The translations under genes were made by a program, and so were the position numbers. The notes beneath the pieces are model-generated. The model ran no database searches. It was given only the letters and a program-made list of their open reading frames with translations, and was not told the origin of the DNA. Shown here piece after piece: positions 1-64,000 of a stretch of DNA of 64,000 nt; the stretch's first letter is position 1, and the number at the start of each line of letters is the position of its first letter. Source of the stretch: Anolis carolinensis (Eukaryota); NCBI RefSeq assembly GCF_035594765.1, contig NC_085842.1:242679747-242743746 (forward strand). Direction: 5' to 3'.

Positions 1-604
1 CAAAGAGCTGAAACTATTTGGGGCAGAGGTTTCACCAACTTGCATGGCTTCATTAAAAGCACACTCAAATCAACGTACACATATGCAGAATAATGAATGA
101 TGCAATGGATGGAAAGCAGGGACTTGGAGAGGGATTAGGAAAACTTTGCTGGGGAGGTTGTGAGTGAGATTTGGGAAGGGGGTTGTGTGTTTTAAAATGC
201 ATTTTAATTGTATGTATTATATTTTAACTGTATTTTTCTCTAGCACACAGAGTACTGTTTAATTTTTTTATTTTTTGTATTTGCTTTGTTTTAAATTGAT
301 CAAATTGTGTAGCTATTAGTGCACCTCGCTCTCCATGCCCAGCCCCCCATTGGACAAGTCACCCTCCGGCAGCTACCACTTTGAGTATGAGGCAGCAGGG
401 GCGGGGGCCCTGCGTGGGAAGCACCACATGGCCTGGGAGTGGCCCTTCCTCGCCCATGGGTCCTCCACCTCCACCCTCAGTGGTGCGGCACTCCTAGAGG
501 ATTGTGCCTTCCGCAACCGCGTAGTTTGCATATGGCATGAGCCGCCCCTGGCTGTTACCTGTCTTGAGTCCCCTCAGGGAAAAAGACAAGATAGTAATAA
601 AGTA

Positions 605-647
<43 letters not shown>
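605..647. repeat. (AAT)n microsatellite, probably the tail of an L2-type 3' end and the target of the adjacent Penelope insertion
   Basis: Perfect aat run; aataataataat recurs at 2167-2178 on the far side of the Penelope element. Confidence 0.95.
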
Positions 648-650
<3 letters not shown>

Positions 651-698
651 TGTTGTGAGTCTTTCAGGCTGTATGGCCATGTTCCAGAAGCTTTCTTT

Positions 699-739
699 CC
701 TGATGTTTCGCCCACATCTGTGGCAAGTATCCTCAGAGG
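699..739 (-). ncRNA. Minimal type I hammerhead ribozyme motif in the Penelope pLTR (partly decayed)
   Basis: Reverse complement reads cct-CTGAGGA-t-acttgc-cacagat-gtgggc-GAAA-ca-TC-agg. Confidence 0.7.
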
Positions 740-1296
740 TTGTGAGGTATGTTGGGAACTAGGCAAGGGAGGTTTATATATCTCTGGAAGGTCCAGAGTG
801 GGAGAAAGAATGCTTGTCTGTTGGAGGCAGGTGTGGATGTTGTAATTAATCACTTTTATTAGCATTTGATGGCCCTGTGGCTTCAAGGCGGGACTTCTTC
901 CTGTCTGGGAGAATCCTTTGTTTGGAGGTGTTAGCTGCCCCTGATTGTTTCATGTCTGGAATTTCTCTGTTTTCAGAATGTTGTTCTTTATTTACTGTTC
1001 TGATTTTAAAGTTTTTTTTAATACTGGTAGGCAGATTTTGTTCATTTTCATGGCTTTCTGATGAAATTGTCCACATGTTTGTGGATTTCAGTGGCTTCTC
1101 TGTGTAGTCTGATGTGGTATTTGTTAGAGTGGTCCAGCATTTCTGTGTTCTCAAATAATATGCTGTGACCAGGTTGGTTCCTCAAGTGCTCTGCTATGGC
1201 TGACTTCTCTGGTTGGATTAGTCTGCAGTGCCTTTCAGGTTCCTTGATTTCTGTCTGGGCAATGCTGCTGCATTTGGTGGTCCCTATGGAGACTTG

Positions 1297-1625
1297 GGGG
1301 CCCCTGGTGGCACAGTGCGTTAAAGCGCTGAGCTGCTGAACTTGCGGACCAAAAGGTGCCAGGTTCAAATCCCGGGAGCGGAATGAGTACCCGCTGTTAG
1401 CCCCAGCTCCTGCCAACCTAGCAGTTCAAAAACATGCAAATGTGAGTAGATCAATAGGTACCGCTCCGGCGGGAAGGTAACGGCGCTCCATGCAGTCATG
1501 CCAGCCACATGACCTTGGAGGTGTCCATGGACAACGCCGGCTCTTCGGCTTAGAAATGGAGATGAGCACCAACTCCCAGAGTCAGTCACGACTGGACTTA
1601 ATGTCAGGGGAAACCCTTTACCTTT
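1297..1625 (+). mobile_element. Sauria SINE, full length
   Basis: tRNA-like head (tggcacagtg, ggttcaaatcc), typical body, acctttacc tail; 12-bp TSD tatggagacttg at 1285-1296 and 1626-1637. Confidence 0.95.
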
Positions 1626-1834
1626 TATGGAGACTTGTCCACAGCTGCCTGGTATACGGTAGAGTCCTGCAGAGGTGAGAGGATCCCTCTTGTCCTTTGC
1701 TAAACGTAGCATTTGTTGGATTTTATCAGTGGGTCTGTAGATAGTTTGTAGGTTGTGTTTCTTCATCAGTTTCCCTATGCAGTCAATGGTTCCCTTGATG
1801 TATAATAAGAACACTTTTCCTCAGGGTAAGAACA

Positions 1835-2166
1835 CAATCAGGGAGAGCTGACACCTCCAAACAAAGGAATATCCCAGACAGGAAGAAGCCAGGCCTTGAG
1901 GTCACAGGGCCATCAAATGCTAATCAAAGTGATTAATTACAACATCCACACCTGCCTCCAACAGACAAGAGTTCTTTCTCCCACCCTGTACCTTACACAG
2001 GTATATAAACCTCCCTTGCCTAGTTTCCAATAGACCTTACAACCTCTGAGGATGCCTGCCATAGATGTGGGCGTAATGTCAGGAGAGAAAGCTTCTGGAA
2101 CATGCCCATACAGCCTGAAAGACTCACAACAACCCAGTGATTCTGGCCATGAAAGCCTTCAACAAC
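1835..2166 (+). mobile_element. Inverted pseudo-LTR of the same Penelope insertion
   Basis: Reverse complement of about 648-950; hammerhead core at 2043-2083 has GAAA mutated to GTAA. Confidence 0.88.
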
Positions 2167-3304
2167 AATAATAATAATATCCAATAAAATCCCAAAACTG
2201 GAAATCAGTTGGTAATTATATCTTCATATCTTTCTACATAAAAGCAAGTTGCAGATCTAGGTTCATAATATAGCTGAACAACACTGACAGTTTAATGCTA
2301 CTATTAGTCTAAATTAGAATAGATTTATTGAATCAAGGAGCTTTACTTACCTTTCCATTCACTATCCAATTAATCTTCTTTAGATGAGACTAATCAATAG
2401 GATTCAGGCCAATAGGAATCATTAAAAGTGTTATGGCTTCAACCGTGCATCTGACCTCATCAGATGGGTGGAAGGAAAGCGGGGGGGGGGGGGGGGCGGA
2501 GGAAAGTGGAAGGAACCATCTTACATGGTTCCTTCCTGTCTTTCCCCGTTTTCCTTAAATTAACAATTTTAAATGTAATTCTTATCTTCATCATTTGCAA
2601 TAATTCAGAGGCAAGGCTTTCATAACAAGTGAGGAGAGGGGGGTTAAACAGGAGAAGCGGAATTCCCTCATGGCAGATACAAAATTTAGAGAGACAACAT
2701 TGTTATTGAAGAAGCCATTGTTCACAAGCTGAAGTGATGTATTGTGTTTCAGGTTAAAGTCAGGAGTATCAAATTAATGGCCAGAAATGAAAGCCTATCA
2801 CTTTTTGTCTGATATGTTGTTATTTACCCTAACCAGTAATTTATTTTCAGAGGAGCTGACTCACTAAAAAACAAAAAGCATGCCAAGTTCATGCAGTCTG
2901 TTGGAGAGCTGGACCAGGAGAGACAAACCAGCAATGCTTCATTTGTCAGGTCACCTAAATGGAGATGATGGACAGAGTTTTGGAAAAGATTGTTTCCTCG
3001 TCCCCTGCTCTCAACCGGTCACTAAATAGCTTTGAGGAATCACTCCTACAATTAAAATTTGGCTTTAAGTAGGATTTTGGTCACTGCACAAGGCTGGTAC
3101 AGAGTTGAGTATTCTGCAATGACCAAAACAGTTACTTGCAATGGCATATATTAGTCTATTGTAAGTCAGCAACAGGAAGACAGCCAAATGTTTTAGACTG
3201 GACAGTCATTCTCTATTCTTTATAGGCTGGTAAGGAAAAGTAATAACAAAATAAGTAATAAACCTGCCCTTCTGTCTCCATATTGCACAACACAGGCCCA
3301 AGTC

Positions 3305-3350
<46 letters not shown>

Positions 3351-3490
3351 GTGCCTTCAAGTAGCTTCCAACTTATGGCAACCATACAGTAAACCTATCA
3401 ATAGGTTTTCTGGGCAAGGGTTGCTCAGAGGAGCGTTATCTTTGCCTTTCTCTGAAACTGAGAGTGTGACTTGCTCAAGGTCACCCAATT
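3305..3490 (-). mobile_element. tRNA/MIR-like squamate SINE, 3' part with (CAA)n tail
   Basis: (GTT)n followed by gtgccttcaag...gagtgtgacttgctcaaggtcaccca; homologous to 5005-5150, 22143-22352 and 23032-23215. Confidence 0.75.
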
Positions 3491-3519
3491 ATTCCTCATT
3501 GCCCATGCTGGGCCTGCCT

Positions 3520-3795
3520 TCCTAATGTTTCGCCCACATCTGTTGGAAAACTAGGTAAGTGGGGTTTGTACATCCGTGGAATAATGTCCAGCGTGGGAGA
3601 AAGAACTCTTGTCTGCTTGAGGCAAGTGTGGATGTTGCAGTTGGCAACCTTGATTAGCTTTGAATGGCCTTGCAGCTTCAAAGCCTGGCTGCTTCCTGCC
3701 TGGGGGGATCCTTTGTTGGGAGGTGTTAGCTGGCCCTGATTGTTTCATGTCTGGAATTCCCCTGTTTTTGAGTGTTTTTTTACTGTCCTGATTTT
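3520..3795 (-). mobile_element. Penelope pLTR fragment with the hammerhead half-deleted
   Basis: Collinear with about 700-1010. Confidence 0.85.
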
Positions 3796-4405
3796 ATTTA
3801 TTTATTTCCCATATTTGTGTCCTGCCCTTCTCACCCTGAAGGTTTGGGGGGGGCGACAAAATTCTGTTCGCTTACACTTGAAAATTACATTGGGCCGGCT
3901 CTGTCTATATCCTTCAAAGGAAATTTTTTAATTATTTCCTTTTATTATGACAGACCTGGAGCTTTTCTTACATTTTTTAAAATCACCATTTGAGATTGCT
4001 GTGAACTTGATACATCTTGATTTCTTCTATTTCCATGCAAATCCAGCCTTTAACAGTTGCTGTTCTGCCACCCCAAAGCTGTCTTCACTAGGAAATATTC
4101 TTTCTTAGCATACAAGTGTTTTGCATTGTTGTTGTTTCATTCTTTTCAGTTTTGCATTGGCAGTGAAAAGCTGGCAGCTAACCCATCATGCTGATTCAAC
4201 TCAAAATGATAGTTCAAATAATAGGTCATCATTTTTTTTAAAAAAGCTTCTGGCAATTATATCACAAGATGAGAATTTAAATTGTATTCATCAAAGCAAA
4301 CATGTATGTCGGGGAATATTTCCTCACTTTCCACACAACAAGGAAATTTGCAGTGCGTTTACAGTACTTCAGAGGATATAAATAAATCTGCACATGTTGA
4401 ATTGA

Positions 4406-4860
4406 GGCCCCTTCTACACTGCCATATAAAATCCAGATTATCTGCTTTGAACTGGATTATATGACAGTGTAAAAGGTTTCCCCTGACGTAAGTCCAGTCA
4501 TGTCTGACTCTGGGGGTTGGTGCTCATCTCCATTTCTTAGCCGAAGAGCTGGCATTGTCCATAGACACCTCCAAGGTCATGTGGCCAGCATGACTGCATG
4601 GAGTGCCGTTACCTTCCTGCCGGAGTGGTACCTATTAATCTACTCACATTGGCATGTTTTCGAACTGCTACGTTGGCAGAAGCTGGAGCTACCAGCAACC
4701 GCTGACGCCGCTCCCGGGATTTGAACCTGTGACCTTTCGGTCTGCAAGTTTAGCAGCTCAGTGCTTTAACACACTTCACCACCGGGGCTCCTATATGGCA
4801 GTGTACACTCATATAATTCAAAACAGATAATCTGGTTTATATGGCAATGTAGAGGGGGCC
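4406..4860. mobile_element. PIF/Harbinger-like MITE split by a Sauria SINE
   Basis: TIRs ggccccttctacactgccatataa and ttatatggcaatgtagagggggcc; same family as 36243-36458 and 36532-36678. Confidence 0.8.
4472..4791 (-). mobile_element. Sauria SINE
   Basis: Reverse complement of 1297-1625; TSD tatatg(a/g)cagtgta at 4458-4471 and 4792-4805. Confidence 0.95.
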
Positions 4861-5004
4861 ATAGACAGATCTAGCAAGTCAGTAAGAAAACCAGAGATTT
4901 TGCCCATATGAGAAAAGGGAGATGTGGAAGTGGCAAAAGCATTGTAAAGACAATAAAAGGAGATGTGAGGCAACCTACATTTTCTGACCTTTGACATTTT
5001 TTGT

Positions 5005-5365
5005 GTTTTCACGTTATTTCCAATTTATGGAAACCCTAAGGCAAACCTATTGCTAGGTTTTCATGTCAGGATTTGTTCAGAGAGAGTATGTCTTTCCCTT
5101 CCTCTGAGGCTGAGAGAGTGTGATTTGCTTAAGTCCAAGTGGATTTCTATGAGCCCTTACACACAGTCATATAACTCAGAATATCAAGGCAGGAAATACC
5201 ACAATATCTGCTTTGAAGTGGGTTATCTAAGTCCACACTGCCATATATTTCAGTTCAAAGAAGATATTGTAGGATTTCCTGCCTTGATATTCTGGGTTAT
5301 ATGGCTGTGTAGAAGAGCTCTATGACTGTAAAAGAATGTGAACTCTGTTCTACAGCGTCATAGAG
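5005..5365 (-). mobile_element. tRNA/MIR-like squamate SINE split by a MITE
   Basis: 5005-5150 matches 3350-3490; decayed homology resumes after 5321. Confidence 0.65.
5151..5320. mobile_element. Harbinger-like palindromic MITE
   Basis: TIRs gagcccttacacacagtcatataactcagaatatcaaggcagg and cctgccttgatattctgggttatatggctgtgtagaagagctc; tat on both flanks. Confidence 0.8.
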
Positions 5366-7745
5366 GCAGTTTCAAAACAAGACATATGCATGAGCATGGT
5401 TTGCTATTGAAAACATTGCTGGGGGCACAACATGGACAAGTACCTTTATATCTCCTAGTGAAAGATCCATGTTGAATTGTAACTCAGAGCAATTGGACTG
5501 TAAATATAAACAAAATTTGCAGTGGATTTTCAAAATTCTTAAACACAGCAAGTTCCAAAATTTAGCTATTCGTATTCTACACATCTTAAAGCAGCTGAAA
5601 ATTCTGGACCTAGGCTCAACATGAACAAGCCATTGCATCCGCTATTATAAAATCAGGGATTAATGGGTACTTCCATTCAGAGACTGATATGTCACAGACA
5701 AAACCAAGGTTCTTTGGTTCCTTTGCAATCTGATGCCCTAAAACAGCTGACATAGATGGAGATTTCCAACTGCTCATAGCAAGTAGGCTGATCTGGTCTG
5801 GGAACAGCCAAGTAAGCCTTCCTGGCTCCATTTCATGTATTTGCTGCTTTTCAGTGCGTTCCAAAAAGCTTACCCCTTCGATTCAGCTTTAGTTATAATG
5901 TTGAGAGCTTACACACGGAAACAATACTCTCTAGCCCAGCTTATCTCATGATTTTATTTATTGGGCTGGCAAAACTACACAGTCTTAAACTTCCTAAAAA
6001 GATATTGTTGCAGTTACATTTAAAAACCTTTTCCCCAATAGAAAGTGCATTTGGAATCCATGGGTCCCATAATAGAATACACATAGAATTTTTATTTTCA
6101 TTTTGTTACACTGAAAAAAAAACCCTTCAAAACCAATAGAAAAAATGTTCAAAAATAAATAAGCTTTAAATTTCTGCAAGTTAATTCATTCCATATTTAA
6201 ATAATATTTCCCAAAATATGTTTTATTAATGGTACATTTCTTAAGCCCTTTCTGTCATACTTAAAACAATGTAGTCAGTTCACAGAGGTTGGTAAGACTG
6301 TGACAAAGTGCTCGATGCTTGCAAAAATTCTATGCATGTTGACTTGCATTTGTGTGCAAATACAGAACATGAGATGAAATATAATTATATATAATATATA
6401 ATATATAATATTTTCCCTCACAGAAAGAAATTTCTTTAGAGATACATTCCTCAGCAATCAGACTTGTAAACAATGTCCAAAATCCTGCATGAGTGATGTG
6501 TCTATGATGACATATAGGTGTTTTTCATCTCCTGATTTTACCCACTACCCCTTTAGAAGTTAGGCAGCCACATCAACCAAGAAGTTCTGAGTTCATCACA
6601 ACCACATTTCATTGGTGGCAAAGGACTGAGTGAATACACCATCCTCTAAGTACCCTACACTGCAGCACCTCAGGAACTCTTCAGTTGGTATGGTTGCCTG
6701 GCTTCTAAGGTGGGTTTTGGTGGGCATTTGCAGTTTGGGCAATGATGTAATGACTGTGTGGGGGAGCATCCACCACACAGCTTCCCCCCATTGTTGCAAA
6801 GGCAACACGGAAAGCCTCCCATGTTGCCGTGGCAGTGACATATGCCACTTGCTCTCCCCTTTTGCCATAGAGCCCCACTGGAAGTAGATGTACACCATAC
6901 AATGGATTCCATGGTAAAAGAAGAGAACAAGCGGTGTGTGACGGGCAAATCAGCCCACATGATATGGTTGTAAATAGGAATGGCAAAATATTTGAAATTG
7001 TAATTCTAGTTTATGGCATTGTAAATATTGAAAAGAATGCCAGACAATCTCAGTACTCACTATCAAGTGATCACTCAAACAATAAAACATGCTAAATGCT
7101 TGTATGTAAGGTCTGTAAATGAAACGGACATCCTGAGGAAGCACCTCTTCTAAAACATGTTGAACATATTATCTGTGTAGGCAATTAATTTTAGGAAGAG
7201 GTCTTGCAGATTAGACACTAGTTCGTGAAAGTACTAGCATGCCTCCTGGCTGAGAAGAAGGAATTTGTTCTGACAGCCTAAGCAATCCAAAGGAGGCCAT
7301 ACAATTTCAGTGTTGATATTGAGCACCAAGATCTGATGCTCTTTCCTCCTGGGCAACCTGCTACTGATGGTTGTTATCAGACTCTTTCTCTTTGCCTGCA
7401 TTCTTCTCTGTTATCTCCACTACTTCAATTAAATGCTGACTTAAGTTGGAGAAGGAGGTATGTTGGCTTTTGAAAACACACAAATGAGATAATCTGATCA
7501 GTTTAAGACCTATATCAGCTATAGCCAATATCATAAGTGAATCAAAAAGACTGGATTTTTTCCCCACTACCTCTGCTAAGTTTGACTAACATGATCATTT
7601 CCCAAGACATGATAAATGATAATCTTATCCTATATGGAGGATGCACTCATAAAGGCAAGGAGCATGACTTGATCTGGATAGAGGCATAGTTTTGAGGATG
7701 TATTGATCCAACAGCCTAAATAAAAGGGGAAATGTTACCAAATAC

Positions 7746-7945
7746 TCATAGAATCATAGAATCATAGAATCGTAGAGTTGAAAGAGACCTCACGGGCCAT
7801 CCAGTCCAATCCCCTGCAAGAAGCAGGAAAATCTCATTCAAAGCACCCCCGACAAGTGGCCATCCAGCCTCTGCTTAAAAGCCTCCAAAGAAGGAGCCTC
7901 CAACACAGTCTGGGGCAGAGAGTTCCACTGCCGAACAGCTCTCAC
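7746..7945 (-). mobile_element. CR1 LINE 3' end
   Basis: (tcatagaa)-type heptamer tail repeats; nearly identical to 39642-39840. Confidence 0.9.
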
Positions 7946-8019
7946 AACAACAGTTCTACATTGATAGATGGTAGTCATGTCTCAGTCATCTATGGTTATA
8001 CTTTATTCTACTCACTTAC

Positions 8020-8300
8020 GATGCAAGGTCCAAGAAAGACTCCAGGAGGCACCATGACATCATACTTACTAGAAAGAAATGATGCTGCTACAGAAGGGCT
8101 GGTCAATGGAAATGTAATCGACAGAAACAAGAATGTCTACCTTGCCAGAAAAACTGGCAAATACCACAAACATAGTGAAGGCCATTATAATCCCTTTGAG
8201 TATTCCTTTGGAGGAGTGGAAGGGGAAACCCAAAAGAAAGGAGCTATGTTGAGTTCAGAAGGAAGAAAAAAAAAACTGAAGAGGAACTGCAGTTACCAGG
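8020..8300 (+). mobile_element. Possible highly decayed RTE/BovB-type reverse transcriptase fragment
   Basis: KTPG...LL, CQKNW and xKKG pieces in shifting frames resemble the KSPG..LCQKIW..PKKG region of RTE ORFs. Confidence 0.35.
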
Positions 8301-8850
8301 GCTGAGGAGCAGGCTCATTTCACATTGAGTAAAGTAATGGTGTTGTGGTTGGACTAGGACTCTGAAGAACAAGAGTTCAAATACTGATTAGTAGTGGAAA
8401 CACACTGGTTGACCTTGGGCAAGTTATAGTATCTGGCCCCAATGTTCACGCTGTCTAGTGCCACCAAACGCCATACAACTTGGAGACAGAAGGGGCGTTC
8501 CCAGTCTCCTTCCACTTTCCCCTCTTCAAGTCATGTGGGTACTGTTACTGACATTGGCAAAGGCTCTGAGTGATGACCAGGAGCTCTATGGCCTCAGCTA
8601 TGGCAACTATAAACAACACAGATAAGGGTGGCAGTCTAGTGAGTCCAAAATATATTCAACCCCACTGAATAATCTGGGCTTGATCCTACTGCTCCTCCAG
8701 TGGCCCTGAGAATAAGAATAATCATGACAGACTGGAAGCACAGGCAAATTCATAAACAGAATAATATGTTGTTGAAGGTTTTCATGGCCAGAATCACTGA
8801 GTTGTTGTGCATTTTCTGGGCTGTATAGCCATGTTCCAGAAGCATTTTCT

Positions 8851-8891
8851 CCCGACGTTTCACCTACATCTATGGCAGGCATCCTCAGAGG
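8851..8891 (-). ncRNA. Minimal hammerhead ribozyme with intact core and GUC cleavage triplet
   Basis: Reverse complement reads cct-CTGAGGA-t-gcctgc-catagat-gtaggt-GAAA-cg-TC-ggg; palindromic ACGU stem III. Confidence 0.75.
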
Positions 8892-8915
8892 TTGTGAGAT
8901 ATATAGATTTCACAA

Positions 8916-8956
8916 CCTCTGAGGATGCTTGCCATAGATCTGGGTGAAATGTCAGG
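8916..8956 (+). ncRNA. Minimal hammerhead ribozyme motif with weakened stems
   Basis: cct-CTGAGGA-t-gcttgc-catagat-ctgggt-GAAA-tg-TC-agg. Confidence 0.65.
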
Positions 8957-9176
8957 AGAGGATGCTTCTGGAACATGGCCATACAACAGAATAATAGTTA
9001 CAGTGGATCACATTATGTCTCGGATAGTACAATGTTTTTCTTATCATAACACAGAAGTAAAAAAAAAGAGAAGCTAGGTACACCTCAGCATTCTAGGACA
9101 GCTGTTATTTATTTGTAAGATGCATCAGCAGTCTTTTTTGTTAAAGAGCAGGGTATACATACTAGAAAGAAACAAA

Positions 9177-9211
9177 TCATCATCATCGTCATCATCACCA
9201 TCATCATCATC
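9177..9211. repeat. (CAT)n imperfect microsatellite
   Basis: Directly visible. Confidence 0.85.
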
Positions 9212-9631
9212 AGAGTTATTCTCTGGTTTTTATGGACAGATTACCCACTGGAAATATAGTCAAATTAGCCATGTTTGTTAGACTCTAGAACTCATTAAAT
9301 CATATTTCAGCATAATTTGCAGGCAAAACTCATGCTATGCAGTGCTCATATGTATACTCTGTTCATGCCAAAACTAAAGATAAACTGCATTCATGGAAGA
9401 CACTTGTGTAATTTTCAGCCCACATGAATCAAACATACTAATGAGTTCAGCTGTGTTATGAATATTTATCTAATGAAATGGCCTATACAGATATTTAACC
9501 TGGTTTAAAATGACAAATTCTTCCAAATATCCAAATGATCCATTAATCACTTCTATTTACCATTTTTGAAAGACTGGAATAACAAGACTACAATATCCTA
9601 GATTAGAAAACCAACTAAAATGTATTCTAGT

Positions 9632-9862
9632 AGTATGACCCCTCTTACCTACAAATTTGATACCCACAGTTTCACTTACCGCCACTCCAAAATCATTCCC
9701 TCTCCCAGAAGTGTTTGTGGGTTTCTCTAGGTCCTCCAGTGTAGTGCTATGTTGTTCTTCTGGCCAAGTATAGACAAAATATAGGATTCGCCATTATGCA
9801 TGGTTTCAGGTATCCACTATGTCTGTGTGCGTCCTTAGAATATATCACCTGTGGACAGCTGT
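9632..9862. mobile_element. Decayed Tigger/MER2-like non-autonomous DNA transposon
   Basis: Shares ctctaggtcctccagtg with 13672-13689; ggtttcaggtatccac...ctgta right end. Confidence 0.5.
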
Positions 9863-10971
9863 ATGTTCAAAACAGCATTTGCCATTAGGATCCCATGAGT
9901 ATGGAGCATGGCTACAACAAAATATCTGGAGGATGCCCTTTCGTGAAACATCAATAGTATTAAAATGAAATGGACCCCATAAATCAGCTGGGTGCTCAGT
10001 GATTATGTAGAAAACAACCAAAATGTACCTAAACTCAAAGAATCAGAATTGTCAGTATTTGTCCATCCCTAATACCAGGTAGTTTCATCTCCAGCAATCC
10101 TTATCTGAGGCAAACTACTGGTACAATGAGCTGTTTGGCAGTGAGCATGTTTGTAGCCTACCCTATGTTTGGTAATAGCTGCCGTAATTTCCTCAATCTG
10201 TTACACCGACTGCTTTTTTTGGCTGGAAGCCCAACAGTTACAGGCTAGAGATCAGAAAGGACTGTGAAAAAATGGAGGTTAATTGAAGTACACAGTTCAT
10301 CAAAATGAGCTGGCTTTTGTTCTGTGACAGCCTGTGAGGAGTTCTGTGATACAGTGCAAACAGCTACAAGCCAGAATCCAATTGCTAGTTCCAACTAGCA
10401 TATTCTCATTAAATCAAATATTGAATGGTGAGTCAACACATTGGTAAACCCCACTAATTCATAGGATCTATTCTGGTTAGTACTACCTGTTGTCGAACGA
10501 GGTACCTCCCCCCAGAAATTTATAGTTCACCTAGGACACCTAAACAAAATGACATGAAATGATTTCTTCTCCTTCTGCGCCTCCCGTGATGGACCAGCAG
10601 CAAACCCCTTTCAGATGCTTATTTGTAATTTTATATTTATTTTCCTAAAACTCCATAAACATGTACTGATTCATACTAGCACATGTATGGACCAAGTCTG
10701 CAGCAGCGGATTTCTTGCAGAGGCAACATCTCCAACTTTTTTGAATAAAATGTATCTTTCTCAGTTGCTCCTGCCTATAGTGTATCCTCTTCCTGCAGCC
10801 TTTTGGCCACATTATATCTTTTCGTATTATCCTATCCCTCCCTATATCCTTGTATTAACTAAATATGATTTTTGCCAAAAGCAGCCATGAGCCATCACCT
10901 CCCATTGACCTCACAGAGGAATTTCCTGGACATTTGGGTTGGGCTAAACTTTTGAACAAAAGTGGTCATCT

Positions 10972-11600
10972 AAGGGCAGTTCCACACATACAGTTATCCT
11001 GGAAACATTCGCGTTTTTAAAATGCTAATGTTCCCAGGTCCCCATCCACACACACCCCAGAAAGTGCATGCTTTCTGGGGTGGGTATCCAGATGTTATCC
11101 CGGAATTCCTGGAAGAACACCCAGACAATGTCACCTCCTCCCCAAAAGCTGCCCAAACCTCTTTGAAAAGTAAGAAAAAACTTACTGCCTCCATTAATGG
11201 TCTGACAGCTCTCCTGGCGCGTAGCAATGACATGCCAGGAGAGTGGGGGGAAAGCTGTCAGACCACTAATAGAGGCCCAGTAAGTTTTGATTTTTCAAAG
11301 TGGTTTGGGTGGTTTTTGGCAGGAGGTAGGTGTCCTCGTAGTTTTCCGGACTAATTTAGCCTTGGAAACTGCAGGACAGCTGTCTGGACTGCAGTCCAGA
11401 CAACGGAAGTAGTGGGTTTATCCTGCACCTTCCTGGAAGGCACGAAATAAACCCACTATCAAATTAATTTGCCACAAACCAGGGATTTCATGGTTTGTGG
11501 AGAATTAATTTGTGGTTTCCATAAACATTGTCTGGACACCCCCTTTTTGATGTGGGAAGTCCCGCATTAAAAGGGGACTCACTGTGTGAGAGAGTGTGTA
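10972..11600. mobile_element. Old palindromic non-autonomous DNA element (Harbinger-like left end); right boundary uncertain
   Basis: gggcagttccacac left end after taa; about 200-bp imperfect palindrome at 11133-11328. Confidence 0.5.
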
Positions 11601-12089
11601 CAACCCAGCAAGAAGCTTCTGTTTCTGATGTGATATCATTGAACTGATACTTGGCTGACCGTCAATGGAAGCCCAAAAGATGTGCACACATTGGACTCGC
11701 TTCTTTCCGCCTAAGACTTAATTGAAGAGAATCACCACCTATTGTTTGGGAATCCCGTTCACTTGTTTTCTTCCAAAGGATTTCCTTCTCGCCAAAGACT
11801 AAGGCAATCAAAGCTGATCCAAAATCAATTTGCATTTCTTGATTCAAACAATCGACATTTCAGGGGCTCACCTCCCTTACCAGGAAGCCACCCCCAATAG
11901 CTGATTGGTCCACCTGGGGACAGCCCCCTCCGTCTCCTCCCCTCTACCTGGGAATCTCCACCTGAAGGCAGAGACATCATTGCAGCACAGCCTGATCAGA
12001 GCACTGCTTCAAGCCAGCCCCTCTGCTGACCAATCACGGACGGGAGTGGGCAGAGCGGGATATTTGAATTGCTGTCAAATATATACACC

Positions 12090-12420
12090 GGGAACCCCGG
12101 TGGTGAAGTGTGTTAAAACACTGAGCTGCTGAACTTGCAGACCGCAAAGTCCCAGGTTCAAATCCCGGGAGTGGAGTGAGCGCCCGCTGTTAGCTCCAGC
12201 TTCTGCCAACCTAGCAGTTCGAAAACATGCCAATGTGAGTAGATCAATAGGTACCGCTCTGGCGGGAAGGTAATGGCACTCCATGCAGTCATGCCAGCCA
12301 CATGACCTTGGAGGTGTCTACAGACAACGCCAGCTCTTCGGCTTAGAAATGGAGATGAGCACCAACCCCCAGAGTCAGACATGACTGGACTTAACATCAG
12401 GGGAAATCTTTACCTTTATC
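12090..12420 (+). mobile_element. Sauria SINE
   Basis: High identity to 1297-1625; TSD tatataca(c/a)c at 12080-12089 and 12421-12430. Confidence 0.95.
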
Positions 12421-13339
12421 TATATACAACTCATGTCTGTGCAATGTATGTTCATGCTTGTATTTTTTTTGCGCTAGCCATACTTGCATCCTTTCTAGCC
12501 AAACTGCAAATAGACCTCTGTGGTTGCTTTCATCCTTGGTGAGTGTGTTCTTCAATTGGGTACATCAGACTTTGAGGTAAACACTCACTGGGCATGGACC
12601 TTCTTTAACCTCAGTCCTAGTCTAAATTTAACCTCATACCAATTGGATGCAAGCCAGGTGGAACCAAGGAGTAGGAGAGAACTCAATTTACTTCCTGCCT
12701 GGGTCAACACTTTTCACTTGTCCAAAGTCCTATAACTGTCAAACAGTAGAGTGATCGTCTGCTTTTTTTTCTCTTTTGTCACTCACAACTGTTGTCATCA
12801 CGCACAGACATGGCAACTTTTTAAATAAGAAAATCAATCACTTTATTAATAGACATTTTCTTTAACCCTGAAAGCTTTAAACTGGGGCAGAGGTAATAAA
12901 AGCAATGTTACTGTATCCTAGCAGGGAGTAGAACCTAAAGAAATTATTTCTTTGTACCACAACTTCCAATGGCCATGACAGCTGGCAGTTGTAGTGTGAA
13001 ATAATAACTTTATCCAACTAGAGTGGTGTAAGAGACCCAATTAAGTCATAAAAGTGACTTTTCTAAGTTCTAACCAGGTGCTTAGATGGGAAGTTTTAAA
13101 TGTTACATTCAAGGTAGTCTATAGACATTTTGTTAAAGTTTAACTCTCTGTCAATGTAATAGTTTTGCAAAAGCCAAACCCACAAATGTGGGGGGCAAAT
13201 TGTACTTACATTGTGATACTTCAAGTTCAAATTATTGTTAGAGTTTAAAGTACAATCCACCTTCCACATTTGTGGGTTTGACTTTTGTGGATGTGATTAT
13301 TCATGGATTTTAATAAAATGTTTTCTCTAGGAATCTCTA

Positions 13340-13660
13340 AACCCGTGATAGCGCAGCAGGTTAAACCACTGAGCTGATGAACTTGCTGACCAAAAGGTCA
13401 GTCGTTCGAATCTGGGAAGCAGGGTGAGCTCCCACTGTTAGCCCCAGCTTCTGCCAACCTAGCAGTTCAAAAACAAGCACATGTGAGTAGATCAATAGGT
13501 ACCGCTCCAGCGGGAAGGTAACAATGCTCCATGCAGTCATGCAGGCCACATGACCTTGCAGACAACGCTGGCTCTTCAGCTTAGAAATGGAGATGAGCAC
13601 CAACCCCCAGACTCAGACACAACTAAACTTAATGTCAGAGGAAAACCTTTACCTTTACCT
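13340..13660 (+). mobile_element. Sauria SINE
   Basis: Matches other copies; TSD ctaggaatctcta at 13327-13339 and 13664-13676. Confidence 0.93.
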
Positions 13661-13819
13661 TCACTAGGAATCTCTAGGTCCTCCAGTGCAACTCTTATGG
13701 TCAACTTCTGGCAAAAGATTAACATAATTTTATGGAGATCCTTAAAATCCTTGTAGAAAACACTTCTCTAAGAAATGTAAGGTCTTTAGAGTAATTCTAT
13801 GGTTAGCTTAGAATTATGG

Positions 13820-13936
13820 TTAACGGCGCTCCATGCAGTCATGTCGGCCACATGACCTTGGAGGGGTCTACAGACAACGCCGGCTCCTCGGCTTAGAAAT
13901 GGATTTAACGTCAAGGGAAACCTTTACCTTTACCTT
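13820..13936 (+). mobile_element. 5'-truncated, internally deleted Sauria SINE
   Basis: aacggcgctccatgcagtc...acctttacc; flanked by ttatg(g/a)tta. Confidence 0.9.
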
Positions 13937-14959
13937 ATGATTAGCTTTCAGCAGAAGTTGACTATAGAGTTATGCTGGAGGATCTAGAAATTTCTAGAGT
14001 TATTCTCTCAGGTAAAAATATTAGCAATAATGTTATTCACCATTTTTCACTTTTATGGTGGTCATGTGTATCTAAGTTCAGTGGATGTGGAGGGCTCACT
14101 ACACTTCTGAAACCATTGATTTTTTTCCAAAAAAGTTGGTACATTTTTACCTTATAAATATATATTCAATGAGCATGAGCAATCGCCGCATGCTCTTTTA
14201 CATTCTCAGCTTTGACTTTTGTTTGTTTCTCTATCTGCCAATCAAGAGAGATGATTATGTTCCTGCTTTGAACCACTGGCTTGCAAATCCTTGTTGGCAA
14301 CCAGCTCCATGGCAACAGTGCAATCAAACCAATAAAAATTGCTTTGGCCCCATTACATCCTAACATGCATTTTCACAGCTGCTCCTTTGATCCAGTCGCA
14401 AATTGTACGAGGAAGCCATACTAAGCAAAATGGGAGGAAATCCTTACCTTTCATTCCTGACCTTATCACTTCACCATCTATGTTCTTTTTCAGCCACACT
14501 AAACAGTTGTACTGATGGAAAACATTACAGATTTCCAGATAACACCTCATTGTAACTGAGCAGATGCTATCTAATACCCAGGATATGTGAAAGGAAGCAA
14601 CATTTATCCTGCCAGAACCACTTATTATTAATCATCTTTAAATGACATGCCCATAGCTAACAAGCTCATACATGCCAGCCTGTTTGTCTGCAACCTAGTG
14701 AGACTATGTAAGCAACCAGTTGGTAACCCACAGAACCATGCCTTATTTTGGTGTTCTTTCTTTTCTCTCTGAAAGTGTAAAAACGTTTCCCCTTGCTTTT
14801 AGCCCAGCTTACATATTTCTTTTTCTAAATATTACATTTATCAGCTTGCACTTCCATTTCATTGACCTCTCCCACAAATATGTCTTCATATCCTAGTGTA
14901 GTGACTTCAGCTAGGACCGTTGTTAAAGAGTCTGTGCCTAGTGAGCATAAGCTAAACCA

Positions 14960-15526
14960 TGGGCGGTTTATGCACATGATGTGGGAATGTGAATATGTAC
15001 AATATTTTTGGCAGACTATACAAAATGAGTCAAATCAAATACTAGGAAATGAGTGGGTCATAACAAAGGAAATAGCGGTATTAGGGAAAAGAGAGGAAAT
15101 GGGAAATAAAAGGGAAATAAAAGAAGCAATAATTGAATGTGCACAAGCAGTATTAGTATTAGGGTAGAAAGATAAATCCAAATGGTCAGTAAGTAAATGG
15201 TACCAATTTATGGTGGAGCAAATGGAATTTGAAATTATGAATGTGAAACTAAATGTTGTAAAAACTAATGAAAATAGAACAAGAGAAATGGAAGAAAGAT
15301 GGACAAGGGTAGAGAACTATATCATGAATCAATCTGGAGATCAAGCCATAAGAAATAAGATACAAATGTTATTTAGTATATAGGATGGAAATGGATAAAG
15401 ATATAAAGATTGTCTCACAAAGAAACAAATATGTAAAAAGAAAACAATCCTCGTGGTGGTGGTGGGAATTGTAAATGTTTTGTATGTCTACGGTATGTAT
15501 TTTTTGTGTTTAAAAAAATAAAAAAC

Positions 15527-15530
<4 letters not shown>
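14960..15530 (+). mobile_element. L1-clade LINE 3' fragment (ORF2 C-terminus and 3' UTR)
   Basis: FMHMMWECEYVQYFW matches the HxxWxC..FW motif of the L1 ORF2 zinc-knuckle region; A-rich end; 16-bp direct repeat agcataagctaaacca at 14944-14959 and 15998-16013. Confidence 0.8.

Positions 15531-15531
<1 letters not shown>

Positions 15532-15572
<41 letters not shown>
15532..15572. repeat. (TA)n microsatellite
   Basis: Directly visible. Confidence 0.95.
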
Positions 15573-15574
<2 letters not shown>

Positions 15575-15938
15575 TTTAAGAAACAATTGAAAACCTGGAT
15601 GTTTGGGCTGGCCTTTGGAGAAACAGCCATTGGATGACCAGCCTCATTATAATTCTATCCTGAATGTTATTAGGCTCCTTTCATCGGGGCATTTTAATCT
15701 AATGATTTTATCTTATATTGCTGCTATAGTCCCCCCACCCCCACCTTTGAAGTTGACGGATTTGCATTGGTGGTTGTTTGATATTATTACTGTTATATAA
15801 ACCTTTGTTTTAACTTCTGTTTTATCATCTTCTTGTGTTTTAAACCGTGTATATTGTTTAATGTATTTGTGCTGTTACTTTCGTAACATTGTGAGCCGCC
15901 CCGAGTCCCCACGGGGAGATGGTGGCAGGGTATAAATA

Positions 15939-15992
<54 letters not shown>
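15573..15992 (+). mobile_element. L2 LINE 3' end with (ATT)n tail
   Basis: FKKQLKTWMFGLAF ORF2 end; gtgagccgccccgagtcccc...gggtataaataaa terminus. Confidence 0.85.
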
Positions 15993-15995
<3 letters not shown>

Positions 15996-16629
15996 AAAGC
16001 ATAAGCTAAACCAGATTGGCCGGGACAGAGAAACAAACTGACCAAGTTGAGGATAAGTCACAGAGATTTATTACGATTCAGCCAAAAAGGATGCAAGTAT
16101 GAGCAATTTGCTTCAAAAGGTACAAGCATAAACATACGGAAAGGGGCAAGACATCTTATACAGTTCTGGCAGCTATTCAAACCTCGCGTTTCCTCCCCTG
16201 ATTGGCTGGAAAAGAGGCTGGCCAGGATCCATGCAGGGATTGGCTGAGAACTCCATTGATGTCACTGCCTCCAAGTGGGGATTATTATGGTGGGAAGAAT
16301 GGCAGCTGGGGATTGGCCAGAGAGAAGAACGAATCAGCTGTAGACACACCCCCTGGGAGGGTGCAGTTCATGAGGAAACAATAGTAAAGATATGCTGATG
16401 AATTTTCTGATTAACTCAAACATCCGGTTCTATGTGAAACATAAGGTGAAAGACTCTAAAGACAAAGGTGCTGGTCCTAAGCAATCAAGGGCTTTGCTAT
16501 CAGCAAAGAAAGTTAATGTAGGCATATTTTCTAATCCTCCATTTCCGCAGGAGTAGCAGGCGCTCAACCTCATGTTAATTGAACAAACATCTTGGGTTTA
16601 TCTGGCTAATAAAGAGGATAATTTATCTT

Positions 16630-16684
<55 letters not shown>
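16630..16684. repeat. (AC)n microsatellite
   Basis: Directly visible. Confidence 0.95.
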
Positions 16685-16685
<1 letters not shown>

Positions 16686-17084
16686 GGTCTTGGTAGTTCT
16701 CCAACTTGAGAAATAGCTAGAGGGATTTATCCAAGTCCCTGTTCCCAAGGGATTACTCAAACAAGGTCGCCAGGAGGTGGGTGCCTTCAGGATGCATTCT
16801 GATGCATGCAAGTAACAATTTATATACTTCATATAAGAAATTAATACAGCACACAGTAAGGAAGATAAAGTTATACAGAAATCATTAAATTCATACAATT
16901 TATTAAAGGGTTAGACACAATACAGTTCAAAGGATACAGCTGCTGCTGGGTCCATTCCCAATATTCTAAATCTTCAGAATTTTACAAATCTGTACCTCCA
17001 AAAAAGATTTTAAATAAAAAGGTAAAAACATACATTTATTTGTGGTCTCTTAGTATAAATACTTTGGGGAGGGGGGCTACTGTG

Positions 17085-17997
17085 TGTGATGACTCATGGG
17101 CCATGTAGTCCCGTTCCTAGTGCTGTTGTGAATGATGAAGAGGAAAACTTGGGTTTTCCACCATTTCAGCCAGAAAAGGAACTATCCCAGCCAGGAATTG
17201 AGCCTTTGCACCTGCAGGAGGCTTGTCTTCCAGAAATCTGCCAAACAAGCCCTGAGTCGAGTTCTCCCCCTTTTTCGCGCCGTAATTATTATCTCCAGCA
17301 AAAAGGAGTGCAACAAGCTAATCGCAGGAGTTTGAGAATTGCAGCAAAGCATTCAGATGATTAAGCCTGCTGCCATGAGAAATTTTAGGGAGTCATACAT
17401 CTGGACACAGAGATTGACTTTCGTTTCTGATTCCCCAGAGAAGTGTTCTCTGGTGGGAAAACGAGGCCTATTTAGGTTCCTTGCTCCCGAAGGAATCTTG
17501 CGGAGTCAATTCGTCAGCTACCGGAGCAGCGTGTGTGGACAGCTACTCCTGTTTTCAAGCCTTTGTTCCTGTTCCAAGCCTTCGTTCTCAGCCTTGTTTT
17601 CTCCCCGGATCTTGCCTTGTTTTCCGGACCTCGCCAAGTAATTACCACGGATCTTGTTCTTGCTCCTCGTTTCCTTGTTGCCTTGAATCAAGCTTTGTGT
17701 GCCAAGAATCAAGTTATTTCCTAACCTTGCTCAAGTTCATGGACTAAAGGACCTTGTCATCTCCCCTCACTTGCTTGGCAAGTGAGTGTTTCGGTTATTG
17801 GATTACAACTTTGGACCTTAATATTTCATATTGGACATTGCTTTTTTGGACTAATTTTGACCTTTCCTGAAAGGTCTACTTCTGGACTATTTCCTATACT
17901 TGTTTTTATTAACTTTATATATTTCCTTAATAAAGATATTAGATAGATTCTGGCCTCTGTGTATGGTTATTGGTGCTCTGCAGCCTGGGTCGTGACA
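17085..17997 (+). mobile_element. Solo LTR, Gypsy-like, 913 bp
   Basis: Termini TGTGATGAC and GTCGTGACA; 5-bp TSD ctgtg at 17080-17084 and 17998-18002; AATAAA at 17929. Confidence 0.9.
17086..17364 (+). other. Intact 92-codon frame in LTR U3 (acidic/Pro-rich, ending RRSLRIA); putative C-terminal tail of a retrotransposon ORF
   Basis: Ungapped homology to the same-position frame in LTR 19619-20500. Confidence 0.6.
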
Positions 17998-19618
17998 CTG
18001 TGGCTCGATAATACTTGGTCATCTGAGTCAAAAGATGGACAAAACTCCGATGCCCCTTTTGAAATAATCTTTCTTAAACCTGTGAAAGAAGGGAAAGGGA
18101 AAGCTGTGATCACCAAACTGTGACTAATATTGGAATTTAGCAAGAAATCAGCTCCAGTTTCAGAAGATTGTTCCATAAGTTTGGGAACCCTTTGCTACTA
18201 AAGCTCTTGACTAATGACTTCAGGAAGTATACATGGCAATATTTTCCTCTTTCCTTCCATCTTTTCTTTCAGAGCTTGCTTTATGCAGAAGATAATGAGC
18301 ATCCAGCATCAGGCAGGCATATAACAGACTTTCCTGTATCACATACTCAACAGTGCTCAGCTATTCTTCAGAGTCCCAAGAAGCAGTGGAACTACTATTC
18401 TAATAACATGGAACTCAGAAAGTTTACTTCTAATCTACTGAATAGCAAGGCCAGTTGTAGTTCCAGAAACCAATGCCTGGGAGAAATAGTCTAAAAAAGC
18501 AACTTTTATAAATTCTGGTTATAGTTTATGCCACAGCAGAGACCAGAACTGGTGAACTAAATAAAACTGAAGGAAATAAAATAAACAGTGAAGTTGTAAG
18601 GAGATCAACTAGTTTGCGTATATATATCAGGAAGAAAATCTTGTACAATTTTAAAATTGTTGTTCACACATGAGTAGGCTGTAGGTGATTCCCCCCACTG
18701 TTCAACATACAAAAATACCAATATTTCCATATCTATTTCTAGAGTGATTTTAGTCTTGTTCCATGTGATGCCAAGAATATTCCTGGAAAAAAATGGACTC
18801 TGAGTGTATTGAAGTTACCCATCTGTATGTATATTATTGGCCAGAATAGGGGTGGTGAATGTGTGTCCATTTGTTGTATGTTGTCTCTAGAGCCATTTTC
18901 CCTCCTCACAATTCAATGTTTCTAAACTGTTACTATCTCAATGATTTGCACCCAGACTCAATGGAAGCAGGAACAGTTTAGGTTTGTGGAAGCGTGGGGC
19001 AGGTATTTAATTGTTCCACTGCTTAGTCATTTCCATGTAACTTCACACCCACATATCAGTTCTATGGTTGATTTGTCTTTTCTTTTATTTGTTTTACATT
19101 GAAAGCAATTTAATGTCTGGAAATATCTCTTGCTGAGGAATGTACCATAAAGTGTAAATCAAACTGCTATCTCACACACATGCACACCCCTACCTTTTCC
19201 CACAGGTGACCTTAGTGAGACCGCTTTTTAGAATATGAAGCTTTGAGTGGGGGAATCTGAGTAGATTTTGTGACAATTTTTTGGCATGGTTTCACAATGA
19301 TCTGAAAAACATCTGAAAAACTTCTGGAACTGTATTTATGTGATCTATGAGTGGTGCTCATGTCTCAAGCACACAGGTTGTTCTGAAAATTATGGGTCTG
19401 ATACATAGGCGGATGTTTTTCAAAAAGCACACCACCTTAAAACACTCCTCATAAACTAAATCTCTACTGTGGGGGAGGGGGAGTGGGCAACAAAAATGGC
19501 CCTGGATTTTTTTTACATCCAATCCAATTCGCTGCCATACAGGAATACACAATCAAAATACTCCCAACAGATGGCAATTAGCCTCTGTTAAAAAAATTCC
19601 AGGAAGGAATAAGAAAGT

Positions 19619-20500
19619 TGTAACACCCCTAAGCACTGGAAACCAACACGGAGGCCAATAAACAATCTAATATCTTTATTAAAGCAATAAAAGTTCTAAA
19701 CAAAAATAATCAGAGTATATAGTCCAGCAGTTGACCTTTTAGAGAAGATCAAAATTAGTCCAATAAAATAAAGTTATATGTCCAATATTAGAGTCCAAAG
19801 TCTATAATCCAAATAACCGAAACACACACAAACTCTTTGGAAGTTTGAGTGGAGAAAGAGCAAGGTTTCACAGGGAGATTCTTGAAGTAAAGTCCAGAAC
19901 AAGGATTCAAGGCTAGGCAAGGTATTTCGTGGTGGATCTGAAAGGCAGTCCAAACTTGACAAGGAGTGGAACGCAACTCCCAGTCTACTCGTGAGTAAGC
20001 GCACCGGAGGGCCGCTTGGAAGCTCAGGAACAAGAGACGATGTTCTTCTATGAATAGTCATGTTGACACCACAATAGGGAAAGCTCAGTGCAGAACTTTT
20101 ATGGAAGTTCAAGAGCTCCTCCCAAGCAGGTGTTTGACTCCCCAAATCTTCCCAGAGAACGGAGCTGTTTCAACATCGTACCAGATGCCTGCCTCCCTGA
20201 AACTTCCCAAGGGAAACGGTTTAGTCACAATCGTCTCTCTCCGCTAATCTCGCGCTTCATCTTAAAAACTGCTTTTGGGAGCGATGTGTTTTGAGAAAAG
20301 CCTTCCTATCAAACACCAAGCTTTCCGGAGAAACAGGCTCTGTTTCAAGGGTGTCCGTAATTGGCTCTGGCACGAAAATGTCAACAGGAGACATCTGGAA
20401 TGGAACAGAATCTTGTTGAGATGGAAAAAAGTCCAAATCCTCTTCAGTTTGATCTATGATGATTGCGGGGTCATGGGGCAAAGGTCCCTGAGACATCACA
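19619..20500 (-). mobile_element. Solo LTR, Gypsy-like, 882 bp, distantly related to 17085-17997
   Basis: TG...CA termini; TSD aaagt at 19614-19618 and 20501-20505; shared tgtgatg start and aataaagatattagat...tggcctc near the 3' end. Confidence 0.9.
20221..20499 (-). other. 92-codon frame in LTR U3 with one TGA (probably CGA by CpG decay), ending R(R)SARLAERDDCD
   Basis: Manual translation past the TGA at 20257-20259 to the TAA at 20221-20223. Confidence 0.6.
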
Positions 20501-20652
20501 AAAGTCTGTGTTTCTTACAGGCTCCAAGCAGTACTTGGGATCCCTACTCCAGCACACACACAAACATATTTGGGGGACACCTCCCATTCTGGACTATGCA
20601 CACCCACATGCACATACATACACATCATTTTAGAGTCAAAGAGGTCTTAAAG

Positions 20653-20835
20653 CAGTAATGGGGAACCTTTTAGAAACTGAATGCCCAAACCGGAGGGGGG
20701 GAGGAAGCATGCAAGCAGGGGGTGGGCAAGCAGACAGGCGGGTGAGCAAGTGGAGGCCGGGAGACAGGGTGCATGCCAGGAGAGAGGGCACTGCATGCCC
20801 TTTATGGTATGCAAGCCATAAATTCACCACCACTG
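20653..20835. mobile_element. hAT-like MITE
   Basis: TIRs cagtaatggggaacc and aattcaccaccactg; 8-bp TSD tcttaaag/ccttagag. Confidence 0.7.
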
Positions 20836-21075
20836 CCTTAGAGGGTTCTATGGATGGTATCACCAGTAATCCTGTTGAATCCCTGGTCAATAAATGGAAT
20901 CAAAATCTAGCCAGGGCTATTGACATGATCACTCCCAAACATCCTTTCTGACCCATTACAAAGCAGACTCCCTGGTATACAGAGACTTTCAGGAAAATGA
21001 AATGGAAAGGATGACTGGAGCGCAGATGGCGGAAAACCCAACTTTTATACAACAAGACATGGTATAGAGAGCCAT
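20836..21075 (+). mobile_element. L2 ORF2 internal fragment
   Basis: LVNKWNQNLARAIDMITPK...TPWYT...LERRWRKT motifs of L2 ORF2. Confidence 0.75.
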
Positions 21076-21115
21076 GAACCTTCAGCGGTTCGCTGTGATG
21101 CTTTTAAAATATATA

Positions 21116-21438
21116 CAGTAGAGTCTCACTTATCCAACATAAACGGGCCGGCAGAATGTTGGATAAGCGAATATGTTGGATAATAAGGAGGGATTAAGGA
21201 AAAGCCTATTAAACATCAAATTAGGTTATAAATTTACAAATTAAGCACCAAAACTTCATGTTATACAACAAGTTTGACAGAAAAAGTAGTTCAATAAGCA
21301 GTAATGTTATGTTGTAATTACTGTATTTACGAATTTAGCACCAAAATATTATGATGTATTGAAAACATTGACTACAAAAATGCATTGGATAATCCAGAAC
21401 GCTGGATAAGCGAGTGTTGGATAAATGAGACTCTACTG
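21116..21438. mobile_element. Tc1/mariner (pogo-like) MITE, 323 bp
   Basis: TIR cagtagagtctcacttatccaac; TA TSD; reverse complement of 41494-41816. Confidence 0.93.
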
Positions 21439-22142
21439 TAATGTTTTCAAGTACCACATAGGCTAAAGTGTGTAATATCAATTTCTGGAGAGACAACAGA
21501 AGTGATTCCTAAGATGAATGTATTCTGCTTTCTACTATTTATAAGCAACAAACCCACTAATAAATATTAACTTTTGTTTGAAATCAACGAAGTACTTTCT
21601 CCAGTGTACTCAGGCCATTTCATTTCCTTCTCAGTTATTGTACATTGTATTTTTTTCAAAAAAATTGTCCTTTGGTGAGATTGGAAGCAAAATAAAATAG
21701 TAGCATTAAATTAATGATGCTTCACCTCTGCATTAAAAATGCTGATAAATGAAATAGCTACATCTATTGAGTGCTGCTTCATTATTATTCCACTAATTGC
21801 TTGAGTCTCTTAATTGCTTTCCACCTTTACCCTCATTAAATTTGCATGACTTGTTAATTACTTCCTTCTTTGTTTATTTGACTATTTTAATTCTAGTGGG
21901 TGGTCTTTCAGGATTCTTTTTATAATCTGCCCAGCTATTACTGTTATTATCTTAAGCGCGTAGCATGCCCCCATAACATTAACAAGAAAGCAACATGGAA
22001 AGGACCAATATCTCCCTTGACTCTGTGGAATACACTTTGATTCACTGTACAAGAGCACGGGATATATAACAGTCAAGTAACAAAGTATAACATTTATTCT
22101 GGATTGGGCTCCCCAGCGTTAGCAAATGGCATAGAGGAACTG

Positions 22143-22352
22143 TGTTGTTGTTGTGTTCCTTTAGGTTGTTTCCACCACATGGCAAGCCTAATGCCATGGG
22201 ACTTTGTGGGCAAGATTTGTTCAGAAAGGGTTGTCTTTGCAGTCTCTTGAGGCTAAGAGAGTGTGACTTGTCCAAGCCCACCCAAGCAGTAATTTGAACC
22301 CTGGTCTCTAGAGTCTTAGCTCAAAACTCAAACCATTAGAACATGCTGGCTC
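22143..22352 (-). mobile_element. tRNA/MIR-like squamate SINE
   Basis: Homologous to 3305-3490; tRNA-like head at the right end. Confidence 0.75.
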
Positions 22353-23031
22353 TTCATGGTAATTATTTATCTTACTCTCAACAGTTATTTCATTTTTCAC
22401 TGTTATTAACATAGGTCTTGCCCATTCCCTACTTTTTATTTCAGAACAGAAGCCAGATCTAATAGATCTTTCATCTGTGAGGACCACCCTTTTTAAGCTT
22501 TTTTGACCCAGTGGGCATTGTCTTGCTGAGTGTTAAAACACTTTTTAAGTAACCATTAGGGAACAAATCATAGCTGTTTTGTCTCTCAAGTCAACACCTT
22601 AATTTTTTTAAAGCTGCTGATGTTTTCATGGAAAGGAAGCGAGAATGACAGCTCTTTGACAGAGGATTATTAGGAGAAACAAAACAGAGCTAATGGTTCC
22701 AATTTCACTTTCAGTCTCCTGGATGAAGGGGAGGTCATTGCAGAGTAGGACCACACTTTTTTCTTGTGTTTTCTTTTCTGGGTCTCCCATACATATGCAA
22801 ACATACACATCCGCATCGCTAAATCAAGAGGTTTGCAAGTTTGCTGATGGAAAGGAGTTAGAATTTGTATAAACTTTGCCATTAATGTGTCACTGGACTT
22901 TCTCAGAACGTCATCAGACCAAACAAATTATGATGCTAGGTGTGCTAAGAAAACATTCAATTTGAGGTCCTTCCACATTCATTTCTGAAAAATTGTTTCA
23001 ATACAATTTGTGTCCAACACAAATTTGCTTC

Positions 23032-23215
23032 GTTGTTGTGTACGTTCAAGTTGTTTCCAATATACAGCAACCCTATCACTGGATTTTCTGCAAATTGAGA
23101 GTGTGTGACTTGCCCAAGGCCAGCCAGTGGGTTTCCATGTCCAAACAACCTTTCAAACTCTAGTCTCCAGAGTCGCAGTCCAATGCTCAAACCACAATAC
23201 CACACCGCCTCTCCA
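23032..23215 (-). mobile_element. tRNA/MIR-like squamate SINE
   Basis: Same family (gtgtgacttgcccaaggc...ctccagagtcgcagtccaatgctcaaaccac). Confidence 0.7.
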
Positions 23216-23439
23216 TGTGGTACCCTAGTCCTAAAATAAATGTGTCTTCCTCTCAGAGTAAGATAGGTGTTCTTTAAGCATGGTAGACAGTGTCAGCTCA
23301 CAGGCCATGCAAGACAAGAACTATCCACGGCAAAATGATGCAAGGAATCCCACTTGGTCCATGAACAACACATAACAGGTGAACAGTGGCCACATTCTTA
23401 ACAGTTAGAAAGGTTTAAGATATAAGCAGCATAGCCAAG

Positions 23440-24180
23440 GTACGAAGCTACCAGGAGACTGTGTTCTGCTTTCACAGAGCTTTAGTCACCTGCTAAAACC
23501 CTATAAGACACTATAGGTCATAACTAGCACTTTGAATTTTGCCCAGAAACACACTGGCAGTCAGAGGAGCTGTTGCAGGAGGGAGTCCCTGTAGCCAGTC
23601 CCAGTTAACAGTCTGGCCACAGCTCTTCGAATTAGTTGACTTTCCAAACTCTCTTCAAAGGCAGCATTACAGTAATCTAAATAGGATGTAACCAGTGTCA
23701 GATTTAGGACAAATAAGGCTGTGCTAGGTAGATTATGAGGTCCCTTACTTGGGCCCTGGAGGAGGCAGGCCCAGTAGGTCTACACTGCCTGTTTTGTGAC
23801 ACACTCCAAGAGATTATCAATTCTATCATTATGTCTAAAATCACTCCAATACAGAACACCTTCAAATTTACAGTTGTACCACATAAGCAAAATACACCAT
23901 AATACATTTTTGGGGGAAAGAAGATGGGGTCCCCTGGCCAACTTGGCTCTATGCTTAAGCACACATAAGCATAATGGTAAATCCGGCACTGAATGTACCT
24001 AAGGCATATTCCACCATGACCAGATCCAGCATCCCAAGAAGCAGGCACGAGTTTTAAATGTGCAAAGCAAAGGCACTCCTCGCACTCAAGGTTCAACACT
24101 AAGTCCAAGACCTGTGTCTTCAGGCGGGTGTAATATCATCTGACACAGCTGGATCCCTATTCCCTGACTTGTCTTCTGAA
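23440..24180 (-). mobile_element. Decayed L2 ORF2 fragment(s)
   Basis: agcactttgaattttgcccagaaac and ctcttcaaaggcagc...cagtaatcta blocks shared with 31740-31920. Confidence 0.6.
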
Positions 24181-24614
24181 TGACCAGGAGCTATCCACAT
24201 ACCCTAGAGTTGTGAAACTCGGAAATGACTCCTGGGGGACACTGGGGTAACACAAATGGCCCTGAGCTTGGGGCCTTTGGACTGCACTTCACACACTCCT
24301 GGCGTACAGCATTGATAAGTAACCTATTGCAATAGTTTTTGTATTGATAATTGCTTTTTCAAGACTTTCTGAAGTTTTTTTCAGGAGCCTCTTACCATTG
24401 ACAATATAATGGTATATAACCTGAAAAATTCTTGTCAAAGGGATTCTAAAGTTTTCCTTAGAGTAGCTCATGAAAGTAACTAGAAAGTGATATTTGCTAT
24501 GCCAGAAAGATAAGGCTGACTCATTACATTGCTCTTTCTATGGTTTTGTTTTGCCACCTGGCATTCCCAAAAGTAACTAATTACAAACACATTAATTACT
24601 TGATCTGGATCTAG

Positions 24615-25010
24615 AGGGGAGGGGGCTCGATAATTATTCAGGGCTGTTTCAAAGAGGAAGACAAACCTTTTCTTTGTTGTCTAGAAAAATAAAATTCGTT
24701 AAATTATACGAGGGTGGATTTCAGAGAAAACTTTTGCAGGGAAAAGTAGTTTAACAATGCAGTCAATATCCTAGGCTGGATCTACACTGCCATATCATGC
24801 AATTTGAACTGCATTATATGATTAGTGTAGACCCACATAATGTAGTTCAGTGCAGAGGGATTGGTAGGGTGTCCCTTGTTGAAGGCCATAAAACAGAGAT
24901 GGGACAACTGGTCTATTGAGATGTTTTCGCTTTGGAAATGTTTTGCATTGAGAAGGGGGTTAGCTTTGATAGGCTACAGTCTCCCTCTTCCATTCTTACG
25001 ATTGTATACT
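24615..25010 (+). mobile_element. Old CR1 3' end with a Harbinger-like MITE piece at 24773-24850
   Basis: Weak collinearity with the CR1 3' end; ggctggatctacactgccata MITE terminus. Confidence 0.45.
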
Positions 25011-25065
25011 TCTTTAATTCAGAAGGAAATTTCTTCCTGATAAGCTTTTTTGGCATGATCTAAAG

Positions 25066-25348
25066 CAGAGTTTCAAGGACTTTTTCATTTGTGATCCCTT
25101 TCGCCTTGAGAAATTTTTACATGACCCTGGGCATACAGGCCACGTAGGCATAAAAGTCAAACATTTACTGTTAACAAACCAGCATTGCAAGGCTTTCTAA
25201 ACAATCTGGTTTTCCTTTTTTATTGTACAACAAATTCATGTAAATCTCTAAAACAGCCATTAGGTGGCATTCAGAAAAAATTATTGTTGCCAAGATTTAG
25301 CTAAGGGGACCCCATTTGGGGTTGAGCTCCACAGTTTAGAAAGCAGTG
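25066..25348. mobile_element. hAT-like MITE
   Basis: CAG...GTG termini; 8-bp TSD atctaaag/atcttaag; homologous to 29335-29610. Confidence 0.75.
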
Positions 25349-26989
25349 ATCTTAAGTATACAACAACATATCTACTTGTGAGTTGAATCTTTTCAGAAGA
25401 AAAGGAGGGCTACAAAAGAAGGGCACGGTCCTCTTAAACTTTATCAATGACAACACAGTGGAACAGGAGGGAGAAGATGAAATTGTGCTCGCACATAAAA
25501 ACACAACAAAAGCATAGTATACATTTTCCTGCCTTCAACCAATTGATGTTCTGAAAATTGGTTTTCATGAGAAATCCTGCTCTAAGGAAAGACAGAAGAG
25601 CATGTTGCCATTGAAAACACTCCCCCACCTATCTCTTGAATAGTGGGGGAAAGGTGAAACCACAATATCTTCCATGGAGAATCAGGGTAAGAAATATTGT
25701 CCTTGTGGATTGCCTTCATGACATTGTAACATAGACAATTTTGATGGCCTACATTGAGTTATCTGGGTGTAATGGTGGCATCACATTAAGTATGTGATCT
25801 CTGATCAGCTGGGATCTCATAGTCAGTATTAGATTTCTGTTTTTAGGAAAATTGTGCTGATGGAGACATCAATCCAGTAGTAACCCATACTCAAAACCTT
25901 CAAAGGCTGCTTTGAAACCATTAAGTGAATGGGCATTCTCCCCAGGACAAAACCAGTGATCAAATAGAATACTGTGGACTGGAAGGGAAACAGCACATAT
26001 ATAGCCAAATTCTCGGCAGAACTTTGAATAGTCAACAACAGATTTAAAGAATGGAACAAGCTTTTTTTTAAAAAAAATGCCAATTTTACTTTATAATATA
26101 CATGTATAGGTATCAACCTAAGATGTATGAGCAGGAATGTATGCATTTATCTTTTATGGTTTATCCTGGTTGCTCATTTGTGCATTCTTAGGTTTGTTTC
26201 AGCTCAATCTCACTCAGTTTACGAATCTTTTAAAAAGCAATGCTGTGTGGATTTCTGTGTATATGTGCATGTTTGGAAGCATTTTCCCTAGTATAGATAG
26301 CTTTAAGAAGAAAATGTCAATAGCAGTCCCTAGGGAAAAACACTCCTAGTTGTTACTGCATTCCTAAGACTAGCAAATCCAGCCTGATTGTAGAGAAAAT
26401 GTTTATACTTGTGATGAAGAATAAGAGTTTTCTCAACAGGAAGAACATTTTAATATGGGACAAATCTTTTATCATCTCTAACATTTCTTTAAACAATTAA
26501 AATAAATATGTGTAAATCGACACTTAATGAGGTTTTACAGATATAGCTTTCACTCAAGAAACTTTGGGAGCTATAGTTCTGTTAGGAAAATAAGTTTGCA
26601 AAGTGTCAGAGACACTTTGAGAAGGCTTAATAGTGATTAAAGCAAAATAAAGGTATCTATTTATAATTTGTGAGGTGAACAATTACAATCTTTATCAGAC
26701 AGGAATATGTTGTCAGGAGTGGATTGTTCTCTTTTTTGAATGAGCCTGTCAGGGGAAGAGAACCCAATGGATGTGGATGAACCCAATACATATTTCTCTA
26801 GATTTCTTTTCTGATTATTAAAGATTTTTGGGATATTTTATTTCTCATAGCAATATAGTAACCAATAGCTCACCGCAAAAGCTGTTTGTGTCTTCAGATC
26901 TCATGGGTTATAGATCATGAAAAAGCTACTTCTTTGGACAACCTCTGCAAAAACCTTCCAGCCGGCATAGCCACTGGCCATATTGGCAG

Positions 26990-28079
26990 TGTTGGAATCC
27001 AACCCCACACTGCCCAAGTCTGCAGTCCTCAATGAGGAATAATTAGTTAGCTTAGAGTAGACTGAGGGAAATCCTTTCCCCCCGACTTCTGAATGACAGT
27101 TGAAATATATCTATTTCTTCTCTCCTCTCTGCTTCTGCTCTCCTTCTGATTGGTTAAGTAGAACTGATACTTTGTAGGTGCATGCCTTTTGTCTTTGACG
27201 TCTACTTTTACATCTCAGTATGTGCTGTGTGTATTGAGATCTGTCTCTGCTTGTGTGTCAGGAGAAATGTGTGCTTGAAGATTTTTCCCTCTCTTTTGAA
27301 CCCTAAAAGAGATGGGATTAGTTAGTGTAGCTTAGACCCAGTTCTTTATTATTAACAAATGTAGTTAAGTTATTATTTGTTGGAAATAGCAACCTCCCAA
27401 GCCTTTCACTATTTATTTATTAATGTATATATTTGCTATCTGTATTCTATGTGTATGTTGATTTGCCAGTTTGACTTACCTTTTTAGTGTGAGAGGAGCT
27501 ATAGACATGATTGTACTGAGCATGTTCAGACTCAAGACTCCATTTTGCATTCAGTATGTGTTTGGTCTTCAATGAAAGCAGGTGCATATGTCCAGACCTC
27601 AGAAGAGATGGATGCACGTTGCTGTTTAAAAACTTTGATACATGCTTTAGAGACTTCGTTGAGTATAACTATACCTAAAGACTATGGACTATTGATTAAG
27701 AATACGTTGTGTACGCAACATGGAGAGAAGCTACATCCTATCTGTAACTAAACTTCAATAAGAAATGTGCATGTATGGTGAATTAATACAAGATGTTTAT
27801 AAGTAAACAAGATATGTTATTTTTCAAAGAAGCCTTTGTTTTTTAATCTCTTAGTGCATATTTTAACTAAGAGATTTCAAGCGAGTGTATATCTTTTGGG
27901 CAACTGCGACTTCAAAGGAACATCTTTAAAATTCTGCAAACCAAATATATTTTTGTTGTGGCATGTCTTTATCCTTGGCAGTTTAAAGACATGGTTCTTC
28001 AGTTTAACAGCTGAGTTACCTGTGTACCATTACATTAATGCTTGTGATTACCACTTGTTCAAATAATTGACTTCTAACA
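26990..28079 (+). mobile_element. LTR-like element, about 1.09 kb
   Basis: Inverted termini TGTTGGAA and TTCTAACA; no matching TSD, so tentative. Confidence 0.45.
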
Positions 28080-28571
28080 AGGTCATGCTTTTCTTGACTA
28101 GTGGTTTTCAAAAGTAGTCTCCACGGGTTCATGGAGATTCACATTTGCCAAAAAGATATGTGCTCAGAGACTGGGTGCAGTTATTTTCCAATATTATTTT
28201 TGTAAATAAACCTTTTGTAATCTTAAAGATTGAATTCTGGATGTTTGCCTCCTAAACTCTAAAGTGTTTTACAGCCAGATGGCACTTCACACTCTGCTCA
28301 CTGTGAGCTGAATGCTCAACTATAAGTATCCTGTTTTGCATATTTTGGATGCTCTGCTGTTTTTGGGTAGTTTTCCCTAACAAAAAATCCTAATAGGCAG
28401 GTGGTTGGCTGTCAACTCCAAGAAGTAACCTTTAGCTTCTACCTGCTTGGTTTTTAATGAATGGTTCAATGGACATATTTCTTTTTTAATCCACAATGCC
28501 AGAATAACTCCAGTCATTTTTGAAATGCTGATGAAAATAGTATTCAAAGATGTGCCCATGTTACTCTGTTA

Positions 28572-28660
28572 GCATCTGAGTAAGTAGATTGCCTATGAAG
28601 AGTTTGTCCTACAATTAATCTCAAAAGATGCTACCAAAAACTCCTTTGTGTGCTGATACT
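28572..28660 (+). mobile_element. Decayed tail of a second Penelope-associated lineage
   Basis: gcatctgagtaagtag..ctatgaag...tctcaaaagatgctac resembles reptile PLE 3' ends with a degenerate hammerhead. Confidence 0.35.
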
Positions 28661-28791
28661 GATGGTTACCTACAGATGGCAGTGAACCGTCACAATTGAG
28701 AAAGAAATTATCTGTCTTCTTCAGGCTTGGGCATGGATGAATTTATGCAAAGTACTGAAGTCCTTTTCAGGTGCTGGGATTCAGCTTATTA

Positions 28792-29046
28792 CACTATGTA
28801 ACAAATTTTGGAAAAAAATCTGTTCCTGGTTTGACAGTGTTATTTCCTGTTTCAAAGAACTTCATTTCTGTGGCTGCCACAAACAATGTTGAATTGAGAA
28901 TTGAGACTATGAGAAATTCATTGAAAAATGATAGCAAAATGTGCTGCAGGATGTCCAACAAAAACAAAGTTTTTCCATGTTTTTATGATAGAAGCAATTA
29001 GGAAATGACATTTATGATCCAGAAACAAAAATCGTGTTACATAGTG
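28792..29046. mobile_element. Non-autonomous DNA transposon with CACTA-type termini (Chapaev/EnSpm-like)
   Basis: Perfect 12-bp TIR cactatgtaaca/tgttacatagtg; flanks tta/ata. Confidence 0.6.
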
Positions 29047-29334
29047 ATATAAACCTTCAGAAGCAATTGGTGGGTTTGGGAAGGAAGGGTTCTTTCCAAA
29101 CAGTTTGGAAACTGTTTTGAATTGGTACTATTTTCAATCAAGTTATTTCTTCATTTTAAAATGTACATTATTATTATTATAGCTTTAAAGCTGTATTTTG
29201 TTTTAATCTCTATAGTAAACTCCCTCATTAGGAGAAAGTTTTAATATAAAATAAATGATAGATAGATGTTTAAATCTCATATTTCTTCCCGATACATCTG
29301 CTAGCAAGTGAGCTGTTCGGGCCTCACTTTAGAT

Positions 29335-29610
29335 CAGGGCTTCTTAAACTTTTTCTACTCATGACCCCTTTGCACCCAAGAAATTTTTATGTGACCCCAG
29401 GTATATAGGTATATAAAATAGGTATAAAAATCAAACATCATGTGTGGAGTACAGATGAAGCATCTTCTGCAGCTTCCACTATAAATACTGCATGCTGTTG
29501 CTAACAGTTTGGTATAAATGTCTAGGTGGCATTCAAGGACCTTTTACTGTTGCCAGTTTTTTTCATGATCCCAACACTGAGCTAAGGGGATCCCATTTGA
29601 GTGACTTATA
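29335..29610. mobile_element. hAT-like MITE, same family as 25066-25348
   Basis: cagggcttcttaaactttt...agaaatttttatgtgacccc...gctaaggggatcccattt. Confidence 0.7.
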
Positions 29611-30282
29611 TGACCAGTGAGAAGGAATCTGTAATAGTACAATATTATTTGTGAAAGATAATAGAACCTACCAAGGCTTTGGCAAAATGGCAAGATGATG
29701 TTGGAATATGTTCTAGATACACACGTCCACACCTTTCAAGACTGCACTCTTGACTTAGGATTCTTCTCCCCCATCCTGAAAAGTAACAGAGGATCTAGGC
29801 TCTGAGATCGGGGAATGTTAGTAATATTATGAATATTATTTAATGAATGCCTTCTTCCCATTATGAGATAGTTCAGTTTAAAAAGAAAGCTAATTCATGG
29901 CAGAAAGAAATGCACAAGTTCTGACAAGGAAGGGAAACCCCAGTTGAGGAACAGCTTGGAGGCCTGATTGGTGCCAGTGTTTTTGTCTTTCAAATGCCAA
30001 GAGCAGTATTCTTACATATAGATTAATTCCACTACAGAAGTGGTTAGACACTTATGAGTATTTATTACACTCTTTGAGGCCTAATTGGTTTTATATAAAC
30101 CCTCACATGTGCATGGTTCAAACTGATTTAATTAGTTTCAATCTATGTGTTTGTTAAACAATTATTAAATGATTCAATGTTTTTGGCCTTTTATTTATTT
30201 ATTATTGCTTTTACACTATTTTAATTTGTCATGCTAGTTTTATTGTATACCTACCTGAAATCTCTAGATAGAGTGCAGGATA

Positions 30283-30616
30283 GGTAAAGATAAAGGTTTT
30301 CCTCTGATATTAAGTCTAGTCATGATATTGAGTCTAGGATTTGTGCTCATCTCCATTTCTAAGCAGAAGAGCTGGTGTTGTCCATAGACATTTCCAAGGT
30401 CATGTGGCTGGTATGACTGCATGGAGTGCCGTTACCTTCCCGCTGGAGCAGTACCTATTGATCTGCTCACACTTGCATGCTTTCAGATTGCTAGGTTGGC
30501 AGAAGCTGGGGCTAACAGTAGGAGCTCACCCTGCCTCCCAAATTCGAACCACCGATCTTTCGGTCAGCAAGTTCAGCAGCTTAGCAGTTTATTCCACTGC
30601 ACCACCAAGGGCTCCC
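30283..30616 (-). mobile_element. Sauria SINE
   Basis: TSD gagtg(c/t)aggata at 30271-30282 and 30617-30628. Confidence 0.93.
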
Positions 30617-30669
30617 GAGTGTAGGATACAAATACATAAATTAATAAATACCTTAATGGGAATGGGGAT

Positions 30670-31026
30670 GCAAGATACAAGATCTACAGGTTTGTTCTTA
30701 AATTGAATTTGTTTGTAAGTCGGAACAGATACTTTTTAAAGTAACTCTCTATATATGCACTTTGGATAGCATAGGTAAGGGTTAAGACCCCTGTGGTGTC
30801 TGTTTTGCTATCTGTGCAAATGCTATCACATTTGAAAAATGTGGCTTGTTGTGGAAACAAGTATTGGTGAGAAAGCTTCAATGGAGACCCCTTTTCCCCA
30901 TGATAACTCTTCCAGGAGTGAATTTCCCTTCCGAAGAGTAGATTTTTCTCACTTCCTGTTGTCTCACCCCTGTTCTTAACTATAAATCATTTGTAAGTAG
31001 GATGTTTGTAACTCGGGGACTGCCTG
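30670..31026. mobile_element. Tigger/MER44-like MITE, left end eroded
   Basis: Right TIR gtaactcggggactgcctg followed by TA; collinear with 56406-56863. Confidence 0.8.
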
Positions 31027-31691
31027 TACAAGTAACGTTATAGTTTCCACATGCTTCTTTTCCATTTCAGTTTATTAAGTTCTTGACAAAGTGGCATCCA
31101 AAAAAAGATTTGACTCAATTATGTAGTACTGTGATTCTAGCTAACTAATTAACACTTAACTAGCCTGTTCTTTAAATATTATCAGATCAAGTTTCACAGA
31201 TGAAAGAACATTTTTCTAGAAGAACGTCAAATCTTGAATGCATACGTATGGAAAGGGAACTTGTGTATATGCGGAAGTGCTTTTGATATTTGAGATGTGA
31301 TTCTTACATACAGAATCATGCGTTGTAAAAAAACAGGTGTCTTGGAAAGAAACCTCACAAACTTTTCTTTTTGACATTGGATGGAAGAAAATGCATTAAC
31401 AATTCAAATTGACCATATTACACATGTAGAATTTACAACCTGATATTTGTGTGCACGTGTTAAATGCTGAATGTTTTAAGTATGAGTACATATTTTATGT
31501 GTTTATGGGACCAATTACTCTTCTGGCTCTAATTGAGTATTTGATATATGTAAAGAATTTTAGTATTTTTAAATCAAACTTTCTTTATCACGTCTTGCTC
31601 ATTACATAGTTTTAGCCCCTTTCTGCATTAATAGAAGCATAGCTTTCAAGTCAAGGGAAATAACAGTATATATATTGACAACATAGTCCTT

Positions 31692-32385
31692 GAAATAACC
31701 TGGATCTGAGCCATATAAGGCTGGGAAAGTCAAAACCAGCACTTTGAATTGTGCCTGGAAATGGACCAACATTAAGAGAGCTGTTTCGGGAAGGGATTTA
31801 TGTGTTCCCTGTAGTTATCTCTTTGGCTGCAGCTCCTTGGACCAGTCTTTGGACCAGCTGAATTTTCAGAGCACTTTTCAAAGGCAGCCCCGCATACAGC
31901 ATATTGCAGTAATCCAAATGTGTCACCATGACTAGATCTCACATCTCAGGAAATGGGCACCCCAAAATTCCAGACAATTAGTCTCAGATGTTAAATAACA
32001 TGGGAGAGAGAACTAAGCCTCGAGGGTCCCCAAAGGCCAGTAGTCAAGGGATCAAACAGAAATCCCTTAGTACCACCTTGTCAAGAAGGAATGAAGGCAT
32101 ATTAAAAAGTGTCATCCAGGCCAAGCAACCTAGGAAGATACCATAGTTCAATAGTTTTCAACCGGGGTCCCTAGATGCTTTTGGCCTACAAGTCCCAGAA
32201 ACCCCAGCCAGTTTACCAACTGTTAGGATTTCTAGGAGTTGAAGGCCAAAACATCTGGGGACCCCAGGTTGAGAACCACTGTCATAGTTGAAGGTATCAG
32301 AAACTTCTGAGCTGGCCAACCAAAATCAACAGGAACACTCTTCCATTCTCTAGTTCCCAGCATAGCTCATCCACCAAAATAATCA
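31692..32385 (-). mobile_element. Decayed, internally deleted L2 ORF2 fragment
   Basis: Reverse complement encodes LDYCNMLYAGLPLK and QFKVLVLTF..LYGSDPGY. Confidence 0.7.
32149..32281. mobile_element. hAT (MER5/Charlie-like) MITE
   Basis: TIRs caatagttttcaaccggggtcc and ggaccccaggttgagaaccactg; 8-bp TSD (c/t)catagtt. Confidence 0.85.
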
Positions 32386-32900
32386 AAGCACTGGTTATGA
32401 CCTTTAAAGTCCTAGACAGCTCAGGTCCAGGCTATTTGGCTGACTGCCTCTCTTTGTATGAACCTGCCCGAGCCCTGAGATCTTCAGGAAAGGCCCTTCT
32501 TTCGGTCCCACCCCCACCACAAGCTTGGTTGGTGGGAACGAGAGAGTGGGCCTTCCTTCTCGATGGCTGCCCCTCGACTCTGAAACTCCCTTCTTCCCAG
32601 GGAAGCCAGAACAGCCCTTTCCCTGCTGTCCTTTTTGTGGCAAACTAAAACTTTTTTGATTCAGGCAGGATTTTAAAGATGATGGTGTTTAAGACCATCA
32701 AGGGCTGCTGTGATTTTGTGATATGATTTTACATGTTATTTTGGTTTTAACCTGGGTTGTTTTAATATTAATGATGTTTAATACTGTCTTAATATTTGTA
32801 TATTTTAAGTTGTACTGAAAGGCTTTTAGTGTGAGCCGTTTTGAGTCTCCGTATGGCGACAAAAAAGTGGGATATAAATAAAGAAAAAATAAAAAATAAT
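32386..32900 (+). mobile_element. L2 LINE 3' end
   Basis: MTFKVLDSSGPGYLADCLSLYEPARALRSS...GTREWAF; gtgagccgttttgagtctcc...gggatataaataaa terminus. Confidence 0.88.
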
Positions 32901-34148
32901 AGCAGTCAGGCTTCAAACCAGAGTGAAATTGAGCTAGATAATTCACTGCATCCAGAAACTCTGGAGCTGGGAGGCCAATACATGCAACAGAACCTTATCT
33001 TCAAATGGGATTCAAGGAGGGCTTTATTAATAATAGTTTAATAACTGCTTTCTTAGGACAAACTGAAATTCTGTCTTTTTTCAGCAAAGCATTAACCAGT
33101 CATTCCTTGCCAAGAAGGGCATGGATCTCACTCACATGTGGTGGCTCTCATTTCCAAGAATCCTGTCCACATCCTCAGGTTACACAAATTATTACTGGAC
33201 AAGCAAGGGGTAGAGTTATATCTACTGGCACTCTATCAACTATAACATCCAAATCAGAGCATATCCGAATGATTTTATTTGCACAGTATTGAGCATGTTC
33301 ACAAAAGACTGGCATGTGGTTTGGATTTTAGGTTACAGATTCTTCATTAAGTGGGAGTCAGCTTGAAGGCACACTATAAGCCATTATATATTTATTAAAA
33401 ATACAGGCTTTATTGTTGATATTGTTCTAATCACTTGAAACTGTTTTCATTTGTTTAGTCTTTACTCATTCTTCATATTATGTGCCGAACTTCTATTTTG
33501 TTTTATTAGTATTTGCACATTACTCCACATTGTTTATATTATCACATTGGGTTACAATGTTTATATTCACATTTAATATATTTTCAATATTCTCTTCTAG
33601 GTATTTTCATTAGCTGTGGTCTTGTTGAGCATGGTTTTGTGTGTGTTTGACACCTTTCACCCTTGTTTCTGTGCTTAAGCATTTCTCTGATTAAGCACCT
33701 CTGTGTATTTCTAAGAAGAAGAAAAAGAGAAGATGAATAACAAAAGCACCCAAGTATGAAACCAATCTGGGGTTTTTAGATATGCACATCTCAACACAGC
33801 TTCAGTTGACCTAGTACCTCTCTTTCCTTTTCATTTCCTTCTGGGTTTTTTTTAATTATCATTCTCTAAATAGAATTTTGTTTTAGCTTTTTAATATACC
33901 GTACCTCTGTATTTTAGCTTTTAGCCTAGATTCTAATTATTTAAATATATAATGCATTTATGAGACTGTACCTCACTCTCCTTATGCTGGTCAATGACTG
34001 CAGTAAAGTGTCAGTTTAGCTGTCTCTTGATGTTCTTGTTCAGTTAGGGTGAGCTTTAATATAGCCAGCATTTTTGAAGTTCTCATTAAGAAGAACATTT
34101 TTCAAATAATCATCTTACTGATCAATTGGTTGATATGTCTATTTTATA

Positions 34149-34569
34149 TAGTAGAGTCTCGCTTATATGACCTTCAGTTATCCGACATTCCGTCTTATCC
34201 GACGCTCTTATCCGACACCCTCCTTTTCCTCCAGCATTTCCTTTTCAATTAAAGGAGTGCTCCCCAACTCTCTTTCCATTCCCAATAAGTGAAAAAGGCA
34301 AGACAAGGAGGAGGAGGAGGAGGGAGGAGGAAAGGGGGGAAAGAGGCATGTGATTTCCACGCTCCTCTTCCGCATCCGGGCACTTCCTGCTGGGCTGCTC
34401 TAGCCCCGAGGCATTGCCTTGCCTTAACCCTTTGAGTCTCTGTTGTTAGTATTCTAGGTGTCTAGTGCCTCGTCGGACAGGTAACAGTAAGAGACTCTGT
34501 ATTACCCAACATTTTCATTTCTCCGACATTCTGCCGGCCTGCTTATGTCAGATAAGCGAGACTCTATTG
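34149..34569. mobile_element. Older Tc1/mariner MITE
   Basis: TIRs tagtagagtctcgcttat and ataagcgagactctattg; TA flanks. Confidence 0.75.
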
Positions 34570-35093
34570 TATGTTCCAAAACGTGAATGGCATTTCTATA
34601 TGATCAACCAAACATGGGCCTGCTTTAGGAATTCATGTTGTCTTGAATGATTCTCGAAAACAAATAACCAAAATGGAAAAAGCTAGCATGAGATGAGCAT
34701 GAGCCAAAACAATGTCCAAATAATTGCTCTGCTGTCAAGTTCCCTGGGAGGTCTTTGATCTCAATGGATGAACAGAGTGTGGTAATGAGGTATTATCACT
34801 TCTTGTCAGGAGGGAAAACAAGAAAGAGTTTTTAGGCACCTTAAACATTTACAGCTTCTGTGGCATATTTGATGAGTTCACACATGTTTGTGCTAGCGTA
34901 AATCTACAATGACCAAAGTATTTTTATGGGTTTTCTATAAGAGCATTAACAGTGTGATGGTAACTCAAAAAGATACCCTGGCTGTACAAATTTAGGAGTA
35001 GCACAAACTTCTTTTGACAACAGAAATGCCCTTCTGTCTAAATTCATAGATCTGCCAACAGACCAATCTGTTGACCATACTGCTAAGCAATGT

Positions 35094-35697
35094 TGTCAGA
35101 GAAACCACAAATGAGGTGCTGTGCCCCATGAAGACCCTCACTGTTTACCCCCAATTAAGCTCTTTTTAGTTAGAGGGATTCATATTTTATGTACAGTTTC
35201 TGGGTAGTCAGTCTACAGTCTCTTTGCATGTGAAGCCTCCATCGCCCTGCCCCTTTAAGAATCCCTTCAGGGGCAGAACCTCAGGCAAGGCACTTATGGT
35301 TCTTGGAAGAGTCAGCCTTTTTGTGACTGGAAGGTGAAGAGAGAGGAAGGCCAGAAGGTCTACAAAATAGCATGTCCAGTCGGAGCTGTATTTAAGTCCA
35401 GTCAGAGCTGTATTCAAGTACAGTCGGAGACGTATTCCAGTCCAGTCGGAGCCGTATTCAAGTCCAATCAGAGTCAACGTTAAATATTGAGACCATATTA
35501 GAGACAGTTGAACACCAAACAAGAAAGAGACAATAAGAAAAAAATAAAGATTCAAGAGCCTCAGTTCGGCCAGGACTGTGTTTATCTCTCAAAGACTTTA
35601 CGTTTCCTCATACTTTGTAGTGAGACACAGGAGGAGAGAAAGTCTAACATTTTTGTCAGTTAATAAATACTTGAAAACAGCTCCGACTGCGCAGACA
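35094..35697 (+). mobile_element. LTR-like element with an internal minisatellite (tentative)
   Basis: TGTC...GACA ends and AATAAA signals; no TSD found. Confidence 0.35.
35374..35473. repeat. 22-bp minisatellite, about 4.5 copies (agtccagtcRgagcYgtattca)
   Basis: Directly visible tandem units. Confidence 0.9.
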
Positions 35698-35978
35698 GTT
35701 CACCTTCCAGATAGTTAAGATGGTGTGGGGGCAGAACATGGGGTGAGGGAGTAGTGTGAGGGAGGAGCTAGATTATACCTGATTCAAACCTCATCCAGAA
35801 AGAGATCTGTTGTGTTAGATTAGTCAAGGGAGGGGGGCAAAAGGGTCAAGAACATGATCTGCCAGACAATGCCTACTTTAGGAATTCAGTATACTGTTTT
35901 GTTTGTATAAGAATATGCTTTTTTAGACAATGGGTTCAACTCGTAATTTCAGATATGGTCCTTTTAGGTCCTAACTCT

Positions 35979-36128
35979 GGGCCCCTCTATACTGCTCTAT
36001 ATCCCAATATCTGATCCCAGATTATTTTCTTTAAACTAGATTATATGAGTTTCCACTGCCAGATAATCTGGGATAAAAAGATAATCTGGGATCAGATTCT
36101 TGGATATAGGGGCAGTGTGGAAGGTGCC
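35979..36128. mobile_element. Harbinger-like MITE
   Basis: TIRs ggcccctctatactgctctatatc and gatataggggcagtgtggaaggtgcc. Confidence 0.75.
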
Positions 36129-36242
36129 TTTGTCTAACACTCTGCTACCTGGCTTCCCTTTGCTCTCCTCACACAAATTACTGTAGTTCTGCACGTAGAG
36201 AGTCCACACATGCAACAATCAGCTACTGTGACTAAAAACGAA

Positions 36243-36458
36243 AGCCCCTTCTACACTGCCAAATAAAATCCAGATTATCTGCTTTGATCTGGATTATATG
36301 GCAGTGTAGACTCATATAATCCCATTCAAAGACAATAATCTGGATTACCTGCCTTGATAATCTGCTTTGAACTGGATGGCAGTATAGTCTAGTTCAAAGA
36401 AGATAATGTGGATTATCAACTTTGATAATCTGGATTATATGGCAGTGTAGAAGGGGCC
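36243..36458. mobile_element. Harbinger-like MITE with internal duplication
   Basis: TIRs gccccttctacactgcca and tggcagtgtagaaggggcc, followed by taa. Confidence 0.85.
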
Positions 36459-36531
36459 TAAATTAGTTCTAGTTTTTGGAGCAATGAAAGATCTCAAAGG
36501 AACCTCAGAGGAGAGGTGAAGCGATCCCTAA

Positions 36532-36678
36532 GGCCCCTTCTACATTGCCATATAAAATCCAGATTATCTGCTTTGAGCTGGATTATTAGCAGTGTAGACT
36601 CATATAATCCAGTTCAAAGCAGGTAATGTGGATTACCTGCTTTGATAATCTGGATTATATGGCAGTGTAGGCAGTGCC
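36532..36678. mobile_element. Harbinger-like MITE
   Basis: TAA on both sides; same TIR family. Confidence 0.85.
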
Positions 36679-37187
36679 TAATAATATCTGTCTAAAAATG
36701 AATCTACATGGGCAGGAAAGCCCAACTCCGCCTCAAACCCATAGTGTTTGCAGATTCCCAACGAACATTATGGATTTTTAAGAGTACAATAAATCTGATT
36801 TTGCCGTGCTTTGAGAAAAGTCAAGGTATACTCTAGAACTTGATAGAAATTCCAGAATATTTTGTGGCTCCAGGGCAGTTTGAATAGTAATATCAGTCCA
36901 ATTCAGACCAGTCCAGTCCAGATTAGACATTAGTGCTATCATTCTTTCCCTACATTCAAGGGGAATACATTGTGTAGCCACTACCATTACTCCCAGCTGG
37001 GAATGGAGCGCCATCCAAGCTCCTGGCCATTACAGCAACCTCAATGTGACATCAGCAGTGGTGTCTGTATGACCACCAAAAAGGAGGGGGAAATCAGGAC
37101 CGGTTCCAGTGAGCCAATGTAGACTCACTCTAAGAAAAGTTAAGATAGGTGGAAACACTTGTTAACCCTATAATTTCTATGCTCTAG

Positions 37188-37378
37188 GGGTGCATCTACA
37201 TTGTAGAATGAATTCAGTTTGGCACGACTTGAACTGTTATGGCTCAGTGCTATGGTATCTTGAGAGTTGTAGTTTGACAAGGCCTTCTCTGCCAAAGAGT
37301 GCTGGGGCTTCACCAGACTCTAACTTCTAGGATTCCATAGCATTGAGTCAAGGCAATAAAAGTGGTATAGGTGCACCC
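37188..37378. mobile_element. Harbinger-like MITE
   Basis: TIRs gggtgcatctaca and tataggtgcaccc. Confidence 0.7.
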
Positions 37379-38191
37379 TTAGAGAAATAAGTTTTTGATT
37401 ACTTCCACATGTCAAATTTGATTTCTGAGCTTTGTGTTACAGAAGCCCATAAATTATATACATCTTTTGAACTTTTTGATATTTTAACCTTTTAAAAAAT
37501 ATGATAATGGGCAGATTTTCAGGTTTTCTATATACAATGAGACTTGGCTGACCTCCTTTACTTTAGCTGTAAAGGCTAAGAAATCTCATATGGTAAAAGC
37601 AAGGGGAGGTTGTGCTTAATGCAGTGTGGTTTATGTCCTTTTGTCATTCAGATTTACTAAACCACAAGAGCAAACTTTCTTGGTGTATTCTGGCGAAGAT
37701 GAGGAAATACAAAAGGATGCCCACATTACAGGAGAAAGAAAAGAATCCCAAGTGAATTTCTATGAAGTCTAAGATGATTTCTGTCTAATCTGTGCTTAGA
37801 AAAGTACATAGCAAACATTTACTCTCATTCAGATATTGTTTATTCATATAGATATAAGAGAATATGCAGTGAGGAAGCAAACTTGGAGGTGAGGAATCTT
37901 TGTTTTCTACATAGCTTAGACACGAAGGGAGGTAAGAAAGATTGGTTCTCTCATTCTTCCCTACCTGCAAAAACAGGAAAGGATTTAAATTTGCTATGAC
38001 ACTCCAGATTTGAAGGTTTGCCAAAAACTCTCTTCCCACCCTAAGGTTTTACCTTTATATCAAGTGAGTCAATGTTTACAGGAAGAGATGACTCTTTCAC
38101 TTGGTCTTCAAATAAACCAGGGGAAATTCTGCTAACATATCTATGACACTGACAGTGTGCTTCATATTTCATGAGCGTTTTGGAACTTTTA

Positions 38192-38241
<50 letters not shown>

Positions 38242-38690
38242 GCTTATTTATTTACAGTATTTATACCCCACCCTTCTCACTCTGAAAGGGACTCAGAGCG
38301 GCTTACAGAACACACATATGGCAAACATTCAATGCCGATTATACAATTACCAAGGACAGACAACACAAATAGCAATAAAGGCAGTTTTTCCCATCTTATT
38401 TCCGGCATCTTGGAGGCTATATTCAGCTCTGGATACGGGGGGTGCAGATGATACATCTTCCATGCCGAGGAGCTTTCCTCCGATTGATGTCCTTAAGGGT
38501 GCCTTTATTACCCCCCCCCCCATCAATGGCAGTACCTATTTGTCTACTTGCATTTCTGCTTCTGACCTGCTAGGTGGGCAGGTGAGCCGGAGCTAATGGC
38601 GGGTGCTCACCCCGATCTGGGCTCGAACTGCCGACTTTTTGATCGGCAGGATTTTTCTACAGCACAGCGGTTTAGCCTGCTGTGCTAAGC
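38192..38690 (-). mobile_element. L2-tailed SINE with a Sauria-like head (Anolis SINE2-like) plus (AAT)n tail
   Basis: Head shares gtacctatt..tctact...ctgctaggt.ggcag with the Sauria SINE; 3' end is L2-type (reverse complement gtaagccgctctgagtccc...gggtataaata). Confidence 0.8.
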
Positions 38691-39511
38691 CCACCTTTCT
38701 CCCCATGGAGACTCAAGGTGGCTAACACTCCACACTAGGCAAGTTTGAAGGTGCAATAGAAAAGTTAAAAAGCAATTTAACAAAAGTTTAAAGGCAATTA
38801 AAAAGCAATTAAATAGTAACAGCGTGGTCCTAAAGTTTCCCCACATCCAGCCCCCAGAACTTCATTCTGCTACTTTAAGGTCCACTGCTAAATAGCTTAT
38901 TCCAGAAAGAGGAGGCAAACATCTAAATTATGCCTCTTCGTGTATTTTTACAATTTTATCCCACTTTTCTCTGAAAATGGGACCAAAAGTGCCTTTAAAT
39001 ATATGTTAAGATGAAATACAGCTAAAGGAAAACATGGTACAAAATTTAAAAACAATTCAATAAATAGTTATATTGGCAATTGAAAAAGCAGCTAAATGTA
39101 ATAATGGTGATTTTATTCTGAATTCTGAACCCTTTGAGGTTGAGAAGAGCGGGGTACAAGTATAGTAAACAAATAAATAAATAAACCCACATCCCAGTTA
39201 GTGTACACTGCTGGAACTGGCTCCTGTTTAAAGTTAGTTAGATGTTCTGTTCTATCATATTGACTTAGAGTTGCTAAACTGAAAACTATGCTTCTGTACC
39301 TTTAATGGCTGTGTAGAAGATGGAACTTCAGCTACTTGTCAGACAATGGTAACAGGAAACACCTGGTGAAACTATATCTCCTATACAACCTTTAAAATTA
39401 CAGAAACAGTCCCCAGTTTTCATTCTGCCAACCTTATGTTTGTGTATCTGTATGTGCTTGCAAGTTGCCTGTCAATTGACGGCAGTCCCATGAAATTCAC
39501 AGAGAATTACT

Positions 39512-39512
<1 letters not shown>

Positions 39513-39544
<32 letters not shown>
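39513..39544. repeat. (GTT)n microsatellite at the tail of a short L2-type 3' fragment (to about 39640)
   Basis: Directly visible; followed by tttataccactctttatctctcc. Confidence 0.85.
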
Positions 39545-39641
39545 ATTTATACCACTCTTTATCTCTCCTGACAGGGACCCAATGCTTAACATAAAAGCAT
39601 TAGCATACAATTTAAAATGTACAAATATGCAAACAATAAAA

Positions 39642-40244
39642 CATAGAATCATAGAATCATAAAATCATAAAGTTGGAAGAGACCTCACGGGCCATCCAGT
39701 CCAACCTCCTGCCAAGAAGCAAGAAAATCACATTCAAAGCATCCCCAACAGATGGCCATCCAGCCTCTGCTAAAAAGCCTCCAAAGAAGGAGCCTCCACC
39801 ACAGTCTGGGGCAGAGAGTTCCACTGCTGAACAGCTATCTCTTACAATTAGGAAGTTCTTCCTAATGTTCAGGTGGAATCTCCTTTCCTGTAGTTTAAAA
39901 CCATTGTTCCGCATCCTAGTCTGCAGGGCAGCAGAAAACAAGCTTGCTCCCTCCTCCCTATGACTTCCCCTCACATATTTATACATGGCTAACATGTCTC
40001 CTCTCAGCCTTCTCTTCTTCAGACTAAACATGCCTAGCTATTTAAGCCACTCCTTGTAGGGCTTGTTCTCCAGACCCTTGATCATTTTAGTCGCCCTTCT
40101 CTGGACACTTTCCAGCTTGTCAACATCTCCCTTCAGTTGTGGTGCCCAGAATTGAACTCAGTATTCCAGGTGTGATCTGACCAAGGCGGAATAGAGGGGG
40201 AGCACAACTTCCCTCAATCTAGACATTATACCCCTATTTATGTA
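39642..40244 (-). mobile_element. CR1 LINE 3' fragment
   Basis: FSLKKRRLRGDMLAMYKY...GFKLQERRFHLNIRKNFL is the CR1 ORF2 C-terminus; heptamer tail. Confidence 0.95.
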
Positions 40245-40399
40245 GGTGGTTTTGCCAGTTCCTTCCTATGAAATGTAGCCTATCAGCACCTACATACTAC
40301 ATATTGTATATAAATAGGATGAGGAACCATTGCAGGTTTTCAACCACATTTCATTACCATTGGCCATGACAATTGCGGCATCATTAACAAGACAAGATG

Positions 40400-40503
40400 A
40401 TCTGCTTTGAACTGGATTATATGAGTCTACACTGCCAGATAATCTGTGATAAGGAGATAATCTGGGATTAGATCCTGGGCTATAGGGCAGTGGAGATCCA
40501 GCC
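40400..40503. mobile_element. Right half of a Harbinger-like MITE
   Basis: Matches 36030-36128; followed by tta. Confidence 0.7.
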
Positions 40504-41098
40504 TTAGGCTTAACTGTACAACACAGCCAAAAACAGTTACTTGTCACCTGAGGGAATGTGAGAGTTGTTGCCTCAAAAAGCAACTTTTCCAAGTTCTGGT
40601 TTGTAAAACTATGAATTAATGTCATATATCTCAAAACACATTGTGCGAACAATATGACGGTGACATTTTTTGTGAACACAACACAAGAAAGCATTTAATT
40701 CCATCTCAGGGTGAAGATACACATCAAGTAATAAAGAAGGGTTTAACTCTGTTTACTAAATATGATAACTCACATGGAGTAGCCAGCCTGAAACTACAAA
40801 ACATGTATTTCAAACTGGTTTGCTCACAAAGTGGTGTTTTTTCCTGATCACATAGGGCTTTATATATTTAGTCAATATTATAACATGCCTTAAATGTATG
40901 ACTTCACTTTTCTTTTTTAACTTGTGCATAAACACTAAACAAAAAACAGTTCTAAAGATTGAAGCGATAACAATGCCATGCGTATGATCAGACACACACC
41001 CTGTTGCCATTTGGAGTCAAGGAGATACAAAGGTTGAATTTTCAAATTAGCCAACATGGCTGATTGTTTTGATTTTCATCTGTTCAGAACACAACTCA

Positions 41099-41384
41099 GG
41101 GTCCTTCCACATAGGGCCAAATCCTAGGAGGAACTGAGATATTTAATCCCATTTCCTCCCTGGATTCAGGCCCACACCAGTCCCAAACCCTGCAGTTTTG
41201 GTGGAGTGATGACTACAGGTTGACCCAGAGGTTGACCCAGGAGGGTAGCCAGCCAGCCCCCAGATCCCCATCCCCCCCCCAAAACTTACCTGAGTGGCCT
41301 TGATTCATCAAAATGATGCATTGGGAGGTTTGGAGGGGAGAGGGATTTCCTGTCATGGGTTTGGGGGCCTGTCGGGAAGGGCCC
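41099..41384. mobile_element. Harbinger-like MITE
   Basis: TIRs gggtccttccac and tcgggaagggccc. Confidence 0.6.
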
Positions 41385-41493
41385 ACAGAAACATCCAAAT
41401 ATTTTAGGTTTTCTGCATCTTATTGCATTATTTAGCATTCACATTCCTGATTCAAAAGCACTATGCTTCATAGTTCTCACAGCAATGCAAGTA

Positions 41494-41816
41494 CAGTAGA
41501 GTCTCACTTATCCAACACTCGCTTATCCAACGTTCTGGATTATCCAACGCATTTTTGTAGTCAATGTTTTCAATACATCATGATATTTTGGTGCTAAATT
41601 CGTAAATACAGTAATTACTACATAGCATTACTGCGTATTGAACTTCTTTTTCTGTCAAATTTGTTGTATAACATGATGTTTTGGTGCTTAATTTGTAAAA
41701 TCATAACCTAATTTGATGTTTCATAGGCTTTTCCTTAATGCCTCCTTATTATCCAACATATTCGCTTATCCAACATTCTGCTGGCCCGTTTATGTTGGAT
41801 AAGTGAGACTCTACTG
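41494..41816. mobile_element. Tc1/mariner MITE, 323 bp
   Basis: Perfect TIR cagtagagtctcacttatccaaca; TA TSD. Confidence 0.95.
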
Positions 41817-42949
41817 TAATTTATTTTGCAAACGGAAGAAAAGTATTATTGGTACCATCCAAAATGCATAAATAAAAATGATTATTATAAGGCCCATGAG
41901 TCTCTCTTGTGCTAAACATTAGGACTGCAAGGTAAAATCACTGGTAAGACTAACACTTCATACTCTTCTCTGCCTTCAAACTCATAGTCTCTGTGGGAGA
42001 CAGAGAGTTGAAAAAGTCCCTGTAGAGAAGTAGAAGACATGACAAGGGTCTGCTACTTCTGTTCCAAAACACCACCCTTCCCAAACTACTTTGAAATGAC
42101 AATCCATGAAAGTGTCATTAACCAAATACTAAAATAACCAATTTTGGTACCAGGTACCTCCAAGCTCAGAGCTATGTTCTATTAGGGACTGATTCATACT
42201 CCATATCCTTCAACATTTCACAAACAAAAGTCAGGATCCATGGGACAAGACATATCAGAATGTGATCAAGATGGCAAAAGCTATTAACGAAGAAGAGGAT
42301 TCAAGCTAGGAGAGACTTCAGCAGTTTGGCTTTACCAGAGAACTTTATCCCATGAGGCAGGCGAATCAGCACTGCTGTTGGATGACCACTTTGGTGACAT
42401 TGCTTATCATATAACATCATGTGCATCCCACTGCCAGTCTGCTTCCTCCCGATGATTTTCTCATTCCTGGCTATAAAAAGGTAAAACTGCTCTATAGCTC
42501 CCAACCCTGTAATCTATCTTAGTGTGTTGGGTTCCTTCCGTTTATGTGTTGTCATGCCAGCAGTGATATTAGTGGAGGAATTCTCTTCTTTGCTATTCCC
42601 AAACTGGCTGTTTTTCTAATTTTATTTGCCCTTTTGGTTTTTAAATGCTGGAATAGCAGAGTTGTGCTAAAATAAAAATTACAAATTAAAAAACAGCAAT
42701 AGTGTGGGAATGCGGGGTTAATGGGGGTGTGTGGAAGTATGATAATGGGGCCACAAATCAGCTAGTTGGCACAACTGCACTAATAAAAAAGTGAAATATT
42801 GAAGGTGCTCAAACTAGTATGTATCCAGTATGTATCCAGATAATGTGGCTCTAGTGAAATAGTGGATTTGTATGAAAAAATACTACCAGGAAGAGCAATA
42901 TTCCACCTCCTCCTCTCTGCTGAGTTAATTGAATAAAAATTGCCTTTGC

Positions 42950-43615
42950 ATTATAGTGGACGAGTCTACATAGGGACCACCAAACACAGTGCCCAAAACA
43001 TGAAACAAAGAACATGAATGGCTCTGCAGACTAATTCAACCAGAGAAGTCATCTATAGCAGAGCACTCGATGAACCAACCTGGACACAGAATATTACTTG
43101 AGAACACAGACATGCTGGACCACTCTGACAACCAACATATCAGACTACACAGAGAAGCCACTGGAATCCACAAGCATGTGGAAAGTTCCAACATAAAGGA
43201 GGAAACCATGAAAATGAACAAAATCTGGTTACCAGTGTTTAAAAATCTCACCAGAATCAAGACAGTAAAGAACACCACTCAGAAACAGGGGAATTCCAGA
43301 CAGCAAACAACTAAGTGCCAGTTAACACCTCCCAAACAAAGGATGCCTCCAGGCACAACAGCTAGGCTACCTCTATGCAAATACACTCACTGATTGACTT
43401 TGCAGCTGCAAGGCTACTCAATGCTAATCAAGCATGCTAATTGCAACATTCACATTGGCTTCAAACAGATAAGGGTTCTTTTCTCACCTTGGACATTCCA
43501 CAGATATATATACACTACATTTGCCCCATTTCCAACAGACCTCTGAACAAACCTCTAAGGAGAAAATACTACTGGAACATGGTCATACAGCCCGAAAAAC
43601 TCACAGCAATCCAGT
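42950..43615 (+). mobile_element. Penelope-like retroelement 3' fragment (GIY-YIG C-terminus plus pLTR lacking the hammerhead)
   Basis: NQPGHRILLENTDMLDHSDNQHIRLHREATGIHKH; homologous to the reverse complement of 648-1296. Confidence 0.88.
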
Positions 43616-46559
43616 GTTGCCTTCGACAACACATGCTTTTGCATTGTTGACTTCAGTTTTAAGCTCAGGTAAGCTGAGCAAAAAGGGGTAAAGAGGAAAG
43701 AGAAATTTGGACATTTTGAGATCAGCTAAAGTGTGACAAGGAGATTTGAAGGGCATGCTATTCCCTGTACTGCCAATGACCAAACTACATTAATGATGTT
43801 GATATGGTGTCATATGCTCCTGTTTTGTTATATATGCGTCCTTCTGTACTCTTGTTTGTATCTGGTATGCCATGGTGTCTGCTATTACATAAGTGAACAC
43901 AGCATGTTTATATCCCTCTCCTAGAACCATTATTTTTTATTTATTCTAAACACTGGAAACTTAAAGGGGATAGGGTCAGTCAAACTTCCTTAGCAAAGGA
44001 GTTGCAAAAATTTTAAAAATTAAAAATGTTATTTTTAAATTTGTAAAAGAAATCTCAAAATCCAGTTTTAAAACCATAAAACAAGGCATTTTAGACATTA
44101 AATGCCATATGGAACAGCACTGATTTGGCTGCCCATCAAAATCTTTTAAAGGATGGGGCCAGCATAACTTTCTTGAGTAGGCAATTCCACAATCCAGGCA
44201 ACGCCAAACTACTGGTCCATTGTCATTTCTGCTCCCAATACTTGCTTTCTCTCCAGTTGTGGAGTCCTGTACCTCTTGCCAGTGCTTGAACTGGCTGCCC
44301 AACAGCTGCCTCTTCCTGAAGTCACTTGATATCCCACCAGCTAGCTACATCAGGAGCACAAACAAGACCCTAGAGTCCTAAGCCATTAATGGAGGACTGT
44401 GTTGCTCAGATTAGTCACTCTGCGATCCTAATGCCACCCAGATGTTCTGCACAGAAAGTGTTGCCTGCCCTGGCTTTTCTGATTAACAGACCTCTTTACT
44501 TTTCTTCTTGGCCCCCATCACCACACATCCACTGTCACCAGCAGCAAGTGCAGGAAAAGGGAAAGCTCAACATCTCTTCAGGACAAGGGCTTAATATAAA
44601 ATGTCAAATGGAACCTTTTTATAGGTGGATAAAAGCCCTGGTGTATGTCATCTAACACACTTAGCTACATTGCTCCAATCAGTGGAATTTGTGGGAAGTC
44701 TGGGACCTTTCTGGCACACCATGCCAGGACAACAAAGGCTGTGTATTCATAGAGGTTGGCGGAATTAAGGTTGCTGACATAATTGAAACTATGAGATGCC
44801 CTCGATCCCATTCCCTGATCTTTAGAAAAGACCACTTACACTTGATAGGCTCTTTATCTTTTCACGACACAGTCTGAGACCTTAGAGCTGTGCTCTCAGG
44901 TTTGTTTACTTGGGAGGCAACTGCAGTGATTTTCAAATCACTGTGTATTATGTAAGCAGCTCCTCGAGATGGGGAGCTGTTAACCATTCTCTTTTTTTTC
45001 TGACAAGTGCATCATGTATAATTTTGTTTTGAAATAGCTTCTATGTCAGTGGTTCTCAACCTGTGGGTCCCCTTATTATCACTAATCTATGTGATGATAA
45101 GGAAGCTGCTTCCAAGAGGTCTCTAGAAATCATTAGGTCTTCTAGTTTACTCTCTAAGAATCTCCGGAGGTCCCCCTGTGTGATCTCTGGAGGAGGGTAA
45201 CCATAGTCACACTGCAGGACCTAGAGATCCCTACAGAAAACATCCAAATTAAGCCTGTGAATAATCAAATCCACAAAAGACAAACCCATAAACGTGGAAA
45301 ACCGACTCAGGTTAGGAACACAAAGATGATGGCTCCAAGCAGTTAGTCCATGTTTACTTTAAATTTCATTCATCTTAGGCCTTTTTGTAATGGACCATGC
45401 AGAATTAAGCCTCCAAAGAAGTGTAGTGGCCTCCAGTTTCTAAAAGGTTTACAGATAGCTACTCCTAACTCTTCCCCATTTATCCCTTCAGCCAAAATTG
45501 AGTCAATATCATGTGGCTAAATTTGTGGCAGTTTCGCTCCTACGCCAGATTGATTTCTTTGTACTCCATAAAAAACCAAACTTAGAAGTGGTGGCTACAG
45601 CTACAGTGGTGCCCACAGCATTCAGAATAAGAGAGGTTCTTACATTGGTGGCAGAGTGTGGATAATGGAAAGCTCTCAGTCTTGATTATAGCAAATCTTA
45701 ATATATGGTGGCAACATTGGTTTAGATAGAACCTTATATATGGTGGGGAAAGGGGTAGAATCTTCCCAGGAATGTAGAACTTTACTGTTGATATTGAATT
45801 TTAAAGCTGTTTTGGAAGGAACTGAAAATTAGAAAACAGGAAATAATCTCACCCCCTTCTTCCACACAACAGATAACACCGCAGAGTTTTGAAGCAGGAA
45901 GTCCATAACAAATCGAAGCAGAGGCATATGGCATCATTACCAACTCTACCATAAGACTGCTCGCTGCAATGTTGCTACAAAGCACAATGCCACACAACTG
46001 TAACAAAAGGCATTTCAACTGAAGAAATTACAGGGAAAACAAACAGCTTTGCTATGTAACCAAAGAAATGAGAACAAATTGAACTTTAAAAAAAGAAATG
46101 TATACAGAAAGATGATCGGTATGATGTCAACTCTCTAAAGAAATTACTTGGCACTGGAGAGAAGAGCAGGCAGCAATGCACACAATTCCCAGTCATAGCT
46201 GAGCGGATCTCACTGCTAATTATTCTGCAGCTGTCCAACAGATAGTATGGGAATGCTGACAAGCCACTTGACTTACATGCCCACCAAACAGCCATATCTG
46301 ATGTCATTTCTCAAAAATTTTGAGTGACACAAGATTTGGGGGTTTTGCAGATTTTCTTTGGCTGGCATCAAAACACAAGCCATGCTGTCCTGTCTGCTCC
46401 ATGGATCGTTGATATCAAAATAAATCCAGCCAGCTGAACACAGCATTGAAGGACAGGAATGTTCTCAGAACATACAATTGATCAATGACACTGGAACACA
46501 AATCAATCCTGAACTTATTCTTACTGTGTCAAATATGTATCCTGATGGGGAGGAGGTTA

Positions 46560-46872
46560 TTGGTTCCACACCACCATTTAGTTGGGGTCACTAGGTCACT
46601 ATGTGGAGAAAGGCCTTTTCTATCCCCCACCCCCACCCCAAAATGTGGAATAATCTCCTCCTTGCAGTAAGGCAGGCTCACAATACTGGTTGTATCTGTC
46701 ACTCAATAAAGATTTTCTTGCTCCTTAGATAGTTATTTCCTTGGATAATATCAGTTAACCTTGGTTTTTAATTAATTGTTTTAATTGATGTTATTGTTTT
46801 GTTGCTTTCAACTCTGTTTTGTTGCACCGGTTTTTATTGTAAACTGGATTTTAAAATCAAAAGCAGTACATA
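46560..46872 (+). mobile_element. Old L2 3' end
   Basis: aaggccttttcta...tgtggaataatctcc (RAFS..WNxL region) followed by a T-rich UTR. Confidence 0.5.
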
Positions 46873-47140
46873 ATGAGAAGCATATTTCAGTATTCCCATC
46901 TTGACCATAGAATCACACTGGAGAACCTAGAAGTTCCAGAGGTGTTCTCTCTAGGTCTTGCAGCATGACCTGAGGAAGTTGACCATAAATTCAAACTGGA
47001 GGATCTATTCACAGATTTAATCAAATCTGTGAATAATCAAATCTGTAATAGTCAAATTCTCAAATGGACTGACCATAAATACATTTTGAGTTTAGACCTG
47101 GGACCCATCTCCAAGATACCTCATTGTGTATATGCAAGTA

Positions 47141-47463
47141 CAGTAGAGTCTCACTTATCCAAGCCTCGCTTATCCAAGCTTCTGGATAATCCAAGCCATT
47201 TTTGTAGTCAATGTTTTCAATATGTCATGATATTTTGGTGCTAAATTCGTAAATACAGTAATTACAACATAACATTACTGCATATTGAACTACTTTTTCT
47301 GTCAAATTTGTTGTCTAACATGATGTTTTGATGCTTCATTTGTAAAATCATAACCTAATTTGATGTTTAATAGGCTTTTCCTTAATCCCTCCTTATTATC
47401 CAAGATATTCACTTATCCTAGCTTCTGCCGGCCTGTTTAGCTTGGATAAGTGAGACTCTACTG
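47141..47463. mobile_element. Tc1/mariner MITE, 323 bp, nested in a Tigger-like remnant (about 47085-47535)
   Basis: TIR cagtagagtctcacttatccaagc; TA TSD; host reads gtatatgcaag|ta|ttccaaaatctg. Confidence 0.93.
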
Positions 47464-48211
47464 TATTCCAAAATCTGTTAAGTCTGGTATATATTTCTGA
47501 TCCCAAGCTTTTTGGATGAGGAGCTCTCTACCTGTACTGATTTTTATTTATTTTTTTGCACTTGAGATGTAATTGGAGTCTGGATTGCATTTCATTGATT
47601 TGTCTTGCTATATGTATGGAAAGAGTGCTTGGTAGTAGGAAATTTTGTAGCATGTTGAATAGCTGAGCTGTACACCTTGCAAACTAAGTCTCAAATGCAC
47701 GAAACATTTTCCATGGGCTCTTCCCCTTCACCATTAAGCTCTGGAGAATCTAGCTTGTGCTCTGGATCAGTTTCCAAGCTCTTTTTTTAAAATCACAGAA
47801 ACCCCTATAACCATTCATCTTTTTAAAATTTTTCCAGAAATTGTAGCCAAATACCACCAATTCCCATGCACATTTATATGATATGTTTTATAACTTCTTC
47901 ATATGTTTCCGAGCTCTTAGCATAAATTATTGCAAGTTATTCAAAAGCAGTTTTAAATAAAAAGGTCTGATTTTTTGATAGATCCCCAGTGCATCACATG
48001 AGATTCATCCCATACTTTTATAAAGAAACCAGTTTTAAATTACCAACTTGCACCAGCAGTTATGAACTTCACAGCAAAAGTTCAAGAGGTGTACATCAAA
48101 TGTAATATAAATATAATCATATTTCCAAATCAAAGCCTTTCATCTGAAGCCAAAAGGTTTGATGAATATTGTTTAGCCACATTGCAGAACATTATAGGCC
48201 AGCAAGGAAAA

Positions 48212-48600
48212 TAGGCAGTCCCCAAGTTACAAATAAGATAGAGTCTATAGAATTGTTCTTAAGCTGAATTTGTTTGTAAGTCATAACAGGTACATTTTNN
48301 NNNNNNNNNNNNNNNNNNNNNNNNNNNNNNNNNNNNNNNNNNNNNNNNNNNNNNNNNNNNNNNNNNNNNNNNNNNNNNNNNNNNNNNNNNNNNNNNNNNN
48401 NNNNNNNNNNNNNNNNNNNNNNNNNNNNNNNNNNNNNNNNNNNNNNNNNNNNNNNNNNNNNTAGGGAAGGGTTAACACCCCTTTGGTGTTTGTTTTGCTG
48501 TGTGTGCTCCTGTTCAGAAGATTTCACCTCACTTTCTGTCCCTATGATAATTGGATTTGGAAAAAAATAGTTTATTGTGGAAACAAGAATTGGTGAGAAT
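48212..48600. mobile_element. Tigger/MER44-like MITE spanning an assembly gap
   Basis: Left TIR aggcagtccccaagttac; collinear with 56406-56863 on both sides of the gap. Confidence 0.8.
48299..48461. other. Assembly gap (163 N)
   Basis: Run of n. Confidence 1.
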
Positions 48601-48823
48601 TTTGGAAATTTTGGAATACATGGATTTGCATATACATACATAATGAGATATCATGGAGATGAGACCCAAGTCATACACATCGTCTGGAGGCATTTTTAAT
48701 AATTTTGTGCAGAAAGCAAAGTTAATGTACATTGAAACATCCGGAAGCCAATCTCAGCCATTCCTGTGAACAATTTTGAATTATTTTGGATATAAGAGTG
48801 CTCAAGCTGTAATAAGCAATTTA

Positions 48824-48860
48824 GGGCCCTTCCACACTTTAGCCCAGGATCGGATCCCAG

Positions 48861-48908
<48 letters not shown>

Positions 48909-50121
48909 TTAGACTTGTATACCTCTACTCCCATTTTGGCTCGGAGCAATTTACAGAAATAGATTAAAACAATACAATTAGCTTTAAAATAACAATAAAA
49001 ACAATAAAAACAACAATAAAAACAGACATAGCCCCGAGTTTTTCACCCATCGAAAGCTTGTCAGAAAAGAAAGGTTTTGCAGGCTTTCCGAAAGGCAAGT
49101 AGGTCTCGGATAGTTCGAGTTTCAACTGGCAAGGCATTCCATAAATGAGGAGCTACAATCGAGAAGGCTCTCTGCCTAGTAGAAGACAAATGATAAGTCC
49201 GTATGTTAGGGACTTCGAGCAAATTTTGGTCTTCAGACCGAAGTAATCTCTGGGGTTGGTAGGGGGATAAGCGGGCCCTCAGGTACGCCGGCCCCAAACC
49301 ATATAAGGCCTTAAAGGTTAGTACCAGTATCTTGAAAGTAATCCGGTACTCAATCGGTAGTCAGTGCAGCTGTTGTAGAATTAGGGTGATACGCCACCTC
49401 GCCAGCACGCCAGCGAGAAGACGAGCCGCCGCATTTTGCACCAGCTTCAGTTTCCGGATCACTGACAGAGGAAGGCCAATGTAGAGGGCATTACAGTAGT
49501 TGAGCCTCGAGATGACCGTCGCCTGGATCACCGTAGCCAAGGTCGTTCCTCGATAGTTAGGGAGCCAGTCGCCTAGCCTGACGTAGATGGAAAAACACAG
49601 ATCTGCTCACAGCAGAGACCTGGGCCTCCATTGTGAGCAGAGGGTCCAATAAGACACCAAGACTTTTTACAGAAGATGATGGACGTAATGTCTCACCATC
49701 CAGGGTAGGCAGCTGGATCTCCCTCCCACCCAGACGGCCCAGCCAAAGGATCTCCATCTTTGCTGGATTCACCCTGAACCTGCTGGCACGTAACCATCCA
49801 GTAACGGCCTCAAGGCACTGATGGAAACTATCGGGTACGGAGTCTGGCCGGCCCTCCATCCTCAGAATGAGCTGAATGTCATCAGCATACTGGTGGCACT
49901 CAAGCCCAAAGCTCCGCACCAGTCGGGCAAGCGGTCGCATATAGATGCTAAATAATAGAGGAGAGAGACCCCACAAGTTAGCGGAGACCACTCGGAAATC
50001 ATTTATCTGTTTTAAACTGGAATATATGAGCCCCCACTGCCAGATAACCTGGGATCAGACAATCTGGGATCAGACAATCTGAGATCAGATCTTGGGCTAA
50101 AGAGGCCGTGTGGAAGGGACC
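48824..50121. mobile_element. Harbinger-like MITE split by an L2 insertion (arms 48824-48861 and 50001-50121)
   Basis: TIRs gggcccttccacac and gtgtggaagggacc; tttagcccaggatc/gatcttgggctaaa subterminal symmetry. Confidence 0.8.
48862..50000 (-). mobile_element. Young 5'-truncated L2 LINE with RT domain and (TAAA)n tail
   Basis: SEWSPLTCGV-[PQG deleted]-LSPLLFSIYMRPL...HQYADDIQL...RQRAFSIVAPHLWNALP...FRKACKTFLF; CpG-rich. Confidence 0.95.
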
Positions 50122-50298
50122 AGTCAGAATGTTTGTAATTACTCAGTGTGGCATATTAATCTCTTCTACATACTTGTCTTACACATTCCCATTGATATTT
50201 TTGACCAAAGCAGAAGGTTTATATTCTACTCTAGATTGCGGAAGCAGAGGCCCACATGACACAATTGCACATGGATCTGCATGGTGAATGGATATGAA

Positions 50299-51055
50299 TG
50301 TTGCACTCCAGTACTGGAACACCCTTTCACTCAACACACCAGAGTCCAGTACTCCAATAGAATAATGTTTATTAAAGAAAGGATATAAAAAAAGAAAAGG
50401 TAAAATACAAAAGAGTCAATAAAAGACATAAAATGCATTTTTCAAATGAAGCCAGAGTTCAGTAGCAGTAATTCAAAAATGCCAGGTTAAAACACAATAT
50501 AAAGGAATCCAAAAACATAACATTAAACCAAAGCTATTTCCAAGAATATGAAGACAGGAACTTCTTCAAAGTAATTTCTTCAAAGATACATAGGCATAAA
50601 CAGGAACATGAAACAGGAGCTTTGGTAATACATGAACCAAGAATTTGGAATCACAATCGGGAGATCAATCTCCTTTAGCAACGTTGTTTCCTCTGAAATT
50701 CCCGAAAGCAAACCACTTACTTTAAGCCCTCCAAGACACCCATGACATCATGCGAAACACAGTCTTGTCTCAAATCCTGTGAGAATATCTAGTTTGCCAG
50801 CTTTTCACACCCTGCGTTCTCAGGTCTAATCTGTTCTCCCTTGAAAACTCTTCATCTCCCCAAGGCCTTTTCTCAAGGGAACTGGCACTTTCATTTTTCC
50901 CTGTTGCCTGAGAATGAGCTGAAGAATCCAAAACATCAGCCTTATCTGCTTGCAATTCCCTCCAAACACTCACAGACTCTTAATTTTGGAACCTATTATC
51001 CCCCGCATCCTCTGAACATTCAGACAAATCCTCTGATGCTTGCCAGACTACAACA
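50299..51055 (-). mobile_element. Solo LTR, Gypsy-like, 757 bp
   Basis: Termini TGTTG and CAACA; 5-bp TSD atgaa at 50294-50298 and 51056-51060; minus-strand AATAAA near 50368. Confidence 0.88.
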
Positions 51056-51228
51056 ATGAAGCACATTTGGGTGTGCATTGGTTTGGGCATTAGGTTGCAC
51101 TTTGGGTGTCTTAGTTTACTCATGCAACACTATCATTCAACACAAGGTGTGGGTAGTTAAATGTGTAACTCTCCAAATTCTGTGCAGGCTTGTAGGATCC
51201 TAGCTATATAGTGAGGGATACATTAATG

Positions 51229-51363
51229 CAGTGTTCTCCAATCTCTGCACCTCCAGATGTTTTGGACTTCAGCTCCCACAATTCCTCACAGCTAGTAAGC
51301 TGGCTGGGATTTCTGGGAGCTGAAATCCAAAACACCTGGAGGAGCAGTGTTTGAGAAACACTG
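51229..51363. mobile_element. hAT (MER5-like) palindromic MITE
   Basis: TIRs cagtgttctccaa and tttgagaaacactg; internal symmetry like 32149-32281. Confidence 0.8.
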
Positions 51364-53645
51364 CCTTCAGGGAACTGAAAAATAACAACTTAAAATCAAC
51401 AGAAAGTGTGAAAATTATAGATTAGCTTGTATTGTTGTATGTGTCGGATATGTTTAATGGGGGTTGTGTGAAGTTCTGGTGGTTAGGATGATTGTCTTAG
51501 ACTGAATTTATTAGTTGTTATAGATTAGTGTTTTATATTAATGAAAAAATATTTGTCTTTAGGGGGATATTGTCCTTTTGTTTAGTGTAATGTGTTTGTA
51601 TGGTTGTAGGTTTGTTTGTATGGTTGTAGGTTTGTTCCTTTGATTAAAATTAATAAATAAATAGTGCATCAAAGGTAATGGCTTCATAGGCACCTGCTCA
51701 AAATTAATTAATGTTACGCTTTCACTATTATTGACATTCTTTCTTATGGGCCACCCAAACAAACAAACTTTAGTGTCTTCTCCATTTGGCTCCCTTACCT
51801 TTACCTAAATTCTATCCTGAGAACATTTTATTCTATTCTAGATTGCAGAAAATATTGCCCTTCATTTGATCTCAGATACTTTGGTGTGGGGGTGGGCTTC
51901 CAGATTTTTTTACAATTCTGATCAGCACATTTCTGCTATCATTGTAATGTAGAAAAGGATCTCATAACACAGAGAAAGTAGATCTCTTGGTGGCACACCA
52001 AGATGTGTGTGTGAATTGCCTCTCCAGATATCCTTTGTCTCCAAATTATTTTTCTTGTTTTTTTCTCTTTCCAATAAGCAGGTTGTATAATGCATAATAT
52101 TTTGGCCATACACCCATTTCACTTCTCATCATTTATAATTGGTAGTTACTTGACATGGAAAAGAGATTTCTACTTATTGTATTCCATGAGATGGTAATAA
52201 TGCTATGTAGCCTAAAGCAATGGAAGGAACAAATTCATCAATCTTCTCATTTCTGACTCCCATCCCTTAACTACACCCAATAGTTCAAATCTGAATTGTT
52301 AGAGGAGGCATTTTTTTACTTTGCCCTATGACGATAAAATAATATTCTCCTCCTTATCATGACTGTCTGCAATTCTTAGACCTTAAATAATCATGGAAGT
52401 TGAACATTTGTTTGGAAGTTCTCCAGTATCAAATGCAAACGCCAATATTTTAAATGCAAAAACCCTTTTTCAAAGGTTTGAAATCATTTTTATTTAAGAG
52501 CTCAGATTATAATGACTGTTGTCCATCAACCTGGAATGACTTTCTTGCCAGGGATCTTTATTGTTTCTTTCTTATTACATGGTATAACCATTCTTTGGTA
52601 CTCATTTCCTGTAGAAGATTACTTTTCAGTATCAAGCTTCGCAAAAGGGCCTTTTTCTCAAGCCAAGCTCTGCAAACCTGTATAGCAGTACAGTGGGGCA
52701 AATTTCCAGTTACTGCCGACTGCACTGAAAAAATATGGTGTCTGCTGCAGCTCTTCTTTCTTTTCATATTTACTGCTGTTTATGATCACAAGCTGTACTT
52801 ACCTAAAGAATCATCAAGGGCTGTTTGCAATGAAACACAAAACCAAGAAAAACTTGGCTGGTTTGGGGTTTCATTTACAAAATCAAATTGCAGTCAGGTT
52901 TCTTCCCCCTCAAAGGTTTGCAGCCCCTTTGGAGTAAGCATCAGCCCAGTTCTGAGTGAACTTGAGCAGATTTATGGATTTTACACTGAAACAAGAGATG
53001 GCTTAAATAAACACCCGGGTTTCTTTCAAAGAATCTGGATCCATAATGGGCTGAGAGGGACTGTAGTAAATTACAAGAAAGGGACTTAACCAGATATTAG
53101 CTTCATATTTGATAGCATAGCTATCACACAAGCTATTCTTGTAACACCTCAGCACAAAAAAGCAGAAATCAAAGTGAGCCTAGAAAGAATGTAATACTGG
53201 AGCACTAGCAGGCCTTGCTCAGGCAAACAGAAGAAAGAAGGGGCAGTAAAACTGTTTCTGCACTAGCCCATTTTAGATTGTTGGTTGCCCAAGGAGGAAA
53301 GAAAAACCCTCACGGCTCCTATAAAACAGGCATATCACCAGGTGAGAAATATATAGTAAAGCCTTTGCCCTGGCATGTTTTTCTTCTGCATGAAATATTT
53401 CATACAGAACAATCATGCAATCTTCCATCTGCAGCCAGAAGTGGAAAGTGTCATACTTGCTGTTGCCAACATCACCATCATCTTTATTATTTTAATTATT
53501 CCATGCTTTTTTTCCTGGAAATGGGACCCAAAGCTACTAACAACTTAAAAACCAGTACAAATTAAAAACATATAAAATACTAAAATAAAATTCAACCAAT
53601 TCAGTGATTAAAACAATTGGTATTGTTCCATTATCCAGGTGGAGG

Positions 53646-53661
53646 CCACTAGGGGGTGCTG
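53646..53661 (+). promoter_or_regulatory. CTCF-like motif
   Basis: CCACTAGGGGGTGCTG versus consensus CCACYAGRKGGCRC. Confidence 0.5.
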
Positions 53662-53871
53662 TAGAGAGAAGGATAGTCCATTTTACAGGGAGGGAGTTGA
53701 AGGAGGAAAACCATTTCCCCCATTTTCGCTGGTTATTCCCCTTCTCCACTTCCCTTATCATAAACAAGGGTTGATTACATAACGGGAACATGGGTGGGAG
53801 GAATAACAGGAAAACAGGGGAAATGTTCAACCCACCCTCCATCCCCATAAAATGGACTATTCTTCTCTCTT

Positions 53872-53887
53872 TAGTGCCCCCTAATGG
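53872..53887 (-). promoter_or_regulatory. CTCF-like motif
   Basis: Reverse complement CCATTAGGGGGCACTA. Confidence 0.45.
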
Positions 53888-54780
53888 TCTCCACCCAGAT
53901 AATGAAATAACATCGAACAATTTAATTAAAATATATTGATAAAATAAACTTTAAAAGCTATTAAAACCAGTTCAACTAAAACAACGCAGTGCCCTCTAGT
54001 CCATTTGTTTCAAAAATCTATCTGAATAAGAAGGTTTTAGCCTGCATTGCTGCCTTGAAGCAAAGCTTAAGAAGATTCCTTTTCAGGACAACGATTCACA
54101 CGAGAGAATTCTATGAACTGTAATATAAAAAAGTAACATTATCAAGCTTTACTTAAGAGTGAAAATATGTCAAATAAATGTTACTTAACAATATGGAGTT
54201 GTGGGATTCAAAAGAGATTTTACAATGGCTTTAACCCAGATAGGATTGATACCAGCATTAGGCAGAATGAGGCAGGAACTCCAGTGGCTCCTCTCTCCCT
54301 CCCTCCCTCTTTCTCTTTGCGTGTCAAATGTTTCCCCGGTATGGTTTTGTATCTTCCCATTGGGCTGATATCCAAAAGGGACCCCATCTGTTGCCAGTAC
54401 TTCACATAACGAAGCTGATGAATTGCCACCCTTTTCCTTCCTCTCCACCAGTAAGCAGGAGAAGAACCACCTGGACACTACAGAAGCAAGGTCCCTTTTA
54501 AATAATGCTATTAAACACTATTAAAATACATATAACAAAATGCACACAAGACCAATATCAATAAAATGCAGGTTAAAATTCACAGTTTAAAATTGATTGG
54601 GTAGGTCTGATGGAAGAAAGAGTTTTTCAGTTGTGTCTTAAATTCAGACAACTGATTTAGCTGTCAAACCTCTTCTAGCAAGTTAATCCACAGTCTTGGG
54701 GAAGCCAATGAAAAGGTCCTCCTGGTGACGTTCACCAGTTAGGTTCTGGCTATTTTGAGTGGACAAGAGAACCTAAATGT

Positions 54781-54932
54781 AAAGGTAAAGTTTTCCCCTT
54801 GACTTAAGTCTAGACTTAAGTCTAGTCATGTCCGACTCTGGGGTTGGTGCTCATCTCCATTTCTAAACCGAAGAGCCAGTGTTGTCCGTAGATGCCTCCA
54901 AGGTTATGTGGCTGTCATGACTGCACGTGGCA
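54781..54932 (-). mobile_element. 5'-truncated Sauria SINE inside an L2 remnant (about 54480-54955)
   Basis: aaaggtaaag tail; degenerate TSD caagagaacctaaatgt/caagaggacctatgtgt. Confidence 0.88.
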
Positions 54933-54951
54933 CTAGCCCAAGAGGACCTAT

Positions 54952-55090
54952 GTGTCCCTTATTTGTGGGCTGGAAAGCTTGTCCCTTATAGGGCTGGGAC
55001 ATGTCCCTTATTATAAGGGATGTACCTTATTTAAGGGTTGCCAGATGTCCACTATTATAAGGGATGTTCTTTATTATAGGGTTGGTACAC
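54952..55090. repeat. Degenerate minisatellite of tgtcccttattataaggg-like units
   Basis: About seven imperfect units of roughly 20 bp. Confidence 0.7.
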
Positions 55091-55564
55091 TTTTCCTTTT
55101 ACATATATAGCCTGGCCAAAATGCCAAACCAAAATACCCTTCATAAAGGCATTAGTATATACATCATATAGTTTATGAATGCGGGTAATATGTTAATTTA
55201 ATAGAGAAATACATGGCTAAGTTGATTGAAATTGATATCTCCTTTGAGATTTAGATGGAACACTAACTTCTTAATGATTGCTTTCTAATCACCAGCCCAA
55301 CATGTCATGAATTCTATCTGCCCCTTATTGCTATTTAGAAAAGCTGGCAGCACTACTTCAAGCAATAGTGGGACACACTGGAAGGCCTCTGTTGCTGCCT
55401 ACATAAGGGAAGAGCTGTCCCTCCAGACATATTGGTCCAAAACCATTTGGTCCCAAGTTTCTGTTATTCAGTGTTTTTCATCACTGTGAAATTCTGTCAT
55501 AGAACTGCCTATGGAAATACTCGGATTGGTCATGGAGTAGACAAATGACAAAGATAGTTGATAC

Positions 55565-55720
55565 NNNNNNNNNNNNNNNNNNNNNNNNNNNNNNNNNNNN
55601 NNNNNNNNNNNNNNNNNNNNNNNNNNNNNNNNNNNNNNNNNNNNNNNNNNNNNNNNNNNNNNNNNNNNNNNNNNNNNNNNNNNNNNNNNNNNNNNNNNNN
55701 NNNNNNNNNNNNNNNNNNNN
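55565..55720. other. Assembly gap (156 N)
   Basis: Run of n. Confidence 1.
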
Positions 55721-56405
55721 GAGCATGTTTTATGAAGTCTCTCATGTCACCCAACCACCCCTTGTTAACATATGGTTTCCTAAATGTAGATGTTCATCAG
55801 CTTGACTTTCTTTAAAGCTACTAGTAAAACATGTCTAAATATGAAACAGATGCCCAAGTGCACTTTGGGATAAATGTATTATAGAGACAAAACCATCCCT
55901 CGTCTCCTCAATATTGTGTTCAAATGTAGCTAGTTTAAAGTAAAGAAGAAGAAAAAGATTGGGCATATGGCGTACACCTGCTTCCTGGTTGCGGCACAGT
56001 TCAAACTACTTTGTGCATTTAGTTTCTTGTTTGTGTTTCCTTCCCACCATCTGTAAACTGTGTGGCGTCAGTAAATTCTTACCAAGGTAAACTTTTGGAC
56101 ATTTAAAAAAACAATTTGTAAAATCTGAGGTTTTATTGGTTGTTTCGAATCCCCCCCCCCCATTTATACACTGTTGTACACTGGAAAAGCTGTAACCTGA
56201 GGTGAACAAATGTTCTCATTTCCAAAATCAAACATTTACTATCTTAAATGAGATTTCCAGATCTATTATATACTGCACTACCTAAATGCAGGCATGTTTA
56301 TCATTAGTAAATGGGGTTTTGATTTGTAACTGAATGTGCTACATCTCAGCACTTTTGAGCCATTACTACAGTACACCTATTTCCATCAAGAGCACTTCTG
56401 GTGTA

Positions 56406-56512
56406 CAGGCAGTCTCCAAGTTACGAATAAGATAGGTTCTGCAGGTTTGTTCTTAAGTTGAATTTGTATGTAAGTCAGAACAAGTACATCTTTAAGTGTA
56501 ACTCCAGCCATT

Positions 56513-56570
<58 letters not shown>

Positions 56571-56863
56571 CAGACAGATAGTTGGTGTGGATAACATAGG
56601 GAAAGATTAGCCCTGTAACATTTGTTTTGCTACCTGTGCCCCAATTCAGAAGATTTCACCTCACTTTCTGTCCCTGCGGTAATTGGATTTTGAAAAATTT
56701 GGCTTGTTGTGGAAACAAGGATTGGTGATAAAGCTTCAGTGGAGACACCTTTAACCCGTGATAATTCTTTTAAAAGTGAATTTACCTTCCTAGGGGTAGA
56801 TTTCTTTCACTTTCTGTTGTCTCACCTCCATAAGTTGGATAGCTGTAACCCGGGGATTGCCTG
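56406..56863. mobile_element. Tigger/MER44-like MITE with internal (GATA)n at 56512-56581
   Basis: TIRs caggcagtctccaagttac and gtaacccggggattgcctg; TA TSD. Confidence 0.88.
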
Positions 56864-57567
56864 TACTTGCAATTAATTCATATGAGCCTATTATGGTGTT
56901 CAGTATCCATAGGTACTAAAAATTGAAGGGACTAGGAGCCATGTGCAGGTCAGCCCACTCACAAGCCACATTGTTCCACTCCCACAGAAACATTTGAGGT
57001 CCCCCATCACTGCCATTTATAGTGCACCACCACAGATTCGTCTTATGTTTCTGTACTCTCCCTACATACAGTCTTCCCTACTAGAACATCCTGTCTTGAA
57101 AGGATTCCCAAGGGTAACAAAAGTGGCAGAGTTCTGTCTTGTTTTAGAGACTGACAGCTTATCAACTTCTAACACTCCAGATAACAAACACTATGCATCA
57201 ATCTGAATAGGGATTACATTACTAGATTTACACACATATGGATCCTTTATATGGGATTATTTTTATTAATTAAATCCCACCTTGAGATCTGCTTGATACT
57301 TAAACAAGCAAACAAAGCCAGGTCAGTATTTCTCTTCATTTGGAGGAAGTCTAACTGACACTAGTCATGTGTGTGGCAAAGCTTGAAAGTTACTTTTTCA
57401 AAGAACGGTTTCTGCAATTTGATATAAGATCTAAATAACTAATTACTACCTATATTAGTCGCCATTAGGAATTTGCTGAATTGTTCATTGCCTGAAATTT
57501 GGGGAAGAATTCTTTATCTCTCAAGAACACATTTCTAGCTTTCCAAATGTAACAAAGGAATGAAATA

Positions 57568-57761
57568 CAGCAGGTCCTTGATGTCCACTAGGGTTTTATT
57601 CCAGGACCCTTTGTGAATATAAAAATCCATGGATGCCCCAATCCTATTATTTAGAGTGTCGAAGTAAAATGATTTCTCTTTTTTAAAAAGAGAGAAAAAT
57701 GAAAGTTTGCTTTGAGGATTTAAAAAAATATTTTCAAGCCACAGATATGGAGTACCAACTG
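57568..57761. mobile_element. Tigger/MER2-like MITE
   Basis: ta-cag...ctg-ta ends; ttccaggaccc...aaaatccatggatgc core. Confidence 0.6.
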
Positions 57762-59886
57762 TAAATAAAAAATAATGAATAAACATTACCTGTTGTTTTA
57801 AAAAAAAGTACCATTATTGTAACATTTGCAGGTAACATCATTGCTGATGTTATTTCCAGGCTCCGGTAGGTAGATGATACAAATATTGGTGAGAAGACAA
57901 ATGTTGTTTATCTGTTCTTAATCTTTCGAGTATTTAGTTTGTGCACACACTACTTATCTGAATAGGAATACTGGTGTTCATGACAGATGTGTTGGGACAA
58001 AGTGAACTTTAAGTGAGAATTAACTTTTGAATAAACAATCAAGCAAATTGAGAAAGGCAACAATTCTCTCCTTGCTCATTTGATCCTTTATTGTAATACA
58101 AAGTCCACAAATATTTGTTAGGAAACTTTAAAGGGGATGGGAGAACTCAAGACACCAACTTTTTGCTTTGTTCTGACTCAGATTAGCGTCACCAAATGTA
58201 CATTTGATATTTATTTCAGAAACATTATCTTCCACAAAGACTTCTAAAGTGGTACACAATAAATCAACTAAAATGGCACAGAAAAGGCACCGCAACTCAA
58301 ATTAAGAACAGCAACACTCATACATGAGAAACGTTTTACTACAAAAATTAGTGAAAAATACCAAAAGTTGCAAGAACTGAATAACATGAGAGCTAATTCC
58401 AGGAAGCACATTGAGAAGGGAATATTTTTGGCTGTCTGCAGAATATGTCTTTGGAGCTGCCCAAAATAAAATCCTACAGTGTTTATGGTTCAGGAGCTAT
58501 GGCTGAGAAAGCTCTAATTCTTCTGTAGACCAATTGGACAAAGCTGAGATCTTAACTTGACGTTTAGCCGTATTTCACAGATATGGCTGAGGAACATCAA
58601 GATGGCAAAAATTATTGATGTGAAAGAACACATAAGTTAGAAGATGCTGCAACAGTATATTTTGCCTGAGCCTACAAGCAAGGTCGAGATTTAGCCCTTA
58701 CTCTCCTCTCTCCATTCTTGAATCAATTGAATGGAAATTACCTTGACAGTTCAAACTCAGTGTATGGTAAATAAGGTATACTGAAAATAAAGGGGGAAAG
58801 TGTAAAAGGAGAGAGAAACTGGAACACTGAAAAAGTGGGATGATACTGGATAAATCAGGCCTGTCCCTGTCAAATAAAGGGAATGAAGGGATGTTGTTTT
58901 CCCCTTCCATCATATTTGCTCCTACCTATAAAGTAAGTTAGATTGAAAGATTGTGATTAGCTTGAGATCACAAAAGATCACACAATGAATTTGAATCTGA
59001 GCCTTGTAGGGTCCCAATCCAGTCCTTTAACTAGTATATCATCCTCATGCTCTAACTGTTTCTAAGTAGAATTATTCAGAACGGTAGTCACAATGTTTAC
59101 ATTTGTTGGCATCTCCTCCCAGAGCTTCTCTCTCTATGAAGTCTCTCTGGAAATTTAGTCGGAGATTTTTGCTCCTGCAGAGTAGGGAACATGCTGACAG
59201 AGTTAAGCACAGAGAGGTTTCAGTCCCGACTACAATGTCTGGGCATTATTGTAATCCTACAAACTAGCCATTAATTTTGATATTGATACCTTGTTTATAA
59301 CCATTTTTTGAGTAGGGCATGAGTCCAAAGGAACACTAGAAAATTCTTGGACTAAATGGCACTTGGGCAACCACAACAGTCAGCAAATTTGATTTCGTTC
59401 TGCAAGCTATGCATATGTTCTTTAATTTCATGCTCCACAATGGAACACAAATGCATACTGAATTACAATAGAGCCCCTATGTGTTATAGTATATCCATAA
59501 CAGAATTAGACTTCAAGTATTCAGCATGGCAAGTGTGACCAATACATACAAAAGGGAAATTAATGTGGAAACTTAGCACAGGAAGCAATGCTGTGAATTT
59601 CAACAAATCCTTTAGAAAGTGACTTGCTGCACCAGAAAGCAACTGTTTACAAGGGGTGTCCTGGCCCCAAGGCTCACAGCAGAACATTGTGCTTTATGTG
59701 CATATTTAAGAGTGATGCACCTGCGCAATATCCAAGATTGCTAAACTCTTTTTCCACTGTTAACTTTTCTGATCATAGCATATGCATTTAAGTGCAAGAA
59801 AGGCCAGTTGTACAAAGAGCCTGAGAAAGAACTTTATTGTGCAAAGCTGCTATTCCATGGCACAATCATGGATAGCAATGGCATAC

Positions 59887-60291
59887 AAACTCTTCACGTG
59901 GACTGTGCATGCTGGACAGCTCGTGGTTCCACGCGCCCCCCCCTCCTTTCTCTCATCACATAGAGAGAATGGGAGAGGGTGCTTTGGTACCCTTTCCTTC
60001 CCCTTATCAGATGACAGAAAGAGTGGCAACGCACGTTGCCCTGTTGCCCCTTCCGCCATCACAGGGCAAAAAGGGGAGTAAAGTGCGGCTAGCTCCATCA
60101 GAGCTACCCAAACAATACTCGTACTTTCCTCCCCATAGTGGAGGAGCACGCACCTTTTGGCACTTCTCCTCCACTTTGGCAGGAATGTGGGCAGGGCCTG
60201 TCATGCGTTGTGTGATGGCACATGGCAGGCCCCACCTTTGCCAAGATTAAAAGTGACAAAATGGGGCAAAAATGCTCCATGTGAAGAGGTT
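59887..60291. mobile_element. Old MITE with multiple internal hairpins
   Basis: TIRs aaactcttcacgtgga and tccatgtgaagaggtt. Confidence 0.55.
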
Positions 60292-60659
60292 CCCACTAGC
60301 GTGAGTACCCTTGTCATCATCTCTGCACCACTGCTCCAATTTGCTGAACTGTGGTCCCAATACAATATTTACACATAAGTGGGAACTCATTGCACAAGCA
60401 AAGGGAAACAGAGGGAATGGAGGCAGCTGAGCCCAGATTCCCTTGGCTTTCACAATGTGCAAAACAAGCAGATGTACCAAAGAACAGAAGGCCAGTCTTA
60501 TCCTTCTTCTTTAATACTATTGGCTAGAATAACCTGCACTGGAAGGGAAATAAAAGCATTGTGTACAAGTTGCTCTGTTTTTGCATCTATCCAAGTACAC
60601 AATCAGCATGATGGAACTAGATAACTGTTTTCCATGGATTTCATATAGAGTCATATTAT

Positions 60660-60850
60660 ATTATATCTCCTGCATGTCATCTTGGGTCCCATCTCCAAGT
60701 TATATCCCATATCTTCTGCTCTCTATCCTTAGGTTCTGTCTCCAAGATATATCCCATATCTCCTGCTCTTGAGTCCCATATCCAAGATATATCCCATATC
60801 TCCTGCTCTCCATCTTAGGTCTCATCTCCAAGATATATCCCATATGTATA
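60660..60850. repeat. Minisatellite, about 40-47-bp unit, about 4 copies
   Basis: Repeated tccaagatatatcccatatctcctgctct. Confidence 0.85.
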
Positions 60851-60982
60851 TCTTTTTAAAATGCTTATTTATGTTTTATATCTGTGTCTTTGATCGTTAT
60901 TGACTTTGTACTGTATTTTTAACATGTTGGAAACCGCTTTGGGTCCCTTTGTGGGAGAAAAGCAAAATGTAAATAAAGATGT

Positions 60983-60984
<2 letters not shown>

Positions 60985-61030
<46 letters not shown>
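60985..61030. repeat. (AAT)n tail of a short L2-type 3' end (about 60855-60985)
   Basis: aaccgctttgggtccc...aaatgtaaataaa followed by an aat run. Confidence 0.85.
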
Positions 61031-62084
61031 TGTAAAATAGTCATTTGGCATGGCAGGCTTGAAACTAATGAAATGTATATATGAGCTGTGTACATGCTCC
61101 AGAGTTCACTGGTTGGATTATACACTTGGATAGATGGATAAACAGCAATGTGTACACAATGCTTCCATATTGTCCAGCTTCCTTCTATGAATATGTTATT
61201 TCTTTGAAACTATACTTTTATATACAGTTCTGCATGAATTTTATATAGAATTAATTTCATATAGAGTTAATTGTACAATAGGCCTTTGACATAGCATGTT
61301 TGAAACTGTAATGAAATCTATACATGATATGTGTAAATAAGTAATAGAGGTTACACTAGGCTGGTGAATCCCCTTAGTTTGGGGCAGAAGGAAATCTTCT
61401 GGATAGAATTTGAGCTGTTTTCTGGTTTTGAAAGAGTTTAAGAGTTTAACATGCAGAATTATGTTAAGTGACGCTTTACCTTCTTTTACAGCAATAAACC
61501 TTATACTTTCATGATTTAAACTACACAAAAAACTCTTTCCATAAGTAAAATGCTTCATTCAAAGCTTCCTCTGGGCTCATGTTTCAGACATCCCTGTTTC
61601 AGGCTTCTGTATGGAGAAGGACTTGATGGCTGACAGACAAAATACCTTAATGCACTTCAAATGAAGCCATATATCAGCAGCCCAGGAGCCAGCCTTGTAA
61701 GGGAAAATTAGATACTTTGGTGGTGCTTATATACACCTTTGCCAAGAAAAAAAAAACCGAGGGGGGGGGGGGGTCTTTCCATTGTTTGCAAGCAGTGAAT
61801 GAGAAGTGAGAAGCTGCTGGCTGCACTAGTCTGCTTATCAAACAAAGGTTAAGTCTGTTGGGAAAAAGTTTGCTGTGAAGCTGAAATCCAGAAAAAAAAT
61901 TTGATTGAATGCTGTTTGTATTATAGGGATTGGGAAACTGCCCCATAGGCCACATACACTGCCCTAGGGGCATATTGCTGCCTCCTAGGCTTGAGGGCAT
62001 TTTAATCAGTACAGACAGCACTCACATTAGCCCTGAGAAAAGGCAAAATAAAAGTAACACCAAAGTCCCAGGCAAAAGAAATTG

Positions 62085-62320
62085 GAGCCCCCATCTACAC
62101 TATGCAGTTTCAAACTGATGTTGAAGAATGGTTTTGTTGTGTAGATTATTACATAGGAAATCCCAGAACCAATGTGAAGCTAGATGGTGATTACACGTAC
62201 TACAGAGTACTAGTCCACATGAAAGATTTTCTTCTGTGCACTTTTGTGGGAGTTTGTTGTCTGGACACTGCAGTTTGAAACTAGCTTCAAACTGCATTAA
62301 ATGGTCAGTGTAGATAGAGC
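62085..62320. mobile_element. Harbinger-like MITE
   Basis: TIR-like ccatctacact and agtgtagat; gcagtttcaaact/gcagtttgaaact subterminal motifs. Confidence 0.55.
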
Positions 62321-62523
62321 CTGGAAGTACAAACCAAAAGTTTTTAGTGATTTCATTTTCATGTTACGGCCTTCCAAATGTGAAAATTGCCCTCCCTACC
62401 CACTGCAGCTCCTATCTGTTGTCAATGTTGTGTATTATTCTTATGGCATTTTATATGCCAACCTAAGCTTTTATCACCTTGCTCTATCCCAGAAATCTTT
62501 CTTGTCCTTCTCTCTACCTGTCT

Positions 62524-62527
<4 letters not shown>

Positions 62528-62564
<37 letters not shown>
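62528..62564. repeat. (CT)n microsatellite
   Basis: Directly visible. Confidence 0.95.
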
Positions 62565-62567
<3 letters not shown>

Positions 62568-64000
62568 CTCTCGATTACTCTTCTTCCTCCTCTTCTTCAT
62601 CCTCCTCCTCTTTGGTGCCCCACCAATGCCAGTAGTAATGGCAGAAGCATATGAGGAAGCCAGTTGACTTCTTGACCCTTCACTCATTTTCTAAGATGTC
62701 ACGAGGATGCCAAATGTGAAGCAGAAGGTTGTCAAAGATGTGCTGGATCTCTGAAACAAGGCCATAATCTGTAATCCAAAGCAGAAGGGGCCTCCGGGGA
62801 ACCATCTGTCTTCCTAAGAAGCCTTGTGAACTGCTTTTTAGTATCAGGTGCATCATCTTGAGAAACCATCCCACATTCCAAGTAAAATCAGTTTAATGTT
62901 CCCACATAAAAAGAGCCATGGCCAGGTGGAGGATCATTACAGGAGGCACATGGGTGTGGAACTAAAAAGGTTTGCACGCTGCTGGAAAGAATTTATGTGG
63001 AAATTTATTACAGGTCCATTTGATATGTAAATCACAGCCACTTATGATTCAGTTTCTGGAAGTGGGCAGGTTTATGAGGGCTTAATATCTTTATGAGTGC
63101 AAAAATATCCCTTTTCAGGTTAGCCTTTCAGAGGATTTCTAATGAGAGAGGGTTTCACAATTGTAGAGAAGGAGAATTTAGAAGGCCCAGCCTAGTCCCA
63201 AATTATTTTTAAAATGAGTATTCTCTGTACACCAAAAGCAATCACTGTATCATTATACTGAGGCAAAGCACATCTAAGTATAACAGATGTGATACTTTAA
63301 GGGATTTATGAATGTTTTCATAGATGCATTTGAAAGAGAAGCACTAATGATGTAACAATAAGCCAGACTATAGAGATGAGTCTTGGCTGCCTGGGACCAA
63401 ACTGTCTGCCTTCATTTTAGTTCTGCTTGAAATTATAAATTATGAAATACAGATGCACATCTTTCAGATGCTCTTCTTCTTGCAATGGTGTGCCTACAAT
63501 ATATGGCATATCTTGCAGCTCATTTTTAACATCCCTTCCCAACAAAATTATTTTCAGTTATAATCATAACATGTTTGCTTAAACAACACAGTCATATAAG
63601 ATACAATCCACAAGCAAGAGCAAAGTATCAGGAAGGTTGAGAGAGCACCCAAAAACTGGCATTTGTATAAAAAATCTTTAGCCTTCCTCAACGAACAAAA
63701 CAAAACAAAAGGAGGAACACACCATCCTCTTAAAGAACAGTGCAATGGCAAATACATTGAGTTTTGATAATCCATTTACTCTACAAATGTAGATTGCAGC
63801 TAAATCAGGGGGTGAAAGGAGTGAATAGTCCAAGTGGGTGGTAGATAATGTCATAGTCCTTCCTAATAAATAAACTTGCATTTTGACCTGGTGAGTCCTA
63901 ACTCCACTATACCCCTGAAAACTTGGGAAACAACTGGTCTATTTTTTAAAAACCTGAAATACAGGAATAAGCTGTGGAAGAGGGTGTGGAGGTCAAAATC

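What the first reader, a model, noticed from the sequence alone, without database searches (positions are those of the whole stretch)
17085..20500. Conserved 92-codon frame inside U3 of two divergent solo LTRs, ending in an HMGN-like RRSxRL motif
Seen: LTR 17085-17997 (+) and LTR 19619-20500 (-) share obvious DNA similarity mainly near their ends. Each nevertheless has a frame from LTR nucleotide 2 running exactly 279 nt to a TAA (17086-17364 and 20499-20221). The peptides align without gaps, with 22/92 identities by hand count and many conservative changes: VMTHGP/VMSQGP, EENLGFPPFQ/EEDLDFFPSQ, FSRRNY/FDRKAF, RRSLRIAAK/R*SARLAER. The single stop is a TGA opposite Arg, consistent with CGA CpG decay after insertion. 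Known: RRSARLSA is the nucleosome-binding core of HMGN proteins; arginine-anchor peptides tether viral proteins (LANA, foamy virus Gag) to the H2A-H2B acidic patch; pol of plant CRM chromoviruses runs into the 3' LTR with a putative targeting domain. Inference: these lizard Gypsy-like elements encode a selected, disordered acidic linker plus a basic nucleosome-tethering motif in the LTR, as an integrase C-terminal tail or a small separate ORF (ATG at codon 2). I cannot tell whether repeat databases already annotate this.
Basis: partly seen in the sequence, partly recalled or inferred. Interest (0 to 1): 0.85.

Follow-up and report, generated by a model that had tools for sequence, protein, structure and literature searches.

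The report
Nucleosome-gripping tail hidden in lizard LTRs
Two leftover retrotransposon ends in this lizard genome encode the last 92 amino acids of the element's integrase polyprotein, a tail kept under selection that ends in a short motif predicted to grip nucleosomes the way HMGN proteins do, which would be an undescribed way for such elements to hold on to chromosomes.

Summary
Both stretches are solo LTRs (5-bp target duplications) of Tf1/sushi-type Ty3/gypsy chromoviruses. The 92-codon frame is not a separate gene. In full-length copies, pol (PR-RT-RH-IN-SH3-chromodomain) reads through the polypurine tract into U3 and stops at this TAA (6 of 6 family A elements; 30 of 30 position-sampled junctions; 1 of 2 family B junctions). 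The tail is under purifying selection: pairwise dN/dS is 0.19-0.39 in 7 of 7 pairs, with only in-frame indels. The RRSxR[LI] codons show 28.5 synonymous against 2.5 replacement differences. The exact length match is partly coincidence, since relatives have 82-97 codons. The same motif ends unalignable tails in a Podarcis element (PRRSARLK) and a frog element (RRSPRL); snake and fish relatives lack it. The commonest version, RRSARIAA, nearly equals yeast Dot5's validated acidic-patch motif RRSARIAT. A structure prediction placed it on the H2A-H2B acidic patch (0.67, best control 0.00), possibly from memory. Best reading (0.6): an arginine-anchor nucleosome tether added behind an intact chromodomain. 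The main rival is a nuclear localisation signal. Pol running into the LTR is known in plants; an HMGN-like motif in a retrotransposon was not found in print.

The parts
17085..17997 (+). solo LTR A (young family), TG..CA
   Evidence: 40 of 40 scored hits about 99.6-100% identical, of 5052 candidates
17080..17084 (+). target-site duplication CTGTG (second copy 17998-18002)
17086..17364 (+). U3-encoded last 92 codons of pol plus TAA: acidic Pro-rich linker, S-x-x-F-x-R[RK], RRSLRI
   Evidence: tblastn to pol residues 1165-1256 at 98.9%
17323..17340 (+). HMGN-like motif RRSLRI
17469..17475 (+). TATA-like box (TATATAG in sister subfamilies)
17500..17509 (+). 10 nt complementary to the leader after the 5' LTR; predicted start of R and self-priming partner
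   Evidence: 8 of 2000 shuffles reach 10 nt
17929..17934 (+). AATAAA polyadenylation signal
19619..20500 (-). solo LTR B (older family)
   Evidence: other full-length hits 93-96% identical, 40 scored of 3081 candidates
20501..20505 (+). target-site duplication AAAGT (second copy 19614-19618)
20221..20499 (-). U3-encoded pol tail of family B, 92 codons plus TAA, broken by a TGA at codon 81 in this copy
20245..20262 (-). motif site R*SARL (TGA at 20259-20257)
20063..20070 (-). leader-complementary site of family B (predicted start of R)
19675..19680 (-). AATAAA polyadenylation signal

Best explanation
The frame is the C-terminal tail of pol in Tf1/sushi-type chromoviruses, encoded in U3 of the 3' LTR, and its terminal RRSxR[LI] motif likely tethers the integrase complex to the H2A-H2B acidic patch through an arginine anchor, as in HMGN, Dsup and Dot5. 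Shown: pol reads chromodomain, 27 codons, PPT, then the LTR frame to the TAA; selection acts on the protein and most strongly on the motif. Inferred: the tail stays on mature integrase; the roughly 60-residue acidic Pro-rich part is a flexible linker; the chromodomain binds a methyl-lysine histone tail while the motif binds the nucleosome face, giving two-point attachment that aids chromatin capture or site choice. The two solo LTRs in the window are recombination leftovers and would not express the tail themselves, because it lies upstream of their predicted transcription start.
For: Read-through: pol is open for 1256 codons stop to stop in 4 of 6 full-length family A elements, and integrase-to-TAA is open in 6 of 6. 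Pfam domain order. 4414 PPT/LTR junctions against 1 control match; the first 30 listed all read in frame and 29 end in RRSxRI; 23 of 30 in a second sample. Selection: dN/dS 0.19-0.39 with bootstrap intervals below 1 in 7 of 7 pairs, against 0.71-2.88 in the two shifted sense frames. Tail gaps are only 15 or 21 nt, against many 1-2 nt gaps after the stop. Over 9 disjoint pairs pN/pS is 0.03 for the motif, against 0.26-0.71 for other segments. Of 104 copies with the site (116 examined), first R is 104, S 101, anchor R 102 and I/L 103. Podarcis PRRSARLK and Leptobrachium RRSPRL end unalignable tails: 2 of 215 non-Anolis tails, shuffle P 0.0065 for the last 30 residues. Dot5 RRSARIAT binds the acidic patch experimentally (PMC13347269, passages). 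Complex prediction with this genome's H2A-H2B scored 0.67, best of 3 controls 0.00. That mark was reached by 51 of 78 solved and 2 of 108 mismatched microbial pairs; the runs agree in at least 7% of contacts and partner pLDDT is at least 42. The confident contacts are the motif: first R at H2B Q47, S at H2A E61/E64, anchor R at H2A E61 and H2B E105/H109, like the Dsup contacts in PMC12487698.
Against: There are no binding data. The complex prediction may come from memory of solved HMGN, Dsup or LANA complexes; 1 of its 3 runs scored 0.02; peptides are outside its calibration; and it used a sister subfamily's RRSARI tail, not the window's RRSLRI. PMC12487698 reports that AlphaFold 3 gets the HMGN2 orientation wrong. 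AlphaFold2 models the last 26 residues as a helix (pLDDT 82-89), unlike the short motif segment seen for HMGN, though the same model misfolds the chromodomain. Snake (QRSMKHL, QQSMRLL), amphisbaenian (KRGRP) and fish relatives lack the motif, so it is not needed across the clade. A second conserved basic site lies about 13 residues upstream, as in bipartite NLSs. For family B, in-frame read-through rests on 1 of 2 junction copies. Retention of the tail on mature integrase is untested.
Confidence: 0.6

Rival explanations
1. The tail is the same pol extension, but its basic end is a bipartite nuclear localisation signal (F-x-R[RK], about 13 residues, RRSxR) that brings the integration complex into the nucleus.
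For: Two conserved basic clusters (pN/pS 0.26 and 0.03). C-terminal NLSs are known in Ty1 integrase and proposed for Beetle chromoviruses (PMC3605345 passages). All squamate tails end in a basic stretch even when RRSxRL is absent.
Against: Lys almost never replaces Arg (1 of 104 at each of two positions), and S and I/L are as fixed as the arginines. Classical importin-alpha sites need Lys and do not need S or L (recalled). The same six-residue pattern recurs in Podarcis and a frog.
Confidence: 0.2
2. The last 26 residues form a basic helix that binds DNA or RNA without sequence specificity, or packs on the intasome, and the HMGN likeness is incidental.
For: AlphaFold2 helix 145-170 at pLDDT 82-89. 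Relatives carry other basic ends, such as RGRP stretches in fish and amphisbaenian elements.
Against: The spacer between the two basic sites is nearly unconstrained (pN/pS 0.71). Constraint is focused on five residues with a fixed pattern, as in a linear motif for a protein surface.
Confidence: 0.12
3. RRS is a basophilic kinase site (PKA or Aurora type, recalled consensus) or another host-factor docking motif that regulates integrase, without direct nucleosome binding.
For: S is in 101 of 104 copies, preceded by RR.
Against: It does not explain the fixed downstream R and I/L. In HMGN the same serine is a phospho-switch on a nucleosome-binding motif, so the two readings are compatible.
Confidence: 0.05
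4. The frame is a separate small ORF from the ATG at codon 2, or a non-functional by-product of promoter constraints in U3.
For: An ATG at codon 2 in nearly all copies.
Against: It is continuous with pol and lies upstream of the predicted TATA box and start site. The ATG is part of the LTR end, and fish relatives read V-T as well as V-M there. Motif codons vary synonymously, with 2-4 codons per invariant residue.
Confidence: 0.03

Closest known systems
Tf1/sushi (V-clade) chromoviruses of Ty3/gypsy (Sushi-ichi, Amn-san; names from PMC6317226)
   Same: PR-RT-RH-IN-chromodomain order, predicted self-priming, TG..CA LTRs. Fish relatives also read about 20 codons past the PPT-encoded GGG-x-V.
   Different: The squamate branch has a long acidic tail (roughly 85-115 residues past the junction). 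In Anolis and Podarcis it ends in RRSxR[LI]; fish tails are short and end in R-x-x-SP[DE][YF].
Plant CRM group A centromeric retrotransposons (CR motif in the 3' LTR); Beta Bingo elements
   Same: [quoted passage not shown]
   Different: The CR motif replaces the chromodomain and its partner is unknown. Here a chromodomain with an intact cage is kept and the LTR adds a second module. The first 100 listed copies are spread over 33 Mb of one contig, not clustered.
HMGN core motif RRSARLSA; tardigrade Dsup RRSSRLTS; yeast Dot5 RRSARIAT
   Same: RRSxR[LI] pattern; the commonest Anolis form RRSARIAA matches Dot5 at 7 of 8 positions; Podarcis has RRSARL.
   Different: It sits at the C-terminus of a retrotransposon polyprotein and is encoded in an LTR. 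Binding is untested, and no Pfam family matches the tail.
Prototype foamy virus Gag chromatin-binding sequence; KSHV LANA; HCMV IE1
   Same: Mobile or viral proteins tethered to the acidic patch by an arginine anchor; in foamy virus this shapes integration sites (PMC9040877 passages, PMC12125541 abstract).
   Different: Those are on Gag or episome-maintenance proteins with other sequences. Here the motif is on the integrase end of pol, beside a chromodomain.
UniRef 'Gypsy retrotransposon integrase-like protein 1' gene models of Anolis carolinensis (P0002, P0003, P0074-P0078)
   Same: They already contain chromodomain plus this tail.
   Different: These are automatic names only, with no note of the LTR overlap or the motif.

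Membership tests
Tf1/sushi chromovirus (Ty3/gypsy) | pol order PR-RT-RH-IN | tested here: met
   on P0001
Tf1/sushi chromovirus (Ty3/gypsy) | chromodomain at the integrase C-terminus | tested here: met
   PF00385 over cut-off at 1090-1137; aligns to HP1 with F/W/F opposite the Y/W/F cage residues (cage assignment recalled)
Tf1/sushi chromovirus (Ty3/gypsy) | self-priming: leader complementary to the start of R | tested here: met
   10-nt complement about 30 nt after the TATA-like box in both families, with a compensatory change; feature from PMC6317226 passages; sequence evidence only
Tf1/sushi chromovirus (Ty3/gypsy) | tree placement with named reference elements | tested here: inconclusive
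   groups with squamate elements (96/94) among amphibian and fish chromodomain pols, but no named Sushi-ichi or Amn sequence was in the tree
HMGN-like acidic-patch motif (HMGN, Dsup, Dot5) | RRSxR[LI] with conserved arginines | tested here: met
   motif definitions
HMGN-like acidic-patch motif (HMGN, Dsup, Dot5) | lies in a disordered context | tested here: inconclusive
   linker pLDDT under 50, but a terminal helix is predicted; the model is unreliable
HMGN-like acidic-patch motif (HMGN, Dsup, Dot5) | binds nucleosomes through the acidic patch | not testable with these tools
   prediction only
HMGN protein family | whole-protein HMGN homology | tested here: not met
   0 Pfam families for the 92-residue tail at E up to 1
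CRM group A (CR motif) | pol extends into the 3' LTR | tested here: met
CRM group A (CR motif) | LTR-encoded motif replaces the chromodomain | tested here: not met
   chromodomain present upstream of the PPT
CRM group A (CR motif) | sequence likeness to the CR motif | not tested
   no CR sequence was held

The most novel reading that the evidence does not exclude
Tetrapod chromoviruses have, more than once, built a two-handed nucleosome reader on integrase: a methyl-lysine chromodomain plus an HMGN-type arginine anchor on a long acidic tether. The anchor is written into the LTR, where it diverges faster than the rest of pol and could be exchanged between subfamilies. This would be the first HMGN-like motif in a transposon and the first acidic-patch anchor on an integrase tail.
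Probability: 0.4. Interest if true: 0.85.

Novelty: new variant of a known kind. Interest (0 to 1): 0.68.

Why it matters
How vertebrate chromoviruses, the ancestors of RTL1/PEG10-type genes (recalled), find chromatin is untested. This gives a six-residue, strongly selected, cheaply testable candidate in a very young and abundant family. Functional HMGN-like motifs outside HMGN are reported only for Dsup and Dot5 in the papers seen, and PMC12487698 speaks of an 'untapped realm'. It also shows a vertebrate U3 doubling as coding sequence under selection. That matters for reading LTR divergence, and it explains why several Anolis gene models end in this peptide.

Tried and rejected
Separate small ORF: rejected (see rivals). 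Two pattern searches for family B junctions found 0; looser ones found 22 and 4 places, holding 2 distinct B-type junctions. One B copy with a leader (L051/L067) is internally deleted. A codon-model run finished but its omega was not printed, so only pairwise counts are used. RNA: no RNA holder listed; laying four contig sets of uncertain kind gave nothing on expression or splicing. The HMMER search of 1.84 billion representatives returned mostly chromodomains; among 152 chromodomain-bearing proteins examined, the 3 with the motif were Anolis proteins added. The AlphaFold2 model misfolds the chromodomain (mean pLDDT 55), so no fold search was run. The bacterial promoter scan and tRNA scan were uninformative. 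Earlier scan notes: none returned. A reference Sushi record was not in the annotated collections. Literature: nine answered searches plus one on self-priming listed no paper on an HMGN-like motif in a retrotransposon. Only the top 4-30 listings were seen, subscription papers on vertebrate chromoviruses and Repbase notes were not available, and no supplements were read.

Full report
Observation. Window 17085-17997 (+) and 19619-20500 (-) are solo LTRs with TG..CA ends and perfect 5-bp target duplications. Each has the frame described, from base 2 to a TAA 279 nt on. Ungapped identity is 22/92 and none of 20,000 shuffles reached it; the other five frames score below zero and contain stops. The equal length is partly luck: relatives have 82-97 codons and a gapped alignment puts offsetting gaps between A and B. 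The TGA in B fits CpG decay: 5 TGA and 2 CAA among 31 copies, beside 13 CGA and 10 AGA, scattered on a star-like tree.

What the element is. Family A is very young: the 40 scored hits of 5052 candidates are about 99.6-100% identical. Six paired copies of 6.3 kb have identical LTRs in 5 cases and one difference in the sixth. Pol is open for 1256 codons in 4 of 6, and in all 6 the integrase frame runs through the polypurine tract (…GLEEGDS|VMTHGP…) to the TAA at LTR base 280. Pfam finds protease, RT, RNase H, integrase, SH3 and a chromodomain (1090-1137), and nothing in the tail. The chromodomain aligns to HP1 with F, W, F opposite Y, W, F (that these form the methyl-lysine cage is recalled). 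The leader after the 5' LTR is complementary to LTR position 416 in A and about 430 in B, with a compensatory change, roughly 30 nt after a TATA-like box. That is the self-priming hallmark of Tf1/sushi elements (PMC6317226, passages), and it places the whole frame in U3, upstream of transcription from a solo LTR. The closest named proteins are Anolis carolinensis gene models.

Generality in this genome. The PPT/LTR junction pattern occurs 4414 times against 1 control match. The first 30 listed, taken by position and not by score, all read chromodomain to LTR in frame, and 29 end in RRSxRI. A second sample of 30, drawn with a snake query, gave 23 with the motif and 7 broken or altered. Family B is older and nearly all solo. 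Of two B-type junctions found, one has the second half of the chromodomain in frame with the tail and the other is broken by a frameshift between them.

Selection. Between natural unbroken copies of different subfamilies, dN/dS in the pol frame is 0.19-0.39, with intervals below 1 in 7 of 7 pairs (the pairs share members). The shifted sense frames give 0.71-2.88; the antisense frame that shares third positions is also low, as expected. DNA alignments of the tail have only 15- or 21-nt gaps, while the 450 nt after the stop have many 1-2 nt gaps. Over 9 disjoint pairs the five fixed motif codons show 28.5 synonymous and 2.5 replacement differences (pN/pS 0.03). The upstream S-x-x-F-x-R[RK] block gives 0.26, the middle 0.53 and the spacer 0.71. 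Of 116 copies examined, 104 retain the site: first R 104, second R 93 (5 stop, 3 W, 2 Q, 1 K), S 101, anchor R 102, I/L 103. Synonymous divergence is higher in the tail than in the adjacent chromodomain region in 7 of 7 pairs, which suggests faster U3 change or exchange between subfamilies (inference).

Other species. Tail-profile searches found only Anolis proteins as clear hits. Chromodomain-anchored searches showed a squamate branch (96/94; 29 of 31 rows, two dropped for short overlap) in which elements continue past GD[SG]V into long acidic tails with basic ends. A Podarcis muralis pol ends …ELVAPRRSARLKAR… (5 of 6 cluster members with a chromodomain). A Leptobrachium pol from outside that branch ends …LRRSPRLQARSGP (4 of 6). 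That is 2 of 215 non-Anolis tails, both within the last 30 residues, shuffle P 0.0065. The set is a biased sample of gene models. Snakes have QRSMKHL or QQSMRLL, Rhineura KRGRP, and fish short tails without the motif. Whether the junction in these other species is the LTR edge is inferred from the shared GGG-x-V pattern, not seen in DNA.

Mechanism. HMGN (RRSARLSA) and Dsup (RRSSRLTS) bind the acidic patch by arginine anchors in cryo-EM structures (PMC12487698, parts 1-2 of 5 read). Yeast Dot5 does so through RRSARIAT (PMC13347269, passages); the commonest Anolis form is RRSARIAA. A complex prediction of a sister subfamily's last 40 residues with this genome's H2A-H2B scored 0.67 against a best control of 0.00. 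The runs were 0.67, 0.02 and 0.74, agreed in at least 7% of contacts, and had partner pLDDT of at least 42; the mark was reached by 51 of 78 solved and 2 of 108 mismatched microbial pairs. Confident contacts were confined to the motif and the acidic-patch surface, in the Dsup orientation. Because like complexes are solved, this shows likeness, not binding. AlphaFold2 gives a low-confidence linker and a terminal helix, in a model that misfolds the chromodomain. Foamy virus Gag shows that such a tether can shape integration (PMC9040877 passages; PMC12125541 abstract), and one R/K change in a Copia integrase tail redirects integration (PMC11735389 passages). I put the acidic-patch tether at 0.6, a bipartite NLS at 0.2, a nucleic-acid-binding helix at 0.12, a kinase or other docking site at 0.05, and a separate or neutral ORF at 0.03.

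Comparison and novelty. Pol running into the 3' LTR is described for plant CRM and Bingo chromoviruses (PMC3059260 and PMC3605345, passages). There the LTR-encoded CR motif replaces the chromodomain; here it is an addition. The tail is already inside automatic protein models, without comment. Searches listed no report of an HMGN-like motif in a transposon, but the library lacks the main subscription papers on vertebrate chromoviruses and Repbase, and no supplements were read. Verdict: a real, selected feature and a new variant of a known kind, with function predicted; interest 0.68.

Noticed in passing
P0005 (UniRef A0A803T411), P0079, P0088, P0144: Several Anolis gene models include this LTR peptide, among them an ATP13A5-like ATPase model ending in the full tail. 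A RefSeq model of the same gene (P0233) has a different end, so it is probably a gene-prediction artefact; exonisation is not excluded.
   Followed up: partly
fish pols P0012-P0052: Fish sushi-like pols carry RGRP-rich basic stretches just before the PPT and often end in a conserved R-x-x-SP[DE][YF] just inside the presumed LTR, a second unexplained terminal motif.
   Followed up: no
window 17500-17509 and 20063-20070; L062, L067: Leader and LTR complement covary between families A and B, as expected for self-priming.
   Followed up: yes
L051/L067 (G000:C3:130471400-130472700): A family B element with an internal deletion that joins the start of gag to the 3' end of an LTR.
   Followed up: partly
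one search hit list: 14 of 40 family B hits lie on the small contigs C9-C15, while all 40 family A hits lie on C1-C5. This may be an artefact of which candidates were scored.
   Followed up: no
window 17085-20500; L034, L047, L052: LTRs of this group lie within a few kb of each other here and in 3 of the other 29 family B loci, which may hint at local insertion preference or simply high copy number.
   Followed up: no
L119/L134 (G000:C12:10792000-10799800): A further divergent family with the tail motif read as RKSA*L.
   Followed up: partly
window 48299-48461 and 55565-55720: Two runs of N, outside the finding.
   Followed up: no

Follow-up and report, generated by a model that had tools for sequence, protein, structure and literature searches.

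The family-3 LTR and its sister families

A solo LTR of an old Gypsy chromovirus family, called family 3 here, lies on the minus strand at 50299..51055 of the window, i.e. of the whole 64,000-nucleotide stretch of Anolis carolinensis DNA that was analysed. Its features are listed below (window positions).

50299..51055, minus: solo LTR of family 3, 757 bp, TGTTG..CAACA
51056..51060, plus: target-site duplication ATGAA, 5' side of the LTR (flank match, 5 bp)
50294..50298, plus: target-site duplication ATGAA, 3' side of the LTR (flank match, 5 bp)
50717..51054, minus: relic of an integrase C-terminal tail, frame from LTR nt 2, ~116 codons in family 3
50719-50717, minus: family-wide stop codon ending the tail (family-3 copy comparison)
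50875..51054, minus: acidic, serine-rich part of the tail, first ~60 codons (D+E ~0.20 in family-3 copies)
50773..50847, minus: basic block FSR..RL..RYSHRI (translation and family-3 copy comparison)
50980..50982, minus: internal TAA, nearly private to this copy
50770..50772, minus: TGA, present in part of the family-3 copies; the family end lies elsewhere
50761..50762, minus: approximate site of a 13-nt frameshifting deletion (bases absent relative to family-3 copies)
50368..50373, minus: AATAAA near the LTR 3' end, likely polyadenylation signal (sequence and analogy to Sushi-type LTRs)

The window copy is a fossil of this family: with two in-frame stops and the 13-nt deletion, it has been broken three times and is dead. 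The TG..CA ends and the short target-site duplication are as expected of a chromovirus, and Tf1/sushi chromoviruses (Ty3/Gypsy, Metaviridae) are likewise described as having TG..CA LTRs with the AATAAA placed close to the 3' end (PMC3601003). The genome search for family 3 gave 650 first-look candidates, the best 40 of which were 76–84% identical to the window copy, and the mean pairwise identity among 38 family-3 copies was 83%. No internal sequence of the sister families was detected in the 1.5-kb flanks of 30 fetched family-3 loci. A full-length family-3 element was not found by DNA, pattern or protein searches in which the top candidates were scored, nor was a family-3 RT. At the DNA level, the comparison of the family-3 LTR with the two sister LTRs of the window (below) yielded nothing significant (best E 0.08).

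17085..17997, plus: solo LTR of young sister family 1 (copies and full-length element L093)
17086-17361, plus: intact 92-codon tail of LTR 17085, ending RRSLRIAA (open frame, family 1)
19619..20500, minus: solo LTR of sister family 2, 92-codon tail with one stop in the window copy

The two sister LTRs have a common 190-bp 3' block (78% at the DNA level). The stop of the family-2 window copy was seen in 4/30 copies, and the family-2 stop, at nt 278, in 30/30; the nearest chromodomain-linked relative of family 2 is L102 (70% identical). First-look candidates in the genome numbered 5052 for family 1 and 2883 for family 2, and copies of all three families were spread over many contigs. The LTR-17085 peptide matches database proteins whose names give them as Gypsy integrase-like proteins of Anolis carolinensis. 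The full-length family-1 element L093 (G000:C3:198875400-198882000) has LTRs 99.9% identical to each other and the domain order gag, PR-RT, RH-IN-SH3-chromodomain, i.e. the gag, PR, RT, RH, IN order without env that is known from chromoviruses. The gag frame of L093 differs from that of pol, which is broken once, between RT and RNase H.

Another young lineage of chromoviruses was met in L187:1022-1729 (minus) and L188, with an integrase 67% identical to that of family 1, paired LTRs 96–99% identical, and a 153-residue LTR tail containing RRSARLARK. A tree of the chromodomain region failed to resolve the lineages (3/23 branches starred). The remainder of the window (1-64000) is repeat-rich vertebrate DNA with many dispersed 300-bp repeats and microsatellites. 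Short reverse-transcriptase-like ORF fragments are present in it, e.g. at 49557-50054 and 39657-40037 (both minus), which we take to be LINE-like.

The family-3 frame and its continuity with pol

The sequence-only reading had translated 50770-51054 (minus) into a frame with one TAA, one TGA, no Met and FSR-x16-RYSHRI, and had reported related motifs and their spacing in LTRs 17085-17997 (plus) and 19619-20500 (minus). All of these were present as described. The family-3 frame was then compared over 56 distinct copies, 38 from 50 loci and 18 from 28 later loci. Neither stop of the window copy is family-wide (TAA in 2/55, TGA in 21/56 copies), an outcome that favours the earlier reading. Within nt 1-349, no codon of the nt-2 frame was a stop in the majority of the copies; majority stops in the other five frames numbered 12, 7, 4, 6, and 3 (32/582 codons), and the chance of zero in 116 codons is P ~0.0014. 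The frame is thus open beyond chance at the family level. Its end had been placed at the TGA, and this part did not stand: the TGA was rejected as the family-3 terminator because 51/54 copies terminate later, at nt 350 of the reference copy. The 13-nt gap of the window copy lies just past the TGA and was seen in 1–2 of 38 copies. In the basic block, F, S, R, R, L, R, S, and R are each common to 35–53 of 55–56 copies; the H of RYSHRI was seen in 2/56 only.

The absence of a start codon had led to the proposal that the frame is read into from an upstream ORF, and this was borne out in L096, whose LTR is 77% identical to the window LTR over the full length. In L096, a Gypsy integrase chromodomain runs in frame through the purine tract into LTR nt 2. 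A chromodomain at the integrase C-terminus, as in chromoviruses, is therefore linked to a family-3 LTR. The Pfam Chromo match in this decayed copy has an E-value of 2e-5 and 24.9 bits, just below the cut-off of 25.1, and the region is 58% identical to that of the sister protein P0001 (Pfam Chromo, 36.4 bits). L096, itself degraded, is the one clean family-3 junction; L098 is frameshifted at the junction and in L099 the junction is lost. Family-3 pol very probably reads from the integrase chromodomain into the LTR.

An initial pattern match in L096 was rejected as the junction: it proved to be 105 bp of LTR sequence preceded by a G run, and the real junction lies 1.7 kb away. This LTR start (L096:671-775) lies upstream of the chromodomain-linked family-3 LTR at 2354-3103, with unrelated DNA between them, and no matching target duplication was found in the flanks of the two LTR pieces.

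Family 1 behaves likewise. Its pol reads into the 3' LTR for 92 codons, the 92 codons from nt 2 are open at 30/30 loci, and at 7/30, which are 3' LTRs, a purine tract and 283–500 open codons in the same frame lie upstream; UniRef integrases terminate in a tail of the family-1 type. The junction phase is the same in L064, L102, L103, L104, L118, L187, L188, L189, L190, and L100, and L191 is shifted near the junction.

In both full sister elements examined, which belong to two families, a tRNA-type primer site was absent, and a 10-nt complement of the post-LTR sequence was found past the tail stop, at about LTR nt 416 and nt 491. The model for such a complement is the self-priming of Tf1 (PMC7175516), and by analogy it would mark the transcript start. 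On the same analogy, we infer that the family-3 tail lies in U3, upstream of a self-priming transcription start. If so, only the 3' LTR of a full element would yield the translated tail; a solo LTR never would.

The domain order and the self-priming signature of the lizard sister families are shared with Tf1/sushi chromoviruses, fish and frog relatives of which also read past the purine-tract junction. Unlike these, whose tails are mostly short, the lizard elements add 85–153 acidic-then-basic residues inside the LTR. The read-in may already be noted in Repbase entries and in the Tf1/sushi work of Butler et al. 2001. In plant CRM group A and some beet Reina/Bingo elements, the gag-pol frame is described as extending into the 3' LTR, and the LTR of CRM group A as encoding a putative targeting domain, the CR motif (PMC3059260, PMC3605345). 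The lizard coding frame enters the 3' LTR in the same way. The two differ in that the CR motif is described as replacing the chromodomain in CRM group A, whereas the lizard elements retain a chromodomain ahead of the purine tract and have the LTR tail in addition.

Distribution, homology and selection of the tails

The sequence-only reading had suggested a clade-wide tail, which was upheld for the position and the acidic-then-basic layout and not for the motif. About ten lineages in the Anolis carolinensis genome have an acidic-then-basic tail at the same position. The tails have a common composition, with an acidic first part (D+E ~0.2) and a basic remainder (K+R 0.22–0.24). Acidic tails past the same type of junction were found in proteins named Rhineura, Vipera, Crotalus, Salvator, and Podarcis, and three of these squamate-named tails (P0041, P0091, P0111) end in a basic block without RRSxR[LI]. 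From the protein sequences alone, we infer that the squamate tails (P0041, P0091, P0111, P0044, P0047, P0063) lie inside LTRs. The pattern [RK][RK]S.R[LI] after the chromodomain was seen in 0/95 parsable of 162 database proteins, retrieved mainly by a representative search, and in 2/97 parsable of 109 database proteins, both named Anolis. In this second set, tails after the chromodomain had a median length of 46 residues, and 60/97 were at 60 residues or less (mostly fish and frog). The acidic-then-basic layout looks squamate-wide; the RRSxR[LI] motif appears so far in Anolis only.

Homology of the family-3 motif with those of the other families had also been proposed, and here the comparisons gave scores at chance level or close to it. 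With an HMM built from 15 sister tails, the window frame scored 2.2 bits, and 55/1000 shuffles scored equal or better, which comes close to contradicting the proposal. In profile-profile comparison, families 1 and 2 were clearly homologous (probability 97%, E 6e-11), and family 3 against families 1 and 2 stayed within the column shuffles (probability 0.3%, E 0.22). The 15-copy family-3 profile set included copies shifted near the start; later family-3 HMM and motif tests used the 9/38 copies with an undisturbed frame. The family-3 HMM aligned the family-2 tails over the exact block proposed earlier, although weakly (3–32 of 300 shuffles), and gave 7 and 10 of 300 shuffles on L187 and L188, and 33–197 of 300 on the family-1 group. 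The basic block of L100 was recognised (21.3 bits, 0/300 shuffles); L191, for which a frame offset was assumed, gave no match. An HMM of the C-terminal block of alignment A1 (10 sister-lineage tails, 18–51% identical to the family-1 tail) on the window copy was equalled by 20/500 shuffles. The relaxed pattern R.S.R[LI], chosen post hoc, was present in the basic half of 6/9 intact-frame family-3 copies, which count as one observation, at a shuffle rate of 0.2–2%. No Pfam family matched the tail, and the ESM Atlas search with it returned only chromodomain clusters, below 0.9. From its position, the family-3 tail may plausibly share an origin with the others, sequence comparisons being at or near chance level. 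The family-3 LTR extends the read-in layout to a distant family, without support for homology at the motif level.

Selection was assessed by counting differences per codon position in DNA-only alignments of 10 pairs (6 sister, 4 family-3). These counts were used instead of protein-guided between-family dN/dS (0.14–0.70 in 11/12 pairs, the twelfth saturated) because the latter leans low by construction. A third-position excess confined to the tail was obtained in 2/10 pairs, and in none after the stop codon. For L187/L188, the position counts were 11/10/24 (P 0.0045), and the last 40 codons, at 4/1/16, gave the strongest signal seen; for L068/L102, the counts were 16/19/35 (P 0.003). Protein-level selection on the tail is shown by these two sister lineage pairs. 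The excess was not significant in the four other sister pairs (P 0.057, 0.10, 0.34, 0.88). Tail gaps measured 9, 18, and 15 nt in L068/L102 and L046/L064, and 2, 3, and 2 nt in L046/L103. No selection signal was detected in 4/4 family-3 pairs (P 0.095–0.84), and the all-pairs family-3 dN/dS was 0.61 in frame vs 0.59–0.78 in the other frames, as is expected for copies that decayed after insertion.

The terminal motif and its possible functions

The two RRSxR arginines are invariant in A1, and S and the third R are each present in 9/10 tails; R-R-S-x-R-[LI] with three arginines is found in 9/10. The tails of P0004, P0005, L064, P0171, and P0172 end in RRSARIAA, and the other sister tail ends are RRSARLAR (L187, L188), RRSARLAE (family 2), and RRSLRIAA (family 1). 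Family 3 departs from the three-arginine form: the window copy has RYS.RI, and the second motif position is Y in it and in 38/56 family-3 copies.

HMGN RRSARLSA and Dsup RRSSRL(TS) are reported to bind the H2A-H2B acidic patch (PMC12487698), and so is yeast Dot5 RRSARIAT, for which the same three arginines are described as required (PMC13347269). The sister tail ends resemble these motifs; family 3 is without one of the three arginines that Dot5 is described as requiring. Prototype foamy virus Gag, KSHV LANA, and CMV IE1 are described as tethering to nucleosomes by an arginine anchor (PMC9040877). These viral tethers resemble the tails in using a short arginine-anchor peptide to bring a foreign genome or integration complex to nucleosomes, and differ in that they sit on Gag or nuclear antigens, as opposed to an integrase tail here. 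The main text of this acidic-patch review does not contain the word 'retrotransposon' (PMC9040877). A literature search, with Repbase, subscription journals and supplements outside its scope, found nothing on such a tail or on an acidic-patch motif in lizard or retrotransposon integrases.

In the mechanism that we propose, the pol frame continues past the integrase chromodomain and across the purine tract to enter the 3' LTR, where it adds a tail of ~116 residues, acidic and then basic. The family-3 tail would likely be a flexible arm for chromatin docking or nuclear import, its acidic spacer likely carrying an arginine anchor to the nucleosome beside the chromodomain. The terminal arginine motif would anchor the integrase on the H2A-H2B acidic patch, as do the HMGN, Dsup, and Dot5 motifs. 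We hold acidic-patch binding by the sister-family tails only tentatively, as somewhat short of an even prospect. For the family-3 tail, it seems unlikely: with the second arginine lost, binding would be weaker or would depend on other basic residues. Also tentative is the broader possibility that squamate chromoviruses have made U3 encode a second integrase arm that reads chromatin; in Anolis this arm would have converged on the HMGN/Dsup/Dot5 motif, with family 3 as an older branch with a variant anchor.

The same read-in may instead supply an NLS or a non-specific DNA-binding patch at the basic tail end, the HMGN likeness being incidental, and to this we give not quite even chances. Basic C-terminal NLSs are described for the Ty1 and Ty3 integrases (PMC7175516), and an NLS-like stretch has been proposed for beet CRM integrases (PMC3605345). 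Squamate tails that end basic without RRSxR[LI] (P0041, P0091, P0111), and the Y seen in most family-3 copies, are consistent with such a role. NLS patterns are K-rich. The pattern conserved here is instead of the HMGN/Dot5 type as described for those proteins, and R-R-S-x-R-[LI]-A is kept, including S and the hydrophobic residue, across tails that are otherwise as divergent as those of A1, both of which speak against an NLS.

A tolerated run-on of pol in family 3, with no function of its own and a motif layout due to chance and composition, is rather improbable. It would account for profile tests at or near chance and for the missing family-3 selection signal, although copies this decayed cannot show selection either way, and fish and frog relatives, with the short median tail given above, also run on past the junction for a short stretch. 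It is at odds with a predicted frame that has no shared stop over 116 codons (P ~0.001), with the recognition of the L100 basic block, and, within the limits of a post hoc pattern and a single observation, with the frequency of R.S.R[LI] in intact-frame copies. Separate genes encoded in LTRs are known, e.g. MMTV sag and HIV nef, and two predicted host proteins (P0002, P0054) have a family-1-like tail fused to unrelated sequence. That solo LTRs express the family-3 frame as such a gene or as a host exon is nevertheless very improbable: the frame has no Met, it is continuous with pol, in two sister families the tail precedes the presumed transcription start, and the window copy is interrupted by two stops and a frameshift. 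A stand-alone LTR gene was rejected.

Thousands of solo-LTR candidates in lizard Gypsy families (650, 5052, and 2883 in families 3, 1, and 2) carry the coding end of an integrase. If the proposed reading holds, one and the same sequence in them doubles as promoter region and as coding sequence. Were acidic-patch binding true, a retrotransposon integrase would join the short list of HMGN-like nucleosome binders, and these would be the first retrotransposon integrases with both a chromodomain and an HMGN-like nucleosome anchor. With peptides, the route of vertebrate chromoviruses to chromatin could then be tested in a simple way.

Among the database proteins, P0041 (named Rhineura floridana) has a chromodomain, an acidic tail, RGRP, and a terminal SLRPKR, i.e. 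a different basic anchor at the same place; the RGRP is presumably AT-hook-like. P0093, like P0002 and P0054, is named Anolis carolinensis and is a predicted host protein with a family-1-like tail joined to unrelated sequence; the three could be annotation artefacts or exonised LTRs.
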